Virus record (IMG/VR): IMGVR_UViG_3300028394_000035
From: a virus
Strand: one strand, 5' to 3'
Length of the DNA: 64,000 bases
The notes beneath the pieces are model-generated. The model worked only from the letters and a program-made list of their open reading frames with translations, ran no database searches and was not told the origin of the DNA. Positions 1 to 64,000 of this stretch are shown here, one piece after another; within the stretch, counting starts at the first letter, position 1; the number at the start of each line of letters is the position of its first letter. The position numbers were made by a program, and so were the translations under genes.

Positions 1-2
1 TG

Positions 3-308
3 ATTGTGTTTCATTATTCTATTTTGTCTGAGGGTATCAATGTGCCTGGACTGACGCATTGTATTATGTTGCGTAATCTTCCTACGATTGAGATGCTTCA
101 AACGATTGGTAGAGTGATACGAGTATCTCAAGAAGATCGGAGTGCAATACAAAACAAACAACTACAACCTGGACAGTTTGAGTTTTACAAGAAGCCATAT
201 GGTAAGATTATCATTCCAGTTTCCAATGGTTATGGTGATCAGATTGCAAAAAAGATTCAAGGACTTGTAGATGTTGTGTTTGTTCAAGGTGAGATAGTTA
301 CTACATAA
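3..308 (+). CDS. Superfamily II helicase, C-terminal fragment (gene begins upstream of window)
   Basis: Frame open from base 3; ILSEGINVP (motif V-like) and QTIGRVIR (motif VI, QxxGRxxR). Confidence 0.8.
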   Translation: MVFHYSILSEGINVPGLTHCIMLRNLPTIEMLQTIGRVIRVSQEDRSAIQNKQLQPGQFEFYKKPYGKIIIPVSNGYGDQIAKKIQGLVDVVFVQGEIVTT

Positions 309-330
309 TATATGTGTTACAAATAGAACT

Positions 331-498
331 ATGGTATTTCAGCCAAAGTACAAAAATTCAGGTAATGATACAAAACTCATTCGAGTACCAAATGTTTATG
401 CTGATCTTGTAGAAGAACTTATGTTAGTTTATGATGCAAGATTTGATACTAAAAAAGGATTGCATTTATTGCGAAAGTATATTTCAAATCTGTCCTAG
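331..498 (+). CDS. 55-aa protein, possible ribbon-helix-helix DNA-binding protein (not in ORF track)
   Basis: Manual translation MVFQPKYKNSGNDTKLIRVPNVYADLVEELMLVYDARFDTKKGLHLLRKYISNLS; T-x-x-I-R-V-P strand followed by predicted helices. Confidence 0.55.
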   Translation: MVFQPKYKNSGNDTKLIRVPNVYADLVEELMLVYDARFDTKKGLHLLRKYISNLS

Positions 499-580
499 TA
501 CAGACACCCTTGTGCCACTAATCGCACTGGCACATAACACTCCCAAAGGCACCCTGGAGGTGCTATAATTACGGAGTAAT
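496..580 (+). promoter_or_regulatory. Early-promoter cassette copy 1: TGTGCCA-N10-TGGCACA palindrome (511-534) plus extended -10 TGcTATAAT (564-569)
   Basis: Related to copies at 1319 and 2603; non-canonical -35; lies upstream of ORF 601. Confidence 0.8.
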
Positions 581-600
581 TCACCAAAGGAGAGAGGGAG

Positions 601-789
601 ATGTTTGTTTGTTGTCCTGTTTCTTTTGATTTGTGCGATGCTGAATGGTTCACTAATCTTGATGATGCAAAGGATGATGCACTTAATTGGAGTGTTGAAC
701 TCAATGGTGAGAATGTAGTTGTATATGAGGCACTTGATGCTGGTGAAGATGGTTATACCTTCAAACCATTAGTTTCCATCTTTTCCTAA
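601..789 (+). CDS. Hypothetical acidic early protein
   Basis: ORF track; purine-rich SD GGAGAGAGGGAG directly upstream. Confidence 0.7.
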   Translation: MFVCCPVSFDLCDAEWFTNLDDAKDDALNWSVELNGENVVVYEALDAGEDGYTFKPLVSIFS

Positions 790-794
790 ACAAA

Positions 795-1001
795 ATGACT
801 ACTATCTCATTCACATCTGGCGAATTGTTAGATATTATCTCTGCTCTTGATGCTGTTGGAGATAATTGTATGGAGGCAGAGAATGTTCTTCTTGCTTCAT
901 ACTATGCCAAATTATCTCAACAATTTGAAATGATTCATGATAAACTTCAGGATTTTGTTCCTGAAGATCGTGTTGCCAACCTTGCCCTAATTGCTAATTG
1001 A
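795..1001 (+). CDS. Hypothetical early protein
   Basis: ORF track; tight operon spacing. Confidence 0.7.
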   Translation: MTTISFTSGELLDIISALDAVGDNCMEAENVLLASYYAKLSQQFEMIHDKLQDFVPEDRVANLALIAN

Positions 1002-1003
1002 TT

Positions 1004-1132
1004 ATGACAATTGACACACTCAACTTCACTGGTAATACTACAACCTATCTGGGTTTTATTGGTGTTATCAGTACTGGCATCATTCTGGTGCTATGCTTCA
1101 CTCGTTATTTCAATTCTCCCCTGAACAAATGA
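1004..1132 (+). CDS. 42-aa single-pass membrane peptide (not in ORF track)
   Basis: MTIDTLNFTGNTTTYLGFIGVISTGIILVLCFTRYFNSPLNK; hydrophobic core; ATGA overlap with next ORF. Confidence 0.7.
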   Translation: MTIDTLNFTGNTTTYLGFIGVISTGIILVLCFTRYFNSPLNK

Positions 1133-1320
1133 CTACTCAACAGATGTATGATGAGCTAATGGAAGGTTATTTGCTCCAAACAAGAGAACAAATACAGCAG
1201 GATTTAATTACACTCCTTGACTCACAATTTGGTGAGGTAGAGTATCTTGACGAAGTTAGGACTCTTGCCTGTCAAATTGTAGTTGACAACTTTGACAAAT
1301 TCTTTTCAAAAGTCAAATGA
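1129..1320 (+). CDS. Hypothetical acidic protein (start revised from 1093 to ATG 1129)
   Basis: ATGA translational coupling to the 1004-1132 ORF. Confidence 0.7.
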   Translation: MTTQQMYDELMEGYLLQTREQIQQDLITLLDSQFGEVEYLDEVRTLACQIVVDNFDKFFSKVK

Positions 1321-1422
1321 TACTAATACTTCAGGTAGTACAGACACCCTTGTGCCAGTTGTGCAACTGTCCATAACATCACCCAAACCCCCTCAGTCCG
1401 TGCTATGATTACGGAGTAATCA
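1319..1422 (+). promoter_or_regulatory. Early-promoter cassette copy 2 (palindrome 1351-1374, -10 TGcTATGAT 1404-1409)
   Basis: 104-nt element; first 44 nt and last 41 nt are identical to the copy at 2603-2706. Confidence 0.85.
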
Positions 1423-1432
1423 ACCAAAACAG

Positions 1433-1690
1433 ATGACCACCGCAACCTACCAACTCAATGCTCTTGACATCTCTTATAATGGTTGGAACAACTATGAGAC
1501 CTGGAATGTTGCTTTGTGGATAAACAATGTTGAGGGTTTGTATCACTTAGCACAGAACTGTGGTGATTACGAAACTCTGGTAAAATGTCTTTATGAGGAT
1601 TATGGAGTGACTGAAACAAAGGACGGTGTTAAGTTCAATTCTCCGAAGGTGAATGTGGTTCAAATTAACTCTGAGGTGTTTGACTTCTAA
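1433..1690 (+). CDS. Conserved phage hypothetical protein (YNGWNNYETWNVALW motif)
   Basis: ORF track; motif typical of cyanophage early genes. Confidence 0.75.
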   Translation: MTTATYQLNALDISYNGWNNYETWNVALWINNVEGLYHLAQNCGDYETLVKCLYEDYGVTETKDGVKFNSPKVNVVQINSEVFDF

Positions 1691-1729
1691 TTATCATTGT
1701 CTCAACATACCAACTTCACCCAAATTCAA

Positions 1730-1894
1730 ATGACCGAACAATCCTACTCTTTCCGGGGCATCTTCACTGACAAAAACTACTCTACTCGCCTTAATTATAT
1801 GGCAGAAACTGCTCAAGATGCCTGGAATTTGTGTGCAAAACTAAATCCCACTTTTCTTGTACAATCCTGGGGATTCGAGGGTCAAGTTGACTGA
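1730..1894 (+). CDS. Hypothetical protein (probable ATG start 1730)
   Basis: ORF track 1697-1894; ATG preceded by A/C-rich leader like neighbouring genes. Confidence 0.6.
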   Translation: MTEQSYSFRGIFTDKNYSTRLNYMAETAQDAWNLCAKLNPTFLVQSWGFEGQVD

Positions 1895-1935
1895 AACTAC
1901 CTTGTCCCTATCCACAAACCAACTCAAACCACACA

Positions 1936-2097
1936 ATGCCTTACACCGTCTACATCACCGAAACCAGTTACACTTCTGCTGTCTTTGCTACTAAGGAAGA
2001 AGCAGAGGCATTTATGGAAGAACCTGACTATGATTTGTGCGGTAGTTGGGAACTCTCCAATTCCAACATCGAACTGGTTGAGGAGGTGACACCCTAA
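1936..2097 (+). CDS. 53-aa acidic hypothetical protein (not in ORF track)
   Basis: MPYTVYITETSYTSAVFATKEEAEAFMEEPDYDLCGSWELSNSNIELVEEVTP; fills the gap on the coding strand. Confidence 0.65.
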   Translation: MPYTVYITETSYTSAVFATKEEAEAFMEEPDYDLCGSWELSNSNIELVEEVTP

Positions 2098-2144
2098 CAA
2101 CTGGCACAAGAGGGCACCAGGATCGCCTCCAGTGCCCTTATACT
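2085..2144 (+). promoter_or_regulatory. Degenerate early-promoter cassette copy (AACTGGCACA half-site, AGGGCAC/GTGCCCT inverted repeat, -10 TATACT 2139-2144)
   Basis: Right half-site TGGCACA lies 30 nt upstream of the -10, versus 29 nt in the other copies. Confidence 0.6.
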
Positions 2145-2174
2145 TTAAGAGCAAACCACACACACCAAACCCAA

Positions 2175-2603
2175 ATGACTCTCACTGCTGTTCCAATTGA
2201 AATTGCTTCTGAACTATCACAGAAAGCATTAGATTATATTACTGAGTTAGTAGAGGGCACATATGCTCTGGAAGATATCCTACAATTTATCACAGAATAC
2301 AACAGTGATGATTTCATTAATTATTATGTTGATTATGTAGAGCAAGGTGAGAAAGTTGGGTTTGATGTTGTTGATGCTTTCTTAGAAGAAAATAATATTT
2401 CTGATGTGCATCAAGTAGAGAATGTTTATATGGGTGAGTATGAGTCAGAGGCAGACTTTGCCGAGAATTACTATAATGATATCATGGATGTCCCTGATGC
2501 ATTAGTAATAGACTGGAAGGAAACATTCCATCAATCACTATCATATGATTATGATTATGTGAAAGGACATATGAAAGGTTATGTATTCCAACACGACTTT
2601 TAG
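2175..2603 (+). CDS. ArdA-like antirestriction (DNA mimic) protein
   Basis: Very acidic; C-terminal YMGEYESEADFAENYY...VPDALVIDWKETF resembles the ArdA C-terminal signature. Confidence 0.6.
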   Translation: MTLTAVPIEIASELSQKALDYITELVEGTYALEDILQFITEYNSDDFINYYVDYVEQGEKVGFDVVDAFLEENNISDVHQVENVYMGEYESEADFAENYYNDIMDVPDALVIDWKETFHQSLSYDYDYVKGHMKGYVFQHDF

Positions 2604-2706
2604 ATACTAATACTTCAGGTAGTACAGACACCCTTGTGCCAGTTGTAGCACTGGCACATAACACTCCCAAACCCCCTCAGTCCGTGCTATGATTACGGAG
2701 TAATCA
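2603..2706 (+). promoter_or_regulatory. Early-promoter cassette copy 3 (palindrome 2635-2658, -10 TGcTATGAT 2688-2693)
   Basis: 104-nt direct repeat of 1319-1422; its central 24 nt are identical to copy 1. Confidence 0.85.
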
Positions 2707-2719
2707 GAAAAAAGCAGGC

Positions 2720-3052
2720 ATGTCCTTCACCAAAACTCAAGAACAGAAACAAGAGCGTTGGGCACGTATTGCTGAACTTGAAGTATCGAAGAGAGTTATG
2801 ACTTCTGCTCAATCTATTAGTGCCCGTAACAAACAAAAGAAAGCAACTATATTAGCAGACAAAGCAGAGAATTTACTTAACTCTCTCACACAGTCTGCAA
2901 GAGTATCTAAAGCACCGATGGGAACTAATCCTCTGACAGTAGAAGATAAGGCACCTGTACCTGATGCTAATACCTTCTTACCTAATAGAAAGAAGATAGA
3001 TCAATTAGCAGTTAAGGCAAATCAAATCATTGATGATATTCTTAAAGGTTAA
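2720..3052 (+). CDS. Hypothetical basic protein
   Basis: ORF track; directly downstream of cassette 3. Confidence 0.7.
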   Translation: MSFTKTQEQKQERWARIAELEVSKRVMTSAQSISARNKQKKATILADKAENLLNSLTQSARVSKAPMGTNPLTVEDKAPVPDANTFLPNRKKIDQLAVKANQIIDDILKG

Positions 3053-3073
3053 TCTCTTTATTTCTCAAATCAA

Positions 3074-3256
3074 ATGAACAAACAAACCTGCATTGATGAA
3101 CTGATTGAAACATTTATGAATCGTCTTGAGTATTTGATTGACATAGATGATTATGCTAGTGCCGATGCAATTCACTCTGAATTTGTTGTGAATGGAATTG
3201 AACCTGAACACGGTGAATACATCTGGTTATTTGTTCCAAACCTTTCTCTTTATTAG
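3074..3256 (+). CDS. Hypothetical acidic protein
   Basis: ORF track; cyanophage-like small ORF. Confidence 0.7.
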   Translation: MNKQTCIDELIETFMNRLEYLIDIDDYASADAIHSEFVVNGIEPEHGEYIWLFVPNLSLY

Positions 3257-3284
3257 TAACTCTCTCACTTCATTCATTAATCAA

Positions 3285-3413
3285 ATGACTATTCGTTTCA
3301 CTCAAGACATTCACACAAAGCAAACTGTTTATGTAGTATGTGATCTCTCTGGTCAGTGTATATTGTTGACTACACTTATCTGTGATGCGATTGCTAAAGT
3401 ACAAGAAATGTGA
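3285..3413 (+). CDS. 42-aa hypothetical protein (ATG 3285)
   Basis: C-terminal part of ORF track entry 3192-3413; ATG start avoids overlap with the previous gene. Confidence 0.5.
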   Translation: MTIRFTQDIHTKQTVYVVCDLSGQCILLTTLICDAIAKVQEM

Positions 3414-3550
3414 TATGTGTGTCTGCTATTGATGTAATTAGAAATGATTAATTAATGTTATTAAAAACATATGTGTTATATTTTGCTATTATAGTATAAT
3501 GTCTGTTATTATGAAGTATTATAAGTTCTTATTGTCTTCTAAGGCTGTTA

Positions 3551-3579
3551 ATTATAACACACCACAGTTTATTTGTCAA
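3551..3579 (-). promoter_or_regulatory. Consensus sigma70 promoter, leftward (TTGACA-17-TATAAT, extended -10)
   Basis: tgtcaa at 3574-3579 and attata at 3551-3556 on the + strand. Confidence 0.7.
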
Positions 3580-3623
3580 GTGTTTCCAAGGGATTATAAG
3601 ATTTCCGACACATTCTGAGACAC

Positions 3624-3653
3624 TTGACAACCCCCGACTTCGTGTGTTATAAT
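3624..3653 (+). promoter_or_regulatory. Consensus sigma70 promoter, rightward (TTGACA-18-TATAAT, extended -10 TG)
   Basis: TTGACA 3624-3629, TATAAT 3648-3653. Confidence 0.7.
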
Positions 3654-3709
3654 GACTTCGTGGACTGAGATAATAACTTCGTGTATCTGTGAGTATGATA
3701 CTACTTCGT

Positions 3710-4024
3710 CCTGTGGAAAACTACTTTTCCACAGGTTGTTCGTGGTAGTATAGAGTATAAGAACTGTTCGTTGTAATAGTTTTCCACAGGTTTAGAAGTA
3801 GTTGTAGTATTTGCAAGGGTTTATAAGATTTACCCTGTGGAAAACTCTCATAAACCTGTGGAAAACTCTTCGTTTACCTGTGGAAAACTACACAAACCTG
3901 TGGAAAACCTCATAAGATTGTGGAATACCTGTGGAAAACTCTTCGTTTACCTGTGGAAAACCTTTATCGTCCTGTGGAAAACCTTTATCGTCCTGTGGAA
4001 AACCTTTATCGTCCTGTGGAAAAC
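3710..4024. repeat. Array of 12 TTTTCCACA nonamers plus 1 variant (cyanobacterial DnaA-box consensus); putative origin or DnaA-binding locus
   Basis: Boxes start at 3712, 3725, 3780, 3836, 3857, 3879, 3899, 3919 (variant), 3930, 3952, 3973, 3994 and 4015; includes a perfect 21-bp tandem x3 (3950-4012). The repeat is certain; its function is inferred. Confidence 0.9.
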
Positions 4025-4416
4025 TCTCAGTTCTTCTAATTATGATACCCCCGGTACAGTTATTTTACATACCCTGGGTATAGTTTATATTAATATCAAT
4101 CAATTTAGTATAATAACCAATATTTTGTAGTTCGTGTATATTATTATACAGCACTATTTGACAGTTATATTCAACGTTGTTTGTTTGTTATTATAAACCG
4201 ATGCCTAAAGTAAAAACGCATAACTACCCTAACCTACAACGGACCAAAAACGAGAGAGTGATTACGAGTCCGTTTCAAATCGCATAAGTGTTTCCCCTCT
4301 TTTATAAAAAATTTCGGAGGAAAAAAATACACAAAAAAGGTTTCTCACATAATATCGCACAAATCAAAGTATCATAATGCCTATATAATTTTTGAAGACC
4401 CAAAACAAAAAAAAAG

Positions 4417-4569
4417 ATGAAATTAGAATTTGACGAATTTGAAAAAGATTTACTAATTGATACAATTCAACATAGGTTGGATACAGATAAGGTATTGGTA
4501 ATTAACAATTCACTAAAAGAAGAACTCACAGAATTACTTCGAAAAGTCGAAGAAGATGAATACTTATAA
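4417..4569 (+). CDS. 50-aa hypothetical protein (not in ORF track)
   Basis: MKLEFDEFEKDLLIDTIQHRLDTDKVLVINNSLKEELTELLRKVEEDEYL. Confidence 0.6.
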   Translation: MKLEFDEFEKDLLIDTIQHRLDTDKVLVINNSLKEELTELLRKVEEDEYL

Positions 4570-4726
4570 TATTGAGGTAAAAGGAATTTCTATATTAAGC
4601 CAAATCCCTCAGAATGATTTACAGAAGAATCTGAAACTTATCAGAGGACTTGTATGGACTTCTGGGGGGAATGACAAGGACATTGAAGTTACACTAAATA
4701 AAACAAATCCACCTTGCAAAATTTGA
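4556..4726 (+). CDS. 56-aa hypothetical protein (not in ORF track)
   Basis: MNTYNIEVKGISILSQIPQNDLQKNLKLIRGLVWTSGGNDKDIEVTLNKTNPPCKI; short overlap with the previous ORF. Confidence 0.55.
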   Translation: MNTYNIEVKGISILSQIPQNDLQKNLKLIRGLVWTSGGNDKDIEVTLNKTNPPCKI

Positions 4727-4742
4727 TTTGCGGTGGTAGAAT
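4714..4742 (+). promoter_or_regulatory. Sigma70-type promoter TTGCAA-17-TAGAAT
   Basis: Correct spacing, TG extended -10, upstream of ORF 4767. Confidence 0.55.
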
Positions 4743-4766
4743 GTAAACGTTACTATTTCAATTTTT

Positions 4767-5519
4767 ATGGCAAAAGGATTTACAGTTAAAGCAAAGGCAC
4801 CATTAAGTACATCATCAACAGATGATTTTAATTTACAGGCAACTAAAGAATTAATTAAAGGAAAGTCGGTTGTATTTTGTCTTCCAGGTCGTGGAGTATC
4901 ATATACATATTTAAAGAATTTTGTTCAGTTATGTTTTGATCTTGTGCAGAATGGTGCAAGCATTCAAATATCACAGGATTATTCTTCCATGGTAAACTTT
5001 GCACGTTGCAAATGTTTAGGTGCAAATGTTCTCAGGGGACCAAAACAAATACCTTGGGATGGAAAACTTCAATATGATTATCAACTTTGGATTGATAGTG
5101 ATATCGTATTTGATACAGAAAAGTTTTATCGTCTTGTAGCAATGGATAAAGACATCGCAGCAGGGTGGTATATGACTGAAGATGGTCATACTACCTCAGT
5201 TGCTCATTGGTTAGAAGAAGACGATTTTAGGGGCAATGGAGGAGTCATGAATCATGAAACTGGAGATACAATGAGTAAAAGGCGCAAACCATTTACAGTC
5301 GATTATACAGGATTTGGTTGGGTACTGATTAAAAAAGGAGTATTTGAAAAACTTGAATATCCTTGGTTTGCTCCTAAAATGCAAGTCTTTGAATCTGGAG
5401 AAGTGCAAGATATGTGCGGAGAAGATGTTTCTTTCTGTCTCGATGCAAAAGAAGCAGGTTATGAGATTTGGTGTGATCCACAGATTCGTGTCGGACATGA
5501 AAAGATGAGAGTTATCTGA
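4767..5519 (+). CDS. Glycosyltransferase-like protein (GT-A fold), conserved in cyanomyoviruses
   Basis: LWIDSDIVF (DxD motif), TGFGWVLIK, GEDVSFC and RVGHEK motifs. Confidence 0.7.
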   Translation: MAKGFTVKAKAPLSTSSTDDFNLQATKELIKGKSVVFCLPGRGVSYTYLKNFVQLCFDLVQNGASIQISQDYSSMVNFARCKCLGANVLRGPKQIPWDGKLQYDYQLWIDSDIVFDTEKFYRLVAMDKDIAAGWYMTEDGHTTSVAHWLEEDDFRGNGGVMNHETGDTMSKRRKPFTVDYTGFGWVLIKKGVFEKLEYPWFAPKMQVFESGEVQDMCGEDVSFCLDAKEAGYEIWCDPQIRVGHEKMRVI

Positions 5520-5540
5520 GCATTATCTCTCAGACATTTC

Positions 5541-5569
5541 TTGACGTTTTCAGTGGTTTAACTTAGAAT
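5541..5569 (+). promoter_or_regulatory. Sigma70-type promoter TTGACG-17-TAGAAT
   Basis: Hexamers at 5541-5546 and 5564-5569. Confidence 0.55.
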
Positions 5570-5609
5570 ACCTCTATGAGATTTAAACAAGTCTTATAGA
5601 GGTATTTTT
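5565..5609 (+). other. Long inverted repeat (about 17-bp stem, 10-nt loop); terminator or operator
   Basis: AATACCTCTATGAGA pairs with TCTTATAGAGGTATT; overlaps the -10 of the 5541 promoter. Confidence 0.55.
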
Positions 5610-5717
5610 CTATATCTCAGAGATGTTATAGGAACTGCTTCTTATAACATTCTTATAAAACTTACGCAAAAATCCCGTCAAAAACCGTTTTTTGAACAAA
5701 AAAGGAGAAGAATTAAA

Positions 5718-5855
5718 ATGGCACTAAATAAAAAAGATCAAAAGATTGATAGTACACCTAAGAATACACTTCAAGGACAAGGAAAGAATACAAAGTATTC
5801 GAAGACAAGTCGAAATTCCGCTCGAAAAAAATATAGAGGTCAAGGTAAAGGATAA
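5718..5855 (+). CDS. 45-aa highly basic peptide ending KKYRGQGKG (not in ORF track)
   Basis: SD AAGGAG upstream; MALNKKDQKIDSTPKNTLQGQGKNTKYSKTSRNSARKKYRGQGKG. Confidence 0.75.
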   Translation: MALNKKDQKIDSTPKNTLQGQGKNTKYSKTSRNSARKKYRGQGKG

Positions 5856-5857
5856 AA

Positions 5858-6487
5858 ATGGCTTATCTAAATCACAGCCTTCCAGATTGGAGTTGTTATA
5901 TTCGTAATGAGTTTCTTTTTAATCATATAAAGGGGCATGGCGAAGTAACCAAATGTGATGTGCATTGTGTTGCTAGTATTGAAAAAAGAGTTCCTTTGTT
6001 TGAGGCATTTCTTGAAAATGGTGTAAATTGGACTCGTAGACCTCTTCATGCCTTTTGTTGGAAATCAGATGCACCAATTGAACCATTGGAAGATATTATG
6101 TACTGGGATTGTTTTTCGCCATATATTGACGTTCAGAAACGAGCACGTCTTTCTGGATTGCAGGCAGAATTAATTCGTCCTGACGGAAAAAAGGTGATTG
6201 GAAGTTATATGTTTACTCTTGATTGGTCATGGGAAAATAAAGGAGTCACTGATCTTAATTTTTCAGAGACTCCTGAACATAAATGTGCTCATTTGTTCAA
6301 GATGGAAACTGGAAATTACTATGCATACCCAAATAATAGAATTATATGGTATGATAGTGCCTGGACATTCAATCGCATTGAATCAAATCCTGGATATGAG
6401 ATTGATATGAATTTATATTCCGTAGAAAATAAAAGAAAAATAGAAACATCTAATCATTACATGTATGAAATTACAAATTTAAATTAA
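5858..6487 (+). CDS. Conserved hypothetical protein (MAYLNH..P / YPNNR family)
   Basis: ORF track; motifs typical of a cyanomyovirus conserved gene. Confidence 0.8.
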   Translation: MAYLNHSLPDWSCYIRNEFLFNHIKGHGEVTKCDVHCVASIEKRVPLFEAFLENGVNWTRRPLHAFCWKSDAPIEPLEDIMYWDCFSPYIDVQKRARLSGLQAELIRPDGKKVIGSYMFTLDWSWENKGVTDLNFSETPEHKCAHLFKMETGNYYAYPNNRIIWYDSAWTFNRIESNPGYEIDMNLYSVENKRKIETSNHYMYEITNLN

Positions 6488-6488
6488 A

Positions 6489-6495
6489 ATAAATA
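6489..6495 (+). promoter_or_regulatory. T4-type late promoter ATAAATA
   Basis: Intergenic, upstream of speD; similar (A/C)TAAATA motifs at 21696, 31025, 36254, 37753, 44631 and 50468 precede structural genes. Confidence 0.5.
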
Positions 6496-6516
6496 ATTTT
6501 TTTAGTATCATAATTA

Positions 6517-6858
6517 TTGGAACAATTTTCTATGGGCAATCACCTCTTATTAGAGGTATATGATATTGAATATAATTTGTTAAATGATACAATCCCTCTA
6601 TTGGAAGTAATCCAAAGGGGGATTTCTCGTGCAAAGATGACTATTTTAAATATCTTTACTCATAAATTTGAACCACAAGGTCTTACGATTGTGATTGCAT
6701 TATCAGAAAGTCATTTTTCGGCGCATACATGGCCGGAAAAAGGATGCATTGCAATTGACATTTATACTTGTGGAGAAGGAAATCCAAAAATTGTTGCAAT
6801 TGAACTTTTAAAATATTTTAATTCATACAATTATAAAATCAGAAATCTAAATCGTTAA
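6517..6858 (+). CDS. speD: S-adenosylmethionine decarboxylase proenzyme
   Basis: HLLLE, FEPQG, LSESHFSAHTWPE (pyruvoyl self-cleavage E/S) and DIYTCG motifs; start at TTG 6517 or ATG 6532. Confidence 0.9.
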   Translation: MEQFSMGNHLLLEVYDIEYNLLNDTIPLLEVIQRGISRAKMTILNIFTHKFEPQGLTIVIALSESHFSAHTWPEKGCIAIDIYTCGEGNPKIVAIELLKYFNSYNYKIRNLNR

Positions 6859-6921
6859 ATATATTTGGAGATAGAAACCTCCATCATAAAAGTTCTGTTT
6901 TATTTTTAAAACAGGAGAAAA

Positions 6922-7161
6922 ATGTCCAATTTATCAGTCGATAGAGACAAAGAATATATGCGTCAAATGTGGGGAACTACGCATTTGATTACGGATTATA
7001 AAACAGAACCGCCAAAAAGAATCATTCAAGAAATTATGCATGATTTGGCACCCAATCATAATTTAAAAAAACAAACCGATCTTCATGAAAAAATTCGTAA
7101 TGATGAAGATTATGATGATTGGGAATATGGAACGGAACCAAATTATGGAAAAACTTGGTAA
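6922..7161 (+). CDS. Conserved cyanophage hypothetical protein
   Basis: ORF track; SD AGGAG; MWGTTHLITDY motif. Confidence 0.75.
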   Translation: MSNLSVDRDKEYMRQMWGTTHLITDYKTEPPKRIIQEIMHDLAPNHNLKKQTDLHEKIRNDEDYDDWEYGTEPNYGKTW

Positions 7162-7195
7162 AAAGTATTATAGATATATAAAAGAGAAAAAATGA

Positions 7196-7597
7196 ATGGC
7201 AGTAAAAATTTCTCGTAGTTTTAAAGATATTAGTTTATCTTTTACTAGACATCCAATTACGAATGATTTAACTGTTTTAAAAAATGAAGATTCGATCAAA
7301 AGATCGGTAATGAATCTTGTAAGAACTCGTATTGGGGAAAGATTTTTTAATAATTTATTAGGAACATCTATTGAAAACTCCCTTTTTGAAATACAAAGTT
7401 CTGAAATATCTGTATTTTTAGAACAAGAAATAACAAATTTAATTAATAATTATGAATACAGAATTAAATTAAATAATGTGATCATTGAATCTGAATTAGA
7501 TAATAATGATTTAAATATTAGTATTTCTTATGACATTGTTGGTATGCCTTTTGCGACTCAGAATATAGAATTTATTTTACAATCAACAAAAGTCTAA
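7196..7597 (+). CDS. gp25: Baseplate wedge subunit gp25
   Basis: FKDISLSF..HP, NLVRTRIGERFF; synteny before gp6. Confidence 0.9.
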   Translation: MAVKISRSFKDISLSFTRHPITNDLTVLKNEDSIKRSVMNLVRTRIGERFFNNLLGTSIENSLFEIQSSEISVFLEQEITNLINNYEYRIKLNNVIIESELDNNDLNISISYDIVGMPFATQNIEFILQSTKV

Positions 7598-9465
7598 TGT
7601 CATTTAATCAATTTACAAATTTAGATTTTAATGATTTGCGAACTCAGATTAAGGACTATCTGAGAGCAAATACAGATTTTAGTGATTTTGATTTTGAAGG
7701 ATCTAATTTTTCAATTCTAATAGATGTTTTAGCATATAATAGTTATATTACTGCATATAATACTAATATGCAAGCAAATGAGTCATTTATTGATTCTGCG
7801 ACATTAAGAGAAAATGTTGTATCTCTTGCAAGAAATATTGGTTACGTTCCTCGTTCTAAAAGATCAGCTGAATCTAAAATATCTTTTACGGTAAATACCG
7901 GATCTTTAAATTCAAGAACAGTTACATTAAAGGCAGGAATTGTTGCTTTGGGTGCTGTTGAATCTGGCAATTATATATTTTCAATTCCTTCTGCTATAAC
8001 AACCACAGTTGATAATTTTGGTATTGCATATTTTAATGATATATCAATTTATGAAGGAACATATTTAACTAAAACTTTTACGATTGATTATAGTCAACCA
8101 AACCAAAAATACATTTTAGATAACACCGATATCGATACATCTACAATCAGAGTAAGTGTATCTTTAACATCAACCGAAAAATATTCGCTTTATGATAATA
8201 TTTTAAATATTGATAAAAATTCTAAAGTATTTTTAATTCAAGAAGTCAATGATGAAAAATACCAAATTCTTTTTGGTGATAATTTATTGGGAAAGAAACC
8301 AGAAAACGGAAGCACTGTACTTGTTTCATACATCGTAACTAATGGAAAAACTGCAAATGGTGCATCCAATTTTACATTTTCTGGTTCAATTGTGGACAAT
8401 AACGCAATTACAATTACATCAGGGATTTCACTTTTAACCACAACAACATCTGCTCAAAATGGAGATGATATTGAAGAATTGGATTCTATCAAATATCTTG
8501 CACCAAGAGTATATGCATCACAATACAGAGCAGTCACAGCAAACGACTATAAAGCACTAATACCATACATTTATACAAATGTGGATTCGGTATCTGCTTA
8601 TGGTGGAGACGAATTAGATCCACCACAGTACGGAAAGGTATTCATATCAATCAAACCAAGAAATGGAAATTTTTTATCAGAAATTAAAAAAAATGAAATT
8701 AGAAAAAAACTAAAACAATATAGTATTGCTGGAATTAAACCTGAAATTATTGATTTAAAATATCTTTATGTAGAATTGGACACAACAATATATTACAACC
8801 AATCATTTACTGCAAATGCAAGTCTACTTCGCAATCAAGTTATTAATACCTTAAACATATATTCAAGATCAACGGACGTAAATAGTTTTGGTGGAAGATT
8901 TAAGTATAGTAAGGTTAATAGTTTAATTGATAATACAAATCGAGCAATTACATCTAATATTACAAAAGTCAAAATGAGAAGAGACTTGCAACCAGCATTT
9001 AATACATTTGCAACTTATGAGATATGTTTTGGTAATAAATTTCACCAAAAAACAAATAATTATAGCATCAAATCTTCTGGATTTAAAACTAATGAATTTG
9101 CCGAAACTTTATATATTACAGATTTTCCAATTTCATTATCATCTGGTAGAATTATTTTATTTAAACTTATAGACAATAATCCCGTAATTGTAAAAAATAA
9201 TGCAGGAACAGTTGATTATACAAAAGGTGAAATTATACTAGATATAATTAATATTACTTCTACATCTCTTGAAACTGGTGTTATTCAAATTGAAGCAGTT
9301 CCAGAGTCAAATGATATAATTGCGTTGAAAGATATATATCTTCAAATAGATATTTCAAATACTGTTGTAAATACTATAGAAGATGTTATTGAATCTGGAG
9401 AAAATACTTCAGCTACACAATACACTTCTACCTCAAGTTACCTTAACGGATTGTATACAAGATAA
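7597..9465 (+). CDS. gp6: Baseplate wedge subunit gp6
   Basis: LDFNDLRTQIK..L, DFDFEGS, SATLRENVVSLA, QYRAVTANDY. Confidence 0.95.
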   Translation: MSFNQFTNLDFNDLRTQIKDYLRANTDFSDFDFEGSNFSILIDVLAYNSYITAYNTNMQANESFIDSATLRENVVSLARNIGYVPRSKRSAESKISFTVNTGSLNSRTVTLKAGIVALGAVESGNYIFSIPSAITTTVDNFGIAYFNDISIYEGTYLTKTFTIDYSQPNQKYILDNTDIDTSTIRVSVSLTSTEKYSLYDNILNIDKNSKVFLIQEVNDEKYQILFGDNLLGKKPENGSTVLVSYIVTNGKTANGASNFTFSGSIVDNNAITITSGISLLTTTTSAQNGDDIEELDSIKYLAPRVYASQYRAVTANDYKALIPYIYTNVDSVSAYGGDELDPPQYGKVFISIKPRNGNFLSEIKKNEIRKKLKQYSIAGIKPEIIDLKYLYVELDTTIYYNQSFTANASLLRNQVINTLNIYSRSTDVNSFGGRFKYSKVNSLIDNTNRAITSNITKVKMRRDLQPAFNTFATYEICFGNKFHQKTNNYSIKSSGFKTNEFAETLYITDFPISLSSGRIILFKLIDNNPVIVKNNAGTVDYTKGEIILDIINITSTSLETGVIQIEAVPESNDIIALKDIYLQIDISNTVVNTIEDVIESGENTSATQYTSTSSYLNGLYTR

Positions 9466-12400
9466 ATGTCTGAGATCAAAAGAGTTAAAATCAATCACAT
9501 TTTAGATTCTCAAATACCAGAGTTTCTAAATGAAGAATCGCCTACATTTAAACAATTTTTAAATCAATATTATATTTCACAAGAACACCAAACTGGTATA
9601 GTTGATTTATCAAATAATCTGGTAAAATATAAAAGTATTGAAAATTTTAATAATGAAACTTTAATAGACTCTCAGTTACAATCAAAATTAACTTCTTCTA
9701 TTTTATCATTTGATGATATAATTTATGCATCTCATACAATCGGATATCCAGACAAATATGGTATATTAAAAATTAACGATGAGATCATTACATATACATC
9801 AAAAACACAAAATTCTTTTCTTGGATGTATACGTGGTTTTAGTGGTATTGAAAATCTTGAAAATAACAATAATCCAGAATTTTTAACTTTTACAAAAACT
9901 TTAGCAGAAGACCATTCTGCCGGAACAATAATCAATAACTTAAATTATATTTTCTTTTTTGAATTTTTTAAAAAATTTAAAAACCAATTTCTGCCAGGAT
10001 TTGAAGAAAGAAGTTTTACTTCCAATATATCTATCGAAAATATTTTATCAAGAGCAAAGGATTTTTATACAACAAAAGGGACCGATACGTCTTTTAAAAT
10101 ATTATTTAAAGTTCTCTTTGGTGAAGATGTAGAAGTAATTAAACCTCAAGAATATATGTTGAGGCCATCTGATAATAATTATTTTATAACAAAAAATATT
10201 TTAGTAGAAAAAGTTTCTGGTGATGATCCTCTTTTTCTTGCTGGATCTACTTTGTATCAGCAAGTATCTTCTGGAACTGCTTCAGCTTCAATTTACAATG
10301 TCGAATATAGACCAGTTCAAGGTAAGAATTTATATGAAATTTCTTTAGATTCGACTTCTTTTATTAATAGTTTTGAATTTACCGGAACCACAAAAGTAAT
10401 TGATTCTATATCAAAAAATTCAACAGTTATTAATGTAGATTCTACAGTTGGATTTGCATATTCTGGCACCGTAATTGCAAAAACAAATAGCGGAAATATT
10501 GAAATAAATTACACAGATAAAACAAATACTCAATTATTAAATATTACTGGTCTCATTTATGATTTACAATTTGGTGATTTGATTTATGAAAATAAATTAG
10601 CTTATTCTTATGCAGATTCTGATATTGATAACATATCTCCAATAAAATTTAGAATTATTAACGTAATAGGAAATGTCAATTTTGACAAATCTTCAAACTT
10701 AAGAAAAGGAGATAAAATATCCTTAAGTTCTTTTGGTAAAAATATTTCAAAAGATTATAAATTTACAAGTTGGGTTTACAATATTCCAACCAATCATGAT
10801 ATTCAAAATATTGAAATTCTTACAAATAATACTTATAGAATATATTTAAAAGATAATTTAATTGTACATAAAAATCAAAAAATTTATATATTTGACGGCG
10901 AAGAACAGATTGAAGCAACAGTTACAAATGTAGAAGATGGTGATAAAAGAGAAATCAAAAATAGATTTATTATAGAAACATCAAAAACATTAAATTTAAA
11001 TAATGTAAGTAAAATTAAAAGAAAACTTATAAAATCAAGTTCTAATATCTTTTCAAATGTTTCAAATATAATTTCATCAGTTCAAAATACATATATTGAC
11101 AAAAATGAAGAATACTTATATGTTGCTTGTTCTGGTCTTCCTGATTATCAAATTACATGCACATCAACAGAAAAAAATATTAGTTCTGTTGGATCTGGTA
11201 CGACCGTTTTAACTACAAACAATCACAATTTCTTAACTGGAGACAAAATTTATTATAATTCGAATTCTGTTGGAATTTCTACAGGGGTATATTTTGTAAC
11301 AAAAATAAATGACAACCAAATTAAATTGTCATATAGCAATAGTGATATTTTTAATGAAAAATTTATTCAAATTGATTATCCAATAACATCAGATCAAATC
11401 TACAAACTTGGTTTTGAAAATAAAATAATTAAAGATCAAAAGTTATTAAAAAAAATCAAATTAAATGATTCTATTGATTATTTTGATGATCCAGAAAATA
11501 GAACTACTTTTAATCGACAAGTAGGTATTTTTGCAAATGGTGTAGAAATATACTCACCCACATTATTTGATGAAAATATTTATTATGGAATGGTCAATTC
11601 TATTACAGTCACAAATCCAGGAAAAGATTATGACGTTATAAATCCACCAAATTTAATTATTTCAGATTCTATTGGATCTGGTTGTAATGCACATTTGATC
11701 CTTTCTGGTTCAATTGAAGAAGTGAAAATCAATTCTCCTGGAATTGGATATGATAGAAAACCAAAAGTAACTATTTCTGGCGGAAATGGCGAAGGAGCAA
11801 TATTAGAAACAAATTTAGTCAAATCCAAAATTATTTCTAAATTAAAAGCCGATGGAACATCAGTAAATATTAATACAGATACTATTACTTTTTTAAATAA
11901 TCACAATTTTGATAATCACGAAGAAGTAATCTATTCAACAAATGGAAATACGAATATTTCGGGATTAATTGATAAATCTAATTATTTTATAAAAATTGTA
12001 AATTCAAAATCAGTAAAATTACATAAAAATAAAAATGATTCTATAGTTGGCATTAATACAGTTAATATTACTGGAATTAGTTCTGGTTTTCATCAATTTA
12101 ATACTTTAAATTCAAAAAACACAATTACTAAAATATATGTAAAAAATAAAGGAAAAAATTATTCAAATAGACTTGTTAAAGTTGCTTCTAGTTTTTATCC
12201 TAGTTTTGGAATGGAAATATCTGGAATTAATACTGCAGATAATTATATTTTTGCAAAAAATCACGGATTTAAAAATCAAGATTTTATAAAATATTCCTAT
12301 ACTAATACATCAATTTCTGGATTATTATCGACAACAGATTACGTAGTAACAGTAGTTGATAAAAATAAATTCAAACTTTCAGAAACTGGAACAGAAATTA

Positions 12401-15400
12401 ATTCAATTAAACAAAATTATTTAAATAAAAAATATGTAAAATTTGATTCTTTGGGTGTTGGAACTCATACTTTTTATTATCCACCAATTCAAATTAATAT
12501 AGAAACAGTTTCTGGAATTGGATCTACTGCTATTGTTGCACCGATATTGACTCCTGTTGTTTTGGGATCTGCCGAAAGTGTATATATTGAAAATGGAGGA
12601 AATTCTTATGGAAGTCCAAACATTATCAATTTCCATAGAAGACCCAATGTAGAATTATCTTCAATTAGTAAAGCACTACTTAAACCGGTAATTGTAAATG
12701 GATCTATCAATGATGTTCAAATTATTTTTGGAGGTAATGGATATGATAATGGAACACAAGTAATAATTTATGGTGAAGGAAAATATGCCGACTTAAAACC
12801 AATAATTGAAAATGGATCAATTGTAAATTTTTCTATTGTTGACGGTGGAGTTGGTTATGCTTCATCAAATACAACATTAAGCGCAGTAAGAAGAGGATCT
12901 GATTTAAAATTTGTAGTAGACGTTTTTGAATGGAAAATTGATCAAGTTGAAAAAAATAAAAATACAATTCTAGTAAATGGTGGCGATGACGAAACACTTT
13001 CATATCCAGCATTAGATTTGAATTTGGGGTTACAACCAATAAATTTTTATTTGTCAAGACAATTTAGAAAAAATCTTTCAGATAATATTTTAGACAATAA
13101 TCAAGAACAAACTTCTTCATTTCGACATTCCCCAATTGTGGGATGGGCATATGATGGAAATCCAATTTATGGTCCATATGGATATGAAAATTTAAATGAT
13201 ACTACCATTAAATTAATTTCATCTAGTTATAGTAAAAAATCATTACCAACTAATGATCTTAGACCAAATAATTTTGTAAATGGATTTTTTATTAATGATT
13301 ATGAATATAATTCTTCCGGAGATTTGGATGAATATAATGGAAGATATTGCATTACTCCAGAATATCCATATGGGACATATGCTTATTTTACAACATTTGA
13401 ACTAATATCAAATATATTAAACCCATTATATCCATATGTAATTAGTCAAAAATTTAAAGATACGCCAATTTTAGAAAACTTTAATCCAAGTTTTTCACAA
13501 AAAACAAACATTTCAACTTATAATATAATTAGAAATTTTAGTAATTATTATGTAGATTCCATAAATTCTGGTTATGAAATTATTGAAAAAATTTCTCCAA
13601 ATTTAAAACAAGAATTTATTGTAAAAGATATTAAAAAATCTGGAATTTCTTCTATTTTTATTGACAATTTTGGTTCAAATTATTCTGTGAATGATGTAAT
13701 TAAATTTTCTAACACACCAGACGGCACAGGTGTGAGTGCCCAAATTTCAAGAATATCTGGTAAAAATATATCAAATCTTATAGTTGGAGTGACTACTTTT
13801 AATGATGTAATTTTTTATTCAAAGGAAAATACTTTGAATCAAATTGTAGGAATAACTTCATTTATTCATAATTTAACCACAGGTGATGAAGTAGTTATTT
13901 CTGGATTGTCTACAATTTCTCTTTCACAATTAGAAGGTGTTAAAAATATTTTTGTAAACCAAAAAACGACAGAATTGGTAGAAACATTACAAAATACATC
14001 TACGACAGGAATATCAACATATCTTACAGTTAAAGATGTTGTTGGATTTGAGGTAAGTGATAATATTGGTGTTGGAACGGAATATATGACCATCACCGGT
14101 ATTGATCCAAAAAAATCTCAAATTTTAGTCAATAGGCAATCTGGTGGAGGAATTCATACAGTAGGAATTGAAAGCGTAAGACTTCTTACAAATAAATTTG
14201 AATTTTTTGAACCAAAAGCAATTGGGTATACAATTCCAGAAAATAAAACTGTTTACTTTGATCCGACAAATACTATTGGATATGGACAATCTGGATCTAC
14301 TTATTCTGTTGTAGGTATTGGAACAAGTACAATAAATATCAGATTTGTTCCAGAAAAATCCATATATCTAGAAAATCATAGATTTTATACTGGACAACCA
14401 TTGGCATATAATTATTCTGCAGGAGCTGGAATTAGTGCATATTCGGAGTCTAATGGAGCACCAATAACATTAAATAATAATCAAATTGTATATGCTGTAA
14501 ATTTTGGAAATAATTTTCTTGGTATTTCAACTCTAGGATTTACTACTTCTGTTGGTATTGGAACAACATTAAATTCGGTAACGTTTTTATATAATTCTTC
14601 CGTTGGTTATTCGCATTCATTGACAACATATTATCCAAAAATTACTGGAAGAGTTCAAAACTATGCGGGAATTGTAACAACTTCTGATCCTCATGGTTTG
14701 TTTAACGGAGATAAAATTAAATTTACAGTTCTTCCGTCAAGAGAAGAAAGTATTAAATTTAGATTTGATAGAAAAAATAAAAAAATAACAACCGATTTGA
14801 TAGGTATTTCTACTAATTTTGTTTCCATAGGGGGAACTTCAAATATTAATATTCCAAATAATAATTTAAAAACAGGAGATAAAGTAATATACTATGCAGG
14901 AAATGTAGGTATTGGAGGGTTGATTGATAATGCGATTTATTATGTAATTAAACAAAATCCAGACAAAATACAATTATCAAATTATGCATATGATGCATCC
15001 ATTGGAATTGGAATCACATTTACCTCTGTTGGTGTAGGTACTCATAATATCGCACTCATAAATCCTCCATTATCTTTTACCAAAGGGGATGTAATTACTT
15101 TTGATGTATCAGATTTATCTTTAAATGATTTAAAATTAGAATTTTACAAAGATCAAAATTTTCAAAAAAGATTCGAAATAGATAAAAAGAAAACAAATTC
15201 ATTAGCCATTGATAGATCTGGCGTTGCTGTTACAATAACAACAAATCAAAGAAATATTCCAAATTTGCTTTATTATAAGTTTTCCTCAACTTCTCTTTTT
15301 GATATCGATGCTTTTCGATTGTCTTCTGATTTTGAAGTATTTGGAAATAATAAAATTGACATTAGGCAAAGTTTATTGAATAGTGACTATTCAATAATAG

Positions 15401-18400
15401 GAATTAATTCTACTTCATTTAAATTCAATTTAAAACAAAAACCAGAAGATACTTCATACACACAAACATCGGGTATTTCATCGGTTTTTTATGATACAGA
15501 TTCAATCAATTCTACTGGTTCAATATCAAAAGTAAGAATCAATTCTAAAGGAAAATCTTATTCAAAAATTCCTTCAATTGTTTCAATTGCAAGTACAACT
15601 GGAAGTGGCGCAATTTTATATCCAACTTCAGAAGAAATTGGAAAAATAATATCAATTGACAGAATCAAAGATGGGTTTGATTATCCGACAGATCCTACAA
15701 CTTTACCGCAATTAAGTATTCCAGCGGTTTGTATTATCAAAGACATTGCTAGAATAGATTATGTTGGAATTTTAACATCTGGAAAAAATTACAATACACC
15801 ACCCAAATTGAAAATAATAGGAAATAATGATATTGAAATATATGCAGGAATTCAAGGTGGATCAGTTGTTTCTGTAAATATTTTAAAAAACTCTTATAAT
15901 TTAAAAGAACCACTTAGAATTGTTCCATATAATAATTCAAATGGATATGAAATAGATTCAATTTATGCTAGTGCTACTAGTGGTATAGGAACAATTGAAT
16001 TAGTTAATGACCCTGTTTTATATCCATACATTTCTACAGGGTATGGAACTACTGAAATTGATTTTCCATTTTCTGTAGGAGATAAGATCTTTATCGAAAA
16101 ATGCAGATTGACACCTTCATCTTCTGGATTAGCAAATTTCAATTCAAAAGATTATGGATATAATTTTTTTACAGTAACAGGTGTAAACACTACAAATTTT
16201 GTTGTAAACTATTCAATGTCTGGTTTACAGACAGGAACATTTGGAAATTATAATAACTTATTAACACTTGGATATGTTGTTAATAAAAAAGATATGGCAG
16301 AATTTCAGATGGTTCTAATTGATGATGCAAATTATAATTCTGGCGAAAGAGTTATTTCTGGATCTACATTTTCTGCAAAAGTTATGGAAAATGGGTGGGA
16401 CAATGATACTAATCAATTAAGATTGATAGATGTTCAGGGAACATTAAATATTGAAGATAAACTTTATGGAGAGGAATCAAAATTAAATGGAACAGTCAAA
16501 TATGTAAGTAAATTTTCTTTGGACTCTGACTTAAATGTTTTTAGAGAAAAAATTAATGATTTTGGTGATAAAGTTGGATTTTTAAATGATTATCAACAAA
16601 GAATTTCTGATAATGATTACTATCAAAAATTCTCATATTCGATTAAAGGACAAATACCATATTCAACTTGGAAAGAATCTGTAAAATCAATTGTACATCC
16701 ATCTGGATTTAAAGAATTTTCTGATTTAGTTATTACGGGAATAGTAACTTCTGGTCCATTAAATCTTGGTGTTGGAAAATCAACAAATATGAAAGTAAAC
16801 GCTGTAAATCCAGATCCATTTTTACTTGTAAATATAGACAATACCGCAGATTTATCTGTTAAAAATAATTTTGCTATGGTATATGAAGATGATCAATTAG
16901 ATGATGGATCAGTTGAAAGAATATTTTTCTTAGAAGGAATTGCTCTTAGATCTTATACATTAAATAAAACAAACAAAGTTTATATGATTGATGATATCAG
17001 TAATCAATTTACTGGTTTTACTACCACTATTGGTGGTTCGATTGTTGGTTTGTCAAGTTTTAAATTAAAAAGTAAAGGTGATCCGATTTTTTATAAAGAG
17101 TTTGTTGGATCTGCTAGCACGATTATTGATTTATCAAATGATAAATTTATCATCCCAAATCATGGATTTCAATCTGGGCAAGAAATAATTTATAATCCTG
17201 GCGTTGGAACAAGAATTGGTATTGCTACCACATCATATGCAACGGGAACTCTTGATATATTAATGAAAGTTGGTGCAGGAATAGGAAGTGCAATATATGA
17301 AAATGGATATAATAATTATGTTCCATATATTGGAATTGTTACTGGTATTAGTAGTACAGTTTCTCCTGGAATTTTTTCACAATATTTTGGATTTGGTAAT
17401 TCAATTCCTGGAGTGGTAAATATTGGAATTGGAACAGGAGCACTATTTCAAGTTCTTATTACTTATAATAGTAGCACTGGTAATCCTATTGGAACATCAG
17501 TTCAGTTAATTGATGGAGGAAGTGGATATTCCGTTGGGCAACAAATTTCAATTGCTGGAACTTATATGGGTGGTGCAACCCCCACAAATAATTTATATTT
17601 TACAATATCAAGAGTTTCTACAACCAGAGCTGGAACTGTAAATACGACATATGTAAGTGTTGCATCTACTTCTAGTGGGATTGGAACTGGTGCAATATTC
17701 AATGTAACAAGAGACGCAAATAAAGATATTTCTGAAGTAAGGATTGTAAATGGAGGAACAGGATATGCATCAACAGATCAAATTATAATTTCTGGTTCTA
17801 ATGTTGGTGGGTCTACTCCAGCAGATAACGTATACTTATCTCCAACCTTATTGGGGACCAATAAACTTCCATCAAATATATTTGTCAAAAAAATTGATAC
17901 AAATAATTTTCAAGTTTCTGGTTTTTCAACAACTTTGAATATTCCGTTCAATTTGACATCACTTACGACTGGAACTCAATCATTTAGTTTTAAAAATCCA
18001 AATGAAAATGTGATAATTTCGATTGATAATATTATTCAAAGTCCAATTCATAGAAAAAAAATATTACTGGGTCTTTCTACATCTATTGGTATTGGTTCTA
18101 CAAGTGTATACATATCTTCCGGAATCAGCTCTGTTTTTAATAATGATATTCTCCAAATTGATAATGAATATCTAAAAGTCAATTCTGTTGGAGTTGGTTC
18201 TACTAATGTTTTAAACGTAACTAGAGCATTTATGGGATCCGTTGCTGTTGGGCATACTGTTGGGGCAGCTACAACAATAGTGAAAGGAGATTTTAATATT
18301 ATTGATGATGTAATATATTTTTCAACTCCTCCTTATGGTCCATCAATTGCATCAACCGATCCACAATTAATTCAAAATTCATCTTTTTCTGGAAGAGTAT

Positions 18401-21400
18401 TTTCGAGACAATTGGATGCATATAATCCAGTTGATAATAATTTAATTTTGGATGATATATCGGATCAATTTACTGGTATTGCAGCTACAACATTTGTATT
18501 ATCGTCAAACAATCAGCCAGTTGCTGGAATTTTTACAAGTACAAATAGTAGCACAAACATAAACAACAAACCATTTATTCTAATTAATAATATTTTCCAA
18601 ACTCCAGAAGTTGATTATACAATTGATACACCAAATACAAATACGATTAAGTTTTTAACTGGTGCTCCAAGTGCAGGTAAAATTGTAAATGTTGCAATTA
18701 CAACTGGGTTTGGTTATCAACCCCTGATTGGTGCCGCAGCAACTGTTTCTGTATCAGCGGGTGGAACAATCAATTCAATCACCCTGAAAGGCGCTGGGAG
18801 TGGGTATAGAACGTCTCCGATTGTAAGTATTGCATCAACTGTTGGGTCTGGTGCTTCAATTTCTGCGATTGTTGGGGCTGGAGGAACAATAACGTCACTA
18901 TCTATTATAAACGGAGGTATTGGATATACTGTCACATCATTGCCAGTTGCAGTAATAAGTTTACCATTACCTTACAGCAATTTAGGCGTTGCTTACACGG
19001 GTGGATCTAGTGGAAATGGAATAGGGGCAAAGGTTTCAGTTCAAGTTGGAAATGGGTCAAGTATTATTCAGTTCAATATAGACAACCCAGGAATTGGATA
19101 TAAAGTTGGCGATGTATTATCTGTTGTGGGTTTGACCACAAATCCAAACATAGGAACATCATTCAGTGAATTTAGAATTACCGTAAATGAAACACTAACA
19201 GATAAATTTAGTGGATTTTTTGTTGGACAGTTTATATCATTTGATGATATTTCTGTATATTTTAATGGATCAAGAACCAAATTCACATTAACACAAACTG
19301 TAAGTGGTGTTACTGATGTTGTAGATCTAAAGAAAAAACCAGGTTCTGATATAGAATTGGAAAATAATTTATTCATATATTTAAATGATATACTACAAAT
19401 TCCAAATGAATCATATACTATTTTAGGAAGTAGAATATTCTTTAAAGAACCACCAAAACCTGGATCAAAATGTAGTGTTCTATTTTTTAAAGGATCTGTT
19501 CGAGATGTTGAAACTATTACTCCAGTAAAAACAATTAAAGATGGTGATGGTGTTCAAATTGGAGAAAACATTTATGACAATTTAGATATTGAACAGTTTG
19601 AACGAATTGTTAAAAAAATCGTTTCGAGTGATCAACTTGACACTTATAATTATGATAGTATAGGTATTAATACGAATACAAATAAACAAAGACCTCTTAA
19701 ATGGACTAAACAAAAACAAGATAGAATTATTAATGGATCTTTAGTATCAAAAGCAAGACCAAGTTTAATACCAACAATTAGACCAACAACAAGAATAATT
19801 AAAAATGTAAATATTGAAGATACTTCAATATATGTAAGCAGTGCATTTCCGTTATTTAATACATTAGACTCATTACCAGAAGAAGATGCTAATATTTTAA
19901 TTGTCGAAACTAGAGATACAGATTCTGCAATAGCAACAGCAATAGTTTCTGTTGCTAGTACAATTTCTTCAATTGCAATTTCAACAGGTGGAATTGGATA
20001 TGCATATACAACATCACCAAATGTTGCAATTTCGTCAATTTCTGTACAATTAAAAGATCCAATTTTAAACTGGACATTATCTTCTGGTCTTTCTACTAAT
20101 ACTTCCCTGTTTTCAATTACCAATGGAAATCCAATAGTTTCTGTGGGTCAAAGTGGTGTTGTTGCAATTACAACAGATGCAAAAAATTACAGTTCAATTT
20201 TGAATGTGGGATTTGCTAAGACTGTATCATTTAATTCAGTTTCTTTTGCCTCGACTAATACTTATATTGCAGTTGGTAATAATGGAAAAATAATTAAAGC
20301 AATTGGTTATGGAACAACAATATCTTCTTGGACAGAAATGAAAAAATATGAAGAATTTTCACAGTTTGGCATTATCACAAGATCTGAAAGTTCTTATATT
20401 TCATCTTTAACTAATGTTAACTATTTTTCAGATATTGGTAAGTGGGTTTCTGTCGGATATGGAGGAGCAATTTTTTCTGCAGTTGGTGTTGGATCAACTT
20501 CATTTACTAAAGTCGCATCAAATACTTCTAGTAATTTTAAATCCATAGCATATGGAGCATCAAAACTAATTGCAGTAGGTGATGATGGTACAGTTTCGAC
20601 ATCATCAAATGGACAATTCTGGGACACAGATATAATTACATCAAATAATTTAAATAAAATTATTTGGGATGGGGCAAAATTTATTGTAGTGGGTAATTCA
20701 AATTCTATATTTATATCATTTTTTGGTGTTACTTGGGAACAAATAACACCAAATATTAATGGTAATTTTGTTAACATTAATTATAATACATCATATGAAT
20801 TGTATACATTATTAAACTCAAATGGTATATTGTATTATTCTTTTGATTTGATAAATTGGACATTTAGATCGACAAATCAATCAAATATTATAAATGATAT
20901 TTTATATGTTCCAAATAATGATGGTTATGTTTTAATTGGTGTTGGAGCAACTTCAATATATTCTACTGCTGTTTATAATTTTGCTACAGCAACATCAAAT
21001 TCCACATCGGGCATCGTAACTTCAATTTCAATTACAAATCCTGGGTTTGGTTATAATCAAAATAATCCACCAAAAATATTAATACAACCAGACAAAGCAT
21101 TAATTGAGCAAATAGTTTCCATAAAATCAAAAGGAGATCATGGATTAATTGTTGGGGTGGATACAAGTTTGGGATATGGATCGACTCTACCACAACTAAT
21201 TTTTAGATTAAAATCAGAATCTTATGATAATACAACTTTAGGAATTGGTTATTCTGCTCTTGACAGTTTTGGAATATCAAATAGTGGAATATCGACAGGT
21301 GACTACTTTATCATTTACGATAGTAATGTACAATGTGGACATGCTTTGACTGGAATTACAACTACAAACAATATAATAACAAATGTCGGAACGGCAAATA

Positions 21401-21699
21401 CGTTTATTGATGGAGTTTATTATGCAGAGAACGTACAATCTTCTGGGGTTGGTATTGTTACTGTATTTTGTAAATTTTTACCTAGTCCCAATCATGTAAA
21501 TCAAATTATAGTTAACGCAGATCCATTAAATAGACCAAATGGTTTTTATGGGAAATATAGTTGGGGTAAGATTTATGATTATCAAAATAGGGGAATTGGT
21601 ATTCCAAAAAACTTTACAATAAATACAAATAATGGATTAGTTGGTTTATCTTCTGCACCAGAAGTGACCAGAACCAGAGGTTTGTTTAAAGGTAAATAA
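9466..21699 (+). CDS. gp7: Giant baseplate wedge initiator gp7-like protein (4077 aa, multidomain)
   Basis: Lies between gp6 and gp8; N-terminal gp7-like region (KDFYTTKGT..SFKILFKVLFG); YHYH-like, GxGY repeat and propeller modules. Confidence 0.8.
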   Translation: MSEIKRVKINHILDSQIPEFLNEESPTFKQFLNQYYISQEHQTGIVDLSNNLVKYKSIENFNNETLIDSQLQSKLTSSILSFDDIIYASHTIGYPDKYGILKINDEIITYTSKTQNSFLGCIRGFSGIENLENNNNPEFLTFTKTLAEDHSAGTIINNLNYIFFFEFFKKFKNQFLPGFEERSFTSNISIENILSRAKDFYTTKGTDTSFKILFKVLFGEDVEVIKPQEYMLRPSDNNYFITKNILVEKVSGDDPLFLAGSTLYQQVSSGTASASIYNVEYRPVQGKNLYEISLDSTSFINSFEFTGTTKVIDSISKNSTVINVDSTVGFAYSGTVIAKTNSGNIEINYTDKTNTQLLNITGLIYDLQFGDLIYENKLAYSYADSDIDNISPIKFRIINVIGNVNFDKSSNLRKGDKISLSSFGKNISKDYKFTSWVYNIPTNHDIQNIEILTNNTYRIYLKDNLIVHKNQKIYIFDGEEQIEATVTNVEDGDKREIKNRFIIETSKTLNLNNVSKIKRKLIKSSSNIFSNVSNIISSVQNTYIDKNEEYLYVACSGLPDYQITCTSTEKNISSVGSGTTVLTTNNHNFLTGDKIYYNSNSVGISTGVYFVTKINDNQIKLSYSNSDIFNEKFIQIDYPITSDQIYKLGFENKIIKDQKLLKKIKLNDSIDYFDDPENRTTFNRQVGIFANGVEIYSPTLFDENIYYGMVNSITVTNPGKDYDVINPPNLIISDSIGSGCNAHLILSGSIEEVKINSPGIGYDRKPKVTISGGNGEGAILETNLVKSKIISKLKADGTSVNINTDTITFLNNHNFDNHEEVIYSTNGNTNISGLIDKSNYFIKIVNSKSVKLHKNKNDSIVGINTVNITGISSGFHQFNTLNSKNTITKIYVKNKGKNYSNRLVKVASSFYPSFGMEISGINTADNYIFAKNHGFKNQDFIKYSYTNTSISGLLSTTDYVVTVVDKNKFKLSETGTEINSIKQNYLNKKYVKFDSLGVGTHTFYYPPIQINIETVSGIGSTAIVAPILTPVVLGSAESVYIENGGNSYGSPNIINFHRRPNVELSSISKALLKPVIVNGSINDVQIIFGGNGYDNGTQVIIYGEGKYADLKPIIENGSIVNFSIVDGGVGYASSNTTLSAVRRGSDLKFVVDVFEWKIDQVEKNKNTILVNGGDDETLSYPALDLNLGLQPINFYLSRQFRKNLSDNILDNNQEQTSSFRHSPIVGWAYDGNPIYGPYGYENLNDTTIKLISSSYSKKSLPTNDLRPNNFVNGFFINDYEYNSSGDLDEYNGRYCITPEYPYGTYAYFTTFELISNILNPLYPYVISQKFKDTPILENFNPSFSQKTNISTYNIIRNFSNYYVDSINSGYEIIEKISPNLKQEFIVKDIKKSGISSIFIDNFGSNYSVNDVIKFSNTPDGTGVSAQISRISGKNISNLIVGVTTFNDVIFYSKENTLNQIVGITSFIHNLTTGDEVVISGLSTISLSQLEGVKNIFVNQKTTELVETLQNTSTTGISTYLTVKDVVGFEVSDNIGVGTEYMTITGIDPKKSQILVNRQSGGGIHTVGIESVRLLTNKFEFFEPKAIGYTIPENKTVYFDPTNTIGYGQSGSTYSVVGIGTSTINIRFVPEKSIYLENHRFYTGQPLAYNYSAGAGISAYSESNGAPITLNNNQIVYAVNFGNNFLGISTLGFTTSVGIGTTLNSVTFLYNSSVGYSHSLTTYYPKITGRVQNYAGIVTTSDPHGLFNGDKIKFTVLPSREESIKFRFDRKNKKITTDLIGISTNFVSIGGTSNINIPNNNLKTGDKVIYYAGNVGIGGLIDNAIYYVIKQNPDKIQLSNYAYDASIGIGITFTSVGVGTHNIALINPPLSFTKGDVITFDVSDLSLNDLKLEFYKDQNFQKRFEIDKKKTNSLAIDRSGVAVTITTNQRNIPNLLYYKFSSTSLFDIDAFRLSSDFEVFGNNKIDIRQSLLNSDYSIIGINSTSFKFNLKQKPEDTSYTQTSGISSVFYDTDSINSTGSISKVRINSKGKSYSKIPSIVSIASTTGSGAILYPTSEEIGKIISIDRIKDGFDYPTDPTTLPQLSIPAVCIIKDIARIDYVGILTSGKNYNTPPKLKIIGNNDIEIYAGIQGGSVVSVNILKNSYNLKEPLRIVPYNNSNGYEIDSIYASATSGIGTIELVNDPVLYPYISTGYGTTEIDFPFSVGDKIFIEKCRLTPSSSGLANFNSKDYGYNFFTVTGVNTTNFVVNYSMSGLQTGTFGNYNNLLTLGYVVNKKDMAEFQMVLIDDANYNSGERVISGSTFSAKVMENGWDNDTNQLRLIDVQGTLNIEDKLYGEESKLNGTVKYVSKFSLDSDLNVFREKINDFGDKVGFLNDYQQRISDNDYYQKFSYSIKGQIPYSTWKESVKSIVHPSGFKEFSDLVITGIVTSGPLNLGVGKSTNMKVNAVNPDPFLLVNIDNTADLSVKNNFAMVYEDDQLDDGSVERIFFLEGIALRSYTLNKTNKVYMIDDISNQFTGFTTTIGGSIVGLSSFKLKSKGDPIFYKEFVGSASTIIDLSNDKFIIPNHGFQSGQEIIYNPGVGTRIGIATTSYATGTLDILMKVGAGIGSAIYENGYNNYVPYIGIVTGISSTVSPGIFSQYFGFGNSIPGVVNIGIGTGALFQVLITYNSSTGNPIGTSVQLIDGGSGYSVGQQISIAGTYMGGATPTNNLYFTISRVSTTRAGTVNTTYVSVASTSSGIGTGAIFNVTRDANKDISEVRIVNGGTGYASTDQIIISGSNVGGSTPADNVYLSPTLLGTNKLPSNIFVKKIDTNNFQVSGFSTTLNIPFNLTSLTTGTQSFSFKNPNENVIISIDNIIQSPIHRKKILLGLSTSIGIGSTSVYISSGISSVFNNDILQIDNEYLKVNSVGVGSTNVLNVTRAFMGSVAVGHTVGAATTIVKGDFNIIDDVIYFSTPPYGPSIASTDPQLIQNSSFSGRVFSRQLDAYNPVDNNLILDDISDQFTGIAATTFVLSSNNQPVAGIFTSTNSSTNINNKPFILINNIFQTPEVDYTIDTPNTNTIKFLTGAPSAGKIVNVAITTGFGYQPLIGAAATVSVSAGGTINSITLKGAGSGYRTSPIVSIASTVGSGASISAIVGAGGTITSLSIINGGIGYTVTSLPVAVISLPLPYSNLGVAYTGGSSGNGIGAKVSVQVGNGSSIIQFNIDNPGIGYKVGDVLSVVGLTTNPNIGTSFSEFRITVNETLTDKFSGFFVGQFISFDDISVYFNGSRTKFTLTQTVSGVTDVVDLKKKPGSDIELENNLFIYLNDILQIPNESYTILGSRIFFKEPPKPGSKCSVLFFKGSVRDVETITPVKTIKDGDGVQIGENIYDNLDIEQFERIVKKIVSSDQLDTYNYDSIGINTNTNKQRPLKWTKQKQDRIINGSLVSKARPSLIPTIRPTTRIIKNVNIEDTSIYVSSAFPLFNTLDSLPEEDANILIVETRDTDSAIATAIVSVASTISSIAISTGGIGYAYTTSPNVAISSISVQLKDPILNWTLSSGLSTNTSLFSITNGNPIVSVGQSGVVAITTDAKNYSSILNVGFAKTVSFNSVSFASTNTYIAVGNNGKIIKAIGYGTTISSWTEMKKYEEFSQFGIITRSESSYISSLTNVNYFSDIGKWVSVGYGGAIFSAVGVGSTSFTKVASNTSSNFKSIAYGASKLIAVGDDGTVSTSSNGQFWDTDIITSNNLNKIIWDGAKFIVVGNSNSIFISFFGVTWEQITPNINGNFVNINYNTSYELYTLLNSNGILYYSFDLINWTFRSTNQSNIINDILYVPNNDGYVLIGVGATSIYSTAVYNFATATSNSTSGIVTSISITNPGFGYNQNNPPKILIQPDKALIEQIVSIKSKGDHGLIVGVDTSLGYGSTLPQLIFRLKSESYDNTTLGIGYSALDSFGISNSGISTGDYFIIYDSNVQCGHALTGITTTNNIITNVGTANTFIDGVYYAENVQSSGVGIVTVFCKFLPSPNHVNQIIVNADPLNRPNGFYGKYSWGKIYDYQNRGIGIPKNFTINTNNGLVGLSSAPEVTRTRGLFKGK

Positions 21700-21721
21700 A
21701 TAAATATAAACTATCACAAAA

Positions 21722-23305
21722 ATGCCTGCTATTATATCTGATCAATTTAGAATATTAAATGCTGAAAATTTTACCAAAAGTATTGTTGGTATCGGTCAAA
21801 CACTAAATCGTTATTATACATTTATCGGACAACCAAATTCGACCGATCAAAGAGCTGGAGGATCTTTAAGTTGGGGAACTGGCCCATCTCCAGTGGATGG
21901 ATTTAAAGAAGAGAATGATATTAAAGATACAATTATTGCTATGAAGCAAGTTTCTAGCAGTGATATTCGTAGAGTGGTTAGAAAAATAATTTGGACTGCA
22001 GGAACAACTTATGAGATGTACAGACACGATTATAATATTTACAACAAAACACCCATAACATCACAATCAAGTCTTTATGAATCTAATTATTATGTGATCA
22101 ACGATGACCTTAGGGTTTATATTTGTCTTCAAAATGGATCTGATGCAGAAAATTTAAATGGGAGACCTTCATATGATAAACCTGAATTTATTGATTTGGA
22201 ACCAAGATCTGCGGGAACTTCGGGTGATGGATATATTTGGAAATATCTATACACAATAAAACCTTCAGAAATTATCAAATTTGATTCAATCGAATATATT
22301 CCTGTTCCAGAAGATTGGGGAATTTCGGGTGAAAGTATTTCAACAAAAGCAAATGCAGTGGATGGAAGAATAAATTCTATTATAATTAAACAAAGAGGAA
22401 TATCATACAATCCGACATCTTCAACATTCACCAACATTCCTATTCTTGGAGACGGTAATGATGGAAAAGTGACAATTACGACCGATTCTTTTGGAAAAGT
22501 ATCAGAAGTCTATATTACTGATGGTGGAAATGGTTATACTTATGGCACTGTAAAATTTGAACCAGGTGCTCCAGGAATACCAACTTCATTGTCAAATGTT
22601 GGCGCAGGATTATCTTCTCTTGCATCTTTTGATGTAATTATTCCACCAAAAGGTGGCCATGGATATGATATCTATAGAGAACTTGGTGCATATAGAGTTC
22701 TTATATATTCTAGATATGAAACTTTAGAATCAAACCCAGATATAATTTCTGGAAATGATTTTGCAAGAGTTGGTATTATAAAAAACCCAACAATTACCGG
22801 AAGTCAAGTAGAGCTTTTAAATACATCTATAGTAAGTGGACTAAAAGCACTTAAATTTACCGGATCAGCAACAACTGCTACAACTTATGCAGTAGATTCA
22901 ACAATTACGCAGACAGTTGGTGTTGGATCCACTGCAATTGGATTTGTTGCGTCTTGGGATAATATTACCGGAGTATTAAAATATTATCAACCGGTTGGTT
23001 TAGCAACAACGTCTGTTGGATACAAACTTATAAACTTTACTTCAAGTCCAGCAACTGGAGGAAATTTGACAATATATGGTTCATCTATGAATGGGACAAC
23101 ACCATTATCAATCAATTCTGGATTTAGTGGCGTATCTACTACAATTAATGGTAGAACATACCAACTTGGATTAACTTTCAATTCTGGTATTGCATCTGCA
23201 GAATATAATAAAAAGTCCGGAGAGATTATATACATAGATAATAGATCTCCAATACCTAGGTCATCCAGTCAAAAGGAAGACATTAAAATTATACTAGAGT
23301 TTTAA
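21722..23305 (+). CDS. gp8: Baseplate wedge subunit gp8
   Basis: YRHDY, YYVINDDLRVYICL, DGYIWKYLYTI; C-terminal SGEIIYIDNR..RSSSQKEDIKIILEF. Confidence 0.9.
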   Translation: MPAIISDQFRILNAENFTKSIVGIGQTLNRYYTFIGQPNSTDQRAGGSLSWGTGPSPVDGFKEENDIKDTIIAMKQVSSSDIRRVVRKIIWTAGTTYEMYRHDYNIYNKTPITSQSSLYESNYYVINDDLRVYICLQNGSDAENLNGRPSYDKPEFIDLEPRSAGTSGDGYIWKYLYTIKPSEIIKFDSIEYIPVPEDWGISGESISTKANAVDGRINSIIIKQRGISYNPTSSTFTNIPILGDGNDGKVTITTDSFGKVSEVYITDGGNGYTYGTVKFEPGAPGIPTSLSNVGAGLSSLASFDVIIPPKGGHGYDIYRELGAYRVLIYSRYETLESNPDIISGNDFARVGIIKNPTITGSQVELLNTSIVSGLKALKFTGSATTATTYAVDSTITQTVGVGSTAIGFVASWDNITGVLKYYQPVGLATTSVGYKLINFTSSPATGGNLTIYGSSMNGTTPLSINSGFSGVSTTINGRTYQLGLTFNSGIASAEYNKKSGEIIYIDNRSPIPRSSSQKEDIKIILEF

Positions 23306-23310
23306 ATCAA

Positions 23311-26300
23311 ATGCCCCAAAAAACTAATTTAAACGTATCTCCGTATTTTGATGATTTTGAAGAATCAAAAAATTATCAAAAAGTTTTATTTAAACCGGGT
23401 TCCCCAGTTCAGGCAAGAGAATTAACAACATTACAAACAATACTTCAAAATCAAATAGAAAAATTCGGAAATCATTTCTTCAAAGAAGGAGCAATGGTAA
23501 TTCCTGGCCAAATTGCTTATGATTCAGAATATGCCTGTGTTCAAATTGATGAAACGCATTTGGGACTTCCTATTTCTTTATATCTAGAAAATCTTGTAGG
23601 AAAATTAATTCAAGGAGAAATTAGTGGGGTAAAGGCAAAAATTGAAAATTATGTATCAAATAATGATACAAATATAACATACAATACTTTATACATAAAA
23701 TACCAAAGTTCAAGTGATACTAATTTTTCAACTGCAACTTTTGTTGATGGAGAAAATTTAATAGCATTAGAGGATATTACATATTCTTTATCGACAATTA
23801 GGAATGGTACATCTTTTGCTACAACGATTATATCAAATTCTACCGCAGTAGGTTCTGCCGCAAAAATTGCAGAAGGAATATATTTTATTAGAGGTTTTTT
23901 CCTAAAAATAAATTCAGAAACAGTTATACTAGATTATTATACAAATAAACCATCTTATAGAGTTGGTTTATTGATTGATGAAGATATCGTCGTCGCATCA
24001 GACGAATATAAAGATCTATTTGATAATGCTCAAGGGTTTTCGAATTATGCAGCTCCTGGTGCAGATAGATTAAAAATATCTACTTCATTGATTAAAAAAT
24101 CAATTGATGAATTTAATGATGAAAATTTCATTGAACTTCTTAGACTAGAAAATGGAATTTTACAAAAATTTGTAAAAACGACAAATTATAATTTAATTAG
24201 AGATGAACTTGCAAGAAGAACATATGACGAATCTGGAGACTATTATGTAAAACCATTTGATATTGTGGAAAAGGAATGCTTAAATGATCAAATTGGAAAT
24301 AATGGAATATATTTAAAAAATCAAAAAACAAGTCAAGGAAATACAGTCTCTGACAATTTGCTGTGTCTATCAGTTGGTCCCGGAAAGGCATATGTAAGGG
24401 GATATGAAGTAGAAACAATTAATAATACAATAATTGATGTAGAAAAACCAAGATCTACTTCTAATGATTACAATCAAGCAATACCTTTTAATTTAGGAAG
24501 GCAAATTATTGTTAATAACGTTTCGGGATCAGTTCCCGTTGGTTTTGGAGTGTCGTCACTAGTAAATTTACACCAAGGAAGAACAGTATCTGTAGGTATT
24601 GCATCTGATTTAAAAATAGGTGTTGCAAGAATATATGATTTAAAATTAAAAAATGCCGAATATACAAATGCAGCAACACAATATGAAATATCTTTATATG
24701 ATGTTCAAACTTATACAATTTTAAATTTAAATGCAACCATATCTCAAACAGTTCCTGCACATATTCGAGGAAAAAATAGTGGAGCGACAGGATATCTTGT
24801 TGGCACTGTATCTTCTTCAAAAGAACTAACATTATATCAAGTTTCTGGTTCTTTTGCAAAAGATGAGCAAATTGAAATTAACGGAATAGATAATGGCCGA
24901 ACAATTACTTCGTCTCGTGATTTTAATTTTTCAGATGTTCATCAAATAGTCGGTAATGGAGTAACATTTACAGCAGATCCACTACTTTCTAATTCGATTC
25001 TTTTGTCTCCTTCAGGATCACAATTTACAATTTCTGTTGCATCTGGAGGAATAAGTTCAGTAACAAATTCAAATTCAAATTTTTATGTTGGAATCAATAC
25101 TGGAGATGTAGTTTCATACACCAAACAAGGTGAAATTGTACCAACATATAATAAAGTACACAGAATAAGCACCACTGCAAAGGTAATTGAATTAAAATCA
25201 TTTCCTTCTGTTTCTGGTATTTGTAGTGGAAGTTTGCCATCTTCAACAATAACTACAAATGATTTTAAAAAAGTTACTCTAGAAATTTTAAATAATATAA
25301 AAAATATTGGTCTTTATACAAAATTAAATAAATCAAATATATCAAATTTAGATTTAATTGGATCTGATGTAGTGATTAGAAAAAGTTATAATGTAACAAT
25401 TAGTGGTAATGGATTATCACAATTACTAGAAAGTGACCCAAATTTAACTCTTGAACCATTTGACGAAGAAGATTACAATTTAGCATTTAGTAATGGAGTA
25501 ATAGAATCACTAACTGACCAAAAACTTGTTCCTAGTGGAAGAACTGTAACATTACAGAATATTAGCCAAAACGGAAATGCAGTTTTGACTACTACATTTA
25601 AAAAAATAAACGTAAAAACAAAGAAAAAAACACATAATAGATGTTCTTCTATAATTGTCAATAAATCATCACTTCAAGGATCTGGAATTGGATCAACCGC
25701 ATTGAATGATGGATTAATATATGGTCAAATATACGGAACAAGAGTGCAGGATAAAGAAATTTCATTAAATATTTCAGATGTATCCGAAATTGTTGGAATT
25801 ATTGAATCTTCGACTACTGGCGACCCATCACTACCATTTATTCAGTTAACAAATTTATCTTCAAATATTTTAAATTCCGTAAAGGGAGAATTAATTATTG
25901 GACAAATAAGTGGTGCAGTTGCTGTTTTAATTTCTTCAAATGGAACAAATCAAGTAGATATTGTTTATCAAAATGAAAATATATTTGCCACAAACGAATC
26001 TATAAGTTTCCAAGAATCTAATATACAAGCAAATGTATTGTTTGCATTTCCCGGAGATAAAAATATTAAAAATAATTATATTTTTGATTCTGGACAAAGG
26101 TCAGATTATCTGGATTTTTCTAAAATCATTAGAAAACCACAATTTTCAGGTCCGATAAAAAAAATTAAAATCATTTATAATCATTTTACAATAAATTCTT
26201 CTGATACCGGAGATTTTGTTGGAGTAAATTCTTACGACAAAGACATATACGGAAAACTAAAGTCGGTCGATGGTATCAGACTTTCTGATATAATTGATTG

Positions 26301-29300
26301 TAGGCCAAGAGTGACACCATTTAGTGGTTCTTCAACATCACCATTTGAGTTTTCTTCACGAATATTTGTTTCAACCACAAGTTCCTCCACTAATATTTTT
26401 GCAAAATCCAAAAATATCAATCTTTCTTATGATTATTATTTGCCAAGAATTGATAAAATCTTTTTGGATAAAGATGGTTCCTTTATAGTCAATAAAGGTG
26501 TTCCTTCTTTGACTCCACAAATTCCAAATAATTTAGATTCTTCTTTAGAAATTGGTACAATTTATTTGCCTGCATATTTGCACAATGTGTCTAGTGTTAA
26601 GACCAATTTAGTATCTCACAAAAGATACAGAATGAAAGATATTTCAAGTTTGGATCAAAGATTGTCAAATGTGGAATACTACACTTCGCTATCTCTTCTT
26701 GAAAGTGATACACAAAATCTTACAATCAGAGATAAAACAACACAACTTGATAGATTTAAATGTGGTTTTTTTGTAGATAATTTTAAATCATATAATGGTG
26801 GTGATATTTCTAATCCAGCATATAGAGCAAGTGTAGATGTTGCTGTTGGTGAATTGAATCCACAACCGTACACGACAAGTATTGATCTTTTGATTGGATC
26901 AGATTCTGTAATTGGTATTGGCACTCAATCCAATGCAGATGCGGATTTAAGATTTGTGAGTGATTTAGGATCCCCAAATATTAAAAGAGTTGGAGATATT
27001 GTATGTCTAAATTATTCAGATGTAGAATATGTAAAAAATAAATTTGCCACAAGAATTGAAAATATAAATCCATTTAATGTTATTAATTGGATTGGTGCAA
27101 TTGAACTAAATCCATCATCAGATACGTGGATAGAAACGAGAAATTCACAAAGAACAGCAGATATAGAAGGTAGTTATAACTCTTTTATTCAACAATTGGG
27201 CGTTGATACAAACACTGGTTTGTCTCCAACTGATTGGGGATCTTGGGAAACAAATTGGACCGGTACACAAACGAGCGGAAGGCAACAAATTGCTAGTATT
27301 CAAAATGGAAGTTCTTTTCTTTCCGAATCCTCATTTCAAAGTGGTGGATTTACAAATGATGGCCAAAACTTTGGAATCCCAATTACCACAGCACAAACAT
27401 TCCAAGATAGTTTTACCAATTTCTCAAATGAAACAACTACAACTACTACCAATCAAAGTAGGCAAGGAATACAATTTGGCGTTTCGCAAAGATTTGATAC
27501 AACAAATCTAGGAGATAGAGTTGTATCTAGGGAAGTTTTGTCATTTATGAGATCAAGAAATATTGAAATTATTGCAAGAAGATTAAAACCAAATACTAGA
27601 ATTTATGCATTTTTTGATAATATTAATATGACATCGTATGTAACTCCTAAACTTTTGGAAGTTACTATGACGAATGGGTCATTTTCGGTTGGTGAAGTTG
27701 TTGTTGGTTCTCTTGGATCAAAAACAATAAGATTTAGGGTAGCAACTCAAAATCACAAATATGGTCCATATAATTTGCCAACACAAACATATACAGTAGA
27801 TCCATATAATCCATCAAATTCACTTTCTTCGCAATATTCCTCAACAACTTCAATTTTAAATATTGATACTGCAAGTTTGGAAATTCAATCTTCTTCTGGT
27901 TTTTATGGGCAAATTGTGTCCGGAATGCGTCTTGTTGGACAAACTAGTGGTGCAATATGTAATGTAAAAGATTTAAGATTAATTAGTGATAATAGTGGTA
28001 CACTTATAGCATCATTGTTTATTCCCGATCCAACAATTCCATCAACACCAACATTTAGAACTGGAACAAAAACACTCAAGTTAACAACAAGTGAGGTAAA
28101 CAGCACAATATCTGGATTTACTGATAGTTCTGCTGAAGCTAATTTTGCATCTAGTGGTACTTTAGATAATGTTGAAGCAACAACATTAAGAATTAGAAAT
28201 GCAGACATTTCAAGAAATGTGAGAACAGACAATCGAGAAACTACAGAAACAGATACAAGAATTGTTGCAGATACCTCATTTACAAATAGGACAGTAACAA
28301 ATACTAGATGGGTAGACCCATTAGCACAATCATTTGAAGTTGCTGATTCGAATGGTGTATATATTACAAAATGTGATATATTCTTTAAATCAAAATCAAC
28401 AAATAATATTCCAGTAACTCTTCAAGTAAGAACGATGACAACTGGTTTACCAACACAAACAATTCTTCCATTTGGAGAAGTTGTATTGGAACCAAATGAA
28501 ATATTAATTTCAGAAGATGGATCAATACCAACAACCTTTACTTTTCCGTCACCAGTATATCTTGAAACTGCAAATGCATATTCGCTCGTTTTGCTTTCTG
28601 CATCTGACCAATATACTGTTTGGATTTCAAGAATGGGGGAACCAGATATATCTACTCTTCTTAAACCAGAATCAGAAAGAGTTATTGTTTCGCAGCAACC
28701 ACTTTTAGGATCATTATTTAAATCACAAAATGGAGCTACTTGGGACCCAAGTCAATATGAAGATTTGAAATTTACATTATATCGTGCAAATTTTACAACA
28801 AGTTCTTCAAATATAAGATTTTATAATCCAATTTTGGATATAGGAAATAATCAAATTGTTTCTTTAAGACAAAATCCAATTCAAATGTTTGCAAATAGTA
28901 CATTGGTCGGTATTGGAACAAGCATTAGTAGTGCAGATCAAAATTTATTAGTAAAAGGAACCAAAATTACACAAAAAAATAATTCTAATTTTTCTTCAAA
29001 CTTAATAAGTGTATTGGGTGGAATTTCTACCGGATCAACAGGAACGTTGACGATTACAAATCCCGGAATTGGATACACAAATGGTCCAATAACATATTCA
29101 AATGTCGATTTGACTACTATAACCGGAAATGGTATAGGCGCAAAAGCAAATTTATCAGTTAGTGGAGGTGTTGCAATTGCAGCAACAGTTACTGTTTCTG
29201 GTATTGGTTACGGAATTGGAGATGTGCTTAGCATTGTTTCAACAAATACTGGAGGGTTGGGAAAAAATCTTCTATTATCAGTTCCAAATAATGCTGGAAT

Positions 29301-30810
29301 TATCACTTCAGTAAATGCTCTAATAATTGGAAATATTCAAGGAACACTTGACACTAGTGATGCTACAAAATATATTCAATATACTACAACAGTAGGAATT
29401 ACAACAATAGTTAATGGAAATGCAACATCATCAAATTCAATTTCGACTGGATTAAAATTCAAAGTAAATCACAATAATCACGGAATGTACTCATTCCAAA
29501 ATAAAGTCACATTAAGTGGTATTGAATCTGACGTTTCTCCTGTAAGATTGGCATCTGATTATAATTCATCTTCAACTGATGCGATGGTATTGTCTGATGT
29601 TAGTGTCTTTAATAATTTTGAAAATTATCCTGTTGGTGCTGCAAATACGGGGTATATTTCAATCAAAGAAGAAATTATTGGATATACTGGTGTAAATGAA
29701 TCCACAAAAACATTAACGGGTATAATAAGAGGTCCAGTATCTGGTTCGTATGTTGCGAATGAAATTGTATCAAAATATGAATTAAATGGTGTTTCTTTAA
29801 AAAGAATTAATAAAACACATAGTATTTCTGGTTCAGATCCTATAGATCTAGATGAGTATACAATTGTACTAGACCCAAGTGCAGATGGATTAAATAGAAG
29901 CAACGGAAACCCTGGTGGATATCCATCTTTATATTTTAATGAATCAAAATCTGGAGGATCATATCAATCCATTATTCCTACCACTTCAAACTTTAAAGGA
30001 CCAAAAGCAACACAAAATATTTCTTTTAACATAATAAAACCAAATATTCAAACATTAATGCCTTCTACAACATCAATAAGTTGTAAAATTAGGACATTTT
30101 CTGGAAATAGTGTTGGTGGAAATGCAATACCATATGTCGATCAAGGTTTTGAAGATGTTTCTTTGACATCTGATTATGTATTATCGTCCCCAAGAATTAT
30201 TGCATCAAGAGTAAATGAATTAGAATATCTTTCTAGTTATCCTGGAAGTAAATCATTTACACTTGAACTTCAATTTTCTACTGGTGACCCAAAAGTATCA
30301 CCAATGATCGATCTTGATAGAGTTAATGTGATTACTGTGATGACTAGATTGAATAAACCAGTCACAAATTATGCTACAGATTCAAGAGTAAATAGTTTAT
30401 TTGATGACCCTCACGCTGCAATCTATGTTTCTAAAACAATCAATCTAAAACAATCATCTGATAGCCTAAAAGTTTTATTTGATGCTTATAGAGATAATAC
30501 AAGCGACATAAGAGTTATGTATAGATTGTTAAGATCAGATTCTGCATCCCAACAACAACTTTTTGATTTATTTCCCGGATATGATAATTTAGACAATAAT
30601 GATTTTGTAATTGATCCAAAAAATAACAGCGGAAGATCTGACAAATTTGTAATTCCTTCCACGAATATTTCAGATTTTGGAAGTTATGAATTTAGTGCAG
30701 ATAATCTTCCATTATTTAATGGTTTTCAAATTAAAATTTTAATGTCTGGAACAAATCAAGCATTATATCCAAGAATTAAAGATTTGAGAGTTATTGCATC
30801 AAAATCATGA
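23311..30810 (+). CDS. VrlC-like / DUF4815 large virion structural protein (2499 aa)
   Basis: MPQKTNLNVSPYFDDF..QARELT, ARRTYDESGDY, DRFKCGFFVDNF, DPLAQSF; position after gp8. Confidence 0.85.
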   Translation: MPQKTNLNVSPYFDDFEESKNYQKVLFKPGSPVQARELTTLQTILQNQIEKFGNHFFKEGAMVIPGQIAYDSEYACVQIDETHLGLPISLYLENLVGKLIQGEISGVKAKIENYVSNNDTNITYNTLYIKYQSSSDTNFSTATFVDGENLIALEDITYSLSTIRNGTSFATTIISNSTAVGSAAKIAEGIYFIRGFFLKINSETVILDYYTNKPSYRVGLLIDEDIVVASDEYKDLFDNAQGFSNYAAPGADRLKISTSLIKKSIDEFNDENFIELLRLENGILQKFVKTTNYNLIRDELARRTYDESGDYYVKPFDIVEKECLNDQIGNNGIYLKNQKTSQGNTVSDNLLCLSVGPGKAYVRGYEVETINNTIIDVEKPRSTSNDYNQAIPFNLGRQIIVNNVSGSVPVGFGVSSLVNLHQGRTVSVGIASDLKIGVARIYDLKLKNAEYTNAATQYEISLYDVQTYTILNLNATISQTVPAHIRGKNSGATGYLVGTVSSSKELTLYQVSGSFAKDEQIEINGIDNGRTITSSRDFNFSDVHQIVGNGVTFTADPLLSNSILLSPSGSQFTISVASGGISSVTNSNSNFYVGINTGDVVSYTKQGEIVPTYNKVHRISTTAKVIELKSFPSVSGICSGSLPSSTITTNDFKKVTLEILNNIKNIGLYTKLNKSNISNLDLIGSDVVIRKSYNVTISGNGLSQLLESDPNLTLEPFDEEDYNLAFSNGVIESLTDQKLVPSGRTVTLQNISQNGNAVLTTTFKKINVKTKKKTHNRCSSIIVNKSSLQGSGIGSTALNDGLIYGQIYGTRVQDKEISLNISDVSEIVGIIESSTTGDPSLPFIQLTNLSSNILNSVKGELIIGQISGAVAVLISSNGTNQVDIVYQNENIFATNESISFQESNIQANVLFAFPGDKNIKNNYIFDSGQRSDYLDFSKIIRKPQFSGPIKKIKIIYNHFTINSSDTGDFVGVNSYDKDIYGKLKSVDGIRLSDIIDCRPRVTPFSGSSTSPFEFSSRIFVSTTSSSTNIFAKSKNINLSYDYYLPRIDKIFLDKDGSFIVNKGVPSLTPQIPNNLDSSLEIGTIYLPAYLHNVSSVKTNLVSHKRYRMKDISSLDQRLSNVEYYTSLSLLESDTQNLTIRDKTTQLDRFKCGFFVDNFKSYNGGDISNPAYRASVDVAVGELNPQPYTTSIDLLIGSDSVIGIGTQSNADADLRFVSDLGSPNIKRVGDIVCLNYSDVEYVKNKFATRIENINPFNVINWIGAIELNPSSDTWIETRNSQRTADIEGSYNSFIQQLGVDTNTGLSPTDWGSWETNWTGTQTSGRQQIASIQNGSSFLSESSFQSGGFTNDGQNFGIPITTAQTFQDSFTNFSNETTTTTTNQSRQGIQFGVSQRFDTTNLGDRVVSREVLSFMRSRNIEIIARRLKPNTRIYAFFDNINMTSYVTPKLLEVTMTNGSFSVGEVVVGSLGSKTIRFRVATQNHKYGPYNLPTQTYTVDPYNPSNSLSSQYSSTTSILNIDTASLEIQSSSGFYGQIVSGMRLVGQTSGAICNVKDLRLISDNSGTLIASLFIPDPTIPSTPTFRTGTKTLKLTTSEVNSTISGFTDSSAEANFASSGTLDNVEATTLRIRNADISRNVRTDNRETTETDTRIVADTSFTNRTVTNTRWVDPLAQSFEVADSNGVYITKCDIFFKSKSTNNIPVTLQVRTMTTGLPTQTILPFGEVVLEPNEILISEDGSIPTTFTFPSPVYLETANAYSLVLLSASDQYTVWISRMGEPDISTLLKPESERVIVSQQPLLGSLFKSQNGATWDPSQYEDLKFTLYRANFTTSSSNIRFYNPILDIGNNQIVSLRQNPIQMFANSTLVGIGTSISSADQNLLVKGTKITQKNNSNFSSNLISVLGGISTGSTGTLTITNPGIGYTNGPITYSNVDLTTITGNGIGAKANLSVSGGVAIAATVTVSGIGYGIGDVLSIVSTNTGGLGKNLLLSVPNNAGIITSVNALIIGNIQGTLDTSDATKYIQYTTTVGITTIVNGNATSSNSISTGLKFKVNHNNHGMYSFQNKVTLSGIESDVSPVRLASDYNSSSTDAMVLSDVSVFNNFENYPVGAANTGYISIKEEIIGYTGVNESTKTLTGIIRGPVSGSYVANEIVSKYELNGVSLKRINKTHSISGSDPIDLDEYTIVLDPSADGLNRSNGNPGGYPSLYFNESKSGGSYQSIIPTTSNFKGPKATQNISFNIIKPNIQTLMPSTTSISCKIRTFSGNSVGGNAIPYVDQGFEDVSLTSDYVLSSPRIIASRVNELEYLSSYPGSKSFTLELQFSTGDPKVSPMIDLDRVNVITVMTRLNKPVTNYATDSRVNSLFDDPHAAIYVSKTINLKQSSDSLKVLFDAYRDNTSDIRVMYRLLRSDSASQQQLFDLFPGYDNLDNNDFVIDPKNNSGRSDKFVIPSTNISDFGSYEFSADNLPLFNGFQIKILMSGTNQALYPRIKDLRVIASKS

Positions 30811-31025
30811 TACCAGTAAAAGATCATAATTTTTTGTTTAGGGACGAAAAAACTAATGCAATTATTAATTGCTCAAGTCTTGACTATCAAAAATATCTAA
30901 AAGCAAAAGAAGATAAAATGAAAGAAATTGGAAAATCAAAACAAATAGAAGAAGATGTAATAAAGATTAAAAATGATATTGACGAAATAAAAGATTTATT
31001 AAAGAAATTAATATTATCTAAATGA
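30807..31025 (+). CDS. Conserved hypothetical coiled-coil protein
   Basis: ORF track; ATGA overlap with upstream gene. Confidence 0.75.
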   Translation: MIPVKDHNFLFRDEKTNAIINCSSLDYQKYLKAKEDKMKEIGKSKQIEEDVIKIKNDIDEIKDLLKKLILSK

Positions 31026-31058
31026 TAAATATATTAGAAAGTAGTATATTTACATTCA

Positions 31059-31397
31059 ATGGCAGCATATGTTAGTAACATAGTAATTGATGTTGGATCT
31101 GATTTTAATCAGACATTTTATCTTGAGACTACTTCGAATACACCATTAAATTTGACTGGATATACTGCTACTTCAAAAATGAAGAAGCATCCCTCATCTA
31201 GTTCTACTGCTGCCACATTTATTATTTCCTTTCCTGGTCCAAGTAATGGATCATTGACAATATCTTTGGGTTCAACAATAACCTCAGGGTTAAAACCAGG
31301 AAGATATTGTTATGATATATTATTAAATAACGGATCAGTAAAAACTAGAGTCGTTGAAGGTAGCGCACTTGTTACTGCTGGAATTACCACAGGATAA
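31059..31397 (+). CDS. Virion structural protein (BppU-N-like beta domain)
   Basis: IDVGSDF..TF, LKPGRYCYDILL..KTRVVEG pattern. Confidence 0.7.
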   Translation: MAAYVSNIVIDVGSDFNQTFYLETTSNTPLNLTGYTATSKMKKHPSSSSTAATFIISFPGPSNGSLTISLGSTITSGLKPGRYCYDILLNNGSVKTRVVEGSALVTAGITTG

Positions 31398-31402
31398 TAA
31401 AA

Positions 31403-31630
31403 ATGGCAGACATAAAAGTCAGAGTTGGTTCTCAAAATGCTATTAAAGTTATATCTTCTCTTTCCGGTACAACTGGAACTTTAGCTGGATTGGATGATGT
31501 TGATATATCGGGCGGATTATTGAATGGGATGGTCATAGTATATAATTCTACAATATCTAAGTGGGAAGCAACTTTAAATTTAACACCAGGCAATACCCAA
31601 AATTTGGACATCAACGGAGGTAACTTTTAA
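31403..31630 (+). CDS. Small structural hypothetical protein
   Basis: LAGLDDVDIS...C-terminal NGGNF. Confidence 0.7.
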   Translation: MADIKVRVGSQNAIKVISSLSGTTGTLAGLDDVDISGGLLNGMVIVYNSTISKWEATLNLTPGNTQNLDINGGNF

Positions 31631-33783
31631 TGGCAAGTATAATTAGAGTTAAAAGGTCCACAGGAACAATTGCTCCGGCAACTCTTAATTATGGGGAACT
31701 TGGTCTTACAATTGGGGTTGGAACGCATGGCAATAGTGGTGGTAGATTATTTGTAGGAGACAACTCATCCAACCCACTAGTAGTTGGTGGTAGATACTAT
31801 ACAGACCTTTTAAGCATTGCTCCTGGATTAGTTGCGGGTCAATCAAATCCAACAACTGCGGCAAATGGATTTGTTGCTATCCTTGACAGTAATCGTAAAG
31901 TCAATCAGTGGAACGTAGATAATATTACGATTGATTTAAATACAATTTCATCTACAAACGTAGATGGGGATATAAATTTAGATCCAAATGGAACTGGTGA
32001 AATTGTAATCCCAGACGACACATATTTAACATTTGGAACTAGTAAAGATGTAAAATTAAGATATGATGAATTAACCGACGATAGATTTGAAATTGAAGGT
32101 GCTGATTGGAATTTTGCAAATAATGTTGCAATTAGCATTAGCGATACTACTGCTTCAACAACTCCTACGACCGGAGCTCTTACAGTTGCTGGTGGTGTTG
32201 GTTTTGCTACTCATCTAAATGTTGGTGGAAATGTAGATATTGATTTAGATTTAAATGTTGATGGTGGAGATATAACCACAAATCTAACAGCATTTAATTT
32301 ACTAAATGCAAATGCAACAACAGTTAATGCCTTTGGTGCTGGTACTAGTATTGTAATTGGTGCTACGACAGGTATTGCAACCATTCGTAATGCGACTTTA
32401 AGTGTTCCAAATGCGACCACACTAAATCTTGGTGCAACATCTTCTGCAACAAGTGTTAATTTTCAAAGCACTCCAAACACTTCTTTTGTTTCGATTGCCG
32501 CAACTACAAATGCAACAACTACAACATCTGGTGCATTAAGAGTTGCCGGTGGTGTTGGAATTGTAAGTAATGTTTATATTGGCGGAATTTTAAATGTAAC
32601 AGGAAATCAATCTGGTTCAAATTTAACACTCACAGGAAACCTTCAAGTTGATGGTAATACAACTCTAGGAAACGCCTCAGGCGATGTTGTAACCATCACA
32701 GGTTCGATTAATCATACCGGACCTCTTACCAATACTGGTGGGGTTACGATTGATAATATTGGAATTAGTTCAAATGTAATTTCAACTAGATCTGGTGGCG
32801 GAAATATATTATACATTGATCCATATCCTGATGGATTAAGTAATGAAGGAATGGTCGTTATTAAAGGCGATCTTCAAGTTGATGGAACCACAACTACAGT
32901 AAATTCAAGTAATGTTACTGTAAATGATGCAATTCTATCACTTGGCGAAGTTACAAGTGTAAGAACCGTAGTTGCAACAGTTGCATCTGGCGTATCTACA
33001 ATTTCTTTGGATTCTGTTGTTGGTATTAATACTGGTGATATTATTACTGGTAATGCTGCTTTACCAAATAGTGGACTGACTACGATTACAGCATATAATA
33101 CATCCACAAAGATTATTACAATTACTGGAACTACAAGTTCCGGAATTAGTACAACATCACAATTAACAGTAATACACGCTTATGATACAAATACCGATAG
33201 AGGTATTTCTTTTGATTATAATACCGGTGTAGGAACTGCAAATAATAAAACAGGATTTTTTGGTTATCACGATACAACTAATAGTGGAAGTGCTGCACCA
33301 GTAAGATCTTGGACCTATGTACCAGATGCAACAAATTCAAATAATGTTATAACCGGAACCAGAGGTTATTTAGATATTAAAGGAATTTATTATCAAACTG
33401 GTGATTTTAATACTCACGGTGTTGTATTCTTTGATAATGATGGACTTCAAACTTCTACTAATAATCCATCCACAGCATCAAGCACCAGAACTTCTACTCA
33501 AATTTTAACTGCTGTTACTGAAATTAATTTATCTCTTCCATCATCTACATCAGTAACAGCTGGTGATCAAGTAACACAAGTCAATAATAGTGGGGCATAT
33601 GGTGTGGTTAAAACTACTGTTTCTGGAACAACAATTACATTAATTGGTGTCCAGGGAACATTTGACACTACAAATGATTTGAAGGTAAATGGTGCAAATA
33701 TTTCAATAATACCAGGAACAGTAACAACAATATATACAAATAAACCAATGTGGACTGATACTTTGGACGGAGGGACATTCTAA
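31630..33783 (+). CDS. Tail fibre-like structural protein
   Basis: MASIIRVKRSTG..P..L.YGEL N-terminus; repeated GALxVAGGVGI units; ends DGGTF. Confidence 0.75.
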   Translation: MASIIRVKRSTGTIAPATLNYGELGLTIGVGTHGNSGGRLFVGDNSSNPLVVGGRYYTDLLSIAPGLVAGQSNPTTAANGFVAILDSNRKVNQWNVDNITIDLNTISSTNVDGDINLDPNGTGEIVIPDDTYLTFGTSKDVKLRYDELTDDRFEIEGADWNFANNVAISISDTTASTTPTTGALTVAGGVGFATHLNVGGNVDIDLDLNVDGGDITTNLTAFNLLNANATTVNAFGAGTSIVIGATTGIATIRNATLSVPNATTLNLGATSSATSVNFQSTPNTSFVSIAATTNATTTTSGALRVAGGVGIVSNVYIGGILNVTGNQSGSNLTLTGNLQVDGNTTLGNASGDVVTITGSINHTGPLTNTGGVTIDNIGISSNVISTRSGGGNILYIDPYPDGLSNEGMVVIKGDLQVDGTTTTVNSSNVTVNDAILSLGEVTSVRTVVATVASGVSTISLDSVVGINTGDIITGNAALPNSGLTTITAYNTSTKIITITGTTSSGISTTSQLTVIHAYDTNTDRGISFDYNTGVGTANNKTGFFGYHDTTNSGSAAPVRSWTYVPDATNSNNVITGTRGYLDIKGIYYQTGDFNTHGVVFFDNDGLQTSTNNPSTASSTRTSTQILTAVTEINLSLPSSTSVTAGDQVTQVNNSGAYGVVKTTVSGTTITLIGVQGTFDTTNDLKVNGANISIIPGTVTTIYTNKPMWTDTLDGGTF

Positions 33784-33785
33784 TT

Positions 33786-34028
33786 ATGAATAGTGAAGTT
33801 GATGTGAATATTTTAGTTAATCTGTATCATCAAAAAATTTCAGCATTAACGAATCAAAATATTTTATTAGAGGCAAAATTACAATCATTAACAAAAGATT
33901 TTGAAGATCAAAAAAATATTTTATTAACAACAAATCTTGAATTGCAACAACATAATGATGAAATATTAAAATCAAAAAGAAAAATAAAACCAGAAGATAA
34001 ATACGAAGAGGCAGGAATTCAACAATGA
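33786..34028 (+). CDS. Conserved coiled-coil hypothetical protein
   Basis: ORF track; lies before gp13. Confidence 0.7.
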   Translation: MNSEVDVNILVNLYHQKISALTNQNILLEAKLQSLTKDFEDQKNILLTTNLELQQHNDEILKSKRKIKPEDKYEEAGIQQ

Positions 34029-34840
34029 CTCAACCATCATCCCGTCAAGGATTAATTGATTATTCTTTAAGAAAACTTGGATATCCAGTCGTAGAAATTA
34101 ATGTAGATGATGACCAAATTGATGATTTGGTGGATGATGCAATTCAGTATTTTAATGAAAGACATTATGATGGAATTGAAAAAGTATTTTTAAAACATAA
34201 ACTATCAGAAAATGAATTAAATTCAATAAGGACAGGTGTCACCACTACAACTGCCACATCTACTGTTGGAATTGCTACTCTTTCTTATACAGAAACCAAT
34301 AATTTCATAAAACTTCCAGATCACGTAATCGGTGTAAATAACGTATTTAAAATAGATTCAAGTACAATATCAAGTGGTTTATTTAATATTAAATATCAAT
34401 TATTTCTAAACGATTTGTATTATTACGGAGCATTAGATCTTTTAAATTATGCAATGGTTAAGACATATTTGGAAGATTTAAGTAGATTAATCACACCCGA
34501 TATTCAAATTCGTTTTAATAAAAAAAATCATAGATTATATTTGGATATTGATTGGAGTCAAATGAGTCCAAATAATTATCTTATATTGGATTGTTATAGA
34601 ATGGTAAATCCCGCAGATGCATCAAGTGTTTATAATGATTGGTGGTTAAAAAAATATTTAACTGCACTAATCAAAAGGCAGTGGGGACAGAATATGATTA
34701 AATTCCAAGGCGTATTGCTTCCTGGTGGTGTGCAACTTAATGGAAGACAGCTTTTTGATGATGCAGTTAAAGAAATAGAAGAAGCAGAAAATCAACTTAA
34801 AACGGAATACGAATTGCCTCCAATGGATATGATAGGATAA
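34025..34840 (+). CDS. gp13: Neck protein gp13
   Basis: LRKLGYPVVEINV, LIKRQWGQN, LPGGVQLNG, YELPP. Confidence 0.95.
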   Translation: MTQPSSRQGLIDYSLRKLGYPVVEINVDDDQIDDLVDDAIQYFNERHYDGIEKVFLKHKLSENELNSIRTGVTTTTATSTVGIATLSYTETNNFIKLPDHVIGVNNVFKIDSSTISSGLFNIKYQLFLNDLYYYGALDLLNYAMVKTYLEDLSRLITPDIQIRFNKKNHRLYLDIDWSQMSPNNYLILDCYRMVNPADASSVYNDWWLKKYLTALIKRQWGQNMIKFQGVLLPGGVQLNGRQLFDDAVKEIEEAENQLKTEYELPPMDMIG

Positions 34841-34844
34841 TATT

Positions 34845-36251
34845 ATGTCTCCACTTAATCCATATTTTTTGCAGGGTTCTTCTAGTGAACAAAGATTAGT
34901 ACAAGATTTGATTAATGAACAATTGAGAATGTATGGGCAAGATGTAGTATACATTCCAAGAAATATTATCAATAAAAATACAATATTAAAGGAAATAACA
35001 TCATCAAAATTTGATGATTCATTCAGAATTGAAGCATATTTAGTCAATTATGAGGGATTTGGAGGTCAAGGAGACATTCTATCAAAATTTGGAGTAAAAA
35101 CTACTGATGAAGTTACATTTATAATTTCAAAAGAAAGGTATGAAGATTTTATTGGTCCATTTATTTCTTTAAATACACAAATTGAATTATCATCCAGACC
35201 TCAAGAGGGAGATTTGATTTATCTTCCATTAGATAATACAATTTTTGAAATCAAATATGTAGAAGGAAAAAAACCATTTTATCAATTAAATAATTTATAC
35301 GTTTACGAATTAAGATGCGAAGTGATGGATTATGAAGCAGATGATGTAATTAATACAAGTATTAATGAAGTTGACGAGTCAGTAAAAGATTTTGGATATA
35401 TCGTAAAACTTATTATGGTCGGTTTGGGCGCAACATCAACATCTGCAACTGCAGAACTTGCAGTTAATCTCGGTGGTAGTTCTGTATCAAGAATAGATTT
35501 AATTAATGATGGGACTGGTTATCTTTCTGTTCCGATTGTTGCAATAAGTACTGCTTCTTCTGGAGGTATAAATGCGACAGCAGTTGCAATAATGACGAGT
35601 CGTTCCAGTCAAACTGGAAGTTCAATTGATAAAATTTTAGTTATAAATCCAGGTATTGGATATACAATTGCACCCACTGTTAGTATTATAAGTAGTAGTG
35701 GTTCTGGAGGAATAGCAACAGCAATTATATCTTCTGGTTCTTTGGGTCCAATAAATTTAATTGATGGTGGTGTTGGTTATTCTACTGCACCTATTGTCGC
35801 AATAAGTACTGCACCTGTTGGTGGAACAAATGCAACTGCACAAGCATTTATTAATTCTTCTGGTATTGTAACTTCAATTCGTTATACTAATGCTGGGGCA
35901 GGTTATACACAGCCACCAGTAGTTACAATATCTTCACCTGTTGGTGTATCTACGGGCAATTATATATTCAACGAAATAGTAAGAGGAGTTTCAACAGGAA
36001 CTACTGCTTATGTAAATAATTGGGATTATGATACAAGAATACTTCAAGTCAAAACTTTAAATGGAAGTTTTATTCGGGGAGAATCTGTAGTTGGTATGGG
36101 AACAACAAGTGGAGGGTCAAATGCAAATTATAGAATTCTTTCAATCAATACTCAAGATGAATATGATGATTATGCAGACAATATACCAATAGAAAATGAA
36201 GCAGATGAAATTTTAGATTTTAGTGAAAGAAACCCTTTTGGGGATTATTAA
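34845..36251 (+). CDS. gp14: Neck protein gp14 with internal repeat insertion
   Basis: EQRLVQDLINEQLRMYG, RPQEGDLIY, FSERNPFG. Confidence 0.9.
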   Translation: MSPLNPYFLQGSSSEQRLVQDLINEQLRMYGQDVVYIPRNIINKNTILKEITSSKFDDSFRIEAYLVNYEGFGGQGDILSKFGVKTTDEVTFIISKERYEDFIGPFISLNTQIELSSRPQEGDLIYLPLDNTIFEIKYVEGKKPFYQLNNLYVYELRCEVMDYEADDVINTSINEVDESVKDFGYIVKLIMVGLGATSTSATAELAVNLGGSSVSRIDLINDGTGYLSVPIVAISTASSGGINATAVAIMTSRSSQTGSSIDKILVINPGIGYTIAPTVSIISSSGSGGIATAIISSGSLGPINLIDGGVGYSTAPIVAISTAPVGGTNATAQAFINSSGIVTSIRYTNAGAGYTQPPVVTISSPVGVSTGNYIFNEIVRGVSTGTTAYVNNWDYDTRILQVKTLNGSFIRGESVVGMGTTSGGSNANYRILSINTQDEYDDYADNIPIENEADEILDFSERNPFGDY

Positions 36252-36279
36252 ATCTAAATAATTAATAAAAGGTATTATT

Positions 36280-37332
36280 ATGTTAGGCCAATACTACTAT
36301 CACGAAATAATTCGTAAGACAATTATTGCCTTTGGTACTTTATTTAATGATATTAATATCAAACACAAAAAACAAGATGATAGCGATTTTAGCACTATAA
36401 AAGTTCCAATTGCATATGGTCCTACTGAAAAGTTTTTAGCAAGATTAGAGCAAAAACCAGATTTGAGAAAAAGAGTTGCTATAATTCTCCCAAGACTTGC
36501 ATTTGAAATGAATAGTATTCAATATGATAATAGTAGAAAAATTTCTACTATGCAAACATTTAAATCAAAAAGTCTCACAGATGATAAAGTAGTAAATAGA
36601 TTGTTTATGCCTGTTCCTTATAATTTGGGCATACAACTTTCAATTATGACTCAATATAATGATGATGCTCTTCAAATTGTAGAACAAATTCTCCCATACT
36701 TTCAGCCATCTTTTAATTTAACAATTGATTTGGTATCTTCTATAGGTGAAAAACGTGATATTCCAATAGTTCTTGGAAATATAAATTTCAAAGATAATTA
36801 CGAAAGTGGATATGACGAAAAAAGAATTATAATTTATGATTTAAATTTTACAGCAAAAACGTATCTATTTGGACCATTACCTGATTCTACTGAAGGTCTT
36901 ATCAAAAAAGTACAAGTCGATTATTATACAGACACAAACAGAAAAAATGCTTCTAGACAACTTCGTTATGTTGCTGAACCAAGAGCAATACAAGATTACA
37001 CCGATGATAATACAACTTCACTAGCAGAACATATAGATGATAAAATTACTAAATTTGATGTGAGTAATGCAGCATCACTTACTGTAAATGAATATATTGA
37101 AATTGATAATGAAGAAATGTATATTAAAGAAATATCTGGAAACACAATCACAGTTAATAGGGGACAAGATGAAACCGAAATCGTATCACATACTTCTGGT
37201 ACTGTTGTAAATATTATTAATAATGCAGATGATGCTTTAATCGAACAGGATGATGATTTTGGATTTAGTGAATATCGTTATGACTATGGTGACGGAAAAA
37301 TTTATAGTCCAACTAAAGGTATTGATGTATGA
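36280..37332 (+). CDS. gp15: Tail sheath stabilizer / completion protein gp15
   Basis: IIAFGTLFN, VPIAYGP..KFLARL, LQIVEQILPYFQP. Confidence 0.95.
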   Translation: MLGQYYYHEIIRKTIIAFGTLFNDINIKHKKQDDSDFSTIKVPIAYGPTEKFLARLEQKPDLRKRVAIILPRLAFEMNSIQYDNSRKISTMQTFKSKSLTDDKVVNRLFMPVPYNLGIQLSIMTQYNDDALQIVEQILPYFQPSFNLTIDLVSSIGEKRDIPIVLGNINFKDNYESGYDEKRIIIYDLNFTAKTYLFGPLPDSTEGLIKKVQVDYYTDTNRKNASRQLRYVAEPRAIQDYTDDNTTSLAEHIDDKITKFDVSNAASLTVNEYIEIDNEEMYIKEISGNTITVNRGQDETEIVSHTSGTVVNIINNADDALIEQDDDFGFSEYRYDYGDGKIYSPTKGIDV

Positions 37333-37760
37333 AAAATAATTTTGATAAGATAGATGAGTCTTTAGAAATTAAAGCAACAATTACGGCAAAAGAAATTATT
37401 AAAGAATCAAAAAAAGAAATAAGAAGCATTCAAAGTAAAGATCACTCCGAATTAGATTATGATTATATTCGTGGGACTCTTTATAATTTAATCGAAAAAG
37501 GACAAGAAGCAGCAACAAGTCTTTTGGAACTTGCTCAAGATGGACAACAACCAAGGGCATATGAAGTTTTTGGGCAGTTGATTAAAAGTGTTGCTGATTC
37601 TACTGATAAACTAATGGATATACATCAAAAAGTAAAAGAACTTAAAAAAGAAGAAAAATCTGGACCAAAGAATGTTACAAATGCACTCTTTATTGGTTCT
37701 ACTGCAGAACTTCAAAAACTTCTTAAAAATGGTTTAAATGCAGAAGATATTTCTAAATAA
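37329..37760 (+). CDS. gp16: Terminase small subunit gp16
   Basis: DYDYIRG.LY.LIEKG, PRAYEV, NALFIGSTAELQK. Confidence 0.95.
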   Translation: MKNNFDKIDESLEIKATITAKEIIKESKKEIRSIQSKDHSELDYDYIRGTLYNLIEKGQEAATSLLELAQDGQQPRAYEVFGQLIKSVADSTDKLMDIHQKVKELKKEEKSGPKNVTNALFIGSTAELQKLLKNGLNAEDISK

Positions 37761-37778
37761 TAGAAAGCAAAAAATAAA

Positions 37779-39662
37779 ATGAAAAATAGTACTTTTAAAA
37801 ATTGGAGATTTACGACAGATATGATGATGTGTGATTATATTTTGTCCGAAGATCACGAACATTCAATGGCTAGAAGTGAAATTAAAGTAATTCAAAGTGC
37901 AATTAATAGATTGATGCAAAAATTAAAAGGTGAAGGAAATATTGAAGCCTGGGTGCAGTCAAAGATTACGAAGGCAGCAGATTATATTGATACTGCAGCA
38001 GATTATTTAGATAGTCAAGATAATAAAATAGAAGAACAAAATCAAGGACCTAGTAGTCCTGTTAAATCGTATTATCCACCTGAAGATAATCCAGGGGCAC
38101 CAATTATTATTGGACCTAATCGAGGAGCTGCAGGAATTAAATATCCAGTACGATACAAAACACCGTTAGCAACAAATACTCCAAACAAATCAAAGGTTCA
38201 AATGGCATCTTATGAACCAGAAGGTGATCAGATTGATGAGGTTTCTCTTCCAGGAACTGGTACTGTAATGGCACCGTCTGGTGGTGTACCATATGTGCAA
38301 AAAAAAGTATTAGGAGTGACTGTACCATTTAGTCAAAATATTGTATCTCCTTCTACTGGAGGTGTAAAAAAACCCAATCAATATAATCCTAATAATACCG
38401 AGTATTCTTCTACACAAGTTCAAAGATATAATGCTACTAAAAGTGCTCCTAGTGTATTGAAACCAAAAGAAGGAAATCCTGAGTTTGGATATACAAGTGT
38501 TTCTAAAACTCCAGAAAAACCACGTCCAAATTTTTTTAAAAAACCTGACATAACTTCAACTACAAAACCTGCAGAAAAACCAACACCTCCACCAACCACT
38601 GCTTCTGGTGCAATGGCTCAAGGACTTAAAGATGTACCAGTTTTAGGTGCAGTTGCTAATATTGCTAAAAAATATGATGATAAAGTTAATTATAGAAACC
38701 AACCTCCCGAAATAAGAAAACAAATGGGTCTCCAAAATTCTTATGATTTCGAAAGTGAGGTATTTGTTGAGGAAAAAAAAAATAATTGCAACGAAGAAGG
38801 TCTTCGTGATTGGTTTGGTAAGTCCAAATCAAAGGACGGAAAGTCTGGTTGGGTAAATGTAGTAACTGGCGGAACTTGTGCAAGTGATGAACCAGGAGAA
38901 GGAACTCCCAAGTGCGTTTCATCCTCAAAAAGAGCAAGTATGACTGATACAGAAAGAAAATCCGCAGCAAGAAGAAAGAAATTGGCAGATCCAGGACAAC
39001 AATCAAAATCTGGTGCAGCAAAACCAACTTATGTTGCTACTGATGTAAAGGAAGAATCGGATACAAAAACTAAAGGTAGTGGAACCAAAGATGCTTGTTA
39101 TACTAAAGTAAAATCAAGATATTCTGTCTGGCCTTCTGCCTATGCCTCGGGGGCTCTCGTAAAATGCCGTAAAGTTGGTGCTGCTAATTGGGGAACAAAA
39201 TCCGAAAGTACCAATTCGCTTGATGGTGATTGGCATACTCCAATTCGAGAAAGAGCAGATAGATATTGCCCAAAATGTGAAAAACTCGAAAGAAGAAGTG
39301 AATGCAAATACGGTTCAAGATATTGGGATATGTTTTCTTTACCAGCAGAGATAATTAGTTCAAAAAAAGATTATAATATAACAATGCCATATCCCGCAAA
39401 TGAGGAAACAAATATAGACGAAAACTATTTAAGAATACAAACTCGTGGATCTACATATACTATACTAATAAATTGGAGAGGAAAATATATAACAACTCAA
39501 ATGTTTTTCCAACAATTTACCAGACCAACAAAAACGGAAGTAACAAGAGAAATTAGAAAAGTTTATCCAAATGCAATTGTATTAGCATTTAATCCTTCAG
39601 CAAATGATCCAAACAAACCATTATTATTTACAGGAGAACCAAATGGACCCAAATCTTATTGA
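37779..39662 (+). CDS. Modular hypothetical protein (627 aa), putative internal head polyprotein
   Basis: Late promoter upstream; distinct modules separated by (I/L/V)xE-type linkers. Confidence 0.7.
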   Translation: MKNSTFKNWRFTTDMMMCDYILSEDHEHSMARSEIKVIQSAINRLMQKLKGEGNIEAWVQSKITKAADYIDTAADYLDSQDNKIEEQNQGPSSPVKSYYPPEDNPGAPIIIGPNRGAAGIKYPVRYKTPLATNTPNKSKVQMASYEPEGDQIDEVSLPGTGTVMAPSGGVPYVQKKVLGVTVPFSQNIVSPSTGGVKKPNQYNPNNTEYSSTQVQRYNATKSAPSVLKPKEGNPEFGYTSVSKTPEKPRPNFFKKPDITSTTKPAEKPTPPPTTASGAMAQGLKDVPVLGAVANIAKKYDDKVNYRNQPPEIRKQMGLQNSYDFESEVFVEEKKNNCNEEGLRDWFGKSKSKDGKSGWVNVVTGGTCASDEPGEGTPKCVSSSKRASMTDTERKSAARRKKLADPGQQSKSGAAKPTYVATDVKEESDTKTKGSGTKDACYTKVKSRYSVWPSAYASGALVKCRKVGAANWGTKSESTNSLDGDWHTPIRERADRYCPKCEKLERRSECKYGSRYWDMFSLPAEIISSKKDYNITMPYPANEETNIDENYLRIQTRGSTYTILINWRGKYITTQMFFQQFTRPTKTEVTREIRKVYPNAIVLAFNPSANDPNKPLLFTGEPNGPKSY

Positions 39663-39831
39663 ACTGACAAATCTAACTAAAATATTTGAATACGAAAAAA
39701 TTTCAAGGGATTTGAATGAATGTAAAGATATTGAGTCACTTAAAAACATTTGTAAGTGTTATGTGAAGTTATATTTTAAACAACAAGAGACATTAAGTTG
39801 TATTGGTTTAGGGCAGTTTAAGGGTGAATAA
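39643..39831 (+). CDS. 62-aa helical protein, NblA-like (start revised to ATG 39643)
   Basis: SD AGGAG at 39632-39636; MDPNLIELTNLTKIFEYEKISRDLNECKDIESLKNICKCYVKLYFKQQETL. Confidence 0.55.
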   Translation: MDPNLIELTNLTKIFEYEKISRDLNECKDIESLKNICKCYVKLYFKQQETLSCIGLGQFKGE

Positions 39832-39834
39832 ATA

Positions 39835-41484
39835 ATGAGTAACGACCAATATCTGGGTAATCCTCTATTAAAAAAGGCGAATACGCCAATAGAGTTTACC
39901 AAGGATCAAATTGAGCAATTTATAAAATGTAAAAAAGATCCTGTGTATTTTGCGAAAAACTACATAAAAATTGTTTCACTTGATCACGGTCTTGTGCCTT
40001 TTAATATGTACAAGTTTCAAGAAAAACTTATTAAGAATTTCCATGATCACAGATTTAACGTATGCAAAATGCCAAGACAGTCTGGTAAATCTACCACTGT
40101 CGTTTCTTATTTGCTTCATTACGCACTATTTAATGATAATGTCAATATTGCGATTCTTGCTAATAAAGCGTCTACTGCTAGAGACCTTCTTGGAAGACTT
40201 CAATTAGCATACGAAAACCTACCTAAATGGATGCAGCAGGGGGTTTTAATATGGAATAGGGGTTCATTAGAACTAGAGAATGGTTCAAAGATTCTTGCTG
40301 CCTCTACGTCTGCCTCTGCGGTGCGTGGTGGTTCTTATAATATCATCTTTTTGGACGAATTTGCATTCGTTCCTAACCATATTGCTGAAGATTTTTTCAG
40401 TTCTGTTTATCCTACCATATCTTCTGGACAATCTACCAAATTAATTATTGTTTCTACTCCTCACGGAATGAATCATTTTTATAAAATTTGGCATGATGCT
40501 GAAAGATCAAAAAATCAATACATTCCTACCGAAGTTCATTGGAGTGAAGTTCCTGGTAGAGATCAGGTATGGAAAAAACAAACAATAGAAAACACAAGCG
40601 AACAACAGTTTCAAGTTGAGTTTGAATGCGAGTTCTTGGGTTCTATTGGAACATTAATCAATCCATCAAAAATAAAAACTTTGGTTTATGATGAACCAAT
40701 CAAAAGAAGTGGGGGGTTAGATGTATACGAAAAACCGAAAGACGAGCATACTTATATAATGACAGTGGACGTTTCGAGAGGATTGAATAACGATTATTCG
40801 GCATTTGTTGTTTTTGATATATCAACCTTTCCTTATAAAATAGTAGCAAAATATAGGAATAATGAAATTAAACCAATGTTATTTCCAAATATAATTTTAG
40901 ATGTAGCAAAAGCATATAATAAATCATTTGTGTTAGCAGAAGTAAATGATATTGGAGAACAAGTTACGAGTATTCTTCATTTTGATTTAGAGTATGATAA
41001 TATTTTAATGTGTGCAATGAGAGGAAGAGCAGGGCAACTTGTTGGGCAAGGATTTTCTGGAAAGAAAACACAACTTGGCGTAAAGATGTCAAAAACAGTT
41101 AAAAGAGTTGGTTGTTCAAATCTAAAAACAATTATTGAAGACGATAAACTTATTTTTAATGACTATGAAATTATTAGTGAACTTACTACTTTTATTCAAA
41201 AAAATCAATCATTTGAAGCAGAAGAAGGATGCAATGATGATTTGGTAATGTGTTTAGTAATTTTTTCTTGGTTAGTTGTTCAAGATTATTTTAAAGAAAT
41301 GACAGAGAATGATGTTCGAAAAAGAATATACGAAGATCAAAAAGAACAAATAGAACAAGATATGTCTCCATTTGGATTTATTACTGATGGCCTAAATGAA
41401 GAAACTTCTTTTGTAGATAATGATGGGGACAGATGGCACACCGATGAATATGGTGATGTCTCATATATGTGGGAGTACAGATAA
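39835..41484 (+). CDS. gp17: Terminase large subunit gp17
   Basis: PRQSGKST Walker A, IIFLDEFAF Walker B, VDVSRG nuclease motif. Confidence 0.98.
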   Translation: MSNDQYLGNPLLKKANTPIEFTKDQIEQFIKCKKDPVYFAKNYIKIVSLDHGLVPFNMYKFQEKLIKNFHDHRFNVCKMPRQSGKSTTVVSYLLHYALFNDNVNIAILANKASTARDLLGRLQLAYENLPKWMQQGVLIWNRGSLELENGSKILAASTSASAVRGGSYNIIFLDEFAFVPNHIAEDFFSSVYPTISSGQSTKLIIVSTPHGMNHFYKIWHDAERSKNQYIPTEVHWSEVPGRDQVWKKQTIENTSEQQFQVEFECEFLGSIGTLINPSKIKTLVYDEPIKRSGGLDVYEKPKDEHTYIMTVDVSRGLNNDYSAFVVFDISTFPYKIVAKYRNNEIKPMLFPNIILDVAKAYNKSFVLAEVNDIGEQVTSILHFDLEYDNILMCAMRGRAGQLVGQGFSGKKTQLGVKMSKTVKRVGCSNLKTIIEDDKLIFNDYEIISELTTFIQKNQSFEAEEGCNDDLVMCLVIFSWLVVQDYFKEMTENDVRKRIYEDQKEQIEQDMSPFGFITDGLNEETSFVDNDGDRWHTDEYGDVSYMWEYR

Positions 41485-41495
41485 AATTGGTAATT

Positions 41496-41503
41496 TATAA
41501 ATA
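41496..41503 (+). promoter_or_regulatory. T4 late promoter TATAAATA
   Basis: Perfect consensus upstream of gp18. Confidence 0.75.
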
Positions 41504-41540
41504 CTTTTAGACAAAATGAAATTTCTTCAGAGGGAAAGAC

Positions 41541-43943
41541 ATGGCGGTAAATTTAGTATCTCCGGGCGTAAGGGTAAGGGAAGTCGATTTAACTATTGGA
41601 AGAATTGATGGCGTAAATGATCAAACTGGTGCAATTGTTGGTCCTTTTTCTCAAGGTCCAGTAGATTATCCAATTTTAATTGAAACAGAACAGGATTTGT
41701 TGAAATATTTCGGAAAACCATTATCTACCGATTCGCAATACGAATATTGGATGAGTGCTTCATCTTATCTTTCATATGGTGGTATTCTAAGAGTAGTTAG
41801 AACTGATGGATCAAATTTGAACAATTCAAATGCTGGCGTTTCAGCTGATTCCGTTACTCTTAAAATTAAATCTTATGAAGATTATACAAATAATTATTCT
41901 ACCGGGTCAACTTGGTATTATGGAGCAAAAAATCCAGGTTCTTGGGCAAATAATTTAAAAGTATGTGTAATTGACTCTGCCGCAGATCAAAGAGTTGCAA
42001 TTGGTACTTTTGGGTTATCGGTTGGTTTTGGTGTAACCGTTGGGGTTAATACTTCTCTTGCTGGAGTTGGATCTGCTTCAAATTTTACTGGATATTTAAG
42101 AGGAATTGTTACAAAAATTGGCAACCAAAACGTTGATGTAAAGGTTACTGATAGATACGATAATTCATCTGGTTTATCAACTAACGTATCATATTCACAA
42201 AATAGTATTAATTCTTTTCCTTCTCAATCTGGTTCTTATTTTTTCAAAACTACTTCGGGAGTTACTACATCGGTTGAAGCAAATAGATTTTTTGGTTCAG
42301 TAGGATCTGGTTCTACTGTTATTAATCCCGTATCTCTTACTCAAAATCTTCCAACTTCTGGGGTAACTGTTGGAAATCAAATTAGAACAATTACTGCAGG
42401 AATAGTAAACACTTCTACAATTGTTGGTCTTGGGACTACAACTGTTAATGGTGGCACACAAAATACAATTTTGATAAATTCTGCTTCGGCAGGAGTGGGA
42501 ACAAACGTTCAATTTGTTTCATTAGTTCCAGCAGGGACTGCATTTAACTTTGCATCAAGTGGTTCTGCTGCGATTACTGTTTCTGATTGGTATAATTTGC
42601 AAACATTAGGATTAACTAATTCTACAATATACTGGAAATCAATTGCCGAAAAACCATCTACTTCCCAATATGCATCAGAAAGAAATTCAAAAAATGATGA
42701 AATTCACGTATTAGTTGTCGATGATACTGGTAGCGTGACCGGGATTTCAGGAAATATTCTTGAAAAATATACACACCTTTCTAAGGCATTAGATGGCAAA
42801 ATATCTCCATCAGAAGTTGTATATTATAAAGATTTAATTGCAGATGTATCAAATTACATTTATGCCGGATTTGCTCCTACTGGTTCTGCTACTGATTTTA
42901 CAACATATACTGGTTATACCAATACAAGTACGGGAAACTGGGGCACTAATGCCCAAAGCACTTCATTTGCAGGAATTGGAAATGTAACTTACAATTTAAC
43001 TGGTGGTGTTGATTATAGTTCAACTGGGGGAATGGCACCGACATTTGGAGATATTATTTCATCTTATGAAATTTTCAGAAATCCTGCTGAGTATTCAATC
43101 AATTTTCTGATTAATGGTCCATCTAGTGGTGCTTCAATTTTTGAAGCACAGTCAAAAGCAAATACTTTAATTTCAATTGCCGAAGAAAGAAAAGATTGTA
43201 TAGCTGTTATTTCTCCATACAAATCTGGAGTATTGAACATCACAAGCACCGATACACAAACTACAAATATTATTAATTTCTTTGATCCCATAATATCAAG
43301 TTCCTATGCAGTTTTTGATACTGGATATAAGTATACATTTGATCGCTTCAATAATACATTTAGATACATACCTTGCAATGCAGATGTTGCTGGATTGATG
43401 GCTAGAACATCAATCAACCAATTCCCGTGGTTCTCTCCTGCTGGTTCTTCAAGAGGAGCAATTAGTAATGCTGTGAAACTTGCATACAATCCATCACAAG
43501 GTCAAAGAGACCTTCTATATCCAAAAAGAATTAATCCAATTATCTATTCACCTGGTTCTGGAATTATTCTTTTTGGTGACAAAACTGCTTTATCTTATGC
43601 TTCTGCATTTGATAGAATTAATGTTCGTCGTTTATTCCTTACGCTCGAAGAAACAATCGAAAGAGCAGCAAGAGCACAACTATTTGAGTTTAATGATGTA
43701 ATTACTAGATCCAATTTTATCAATATTGTCGAACCTTATCTTCGTGATGTAAAAGCAAAAAGAGGAATGAGTGACTTCTTAGTTATCTGTGATGAGACAA
43801 ATAATACTCCAGACATAATTGATGCAAATCAATTTAGAGCTGATATTTTCGTAAAACCAGCAAGATCTATCAACTTCATCGGTCTTACATTTGTTGCTAC
43901 TCGCACAGGTGTAAGTTTTGAAGAAGTCGTAGGCACAGTTTAA
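41541..43943 (+). CDS. gp18: Tail sheath protein gp18
   Basis: LVSPGVRVREVDLT, WFSPAG..RG, FDRINVRRLF. Confidence 0.98.
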   Translation: MAVNLVSPGVRVREVDLTIGRIDGVNDQTGAIVGPFSQGPVDYPILIETEQDLLKYFGKPLSTDSQYEYWMSASSYLSYGGILRVVRTDGSNLNNSNAGVSADSVTLKIKSYEDYTNNYSTGSTWYYGAKNPGSWANNLKVCVIDSAADQRVAIGTFGLSVGFGVTVGVNTSLAGVGSASNFTGYLRGIVTKIGNQNVDVKVTDRYDNSSGLSTNVSYSQNSINSFPSQSGSYFFKTTSGVTTSVEANRFFGSVGSGSTVINPVSLTQNLPTSGVTVGNQIRTITAGIVNTSTIVGLGTTTVNGGTQNTILINSASAGVGTNVQFVSLVPAGTAFNFASSGSAAITVSDWYNLQTLGLTNSTIYWKSIAEKPSTSQYASERNSKNDEIHVLVVDDTGSVTGISGNILEKYTHLSKALDGKISPSEVVYYKDLIADVSNYIYAGFAPTGSATDFTTYTGYTNTSTGNWGTNAQSTSFAGIGNVTYNLTGGVDYSSTGGMAPTFGDIISSYEIFRNPAEYSINFLINGPSSGASIFEAQSKANTLISIAEERKDCIAVISPYKSGVLNITSTDTQTTNIINFFDPIISSSYAVFDTGYKYTFDRFNNTFRYIPCNADVAGLMARTSINQFPWFSPAGSSRGAISNAVKLAYNPSQGQRDLLYPKRINPIIYSPGSGIILFGDKTALSYASAFDRINVRRLFLTLEETIERAARAQLFEFNDVITRSNFINIVEPYLRDVKAKRGMSDFLVICDETNNTPDIIDANQFRADIFVKPARSINFIGLTFVATRTGVSFEEVVGTV

Positions 43944-43962
43944 CACAAAGAGGTAACAAAAA

Positions 43963-44634
43963 ATGGCTACTAACTCCAATTCTTTTACTGGCGGATCCCA
44001 AACCCCAAATAGTAGAACTTTAAATGAGTTCAAAAGTAGAATGTCTGGGGGAGGAGTAAGATCTAATTTATTTGAATGCGAAATTACTTTTCCTTCTGAG
44101 GTTTATAGTGCGACTCATACTGGAAATCAAAGCGATCTTTCAGATAAAACTAGATTTTTAATTAAAGCAGCAAATCTTCCTGCATCTACTTTGGGTATTA
44201 TTGATATTCCATTTAGAGGAAGAAATCTTAAAATTGCTGGTGATCGCACATTTGATCCTTGGACGATTACTGTAATTAATGATAACGATTTCCACATTCG
44301 AAATGCTTTCGAAAGATGGATCAATTATATGAATAAAAACGAAGATGCTGCTGGAAAAATTGATCCGAATACTTATCAACAAGATGCAATTATATATCAA
44401 CTTGGAAGAGCAAACCTTACCGGTTCAACTCCAACAACTGATACTCAAATACCTATACTAAAACAGTATAAATTTTATGGGGTATTTCCAACTGCTATAA
44501 GTGCAATTGATGTTTCTTATGATTCTTCAGATACAATTGAAGAATTTACAGTAGATTTGCAAGTCCAATGGTGGGATGCTCTTGATAATACTGGTACTTC
44601 TCAACTTGGCACATCGAAACAAACAACACCATAA
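43963..44634 (+). CDS. gp19: Tail tube protein gp19
   Basis: PFRGR.LKIAGDRTFDPWTITVIND, IEEFTV. Confidence 0.97.
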   Translation: MATNSNSFTGGSQTPNSRTLNEFKSRMSGGGVRSNLFECEITFPSEVYSATHTGNQSDLSDKTRFLIKAANLPASTLGIIDIPFRGRNLKIAGDRTFDPWTITVINDNDFHIRNAFERWINYMNKNEDAAGKIDPNTYQQDAIIYQLGRANLTGSTPTTDTQIPILKQYKFYGVFPTAISAIDVSYDSSDTIEEFTVDLQVQWWDALDNTGTSQLGTSKQTTP

Positions 44635-44660
44635 ATAGTAGAAACTATTTTATTTTATTG

Positions 44661-46343
44661 ATGTCTAAGTTGTTTGGGTTCAAAATACAAGATACTGGAG
44701 TAGATAAGTCAAAAAAACTTGTTTCTCCAGTTCCTCCTAATGAAGAAGATAAATCTGATTATTACATTCAAAGTGGTTTTTATGGGCAATATGTAGATAT
44801 TGAAGGTGTTTATAAGAATGAACAAGATCTTGTAAAAAGATATCGTGAAATGGCTTTACACCCAGAATGTGATAGTGCGATTGAAGATGTCGTAAATGAA
44901 GCTATTGTATCAGATTTGAATGATTCACCAGTAGAAATCGAACTTTCAAATCTTCCAGCATCAGACAAATTAAAACAAATTATTCGTGATGAATTTAAAT
45001 CCATTAAAGAAATTATGGATTTTGATAGAAAAGCACACGAAATTTTTAGAAATTGGTACGTAGATGGAAAGATTTTTTACCATAAAGTAATTGACTTAAA
45101 AAATCCTTCTGCTGGAATTCAAGAAATTAGATATATTGATCCAATTAAAATTCGTTTTATTCGTAAGGCAGAACAAACTGGACAAAATGCAAATTTTCCA
45201 GCATCATCAAGTAGAAGTAACGAACCAATAGATATTCATCAAGCACCAAAAATAGAAGAATATTATCTTTATGATCCAAATTCTTCTATTGGATCAAGTG
45301 GATCAATCTCTTTTCGCAATGATGCAAAAAGTGTAAAAATTGCAAAAGATGCTATTACCTATGTAACATCAGGTCTTGTAGATCGAAATAAGCAAACTAT
45401 TTTATCTTATCTTCATAAATCAATTAAAGCACTCAATCAATTGAGAATGATTGAAGATAGCCTTGTGATTTATAGACTTTCTAGAGCACCAGAAAGAAGA
45501 ATATTTTATATTGATGTCGGCAATCTTCCAAAAATTAAAGCAGAACAATATCTTCGTGATGTGATGAATCGTTATCGAAATAAGTTAGTTTATAATGCAG
45601 ATACAGGAGAGATTAAAGATGATCGCAAATATATGGCTATGTTGGAAGATTTCTGGTTACCACGAAGAGAGGGTGGAAGAGGAACTGAAATTACTACACT
45701 TCCAGGCGGACAAAATCTTGGAGAACTTGCTGATATTGAATATTTTCAAAAGAAACTTTACAAATCGTTAAATGTACCTTCAAGTCGAATCGATGTTGGT
45801 GGTGGTGGTTTCAATCTTGGCCGTTCATCTGAAATTTTAAGAGATGAACTTAAATTTACTAGATTTGTAGGAAGACTTAGAAAAAGATTTTCAGAAGTCT
45901 TTAATGATATGCTAAAAACACAATTGATTTTGAAAAATATAGTTACACTACAAGATTGGGAAGTTTTGAGAGAGCATATTCAATATGATTATGTTTATGA
46001 TAATCATTTTTCGGATCTAAAAGAAAATGAACTTCGCAATGATCAACTTGGGGTTGTTGCTGCAATGGAACCTTATATTGGTAAATACTTTTCAGCACAA
46101 TACATCAGATCAAAAGTATTAAAGCAATCTGATGGACAAATGAAAGAAATTGATGCTCAAATTCAAAAAGAAATTAAAGAAGGAATTATTCCAGATCCAA
46201 ATCAACCAATTGACCCAACTACTGGAATGCCGATGCAATCTTCTCCCAACGAAATGAATTTAGGGCAACCAATAATGGAACCAGATTTAGAAAAACAAGG
46301 AAAAGCAGCAGAAATTGAAATGCCGAAAGGTGGAGAGATATAA
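44661..46343 (+). CDS. gp20: Portal protein gp20
   Basis: SYLHKSIKALNQLRMIEDSLVIYRLSRAPERRIFYIDVGNLPK. Confidence 0.98.
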   Translation: MSKLFGFKIQDTGVDKSKKLVSPVPPNEEDKSDYYIQSGFYGQYVDIEGVYKNEQDLVKRYREMALHPECDSAIEDVVNEAIVSDLNDSPVEIELSNLPASDKLKQIIRDEFKSIKEIMDFDRKAHEIFRNWYVDGKIFYHKVIDLKNPSAGIQEIRYIDPIKIRFIRKAEQTGQNANFPASSSRSNEPIDIHQAPKIEEYYLYDPNSSIGSSGSISFRNDAKSVKIAKDAITYVTSGLVDRNKQTILSYLHKSIKALNQLRMIEDSLVIYRLSRAPERRIFYIDVGNLPKIKAEQYLRDVMNRYRNKLVYNADTGEIKDDRKYMAMLEDFWLPRREGGRGTEITTLPGGQNLGELADIEYFQKKLYKSLNVPSSRIDVGGGGFNLGRSSEILRDELKFTRFVGRLRKRFSEVFNDMLKTQLILKNIVTLQDWEVLREHIQYDYVYDNHFSDLKENELRNDQLGVVAAMEPYIGKYFSAQYIRSKVLKQSDGQMKEIDAQIQKEIKEGIIPDPNQPIDPTTGMPMQSSPNEMNLGQPIMEPDLEKQGKAAEIEMPKGGEI

Positions 46344-46346
46344 ATA
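46339..46346 (+). promoter_or_regulatory. T4 late promoter TATAAATA
   Basis: Overlaps the gp20 stop codon. Confidence 0.65.
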
Positions 46347-46374
46347 GTTCTTAGTTATTATACATTATAAAAAT

Positions 46375-46578
46375 ATGGAAGATTTAGTAGATATGATTGT
46401 TACTGATGATTCCCCTTCACAAATTGCAGACAGAATTAAAGATATTCTGTTTGCAAAAAGTGCCGGAAGAGTAGAAGACGCAAAACCTTATGTTGCTTCT
46501 AGTCTTTTTGGTGAAGAGGATTCGGAGACATATGAAGAAGGTGATGACGAATACGAAGAAGATGAGGAAGAAGTCTAA
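46375..46578 (+). CDS. Small acidic prohead-core-like protein (gp67/68 position)
   Basis: Between gp20 and gp21; acidic tail. Confidence 0.6.
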   Translation: MEDLVDMIVTDDSPSQIADRIKDILFAKSAGRVEDAKPYVASSLFGEEDSETYEEGDDEYEEDEEEV

Positions 46579-47099
46579 TGGCTTTTAGAATTGTACAAAC
46601 AGTTAATGCTGTTAGTGTTTCTGCTGCAGCAACAACAACATCTAATGCAATTTCTCTTCAATCTGGATATCTTCGTGTTTCTTGTGGGTCAACTGCTGCT
46701 TATATTCAGATTTCTGAAAATCCAGTAGCAACTGCAAATGATTTTATGATTGTTCCAAATAGTGCTGATGTTTTGAAACAAAGAGTTGCAAGACAAAGAA
46801 TTTCAGGAATTACTACAGGAGCAACAACAGTTGTCGAATTTGGTGAAAATAACGGAAATCCATTTATAGTGGGTGATTATGTAACAATCTCTGGTGGTTC
46901 TCCCGCTGGAGTAAATACATCACATACACAAGTTACTGCGTCAAATGCATCATCAATTACACTAGGTTGGAATAGTTCCACTGTAACTGGAATTGCAGTC
47001 ACAAATGCAATTATATCTAGAAGTGTAAAAGTTTCTGTTTTTTCTCCCGCAGCAACAACTGTAAGTATTGCAGAAGTCCAAACCGCATCAGTAACCTAA
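46578..47099 (+). CDS. Conserved virion structural hypothetical protein
   Basis: ORF track; Ser/Thr/Ala-rich with predicted beta structure. Confidence 0.7.
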   Translation: MAFRIVQTVNAVSVSAAATTTSNAISLQSGYLRVSCGSTAAYIQISENPVATANDFMIVPNSADVLKQRVARQRISGITTGATTVVEFGENNGNPFIVGDYVTISGGSPAGVNTSHTQVTASNASSITLGWNSSTVTGIAVTNAIISRSVKVSVFSPAATTVSIAEVQTASVT

Positions 47100-47100
47100 A

Positions 47101-47751
47101 ATGAAACTCATCACAGAAGAAGTACAAAAAGTCAATTTCATCACTGAAGGAAGGGGTGCTTCCAAAAAAATGTTTATTGAAGGAACATTTCTTCAAGGTG
47201 GTGTTAAAAATCGTAACAATAGAGAATACCCAATCCATATTTTAGAACGTGAAGTGAACAGATATAATGAAACATTTGTTCAAAAAGGTCGTGCTCTTGG
47301 TGAACTTGGGCATCCTGATGGACCAACTGTAAATTTGGATCGTGTTTCTCATATGATTACTTCACTTGTTCGTGAAGGAAATAATTTTAAGGGAAGAGCA
47401 CAACTTTTATCTACACCAATGGGCAAAATTGCACAATCACTGATTGGCGAAGGTGTAACTCTTGGAGTTTCTTCTCGTGGTGTTGGTTCATTGCTCCAAA
47501 CAAATGAAGGACATAAAATTGTTGGTGAAGACTTTATGCTTGCAACTGCTGCTGATCTTGTTGCTGACCCATCTGCACCTGATGCATTTGTTCAGGGCAT
47601 TATGGAAGGTAAGGAATGGTGTTGGGATGGTGGAATTCTAAAAGAACAGGCAGCAAAAAAAACATACAAGAGAATCAATACTCTTGTAGATCAAAAAATT
47701 CTTGATGAACACAAAGTGAATTTATTTCAAGAATTTCTATCAAATCTTTAA
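47101..47751 (+). CDS. gp21: Prohead core protease gp21
   Basis: KNRNNREYP, RALGELGHP, LGVSSRG.GS, D.VADPSAPDAFV. Confidence 0.97.
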   Translation: MKLITEEVQKVNFITEGRGASKKMFIEGTFLQGGVKNRNNREYPIHILEREVNRYNETFVQKGRALGELGHPDGPTVNLDRVSHMITSLVREGNNFKGRAQLLSTPMGKIAQSLIGEGVTLGVSSRGVGSLLQTNEGHKIVGEDFMLATAADLVADPSAPDAFVQGIMEGKEWCWDGGILKEQAAKKTYKRINTLVDQKILDEHKVNLFQEFLSNL

Positions 47752-47753
47752 AT

Positions 47754-47761
47754 TATAAATA
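47754..47761 (+). promoter_or_regulatory. T4 late promoter TATAAATA
   Basis: Upstream of gp22-gp23. Confidence 0.75.
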
Positions 47762-47797
47762 AATATAGATTTAACATAGGTAAATCGGAGAGTTCAA

Positions 47798-48982
47798 ATG
47801 TCCCGTGGTAAAAACTTACAAGAAATGGAAACAGGCACAACCCAATCTCGCACTGCCGTAAATGCAAATGCAAAGGCAGCAGAACCAATGCAAAAGTTAA
47901 GTACAGGTATTGCTCCTGGTCAAACTGGTAATTGGGAAGACCTCGGTGGACCAACACCAGAGAATTATCGTTCCGATGATGATTCTGCAAAACTCATCAC
48001 TCCTACCGGAACACTTAAGTCCGTAAAGAATGTTGTGACTAAAGGTGCTAAATCTGCAGAAGCAATGCAGAAAATGAAAGAAGCAATTGAAGCACTCGAA
48101 GAAGATGAAGAACTTCTAGAAGCCAAACATAAAAATGATGATGAAGAATCTGAAGATGAAGAATCTGAAGATGAAGAATCGGAAGGTGACGAATCTGAAG
48201 ATGAAGATGATGACGAAGAAGAAGATAAAAAGAAAAAGAAAAAGAAAGTAGAAGAATCTATTAACATTGAAGAAGATGTTGATGCTCTTCTTGCTGGTGA
48301 AGATCTCTCCGAAGAGTTTAGAGAGAAAGCAAAACTTATTTTTGAAACAGCAATTAATGCTAAAATTTCAGAAATTTATGAATCATTAGAAGAGCATTAT
48401 GAATCCAAACTTCTTGAAGAAGTTGATTCAATGAAAGGTCAACTTGTAGAAAGAGTCGATGCATACCTTGAGTATGTTGCCGATGAATGGCTGCAAGAAA
48501 ATGCTCTTATTGTAGAGCAAGGTCTCAAGACCGAGATGACCGAATCATTCCTACAAGGAATGAAAGGTCTTTTTGAAGATCATTATGTAACAATCCCTGA
48601 CGATAAATATAATGTTCTTGAGAGTATGGTAGATAAACTTGATGAAATGGAGACAAAACTCAACGAGCAAATTGAAAGAAATGTTGCTCTAAATCAAAGA
48701 TTAGCAGAGTCGGTTGCCGATGTTATTTTTTCTGATATCACTGAGGGTTTAGCGACTTCTCAGAAAGATAAACTCGCTTCTCTTGCTGAAAATGTTGAGT
48801 TTGATAGTGAAGCAAACTATCGTGAGAAACTAGTAACTTTAAAGGAATCTTATTTCCCAAGAAACACTAGTGCTCAAAGAGATTATTCAGAGACATTATC
48901 TGAAGAAACAAATTACAATGAACCAGTTTCTGGTGTAATGGGATCGTATCTTCAGACTCTGAGCCGAGTTTCTAAAAAGTGA
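47798..48982 (+). CDS. gp22: Prohead core scaffold protein gp22
   Basis: LSEEFREKAKLIFETA, VDAYLEYVADEW; synteny. Confidence 0.95.
   Translation: MSRGKNLQEMETGTTQSRTAVNANAKAAEPMQKLSTGIAPGQTGNWEDLGGPTPENYRSDDDSAKLITPTGTLKSVKNVVTKGAKSAEAMQKMKEAIEALEEDEELLEAKHKNDDEESEDEESEDEESEGDESEDEDDDEEEDKKKKKKKVEESINIEEDVDALLAGEDLSEEFREKAKLIFETAINAKISEIYESLEEHYESKLLEEVDSMKGQLVERVDAYLEYVADEWLQENALIVEQGLKTEMTESFLQGMKGLFEDHYVTIPDDKYNVLESMVDKLDEMETKLNEQIERNVALNQRLAESVADVIFSDITEGLATSQKDKLASLAENVEFDSEANYREKLVTLKESYFPRNTSAQRDYSETLSEETNYNEPVSGVMGSYLQTLSRVSKK
48140..48205 (+). repeat. 15-bp tandem repeat (GATGAAGAATCTGAA) encoding (DEESE)n in gp22
   Basis: About 4 copies, followed by an Asp/Glu run and KKKKKKK. Confidence 0.8.
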
Positions 48983-49030
48983 TTTTTAAATCATAAATCA
49001 AACTAACAATTTCCAAAAGAGGTAAAACAA

Positions 49031-50419
49031 ATGCAAATGTTCGATGGAGAACGTCTGCAGGAGAAGTGGGCACCACTACTTAATTATGAGGGTCTTGATT
49101 CAATCAAGGACTCACATCGCAGAATGGTAACCGCAGTCCTGTTAGAAAATCAAGAAAAGTTTTTAAGAGAGGAAAATCAATTCCTTTATGAAGCACCAAC
49201 AATGGCCGCAGGGTCTGGTGGTTTCAGTGGTTCTTCTACTGCAACCGGTCCTGTAGCAGGTTTCGATCCAGTTCTAATTAGCCTAATTCGTCGTTCTATG
49301 CCTAACTTGGTCGCTTATGACCTTGCTGGCGTACAACCAATGAATGGTCCTACTGGACTTATCTTCGCAATGCGTTCACGTTATACTAATCAATCGGGAT
49401 CTGAAGCACTCTTCAACGAAGCAGATACTTCATTCTCCGGTCAAGATTCCGGTTTTGATGTTACTTCAGGTTTCACTGATGGCGCAGCTGGTTTCGGTAC
49501 TACTTCAAACCCAGCAGGAACCAATCCTGGACTTTTGAATCCAGTTGGAACTGCTGCAACTAATACCTATGCTACTGGTCAAGCAATGGGTACTGCTTCT
49601 GCTGAAGCACTTGGAGATGCAGCTGGTAACCAGTTCAATGAAATGGCTTTCTCAATCGAGAAAGTTACTGTTACTGCAAAGTCACGCGCTCTGAAAGCCG
49701 AGTATTCACTTGAGCTTGCACAAGACCTCAAGGCAATTCACGGACTAAATGCTGAAGCGGAATTGGCAAACATTCTCTCCACTGAGATTCTTGCTGAAAT
49801 TAACCGTGAAGTAATTCGTACCGTTTATAAAATTGCCGAGCAAGGTGCTGCTGTTAATACCGCTACTGCTGGTATTTTCGACCTCGATGTGGATTCAAAC
49901 GGACGTTGGTCCGTTGAGAAGTTCAAAGGTCTTTTATTCCAAATCGAGCGCGATGCAAACGCAATCGCACAAAGAACTCGTAGAGGAAAGGGTAATATGA
50001 TTCTCTGCTCTGCTGACGTTGCTTCGGCACTCACAATGGCAGGTGTTCTTGATTATACCCCAGCACTCAATGCAAACTTGAATGTTGATGATACCGGCAA
50101 CACTTTTGCTGGTGTTCTTCAAGGCAAGTATCGTGTATATATTGACCCATATGCTGCTAACGTATCTGCTAATCAGTACTACGTTGTAGGATATAAAGGT
50201 TCTTCGCCTTATGATGCAGGACTCTTCTATTGTCCTTATGTGCCCCTCCAAATGGTTCGTGCCGTTGGTGAGAACACCTTCCAGCCAAAAATCGGGTTCA
50301 AGACTCGTTATGGTATGGTTGCTAATCCATTCGCTGAGGGTACTGCTCAGGGTTCTGGTCGTCTTCTTGCTAATGCAAACCGTTACTACCGTCGTGTGCG
50401 TGTAGACAATTTAATGTAA
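49031..50419 (+). CDS. gp23: Major capsid protein gp23
   Basis: GVQPMNGPTGLIFAMRSRY, AKSRALKAEYSLELAQDLKAIHG, FQPKIGFKTRYG. Confidence 0.99.
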   Translation: MQMFDGERLQEKWAPLLNYEGLDSIKDSHRRMVTAVLLENQEKFLREENQFLYEAPTMAAGSGGFSGSSTATGPVAGFDPVLISLIRRSMPNLVAYDLAGVQPMNGPTGLIFAMRSRYTNQSGSEALFNEADTSFSGQDSGFDVTSGFTDGAAGFGTTSNPAGTNPGLLNPVGTAATNTYATGQAMGTASAEALGDAAGNQFNEMAFSIEKVTVTAKSRALKAEYSLELAQDLKAIHGLNAEAELANILSTEILAEINREVIRTVYKIAEQGAAVNTATAGIFDLDVDSNGRWSVEKFKGLLFQIERDANAIAQRTRRGKGNMILCSADVASALTMAGVLDYTPALNANLNVDDTGNTFAGVLQGKYRVYIDPYAANVSANQYYVVGYKGSSPYDAGLFYCPYVPLQMVRAVGENTFQPKIGFKTRYGMVANPFAEGTAQGSGRLLANANRYYRRVRVDNLM

Positions 50420-50438
50420 GTCTTTCTTACATATATTC

Positions 50439-50465
50439 AAGGGTCCCAATTGGGGCCCTTTTTTT
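50439..50465 (+). terminator. Rho-independent terminator after gp23
   Basis: AAGGGTCCC-AATT-GGGGCCC followed by a T-run. Confidence 0.85.
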
Positions 50466-50483
50466 ATCTAAATACAAATAAAA

Positions 50484-51032
50484 ATGTCGCAATCACCTTG
50501 GGCAAAGCAAATATCAAATCGTAATTATCTATCTCCTGCTGGATTTAAATTTTCAATTACAAAAATACCAAAGGTTGATTTTTTTTCTAATTCTGCTCAA
50601 GTGCCTGGAATTAATCTTGGTGTTGCAATGCAACCAACATATCTTAAAGATATTCCGGTTCCAGGTGATAAATTAACTTATGATGATTTTTCTTTAGAAT
50701 TTTTTGTAGATGAAAATTTAGAAAATTATCTTCAAGTACATAATTGGTTAAGAGGTCTTGGATATCCAAATAGTATTCAAGAATTTATAGATTTAAAAGC
50801 AGAAGATGAGTATTTTCCAAATACATCTGTAAAAAATTCATTTAATGAATATTCAGATGCAACATTAAAAATTTATAATAGCAACTTTAATCCAATTGTT
50901 GATATTCATTTTAAAGATATGTTTCCTGTAAGTTTATCTACGATTAAATTTGATTCAAAATCTACAGATATTAACTATGTTATAGCAGAGGTTAGTTTTA
51001 AGTATTCTATATATGACATAGTTGTTTTGTAG
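50484..51032 (+). CDS. gp3: Tail completion / sheath terminator gp3
   Basis: NYLSP.GFKF, VPGDKLTYDDF, FVDENLENY. Confidence 0.9.
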   Translation: MSQSPWAKQISNRNYLSPAGFKFSITKIPKVDFFSNSAQVPGINLGVAMQPTYLKDIPVPGDKLTYDDFSLEFFVDENLENYLQVHNWLRGLGYPNSIQEFIDLKAEDEYFPNTSVKNSFNEYSDATLKIYNSNFNPIVDIHFKDMFPVSLSTIKFDSKSTDINYVIAEVSFKYSIYDIVVL

Positions 51033-51034
51033 TT

Positions 51035-51463
51035 ATGAATCTTGATGAAATACAATCATTATGGGAAGAAGATGCAAAGATAGATCCAGATAATTTGCAC
51101 ACAGAATCCATTAAAATACCTTCACTTCACGCAAAATATTATAAGATTTATAATAATATTCTTCTTCTAAAAAAACTAGAAGAAAATAAATTTAAGATAA
51201 TTAAAAAAAATAAATGGATGTATTTTTCAGGAAAAGCAGAACCAGAAGTTTATAGAGAACATCCATTTGATTATAAGGTATTAAGACAAGATATAGATAA
51301 GTATATGGATGCAGATGAAGAAATTTTAAAATCTATATCCAAAATAGAATATTATCAAACAATGTTAAATTATTTGGATAGTATTCTCAAAACAATATTA
51401 AATAGAACTTATCAAATCAAAAATAGTATTGAATTTCTTAAATTCACGGCAGGATATGACTGA
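51035..51463 (+). CDS. uvsY: Recombination mediator UvsY
   Basis: SLKIPSLH.KY-like motif, Y.SGKA.PEVY, TYQIKN.IEF. Confidence 0.9.
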   Translation: MNLDEIQSLWEEDAKIDPDNLHTESIKIPSLHAKYYKIYNNILLLKKLEENKFKIIKKNKWMYFSGKAEPEVYREHPFDYKVLRQDIDKYMDADEEILKSISKIEYYQTMLNYLDSILKTILNRTYQIKNSIEFLKFTAGYD

Positions 51464-52925
51464 TATTATTATACAAAAGAAAAATGAAATATATCTAAAG
51501 GTCGAAGCAGATCCGCATATTCATCAAGAGTTATTTGATCATTTTACCTTTGATGTACCTGGGGCAAAATTTATGCCTCAATATCGTAGCAAACATTGGG
51601 ATGGAAAAATAAGACTCTACAGTAATCATACTGGAGAAATTTATGTTGGTCTTTTAGATAAAATATTATCTTGGGCAAAAAATGCTGAATATAATATTGA
51701 GTTTAAACATAATAAATTTTATGGAGACCCATTTGAAGAGAATTTGATGATTTCACACGAAGGTGTGACTGATTATATGAAAAAAATATCTAGACACGAA
51801 CCAAGAGATTATCAAATTAATGCTGTTTATGATGCTTTAAAATACAATCGTAAGCTTTTGATTTCACCAACTGCTTCTGGTAAATCTTTAATGATATATT
51901 CTATTGTAAGATATTTTACAGATAAGAATGAAAAAATACTTGTAGTAGTTCCTACTACATCATTAGTAGAACAGATGTATAAGGACTTTGAAGATTATGG
52001 TTGGAATGCCGAAGATTATTGCCATAAAATTTATTCTGGAAAAGAAAAAGATACAAATAAAAACGTAATCATCACAACCTGGCAATCCGTTTATAATCTT
52101 CCTAGAAAATTCTTTGATGATTTTGGTGTAGTGATTGGCGATGAAGCACACCTATTCAAGTCAAAATCGCTTGTAGGGATTATGACGAAATTGGATAATA
52201 CGAAATATCGTTATGGATTTACAGGCACCTTAGATGGGTCACAAACGCATAAGTGGGTGCTTGAAGGATTGTTTGGCCCTTCTTATAAAGTCACACAAAC
52301 AAAAGAACTGATTGATAAAGGCCATTTATCTAAACTAGATATTAAAGTTCTTCTTTTAAAACACGATCAACATAAATTTAATGAATATGAAGAAGAAATA
52401 CAATATTTAATTACTCACGAAAAAAGAAATAACTTTATTAAAAATCTTGTTTTAGATTTAAATGGAAATAGTTTAGTTCTTTTTAATCGTGTAGAAAGTC
52501 ACGGACAACCACTTTATGAACTTATAAATAATTCAGCATCAAAAGATAGAAAAGTATTTTTTGTCTATGGTGGGGTAGATGTAGAAGAAAGAGAAAAGGT
52601 AAGAGAAATTACTGAAAAAGAAAAAGACGCAATTATTGTTGCATCATATGGTACATTTTCTACTGGCATTAACATTAAAAATCTTCATAATGTAATCTTT
52701 GCTTCACCATCAAAATCAAGAATAAGAAATCTTCAAAGTATTGGAAGAGTTCTTCGTAAAGGAGATAACAAATCACAAGCAGTATTATATGATATTGCAG
52801 ACGATTGTACTTATAAATCAAAAAAAAATTATACATTAAATCATTTGATTGAAAGAATTAAGATTTATAATGAAGAAAAATTCAATTACGAAATTATACA
52901 AATAGAATTTAAGGAAAAAAAGTAA
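51456..52925 (+). CDS. uvsW: RNA-DNA/DNA-DNA helicase UvsW (start revised to ATG 51456)
   Basis: PTASGKS, DEAH, FSTGINIKNL, LQSIGRVLR. Confidence 0.95.
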   Translation: MTDIIIQKKNEIYLKVEADPHIHQELFDHFTFDVPGAKFMPQYRSKHWDGKIRLYSNHTGEIYVGLLDKILSWAKNAEYNIEFKHNKFYGDPFEENLMISHEGVTDYMKKISRHEPRDYQINAVYDALKYNRKLLISPTASGKSLMIYSIVRYFTDKNEKILVVVPTTSLVEQMYKDFEDYGWNAEDYCHKIYSGKEKDTNKNVIITTWQSVYNLPRKFFDDFGVVIGDEAHLFKSKSLVGIMTKLDNTKYRYGFTGTLDGSQTHKWVLEGLFGPSYKVTQTKELIDKGHLSKLDIKVLLLKHDQHKFNEYEEEIQYLITHEKRNNFIKNLVLDLNGNSLVLFNRVESHGQPLYELINNSASKDRKVFFVYGGVDVEEREKVREITEKEKDAIIVASYGTFSTGINIKNLHNVIFASPSKSRIRNLQSIGRVLRKGDNKSQAVLYDIADDCTYKSKKNYTLNHLIERIKIYNEEKFNYEIIQIEFKEKK

Positions 52926-53326
52926 TGTACGAAGAAGAATTTTATGCAGCAATCAAGATGGTATCAGGTGAAGAAGTATTTTCTAAAGTATGTCCTTGTG
53001 AAGAAAAAGATAGAATTATTTTAATTCTTGATAATCCAGTTTTAATGGAAACTATCACAATCCGTCAGCTTGGAATGACAGCACTTAAAGTTATTCCTTG
53101 GATGAAACTTACTGATGATACAATGTTTATTGTAGAAATGAATAGAATAATCACAATGACAGAAGTAAATGATAGTTCTATTATTAAAGTATATCAAAAA
53201 TATATTAGAGAAAGAAATAAAATATCTAGCAAATCACAACTAAGTTCAAATATGGGTTTCATTTCTTCAATTGCTGATGCTAGAGTATCCTTAGAAAAGC
53301 TTTATAAATCTAATAGTAAAACTTAG
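52925..53326 (+). CDS. Conserved hypothetical protein (K..SGEE(V/I) family)
   Basis: ORF track; between uvsW and gp55. Confidence 0.75.
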   Translation: MYEEEFYAAIKMVSGEEVFSKVCPCEEKDRIILILDNPVLMETITIRQLGMTALKVIPWMKLTDDTMFIVEMNRIITMTEVNDSSIIKVYQKYIRERNKISSKSQLSSNMGFISSIADARVSLEKLYKSNSKT

Positions 53327-53378
53327 ATACACCCATTCTTCAAAACCCACAGAGTTATTTTAGTTAGTTTGGGGAAAG

Positions 53379-53408
53379 TTGTCAAGTTCTTGATTGTTAT
53401 GTTATAAT
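53379..53408 (+). promoter_or_regulatory. Sigma70-type promoter for gp55 (TTGTCA-18-TATAAT, extended -10)
   Basis: Intergenic, upstream of ATG 53430. Confidence 0.55.
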
Positions 53409-53429
53409 AAGAACAAATCAAATTCAAAA

Positions 53430-53897
53430 ATGAATAAAGTAAAGAAAAATCCACATTATGTAAATAATAAAGATTTTCACGATGCATTAGTTGCATACAA
53501 TATGAGAATAGATGCTGCAAAAGAAAATGGAACACCACCACCAAGGATTTCAAATTATTTGGGTGAGTGTTTTTTAAAAATTGCTACTCACTTATCATAT
53601 CGTCCCAACTTTGTAAACTATATGTTTCGTGAAGATATGATAAGTGATGGTGTGGAAAATTGCGTTCAATATATTGATAGATTTGATATAGAACGTACAA
53701 ATCCATTTGCTTATTTTACGCAAATTGTTTATTATGCTTTTCTTCGTAGAATACAAAGAGAAAAAAGACAAATGGAAATCAAAGATAAGATTATTGAACG
53801 TAGTGGATTTGAAGAAGTATTTACATCTGATGTGGGTGGTATTAACTCGGATTATAATACAATTAAAGATAACGTACACATCAAACTTCACCAATGA
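53430..53897 (+). CDS. gp55: Late-transcription sigma factor gp55 (start revised to ATG 53430)
   Basis: HYVNNKDF, LSYRPNFVNYMFREDMISDG, NPFAYFTQI. Confidence 0.97.
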   Translation: MNKVKKNPHYVNNKDFHDALVAYNMRIDAAKENGTPPPRISNYLGECFLKIATHLSYRPNFVNYMFREDMISDGVENCVQYIDRFDIERTNPFAYFTQIVYYAFLRRIQREKRQMEIKDKIIERSGFEEVFTSDVGGINSDYNTIKDNVHIKLHQ

Positions 53898-54937
53898 AAC
53901 TTGGTTTAATTACAGACACTCACTATAACTTCAAGAAAGCAAATAAATCATTTCATGATTATTTTGCGAAGTTCTATAATGATATTTTTTTTCCTAAACT
54001 AGAAGAACGAAATATCAAGGCAGTAGTCCATCTTGGTGATGCATTTGACAGTCGTAAGGGTGTGGATTATTGGGCATTAGAATGGGCACAGAAGAATGTA
54101 TACAATCGTTTTCAGGAACTTGGTATTCTTGTTTATAATATCGTAGGTAATCACGATTGTTATCATAAAAATACTAATGATGTAAATGCAATAGATTTAT
54201 TATTACAAGAATATGATAATGTAATACCAATTTCTGAACCAAAAGAATTTTGTATTGATGGTTTAGGCACTTTAATGCTTCCTTGGATTTGCACGGATAA
54301 TCGGGAAAAAACCGATCATCTATTGAAAAATACACAAGCAAAGGTTATATTTTCACATTTAGAATTATCTGGATTTGTAGCTTATCCTGGTCATATTATG
54401 AAAGAAGGAATGGATGCAAGCATATTTAAAAAATTTGATAGAGTGTATTCGGGGCATTATCATACCAAAAGTGATGATGGTAAAATATATTATCTCGGAA
54501 ATCCATATCAAATGTTTTGGAATGATGTAGATGATACTAGAGGTTTTCATATTTTTGATACTGATACATATGAATTAGAGTATTTTAAAAATCCATATAA
54601 TATGTTTGAGAGGGTATATTATGAAGATAATGATTATAAAAAATTTGATACCTCATATTTGGAAGAAAAAATCGTAAAAGTTGTTGTTCGTCAAAAATCA
54701 AATCAATTAAAATTCGATAAGTTTATTGATAAAATATTAAAAGCAAATCCACTTGATTTAAAAGTTGTTGAAATTATTGATGTTAATGATGGAGATGTGG
54801 ATTGTGAAGAAATATCAGCAGAAGATACATTATCAATTTTGGATAAATACGTAGAAGAAGCAGAATTCAATTTAGACAAAATGGTTGTAAAAAAATTACT
54901 CAGAGATGTATATAAAGAAGCATTAGAGATAGAATAA
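53894..54937 (+). CDS. gp47: Recombination endonuclease subunit gp47 (Mre11/SbcD-like)
   Basis: LITDTH, HLGD.FD, VGNHD, SGHYH metallophosphoesterase motifs. Confidence 0.95.
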   Translation: MKLGLITDTHYNFKKANKSFHDYFAKFYNDIFFPKLEERNIKAVVHLGDAFDSRKGVDYWALEWAQKNVYNRFQELGILVYNIVGNHDCYHKNTNDVNAIDLLLQEYDNVIPISEPKEFCIDGLGTLMLPWICTDNREKTDHLLKNTQAKVIFSHLELSGFVAYPGHIMKEGMDASIFKKFDRVYSGHYHTKSDDGKIYYLGNPYQMFWNDVDDTRGFHIFDTDTYELEYFKNPYNMFERVYYEDNDYKKFDTSYLEEKIVKVVVRQKSNQLKFDKFIDKILKANPLDLKVVEIIDVNDGDVDCEEISAEDTLSILDKYVEEAEFNLDKMVVKKLLRDVYKEALEIE

Positions 54938-55224
54938 TGTATATACTGGCAATTAAGGAAAATGAGGACGAAGGTGCTTATGCAGTAGTGGATGATGATG
55001 GCGAAAAGGCATTATATATTTTCGAAGATGAAGATGATGCCAAACGTTATGCCGGATTGCTAGAAGCAGAAGATTATCCTATAATGTCAGTGGTTGAAGT
55101 AGAAGATGAAGTTGCGATACGTACTTGTGAAATGTATGGATATCACTATGTTATAATTAATTCAAATGAAATTGTAATACCCCCAAGACAAAATGATCTT
55201 ATTCAAACGAATAGCTTATCGTAA
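54937..55224 (+). CDS. DUF3110-like protein (cyanobacterial family)
   Basis: FEDEDDAKRYAGLLEAEDYP motif. Confidence 0.6.
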   Translation: MYILAIKENEDEGAYAVVDDDGEKALYIFEDEDDAKRYAGLLEAEDYPIMSVVEVEDEVAIRTCEMYGYHYVIINSNEIVIPPRQNDLIQTNSLS

Positions 55225-56908
55225 TTTTTTATCATCAGGAAATAATTTAACTGAAATAAATCTTACGGGAGAAACTACTACATTAATTATTGGCCATAAT
55301 GGTTCTGGCAAAAGTACAATGCTTGATGCTTTGTGTTTTGGTTTATTCAATAAAGCATTTCGTAAAATTAATAAAAACCAACTAGTTAATTCTACAAATG
55401 AAAAAGAATGTTTGGTTGAGGTTGAGTTTAGTATTGGAAATAAAGAATATAAAATCATAAGAGGAATTAAACCAAATATTTTTGAAATTTGGATAAATGG
55501 AGAATTGCAAAATCAAGTAGCAGCATCAATAGACCAACAAAAGCATCTTGAAGATATAATACTAAAACTTAATTATAAATCATTTACACAAATCGTAATT
55601 CTTGGTAGTGCTTCTTTTGTTCCTTTTATGCAACTTTCTACGGCTAATCGTCGTGAGGTTGTAGAGGATTTATTAGATATTAAAATATTTTCTGCGATGA
55701 ATTCTATTCTTAAAGAAAAGATAAGAAGTTCAAATGAAAAAATTAAAGAATTTGATATATTTGAAAAATCAATTCAAGAAAAAATTCTAATGCAAACAGA
55801 ATTTATTGAAGAGTTGGAAAAAAGAGGAAATGATAAAATAATTGCGAACCAAGAAAAAATCGTCAATTTATTAAATGAAGTTGGCGTTTATATTCGTCAA
55901 AATTCTTTTCTCGAAGAAGATGTATTTAAATATATTAAAGAACAAGAAGAAGTTTCTGGTGCAACTGATAGACTAAAAAAACTTGATAATTTAAAAGGAA
56001 AACTATCAGAAAAGGTATCTGTAATTACAGAAGAGCATAAATTTTTTAATGAAAATACGGTTTGCCCAACTTGTACACAAACAATTGACGAAGTATTTCG
56101 TGTAAATAAAATTACAGACGTTCAAAATAAAGCAAAAGAATTACAAACAGGTTATCAAGACCTTGAATGTACTATCAAAAACGAAGAAGAACGAGAACGT
56201 CAATTTATCATTCTTTCTAAGGAGATTGCAAAATTAAACAATGAGATTTCTCAAAACAATACTAGAATATCATTTAACCAAAAACAAACACAAGAACTTG
56301 AATATGAAATTCAAACAATTACCGAACAATTTAAAAATAGAAATACTGAACAACAAAAATTAGAAAAACTTGAAAAACAACAAGTTGATAATTTCAAAAA
56401 GAAATCAAAGTATAAAGAAACGATTAATTATTTTGATTTCGCACAAATACTAATGAAAGATGGAGGAGTTAAAACTAAAATTATTCAAAAGTACCTTCCT
56501 TTAATGAATAAACAAATCAATAAGTATTTGCAGATAATGGATTTTTATATTAACTTTACACTTGATGAAGAGTTTAAAGAAAATATCAAATCTCCAATAC
56601 ACGAAGATTTTACTTATGAAAGTTTTAGTGAAGGTGAAAAGATGAGAATTAATTTGTCTATTCTTTTCACTTGGAGAGAAATTGCAAGAATGAAAAATTC
56701 AATTAATACTAATTTACTAATTTTAGATGAAGTTTTTGATAGTTCTTTGGATAATATGGGAACAGATTATTTTACTAAAATAATTAAACATATAATTAAA
56801 GATGCAAATGTATTTGTAATTTCACATAAAACAGATGAACTAATTGATAAGTTTGATAAAATTATTCGGTTTGAAAAAATTAAAGGATTTTCAAAGATTG
56901 CACCTTGA
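55193..56908 (+). CDS. gp46: Recombination endonuclease ATPase subunit gp46 (Rad50/SbcC-like)
   Basis: GHNGSGKST, CPTC zinc hook, FSEGEKMRI, LILDEVFD. Confidence 0.97.
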   Translation: MILFKRIAYRNFLSSGNNLTEINLTGETTTLIIGHNGSGKSTMLDALCFGLFNKAFRKINKNQLVNSTNEKECLVEVEFSIGNKEYKIIRGIKPNIFEIWINGELQNQVAASIDQQKHLEDIILKLNYKSFTQIVILGSASFVPFMQLSTANRREVVEDLLDIKIFSAMNSILKEKIRSSNEKIKEFDIFEKSIQEKILMQTEFIEELEKRGNDKIIANQEKIVNLLNEVGVYIRQNSFLEEDVFKYIKEQEEVSGATDRLKKLDNLKGKLSEKVSVITEEHKFFNENTVCPTCTQTIDEVFRVNKITDVQNKAKELQTGYQDLECTIKNEEERERQFIILSKEIAKLNNEISQNNTRISFNQKQTQELEYEIQTITEQFKNRNTEQQKLEKLEKQQVDNFKKKSKYKETINYFDFAQILMKDGGVKTKIIQKYLPLMNKQINKYLQIMDFYINFTLDEEFKENIKSPIHEDFTYESFSEGEKMRINLSILFTWREIARMKNSINTNLLILDEVFDSSLDNMGTDYFTKIIKHIIKDANVFVISHKTDELIDKFDKIIRFEKIKGFSKIAP

Positions 56909-56933
56909 CTTTTTGAGATAAATTTGATAGAGT
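56905..56933 (+). promoter_or_regulatory. Sigma70-type promoter TTGACT-17-TAGAGT
   Basis: At the end of gp46, upstream of ORF 56959. Confidence 0.45.
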
Positions 56934-56958
56934 ATAAAGAGCAAACCTTGAAAAAATT

Positions 56959-57537
56959 ATGTCAGAGATGCCAGACAAAAAAGAAAATTTTGAAACTGAT
57001 TATGAAAGTTTTCTTCCAGAAGGTTATTCAGCAGTCGCAGCTGGATCTTCTATTACTGGAAGTCATCTTCTTGGTGGTATGGGAGAAGATCATATTTCTT
57101 TTGGTTGTAATACTAACTACTGGGAAGATGATGGTTTTAGTTTGACTGGAAATCCATATGCATCGCCAGATGTTCTTTCTTTAAATTCTCACACTATTCC
57201 TACTTCTTATGAGGTAAAACCATCACTAAATTCAGATCACTTCTGGAAGTTTGGTGAAGGAAAGACACTCAAAGTAGTAGAAGACTATATTAAAGGAACA
57301 TATAATGGTCACTATGCCTCTGATAAGTCAAAGGTTCAAGTTCTGGATATGATTGATGCGATTGATGATGGAGTTCCTTTCTGTCGTGATAATCTCATTA
57401 AGTATTCTTCTCGTTTTGGTAAGAAGGATGGAATGTCAAAACTTGATGCCCTGAAGATTATACACTACGGTGTTCTTCTATATCATTTTGCCGGATTTAA
57501 TAATGAAACTCAAAAATCAAACTATGAAACTTTCTAA
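56959..57537 (+). CDS. DUF3310-like protein (T7 gp1.7-related) with low-complexity N-terminus
   Basis: HY....QVLDMI, FCRDNLIKYSSRFGKKDG, DALKIIHY pattern. Confidence 0.6.
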   Translation: MSEMPDKKENFETDYESFLPEGYSAVAAGSSITGSHLLGGMGEDHISFGCNTNYWEDDGFSLTGNPYASPDVLSLNSHTIPTSYEVKPSLNSDHFWKFGEGKTLKVVEDYIKGTYNGHYASDKSKVQVLDMIDAIDDGVPFCRDNLIKYSSRFGKKDGMSKLDALKIIHYGVLLYHFAGFNNETQKSNYETF

Positions 57538-58189
57538 CGAAACCCTGACTGTTCTTAAGAACTTTGCCGGAATTAATCAATCAATTCTCGTAAGAAAGGG
57601 AAACAAACTTCGCACAATGTCTGTAATGAAAACAGTTCTTGCCGAAGCTGTTGTAAATGAAGAGTTTGAAAAAGAATTTGCCATTTATGATCTAAATCAA
57701 TTTCTGAATGGTGTTTCTTTACACGAAGATCCAGAGCTTGATTTTCAGAATGACGCATACGTTGTTATTCGTGAAGGAAAAAGACGTGTAAAATATTTCT
57801 TTGCTGATCCTCAGGTGATTGTATCTCCTCCAGAAAAGGAAATTTCTTTACCATCACAGGATGTATGTTTTCAATTGGAACATTCTCAGTACGATAAAAT
57901 CAAGAAAGCAGCAGCAGTTTATCAATTAGAAGATCTTTCTGTAATTGGTGAGGCAGGCGTTATTCGTTTAGTTGTTCGTGATAAACGAAATGCTACTTCG
58001 AATGAATATTCAATTGTAGTTGGAGAGACTGATAAAGAATTTACTTTTAACTTTAAAGTAGAAAACTTAAAGATTATTCCTGCATCTTATGATGTTGTGC
58101 TTTCTTCTAAACTTTTATCAAAATTTACAAACGAAAGATATAATTTGAACTATTATATTCCTATGGAACCCGATTCTACATTTGAATGA
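57524..58189 (+). CDS. gp45: Sliding clamp gp45 (start ATG 57524, alternatively 57503)
   Basis: MKLS..TL.VLKNFAGINQSI, FAIYDLNQFL, FNFKVENLKI. Confidence 0.97.
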   Translation: MKLSNETLTVLKNFAGINQSILVRKGNKLRTMSVMKTVLAEAVVNEEFEKEFAIYDLNQFLNGVSLHEDPELDFQNDAYVVIREGKRRVKYFFADPQVIVSPPEKEISLPSQDVCFQLEHSQYDKIKKAAAVYQLEDLSVIGEAGVIRLVVRDKRNATSNEYSIVVGETDKEFTFNFKVENLKIIPASYDVVLSSKLLSKFTNERYNLNYYIPMEPDSTFE

Positions 58190-58698
58190 ATATCTTCGTC
58201 ACGTCTCCATTTCCTGCCGAGAGTGCCACTTGCCTTCCAGACAAACACATAGTTAAAATGCCCTTAGAGACATGCCAAATGCTCTCTATCGTGGCATCAA
58301 AGAAGTGGGGACACAACTATGGAACTCTTCCCAAGACCGATGGAACTCCCTACAAGACAGAGAAGGGTGCCTTCCGTAATCACCCTTGTACTTTATGGGC
58401 AGCAAAAACAATTGATAATGCCTACTGGTTAATCAAATGGGGAATGAACTTGTGTGATGAATATACTTTACGATATAATAAAACTCACTCCTGCTATAAT
58501 ACCTTACTGCAAGCATACTATTTGTTTCCCAAAGGTAAGATTGACAAAGTGACATCATTTGCCCGTGCGATGCCCGATGAATATAAACTTGACGACAGCA
58601 TTGACACTTTTACTGCTTACAAGATGTATATTGCATCCAAACCTTGGGTTGCATCTAATTATCTTCGTATGCCAGAACGAAAACCTTCGTGGATTTAA
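58186..58698 (+). CDS. Pyrimidine-dimer DNA glycosylase (DenV-related) family protein
   Basis: MNIF, DKHIVKMPLETCQMLS, NHPCTLWA motifs. Confidence 0.7.
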   Translation: MNIFVTSPFPAESATCLPDKHIVKMPLETCQMLSIVASKKWGHNYGTLPKTDGTPYKTEKGAFRNHPCTLWAAKTIDNAYWLIKWGMNLCDEYTLRYNKTHSCYNTLLQAYYLFPKGKIDKVTSFARAMPDEYKLDDSIDTFTAYKMYIASKPWVASNYLRMPERKPSWI

Positions 58699-58701
58699 AT
58701 T

Positions 58702-59646
58702 ATGAATAATGATTTCTTGTGGGTAGAAAAATACGCGCCGAAGAAAATTGAAGATTGCATTCTACCTGAAGGTATTAAAAAAACATTTCAGGATTTTGTA
58801 AATCAAGGACAAATACCAAATCTGTTACTTGCCGGACCTCCTGGGGTTGGTAAGACAACAGTCGCAAAAGCACTTTGTAATGAATTAGGAGTTGATTTTT
58901 ATGTCATTAATGGATCTGATGAGGGAAGATTTCTTGACACAGTACGGAACCAGGCAAAGAACTTCGCTTCGACCGTTTCACTTCAAGCAACTGGCAAACA
59001 CAAAATTATCATCATTGACGAGTGCGATAACACAGGGAACGATGTTCAACTCCTCTTACGGGCAAATATTGAGGCATTTTATGGTAACTGCCGATTTATC
59101 TTCACCTGTAACTACAAAAACAAAATCATCGAACCCCTTCACTCCCGATGTGCCGTTGTCGAGTTTGGTATTAAGTCCAAGGACAGACCAAAAATCGCAG
59201 CAAAGTTCTTTGAAAGACTCAAAAAGATCCTGGATCAAGAAAAAGTTGAAGCAGATGATAAGGTTCTCGTTCAACTGATAAATAAGCATTTTCCTGATTG
59301 GAGAAGAGTCTTAAATGAATGCCAACGTTATTCTGTATCTGGTAGCATTGATTCTGCCATTCTTGCTACTTTCTCTGACATTAAAGTAAATGATCTCATT
59401 AAACATCTCAAAGAAAAGAACTTTCCGGAAGTTCGTAAATGGATTGTGGCAAACCTTGATAATGATGCCAGTAGTATTCTTCGTATGGTGTATGATGCTC
59501 TATATGAACATCTGGATGGTCCCAGTATTGCTTCTTGCGTTCTTATTGTGGCGAAATATCAATATCAATCAAATTTTGTAGCAGACCAAGAGATAAATCT
59601 TTTAGCAGCATTAACAGAGATTATGATTGAGAGTAACTTTAAATGA
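58702..59646 (+). CDS. gp44: Clamp loader large subunit gp44
   Basis: LWVEKYAP, GPPGVGKTT, IIDECD, LHSRC. Confidence 0.97.
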   Translation: MNNDFLWVEKYAPKKIEDCILPEGIKKTFQDFVNQGQIPNLLLAGPPGVGKTTVAKALCNELGVDFYVINGSDEGRFLDTVRNQAKNFASTVSLQATGKHKIIIIDECDNTGNDVQLLLRANIEAFYGNCRFIFTCNYKNKIIEPLHSRCAVVEFGIKSKDRPKIAAKFFERLKKILDQEKVEADDKVLVQLINKHFPDWRRVLNECQRYSVSGSIDSAILATFSDIKVNDLIKHLKEKNFPEVRKWIVANLDNDASSILRMVYDALYEHLDGPSIASCVLIVAKYQYQSNFVADQEINLLAALTEIMIESNFK

Positions 59647-60545
59647 AATCTCTTAAAACTTGTTTAAGATATCCTGGGGGCAAAAGTAGGGCGGTCACAA
59701 AGATGGATCCATACTTTCCTGATCTTAGATATTATAATGAGTTTCGAGAACCATTTCTTGGGGGTGGATCTGTAGCAATTCATATTACCAAAAAATATCC
59801 AGACTTAACTATTTGGGTAAATGATCTTTATGAACCTTTGGTGAATTTCTGGCAACAACTTCAGATGTTTGGTGCCGATATGAAAGACAATCTTCAAGGA
59901 ATAAAATTAGCAAATAATAAACCAGAATTAGCAAGAGATCTATTTCTTTATTGTAAGGATAAATTACACGAAGAAGATCGCTCAAATCTTGATCGTGCTT
60001 CTGATTTTTATATTATCAATAAGTGTTCTTTTTCTGGACTTACGGAAAGTTCCTCATTTTCGCCACAGGCATCTAATTCCAATTTCAGTCTTAGAGGTAT
60101 TCAAAAACTTCCTGAGTATTCTAAACTTATTTCAAAATGGCGTATAACTAACTATTCATATGATTATATGATGGACGGAAACAGAAATGTTTTTATGTAT
60201 CTTGATCCTCCTTATGACATTAAGGATAATCTCTATGGCAACAAAGGATCAATGCACAAAGGATTTGATCACGATAAGTTTGCTGTTGATTGCGATAATA
60301 ACGATATGGATCAGTTAGTAAGTTATAATTCAGATCAGTTAGTGAAGGATAGATTTAAAAATTGGACTGCTGCTGAGTTTGATTTGACTTATACGATGCG
60401 TTCCGTAGGAGAATATATGAGAGATCAAAAACAACGTAAAGAACTTTTGCTTTTTAATTATAATAAAGATCCAAAAATTCAATTCAGTTTTGATGGTTGC
60501 TATAATTATAATAGATTGAAAAAAGAGGGTCTAATTGATGACTGA
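59643..60545 (+). CDS. dam: DNA adenine methyltransferase (Dam/D12 class)
   Basis: RYPGGKS, EPFLGGGSV (motif I), YLDPPY (motif IV). Confidence 0.9.
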   Translation: MKSLKTCLRYPGGKSRAVTKMDPYFPDLRYYNEFREPFLGGGSVAIHITKKYPDLTIWVNDLYEPLVNFWQQLQMFGADMKDNLQGIKLANNKPELARDLFLYCKDKLHEEDRSNLDRASDFYIINKCSFSGLTESSSFSPQASNSNFSLRGIQKLPEYSKLISKWRITNYSYDYMMDGNRNVFMYLDPPYDIKDNLYGNKGSMHKGFDHDKFAVDCDNNDMDQLVSYNSDQLVKDRFKNWTAAEFDLTYTMRSVGEYMRDQKQRKELLLFNYNKDPKIQFSFDGCYNYNRLKKEGLIDD

Positions 60546-60921
60546 ACTCAAAGATTGGTTGAACTCAATCAACCAGACAAAAAACAATATTATAGACGAA
60601 GATCCTTCACTTGAAAAAGAATATTCTCCTTATGTGATCAATCATTGTCTTTCTGGATATATTGATTGCGTAATGTATGCAAATGAAATGAATATAACTC
60701 CAAATCTCGATAAAAAGTTACAATACGATTTTTATATAAATATTCTTAGAACTAAGAAGAGATTTTCTCCTTGGCTTCGTAAAGATACGATTAAAGATCT
60801 TGAATATGTCAAACGGTATTATCAATATAATAACGAAAAGGCACAACAGGCTTTAAAAATATTAACAAAAGAACAAATTAACTTTATTAAATCTAAATTT
60901 GAGACTGGAGGAATGAAATGA
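60538..60921 (+). CDS. gp62: Clamp loader small subunit gp62
   Basis: LKDWLNSIN, YANEMN, RFSPW. Confidence 0.95.
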   Translation: MTELKDWLNSINQTKNNIIDEDPSLEKEYSPYVINHCLSGYIDCVMYANEMNITPNLDKKLQYDFYINILRTKKRFSPWLRKDTIKDLEYVKRYYQYNNEKAQQALKILTKEQINFIKSKFETGGMK

Positions 60922-61355
60922 GTGCCGTACAAGAACCAGAAGTGAAATGGACACCCGATATGATGGTTGAGGTTCTATTAAATGAACCTGATGACTTTTT
61001 GAAAGTTCGTGAAACTTTGACACGTATTGGAGTTGCTTCTCGAAAAGAAAAGAAAATATACCAGTCTTGCCACATTCTTCATAAGCAAGGTAGATACTAT
61101 CTTGTTCATTTTAAAGAACTTTTTGCATTAGATGGTAAACACGCAAATCTAACAGCAAATGACATACAAAGACGTAATCGTATTGTTCAATTGGTTGCTG
61201 ATTGGGGATTATTTACAATTGTAAAACCAGAAAAGATTACTGATATTGCGCCGTTAAACCAAATTAAAGTTCTTGCTTATAAAGAAAAAGGAGAATGGAT
61301 TTTAGAAACAAAGTATAATATTGGAAAAAAGGCAAAACCAGCAGAAACCGAATAA
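60918..61355 (+). CDS. regA: Translational repressor RegA
   Basis: DDFLKVRETLTRIGVAS, CHILHKQGRYY.VHFKELFALDG. Confidence 0.98.
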   Translation: MSAVQEPEVKWTPDMMVEVLLNEPDDFLKVRETLTRIGVASRKEKKIYQSCHILHKQGRYYLVHFKELFALDGKHANLTANDIQRRNRIVQLVADWGLFTIVKPEKITDIAPLNQIKVLAYKEKGEWILETKYNIGKKAKPAETE

Positions 61356-61361
61356 AATCAT

Positions 61362-61386
61362 ACGGGGTTCACTACCCCGTTTTTTG
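61362..61386 (+). terminator. Rho-independent terminator after regA
   Basis: ACGGGG-TTCACTA-CCCCGT followed by a T-run. Confidence 0.8.
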
Positions 61387-61408
61387 TGCTTTCTGTTATA
61401 ATTAGTAT

Positions 61409-61464
61409 TGTGAATGCCGTAAGGGTTCACATAATCAAATCTCGCTTTTTAAGGAGCAAAAATG
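61409..61464 (+). promoter_or_regulatory. Structured hsp20 5' leader; ROSE-like RNA thermometer candidate
   Basis: GTAA-tetraloop hairpin (61409-61431), then CTCGCTT pairing with the SD AAGGAG with a bulged G; -10 TATAAT at 61397-61402. Confidence 0.55.
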
Positions 61465-61896
61465 ACTAATCTTTCTAGGTACACATCTGCTGATCTTCCT
61501 GCCCTGATGGATAGGATTACTCGTAATAGTATTGGAATGGACGAATATTTTGATCGTCTATTTAACCTTCATGAAACAACATCAAATTATCCTCCATATA
61601 ATTTAGTTCAAATCAGTAGTGTAGAGTCGAGGTTAGAACTCGCACTTGCTGGATTTGCTAAAAAAGAAGTTCTTGTTTATACGCAAGATGGAAAACTTTT
61701 TATTGAAGGACAAAAAGAAGATAAAGAAACTGAAACAAATTATGTACATAAAGGTTTAGCGCAAAGAAGTTTTACTAGAACCTGGACTCTTGCTGATGAT
61801 ACAGAAGTCACTTCTGTAAATTTTGAGGACGGATTACTTACAGTAATTTTGGGAAGAATCGTTCCAGAATCGCATAAGAGAAAAGATTATCTATAA
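61462..61896 (+). CDS. hsp20: Small heat shock protein Hsp20
   Basis: NYPPYNL, LALAGF, HKGLAQRSFTR, FEDGLL alpha-crystallin motifs. Confidence 0.97.
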   Translation: MTNLSRYTSADLPALMDRITRNSIGMDEYFDRLFNLHETTSNYPPYNLVQISSVESRLELALAGFAKKEVLVYTQDGKLFIEGQKEDKETETNYVHKGLAQRSFTRTWTLADDTEVTSVNFEDGLLTVILGRIVPESHKRKDYL

Positions 61897-61926
61897 ATAA
61901 TAGTGAGCTAAACTATCGTTGCTGCA

Positions 61927-61968
61927 GGGAGGTAACTGGCAAAATCCAGTTGCACCTCCCCTTTTTTT
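61927..61968 (+). terminator. Rho-independent terminator after hsp20
   Basis: GGAGGT-AACTGG..CCAGTT-ACCTCC followed by T7. Confidence 0.7.
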
Positions 61969-61999
61969 ATGCTATAATCAAAACAGGTATGATGAAATT

Positions 62000-62404
62000 A
62001 TGTCTATCAAATTAGCACTTTTAAAATCAGGAGAAGAAGTAATCGCAGATATTAAGGAAATTATAAGCGAAGACGAGAAAGTAATTTCGTTTTTATTTTG
62101 TAATCCTTATACTGCAAAACTTCTTACGCCTCAAGTTTTAGTAGAAGATACTGAAAAAACACCAGAAAGGGAATATAGTGTTTCTTTTAATTCTTGGATG
62201 CCATTATCTTCTGAAACTGATATTGCAGTAAGCACTGACTGGGTGGTTTCAATTGTGGAACCAATAGAAATGGTAAAAAAATCTTATGAGGAGAAAATGA
62301 ATGGAAGACGAAATGATGCTACCGATGGATCAGCAAGTGGAGGAAGAGGGGGAAATAACAACTCAAGTATTAATCTTAGTGAACAGGTTGATTTTGATCA
62401 GTAA
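62000..62404 (+). CDS. Conserved hypothetical protein (LKSGEEVI family; start revised to ATG 62000)
   Basis: The track start at 61919 runs through a terminator; -10 TATAAT near 61973. Confidence 0.75.
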   Translation: MSIKLALLKSGEEVIADIKEIISEDEKVISFLFCNPYTAKLLTPQVLVEDTEKTPEREYSVSFNSWMPLSSETDIAVSTDWVVSIVEPIEMVKKSYEEKMNGRRNDATDGSASGGRGGNNNSSINLSEQVDFDQ

Positions 62405-62606
62405 AATTCAAGAAGTTTTAGCAGATATAGGACAACCTGATTGTAGATTGATTGATCCTTATATTATTTCGGATAGTCAAGAATTATCTCCTTGGATGTG
62501 TGATTATACTTCTACGACTGAAATTATGATTAGTTCTGATAAAATTTTGTCTTTACTAGAACCAAAAGAAAACATACTAGAGAAATACCTTGGATTTACT
62601 AAATGA
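62301..62606 (+). CDS. Conserved hypothetical protein preceding gp43 (true start uncertain)
   Basis: ORF track; stop overlaps the gp43 ATG. Confidence 0.7.
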   Translation: MEDEMMLPMDQQVEEEGEITTQVLILVNRLILISKIQEVLADIGQPDCRLIDPYIISDSQELSPWMCDYTSTTEIMISSDKILSLLEPKENILEKYLGFTK

Positions 62607-64000
62607 AGTTTTATACGAATGTTTATGAGAAATTCAATAAAATATATGTAAGAGGATATGAAGATGGGAATTATTTTTCATATGGAGAAGAATTTTTACC
62701 TACTTTATATGTTCTTTCTAAAAAGAAAAGTAAACATAAAACTTTAGATGGATTGGATGTAGAACCAATTCAGCCAGGTAAGATTTCCGAATGTAAAGAT
62801 TTTTTTGCAAAATATGCAATGGTAGAAGGATTTCCAATTTATGGAAATGATAATTACAAGGCACAATACATTTCAGAAAAATATCCAGAAGATGAAATAA
62901 AATTTGATATTAATAAAATTCGTTTATTTACGATTGATATTGAAGTTGCGTCTGAGGGAGGATTTCCAAATGTTTTTGATTGTGCCGAAGAACTTCTTGC
63001 AATTACTTTACAAAATTATGCAACTAAAAATATTATAACTTTTGCTTCTCGTCCCTATAATAATACTCGTAAAGATGTTCAATACGTACAATGTAGAGAC
63101 GAAGTTGATTTGGCGCATAGGTTCTTATCATTCTGGGAAGAAAACACTCCCGATGTGGTAACTGGTTGGAATTGTGAACTTTATGATATTCCTTATATTT
63201 TAGGAAGAATTGATAAAATTCTTGGGGAGAAGGATGCTCGTCGTCTTTCTCCTTGGAAAAATATCTATCGCAAGGAACTAGTAATTAAAGGAAGAGCACA
63301 AATTTCTTATGATGTTGCTGGAATATCCGTAATTGATTATTTGGATTTATATAAAAAGTTTACTTATACCAATCAAGAGTCTTATAAACTAGACCATATT
63401 GCTTTTGTTGAATTGGGTCAGAAAAAATTAGATCACTCTGAATTTGAAACCTTTAAAGATTTTTATACAAAAGACTGGCAAAAATTTATTGATTATAATA
63501 TTAAAGACGTAGAACTCGTAGATAGACTTGAAGATAAAATGAAGTTAATTGAACTTTGTTTTACGATGGCTTATGATGCAAAAGTAAATTATACAGATAT
63601 ATTTTATCAAGTAAGAACTTGGGATGCAATCATTTACAATTATTTGAAAAAAAGAAATATCGCAATTCCACAGAAAGATCGTTCTACAAAAAGTGATAAG
63701 TTTGCCGGTGCTTATGTAAAAGAACCAAAACCAGGAATATACGACTGGGTTGTTAATTTCGATTTGAATTCACTTTATCCTCATTTGATAATGGGGTATA
63801 ATGTTTCACCTGAAACTTTATTAGATAAAAAACATCCTACAGTATCTGTGGATAAAATTCTAAATAAGCAACTTGATTTTTCTGATTATAAAGATTATGC
63901 GGTATGTCCTAATGGAGCAATGTATCGTAAAGATATTCGTGGATTTCTTCCAGAACTAATGGAAAAAATGTATAATGATCGTGTCATTTATAAAAAGAAG
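62603..64000 (+). CDS. gp43: Family B DNA polymerase gp43, N-terminal part (runs off window)
   Basis: MKFYTNV, TIDIEV (ExoI), GWNCELYDIPY (ExoII), YNIKDV (ExoIII), FDLNSLYPH (Pol motif A). Confidence 0.98.
   Translation, partial: MKFYTNVYEKFNKIYVRGYEDGNYFSYGEEFLPTLYVLSKKKSKHKTLDGLDVEPIQPGKISECKDFFAKYAMVEGFPIYGNDNYKAQYISEKYPEDEIKFDINKIRLFTIDIEVASEGGFPNVFDCAEELLAITLQNYATKNIITFASRPYNNTRKDVQYVQCRDEVDLAHRFLSFWEENTPDVVTGWNCELYDIPYILGRIDKILGEKDARRLSPWKNIYRKELVIKGRAQISYDVAGISVIDYLDLYKKFTYTNQESYKLDHIAFVELGQKKLDHSEFETFKDFYTKDWQKFIDYNIKDVELVDRLEDKMKLIELCFTMAYDAKVNYTDIFYQVRTWDAIIYNYLKKRNIAIPQKDRSTKSDKFAGAYVKEPKPGIYDWVVNFDLNSLYPHLIMGYNVSPETLLDKKHPTVSVDKILNKQLDFSDYKDYAVCPNGAMYRKDIRGFLPELMEKMYNDRVIYKKK

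Follow-up and report, generated by a model that had tools for sequence, protein, structure and literature searches.

A gap between the genes of a T4-like cyanomyovirus carries a phased array of DnaA boxes, at which the virus, judging from sequence comparisons, very probably docks the host initiator DnaA. The array lies in a stretch of viral DNA of 64,000 nucleotides (64 kb), referred to here as the window. We propose that it would serve as a high-affinity landing pad for DnaA, an optional module that appears to have been added to a control cassette which is free of genes and conserved among T4-like cyanophages. The cassette consists of two host-type promoters placed back to back, of which one is directed against the genes into an AT-rich tract. 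Bound along a single side of the helix, DnaA would most likely modulate the phage's own early events at this cassette, through transcription across the array, through opening and priming, or through both. We give this main reading a probability of about 0.5.

T4-like cyanophages kill a large share of Prochlorococcus and Synechococcus in the ocean. We know of no mapping so far of their replication start sites or replication mode, and, to our knowledge, use of DnaA is not known for T4 itself. In the full-text literature searched, which covers few subscription journals, none of the papers that we found deals with DnaA boxes of cyanophages or of T4-like phages, in agreement with an earlier reading of the same DNA (the sequence-only reading), which knew of no description for T4-like cyanophages. 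A conserved array in the main non-coding control region, apparently under selection, offers a testable handle on the start of cyanophage replication. It also bears on the coupling of infection to the host cell cycle, and raises the possibility that viruses titrate DnaA.

Architecture of the box array

The array sits in a gap of about 1 kb without a credible ORF (3414–4416). All credible genes of the window lie on the plus strand, and its G+C content is 31.8%. Downstream of the gap follow the genes of a conserved 250-aa protein (4767–5519), SAM decarboxylase, gp25, gp6 and giant baseplate proteins. The window phage is a T4-like cyanomyovirus, as the sequence-only reading had claimed. The array DNA had also been described as gene-free, which holds for the whole gap. 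A mechanical ORF of 97 aa runs across the array (3837–4130). We judge it to be a non-coding artefact, because units of 20, 21, 22 and 11 nt put the same box into three reading frames.

Between 3712 and 4023, we counted 12 perfect TTTTCCACA boxes and one TATTCCACA variant (3919–3927). The whole window holds 14 perfect boxes. A count against a background model had been suggested; run on the 64 kb window, it gives 1.84 expected boxes (sd 1.41), and 14 is reached in 0 of 100 shuffles. Two isolated perfect boxes lie outside the array, at 24264 and 53651, which corresponds to the chance level. The sequence-only reading had named just the first of these.

At the left end of the array, an inverted pair of boxes forms a palindrome with 11-bp arms and a 4-nt loop (3710–3735). 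A single perfect box on the plus strand (3780–3788), located by the pattern count of TTTTCCACA, faces the co-oriented part of the array across a central spacer of 47 bp (3789–3835). Beyond the spacer, ten co-oriented boxes occupy the minus strand (3836–4023), nine of them perfect and the tenth the variant, with a period of 20–22 bp and one 11-bp step. They start at 3836, 3857, 3879, 3899, 3919, 3930, 3952, 3973, 3994 and 4015, and the start-to-start spacings are 21, 22, 20, 20, 11, 22, 21, 21 and 21 bp. Cumulatively, their phases drift by no more than about 0.1 helical turn, so that all these sites lie on one side of the helix. The recount thus returned every element of the earlier description, namely the 12 perfect boxes with the variant, the inverted pair with its 4-nt loop and the single box, and reproduced the spacing series and its placement on one DNA face. 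There are no weak sites in the array between the strong boxes 21 bp apart.

The invariant unit of the array is the 12-mer CCTGTGGAAAAC, and conservation reaches two bases past the 9-mer box. Similarity among the 8–10-nt spacers is only about 37%. With direct repeats at even spacing, a 12-nt core and a 20–22 bp period, the array has an iteron-type layout, a point taken up below.

Folded as single-stranded DNA, the palindrome at 3710–3735 reaches −11.3 / −11.6 kcal/mol, with a z-score of about −6. We considered the palindrome as a terminator and dropped this as a general role, because relatives have no T-run after it. The loop (3721–3724) reads CTAC in the window and in L353, and GTAG, the reverse complement, in L350–L352, as if the whole palindrome had been flipped.

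Four metagenome contigs of near-identical phages (left flank about 96% identical) provide two further haplotypes of the array. The three haplotypes hold 10, 10 and 9 units. Unit order and spacer bases differ among them, and 0 box bases change. Units have been gained or lost while the box and the period of 20–22 bp stay, and recent unit duplications built the array. By this comparison, selection evidently acts on the boxes.

Host DnaA as the probable binder

The motif TTTTCCACA equals the published cyanobacterial DnaA box (PMC4674748), which bears out the earlier reading of the motif as a cyanobacterial DnaA box. We compared 219 phage boxes with a chromosomal set of 72 clustered boxes from 20 cyanobacterial genomes. 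At position −1, G occurs in 0.63 of the phage boxes and in 0.54 of the chromosomal boxes. At position +1, the fractions are 0.65 and 0.67, and C and T are avoided in both sets.

The boxes could instead be an iteron array, read by a phage-encoded protein or another host protein with a binding site that only looks like a DnaA box. The 12-nt invariant core, the variable spacer of 9–10 nt and the period of 21–22 bp are a classical iteron layout, and the conserved bases extend two positions beyond the 9-mer. The 12-nt repeats of T4 oriE and the iterons of plasmids provide a precedent. It had been feared that the CC..C flank of the box marks such a phage iteron. Against this, chromosomal clusters of cyanobacteria show an equal preference for the extension, which is also found in an unrelated microvirus and in diverse bacterial genomes. 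As judged from the flanks, the phage boxes and the chromosomal boxes have a common extended consensus.

The microvirus is mar31 (L414, MZ089777.1; ssDNA, marmot faeces), in which 11 perfect head-to-tail copies of CCTGTGGAAAAC lie at 403–526 between the capsid and pilot genes, and one more box-like copy lies upstream. A second, unrelated lineage consists of HK97-like contigs of about 56% GC with genes for terminase, portal, protease and major head protein. Six of these contigs (L076, at 190–347; L065; L030; L117; L103; L114) carry 4–6 perfect TTTTCCACA boxes adjoining the large terminase gene, with six boxes in all but L114. The recurrence of the same 12-mer in a microvirus and the arrays in HK97-like contigs are more easily explained by a shared host factor than by a protein specific to the phage. 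The extended box in a gut microvirus, together with the HK97-like arrays, hints that DnaA-box arrays may be a wider phage device.

The search for a protein partner points in the same direction. A DnaA DNA-binding domain is absent from the five phage records searched and present in 5 of 5 sampled host-family genomes. A host that lacks dnaA or uses another box had been named as a finding that would refute a role of DnaA. The sampled picocyanobacteria do encode DnaA, and 4 of the 5 genomes have TTTTCCACA-like boxes upstream of dnaN; the fifth, of high GC, has none within one mismatch.

For an iteron-binding protein of the phage, there is little to choose from. The ORFs neighbouring the array contain no DNA-binding domain, and no neighbouring gene or small ORF tracks the presence of arrays. 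A whole-genome phyletic screen returned 120 candidates, a number that reflects the close kinship of the array-bearing complete genomes, by which the screen is confounded. After stricter filters, one weak protein of 86 aa was left, with marginal matches and no known domain. In the literature searched, we found no other cyanobacterial factor with this motif. We therefore consider an iteron array quite improbable, and host DnaA is probably the binder of the array.

We also compared the window ORF at 4556–4726 with the 'DNA-binding' ORF of S-SRM01, and no similarity was detected.

A conserved promoter cassette with optional boxes

To the left of the boxes, the gap contains two perfect sigma-70-type promoters, both TG-extended and matching the consensus at 12/12 positions. 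They are divergent and lie back to back. The antisense promoter (3551–3579, minus strand) is directed against all genes into an AT-rich tract (3420–3550, 78–79% AT), and is followed by 120 nt of 78% AT. The sense promoter (3624–3653, plus strand) is directed through the array towards the downstream genes. On the other side of the boxes lies the AT-rich right flank (4040–4200), in which a conserved block at about 4149–4166 is common to L127, L133 and L350.

The sequence-only reading had pointed to AT-rich tracts on both sides of the array. They are present at 76–79% AT, reaching 79% and 76% over 100 bp compared with 68% for the window. When 80-bp stretches of the window are ranked by instability, only 3443–3522 of the flanks comes among the first ten, at rank 9. 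The tract at 3420–3550 is easily melted and not unique, and the flanks are unexceptional for an AT-rich genome.

BLAST of the gap and of the relatives' arrays against named phages gave almost no matches, since short boxes with variable spacers do not seed alignments. We used pattern scans instead. A scan of viral contigs for two phased boxes returned 115 loci, and 53 of them are homologous to the window. Clusters of 3–8 boxes are present at 40 of these 53 loci, and in all 35 viral loci holding both features, the cluster lies upstream of the homologue of the 4767–5519 gene. With a maximum of 8 boxes elsewhere in the viral contig scan, the array of the window is the largest seen; most array-bearing relatives have only 2–5 boxes. 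Five larger phage records were scanned for the distribution of boxes, which are gathered in one local group apart from isolated copies or single pairs.

Named phages carry smaller sets at the same locus. We found four boxes in P-SSM7, 2+1 in S-SM2 and two in P-TIM68. ACG-2014d has two perfect and two one-mismatch boxes with an 11-bp period, and Syn9 also has two perfect and two one-mismatch boxes. Such cultured phages with small arrays (P-SSM7, ACG-2014d, Syn9, S-SM2, P-TIM68) make experiments feasible.

Across phages, the distribution of box spacings has its peak at 21 bp (47 of the 88 pairs fall in the 19–23 range), within a sample preselected for gaps of 10–14 nt, so that the peak is informative within that range only. 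A second class has a spacing of 11–12 bp. Three distinct phage sequences have a central spacer of exactly 47 bp between facing boxes, and eight others have one of 69–70 bp.

To estimate how common the array is, we used 39 close relatives picked by the 250-aa protein alone, with enough upstream DNA required. No perfect box is present in 31 of the 39, and six have three or more. The array thus cannot be an essential origin, as about 80% of close relatives do without it. The check for conservation at the same locus, proposed earlier, came out in favour of the array, in that the boxes and their 21-bp phasing are kept in relatives, though not in these 80%. Sf-FS3, P-SSM2 and S-SSM7 have no boxes at this locus, and their equivalent gaps contain no other repeated motifs.

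The rest of the cassette is more widely kept. The antisense promoter and its conserved start region are homologous in S-SM2, P-TIM68, L127, L094 and the box-less Sf-FS3, and the arrangement of promoter and AT-rich tract is likewise kept in relatives, including Sf-FS3. By this alignment of gaps, the boxes are an optional add-on to a conserved cassette of promoter and AT-rich DNA. Where the boxes lie and which way they point with respect to the antisense promoter and the AT-rich tract differs between phages, which means that there is no fixed geometry for directed unwinding.

Comparison with cyanobacterial origins

The sequence-only reading had considered the array as a mimic of the host oriC. 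The array resembles cyanobacterial oriC (PMC4674748; PMC8287927) in the 9-mer, the flank preference, the spacings of 11 and 21 bp and the facing orientations. With 12 perfect boxes, it is a cluster of host-consensus DnaA boxes, as oriC is. In five genomes from one picocyanobacterial family, however, the gap lying upstream of dnaN contains 0–1 perfect box and a few one-mismatch boxes, and the phage array thus has far more perfect boxes than these sampled origins. A CTACTAC-type run lies past two boxes and a spacer in the host gaps of L325, L326, L328 and L329, which corresponds to the published unwinding module. The whole genomes sampled from this family hold 1–37 perfect boxes, close to the reversed-pattern control.

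The unwinding module of such origins, exemplified by S. elongatus, combines tandem boxes, a short GC spacer and at least three DnaA-trios within 16 bp of a box (PMC8287927). No host-type module of this kind is present in the window. Its sole trio-like run (3798–3807) is separated from the nearest co-oriented box by about 28 nt, and relatives do not conserve it. The array is not linked to dnaN or dnaA and is flanked by phage genes. BLAST of the array against host loci gave only box-length matches and no further origin homology. In contrast to oriC, the array belongs to a lytic phage and is optional among relatives. With the module missing, only the boxes alike and about 80% of relatives without an array, the view that it is a copy or mimic of the host oriC is not supported by the sequences compared.

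The array might still be a self-sufficient origin of the oriC type, at which DnaA oligomers unwind the adjacent AT-rich element and start theta replication. Many phased boxes, facing orientations and AT-rich tracts on both sides are what such an origin would have, and Syn9 has been predicted to replicate from a single theta origin (Weigele 2007, as cited in PMC2984593). It would, however, work without the host-type unwinding module, the orientation of the boxes towards the AT-rich tract is not conserved, and less stable DNA than the flanks occurs elsewhere in the window. The 31 of 39 close relatives without a perfect box, together with Sf-FS3, P-SSM2 and S-SSM7, also speak against it. We consider a self-sufficient origin very unlikely.

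The cumulative GC skew of P-SSM7 and Syn9 is monotonic, with nearly all genes on one strand; it gives no origin signal and is uninformative here. After detrending, the extremes lie at 22/100 kb in P-SSM7 and at 45/101 kb in Syn9, and do not coincide with the locus, at 46 and 52.5 kb.

Possible titration of DnaA or modulation of the cassette

If DnaA binds the array, its effect could fall on the host or on the phage itself. As a DnaA sink, the array would be multiplied with the phage genome, soak up host DnaA and block re-initiation in the host, with no replication or transcription role of its own. Each phage genome would bring 12 perfect boxes, against 1–37 per host-family genome and 0–1 per origin gap, so that its count is of the order found on an entire host chromosome. 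The sites are strong, lie 21 bp apart on one face, and have neither weak sites between them nor an unwinding module. This is the largest array seen and was made by recent unit duplications, as expected if more sites are better, and it is optional among relatives, as expected of an accessory host-takeover device.

E. coli datA and the DnaA-box clusters of B. subtilis are loci of DnaA titration. The phage array is similar to them in having boxes of the high-affinity type away from the origin, which could hold many DnaA molecules. It differs from them in being virus-borne, amplified with the viral genome and always placed in a promoter-rich cassette. A pure sink could lie anywhere, and yet the clusters are always found in the same control cassette beside promoters. 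The 2–5 boxes of most array-bearing relatives would make weak sinks, and the palindromic pairs and the fixed spacers of 47 or 69–70 bp between facing boxes suggest a structured complex. Plain titration is, in our estimate, unlikely.

Modulation of the cassette, the reading that we prefer, would place the action of DnaA at the promoters beside the boxes. Docked DnaA could gate the transcription that runs from the sense promoter across the array, and could also assist in opening or priming the antisense promoter and its AT-rich element, an anatomy of the R-loop type seen at T4 oriF and oriG. On a displaced single strand, the palindromic pair could moreover fold so that a DnaA box is exposed in the stem of a hairpin. 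Several findings weigh on the other side. Strong sites 21 bp apart and recent duplications fit plain titration at least as well, and the missing unwinding module, the lack of a fixed geometry, the unexceptional flanks and the absence of a GC-skew signal count against modulation.

In T4, oriF and oriG consist of a promoter and a downstream unwinding element at which replication starts from an R-loop, and oriE contains evenly spaced 12-nt repeats (PMC3016281). DnaA is nowhere mentioned in this review of T4 replication (Kreuzer and Brister 2010, PMC3016281). The phage families are related, and the antisense promoter followed by an AT-rich tract has the anatomy of oriF and oriG, a likeness that concerns anatomy only. 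On the other hand, cyanomyoviruses lack motA and asiA (PMC2984593). The promoter of the cassette is of the sigma-70 type and not MotA-dependent, and the repeats are putative host DnaA boxes.

For the hairpin, the A-site of the ABC primosome offers a parallel (Masai et al. 1990, 1995, as described in PMC6127211). On single-stranded DNA, the palindrome at 3710–3735 would fold into a hairpin of 11 bp whose stem carries a DnaA box, a structure like that of the A-site. This likeness is purely structural, and strand displacement and helicase loading by cyanobacterial DnaA are conjectural here.

DnaA boxes occur in the origins of phages and plasmids such as P1 oriR, lambda and pSC101. These elements rely on the host replisome and have an initiator of their own, with separate iterons. 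Here, too, a mobile element carries consensus DnaA boxes beside what would be its own initiation signals. The T4-like phage differs from them in bringing its own replisome, and we found no initiator gene.

A broader possibility is that T4-like cyanophages enlist DnaA at a defined control or origin region. There, DnaA would either help an R-loop origin by way of an A-site-like hairpin, or be held by a self-amplifying sponge that stops host initiation. We regard this as possible rather than probable, and put it forward tentatively. Either, if true, would be the first case in which a T4-like lytic phage uses DnaA. Phage development would then be tied to the replication state of the host, which is light-dependent in cyanobacteria.

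Further elements of the gap

Rfam and tRNA scans of the region gave no credible match. A run of TTCGT / ACTTCGT motifs extends over 3639–3771 on the plus strand, each copy a few bases past a −10-like hexamer. The motif is 11-fold enriched in the gap, with further copies at 3869 and 3942, and is found as well in the gaps of L127, L169, L091 and L060. These motifs may be tandem promoter starts or a second binding site.

A 26-nt block is present twice, at 88% identity. One copy (3579–3604) abuts the antisense promoter. The other (3806–3831) is a conserved block within the central spacer between the facing boxes, and is kept in the relatives L091, L060 and L104. This second copy could be a factor-dependent promoter reading into the array.

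The 250-aa protein encoded at 4767–5519 belongs to phrog_1574, has a weak glycosyltransferase-like match and falls in no Pfam family. It is 75–91% identical across cyanomyoviruses in which gp6 is only about 50% identical, and its gene is always the first sizeable one past the gap.

The block TAACTACCCTAACCTACA at 4222–4240 is kept with small changes in Sf-FS3, S-SM2, P-TIM68, P-SSM7, L127 and L350, always shortly before the first small ORFs that follow the gap. Over the surrounding 59 nt, identity to Sf-FS3 is 88%. This block could be a leader, an operator or a small RNA.
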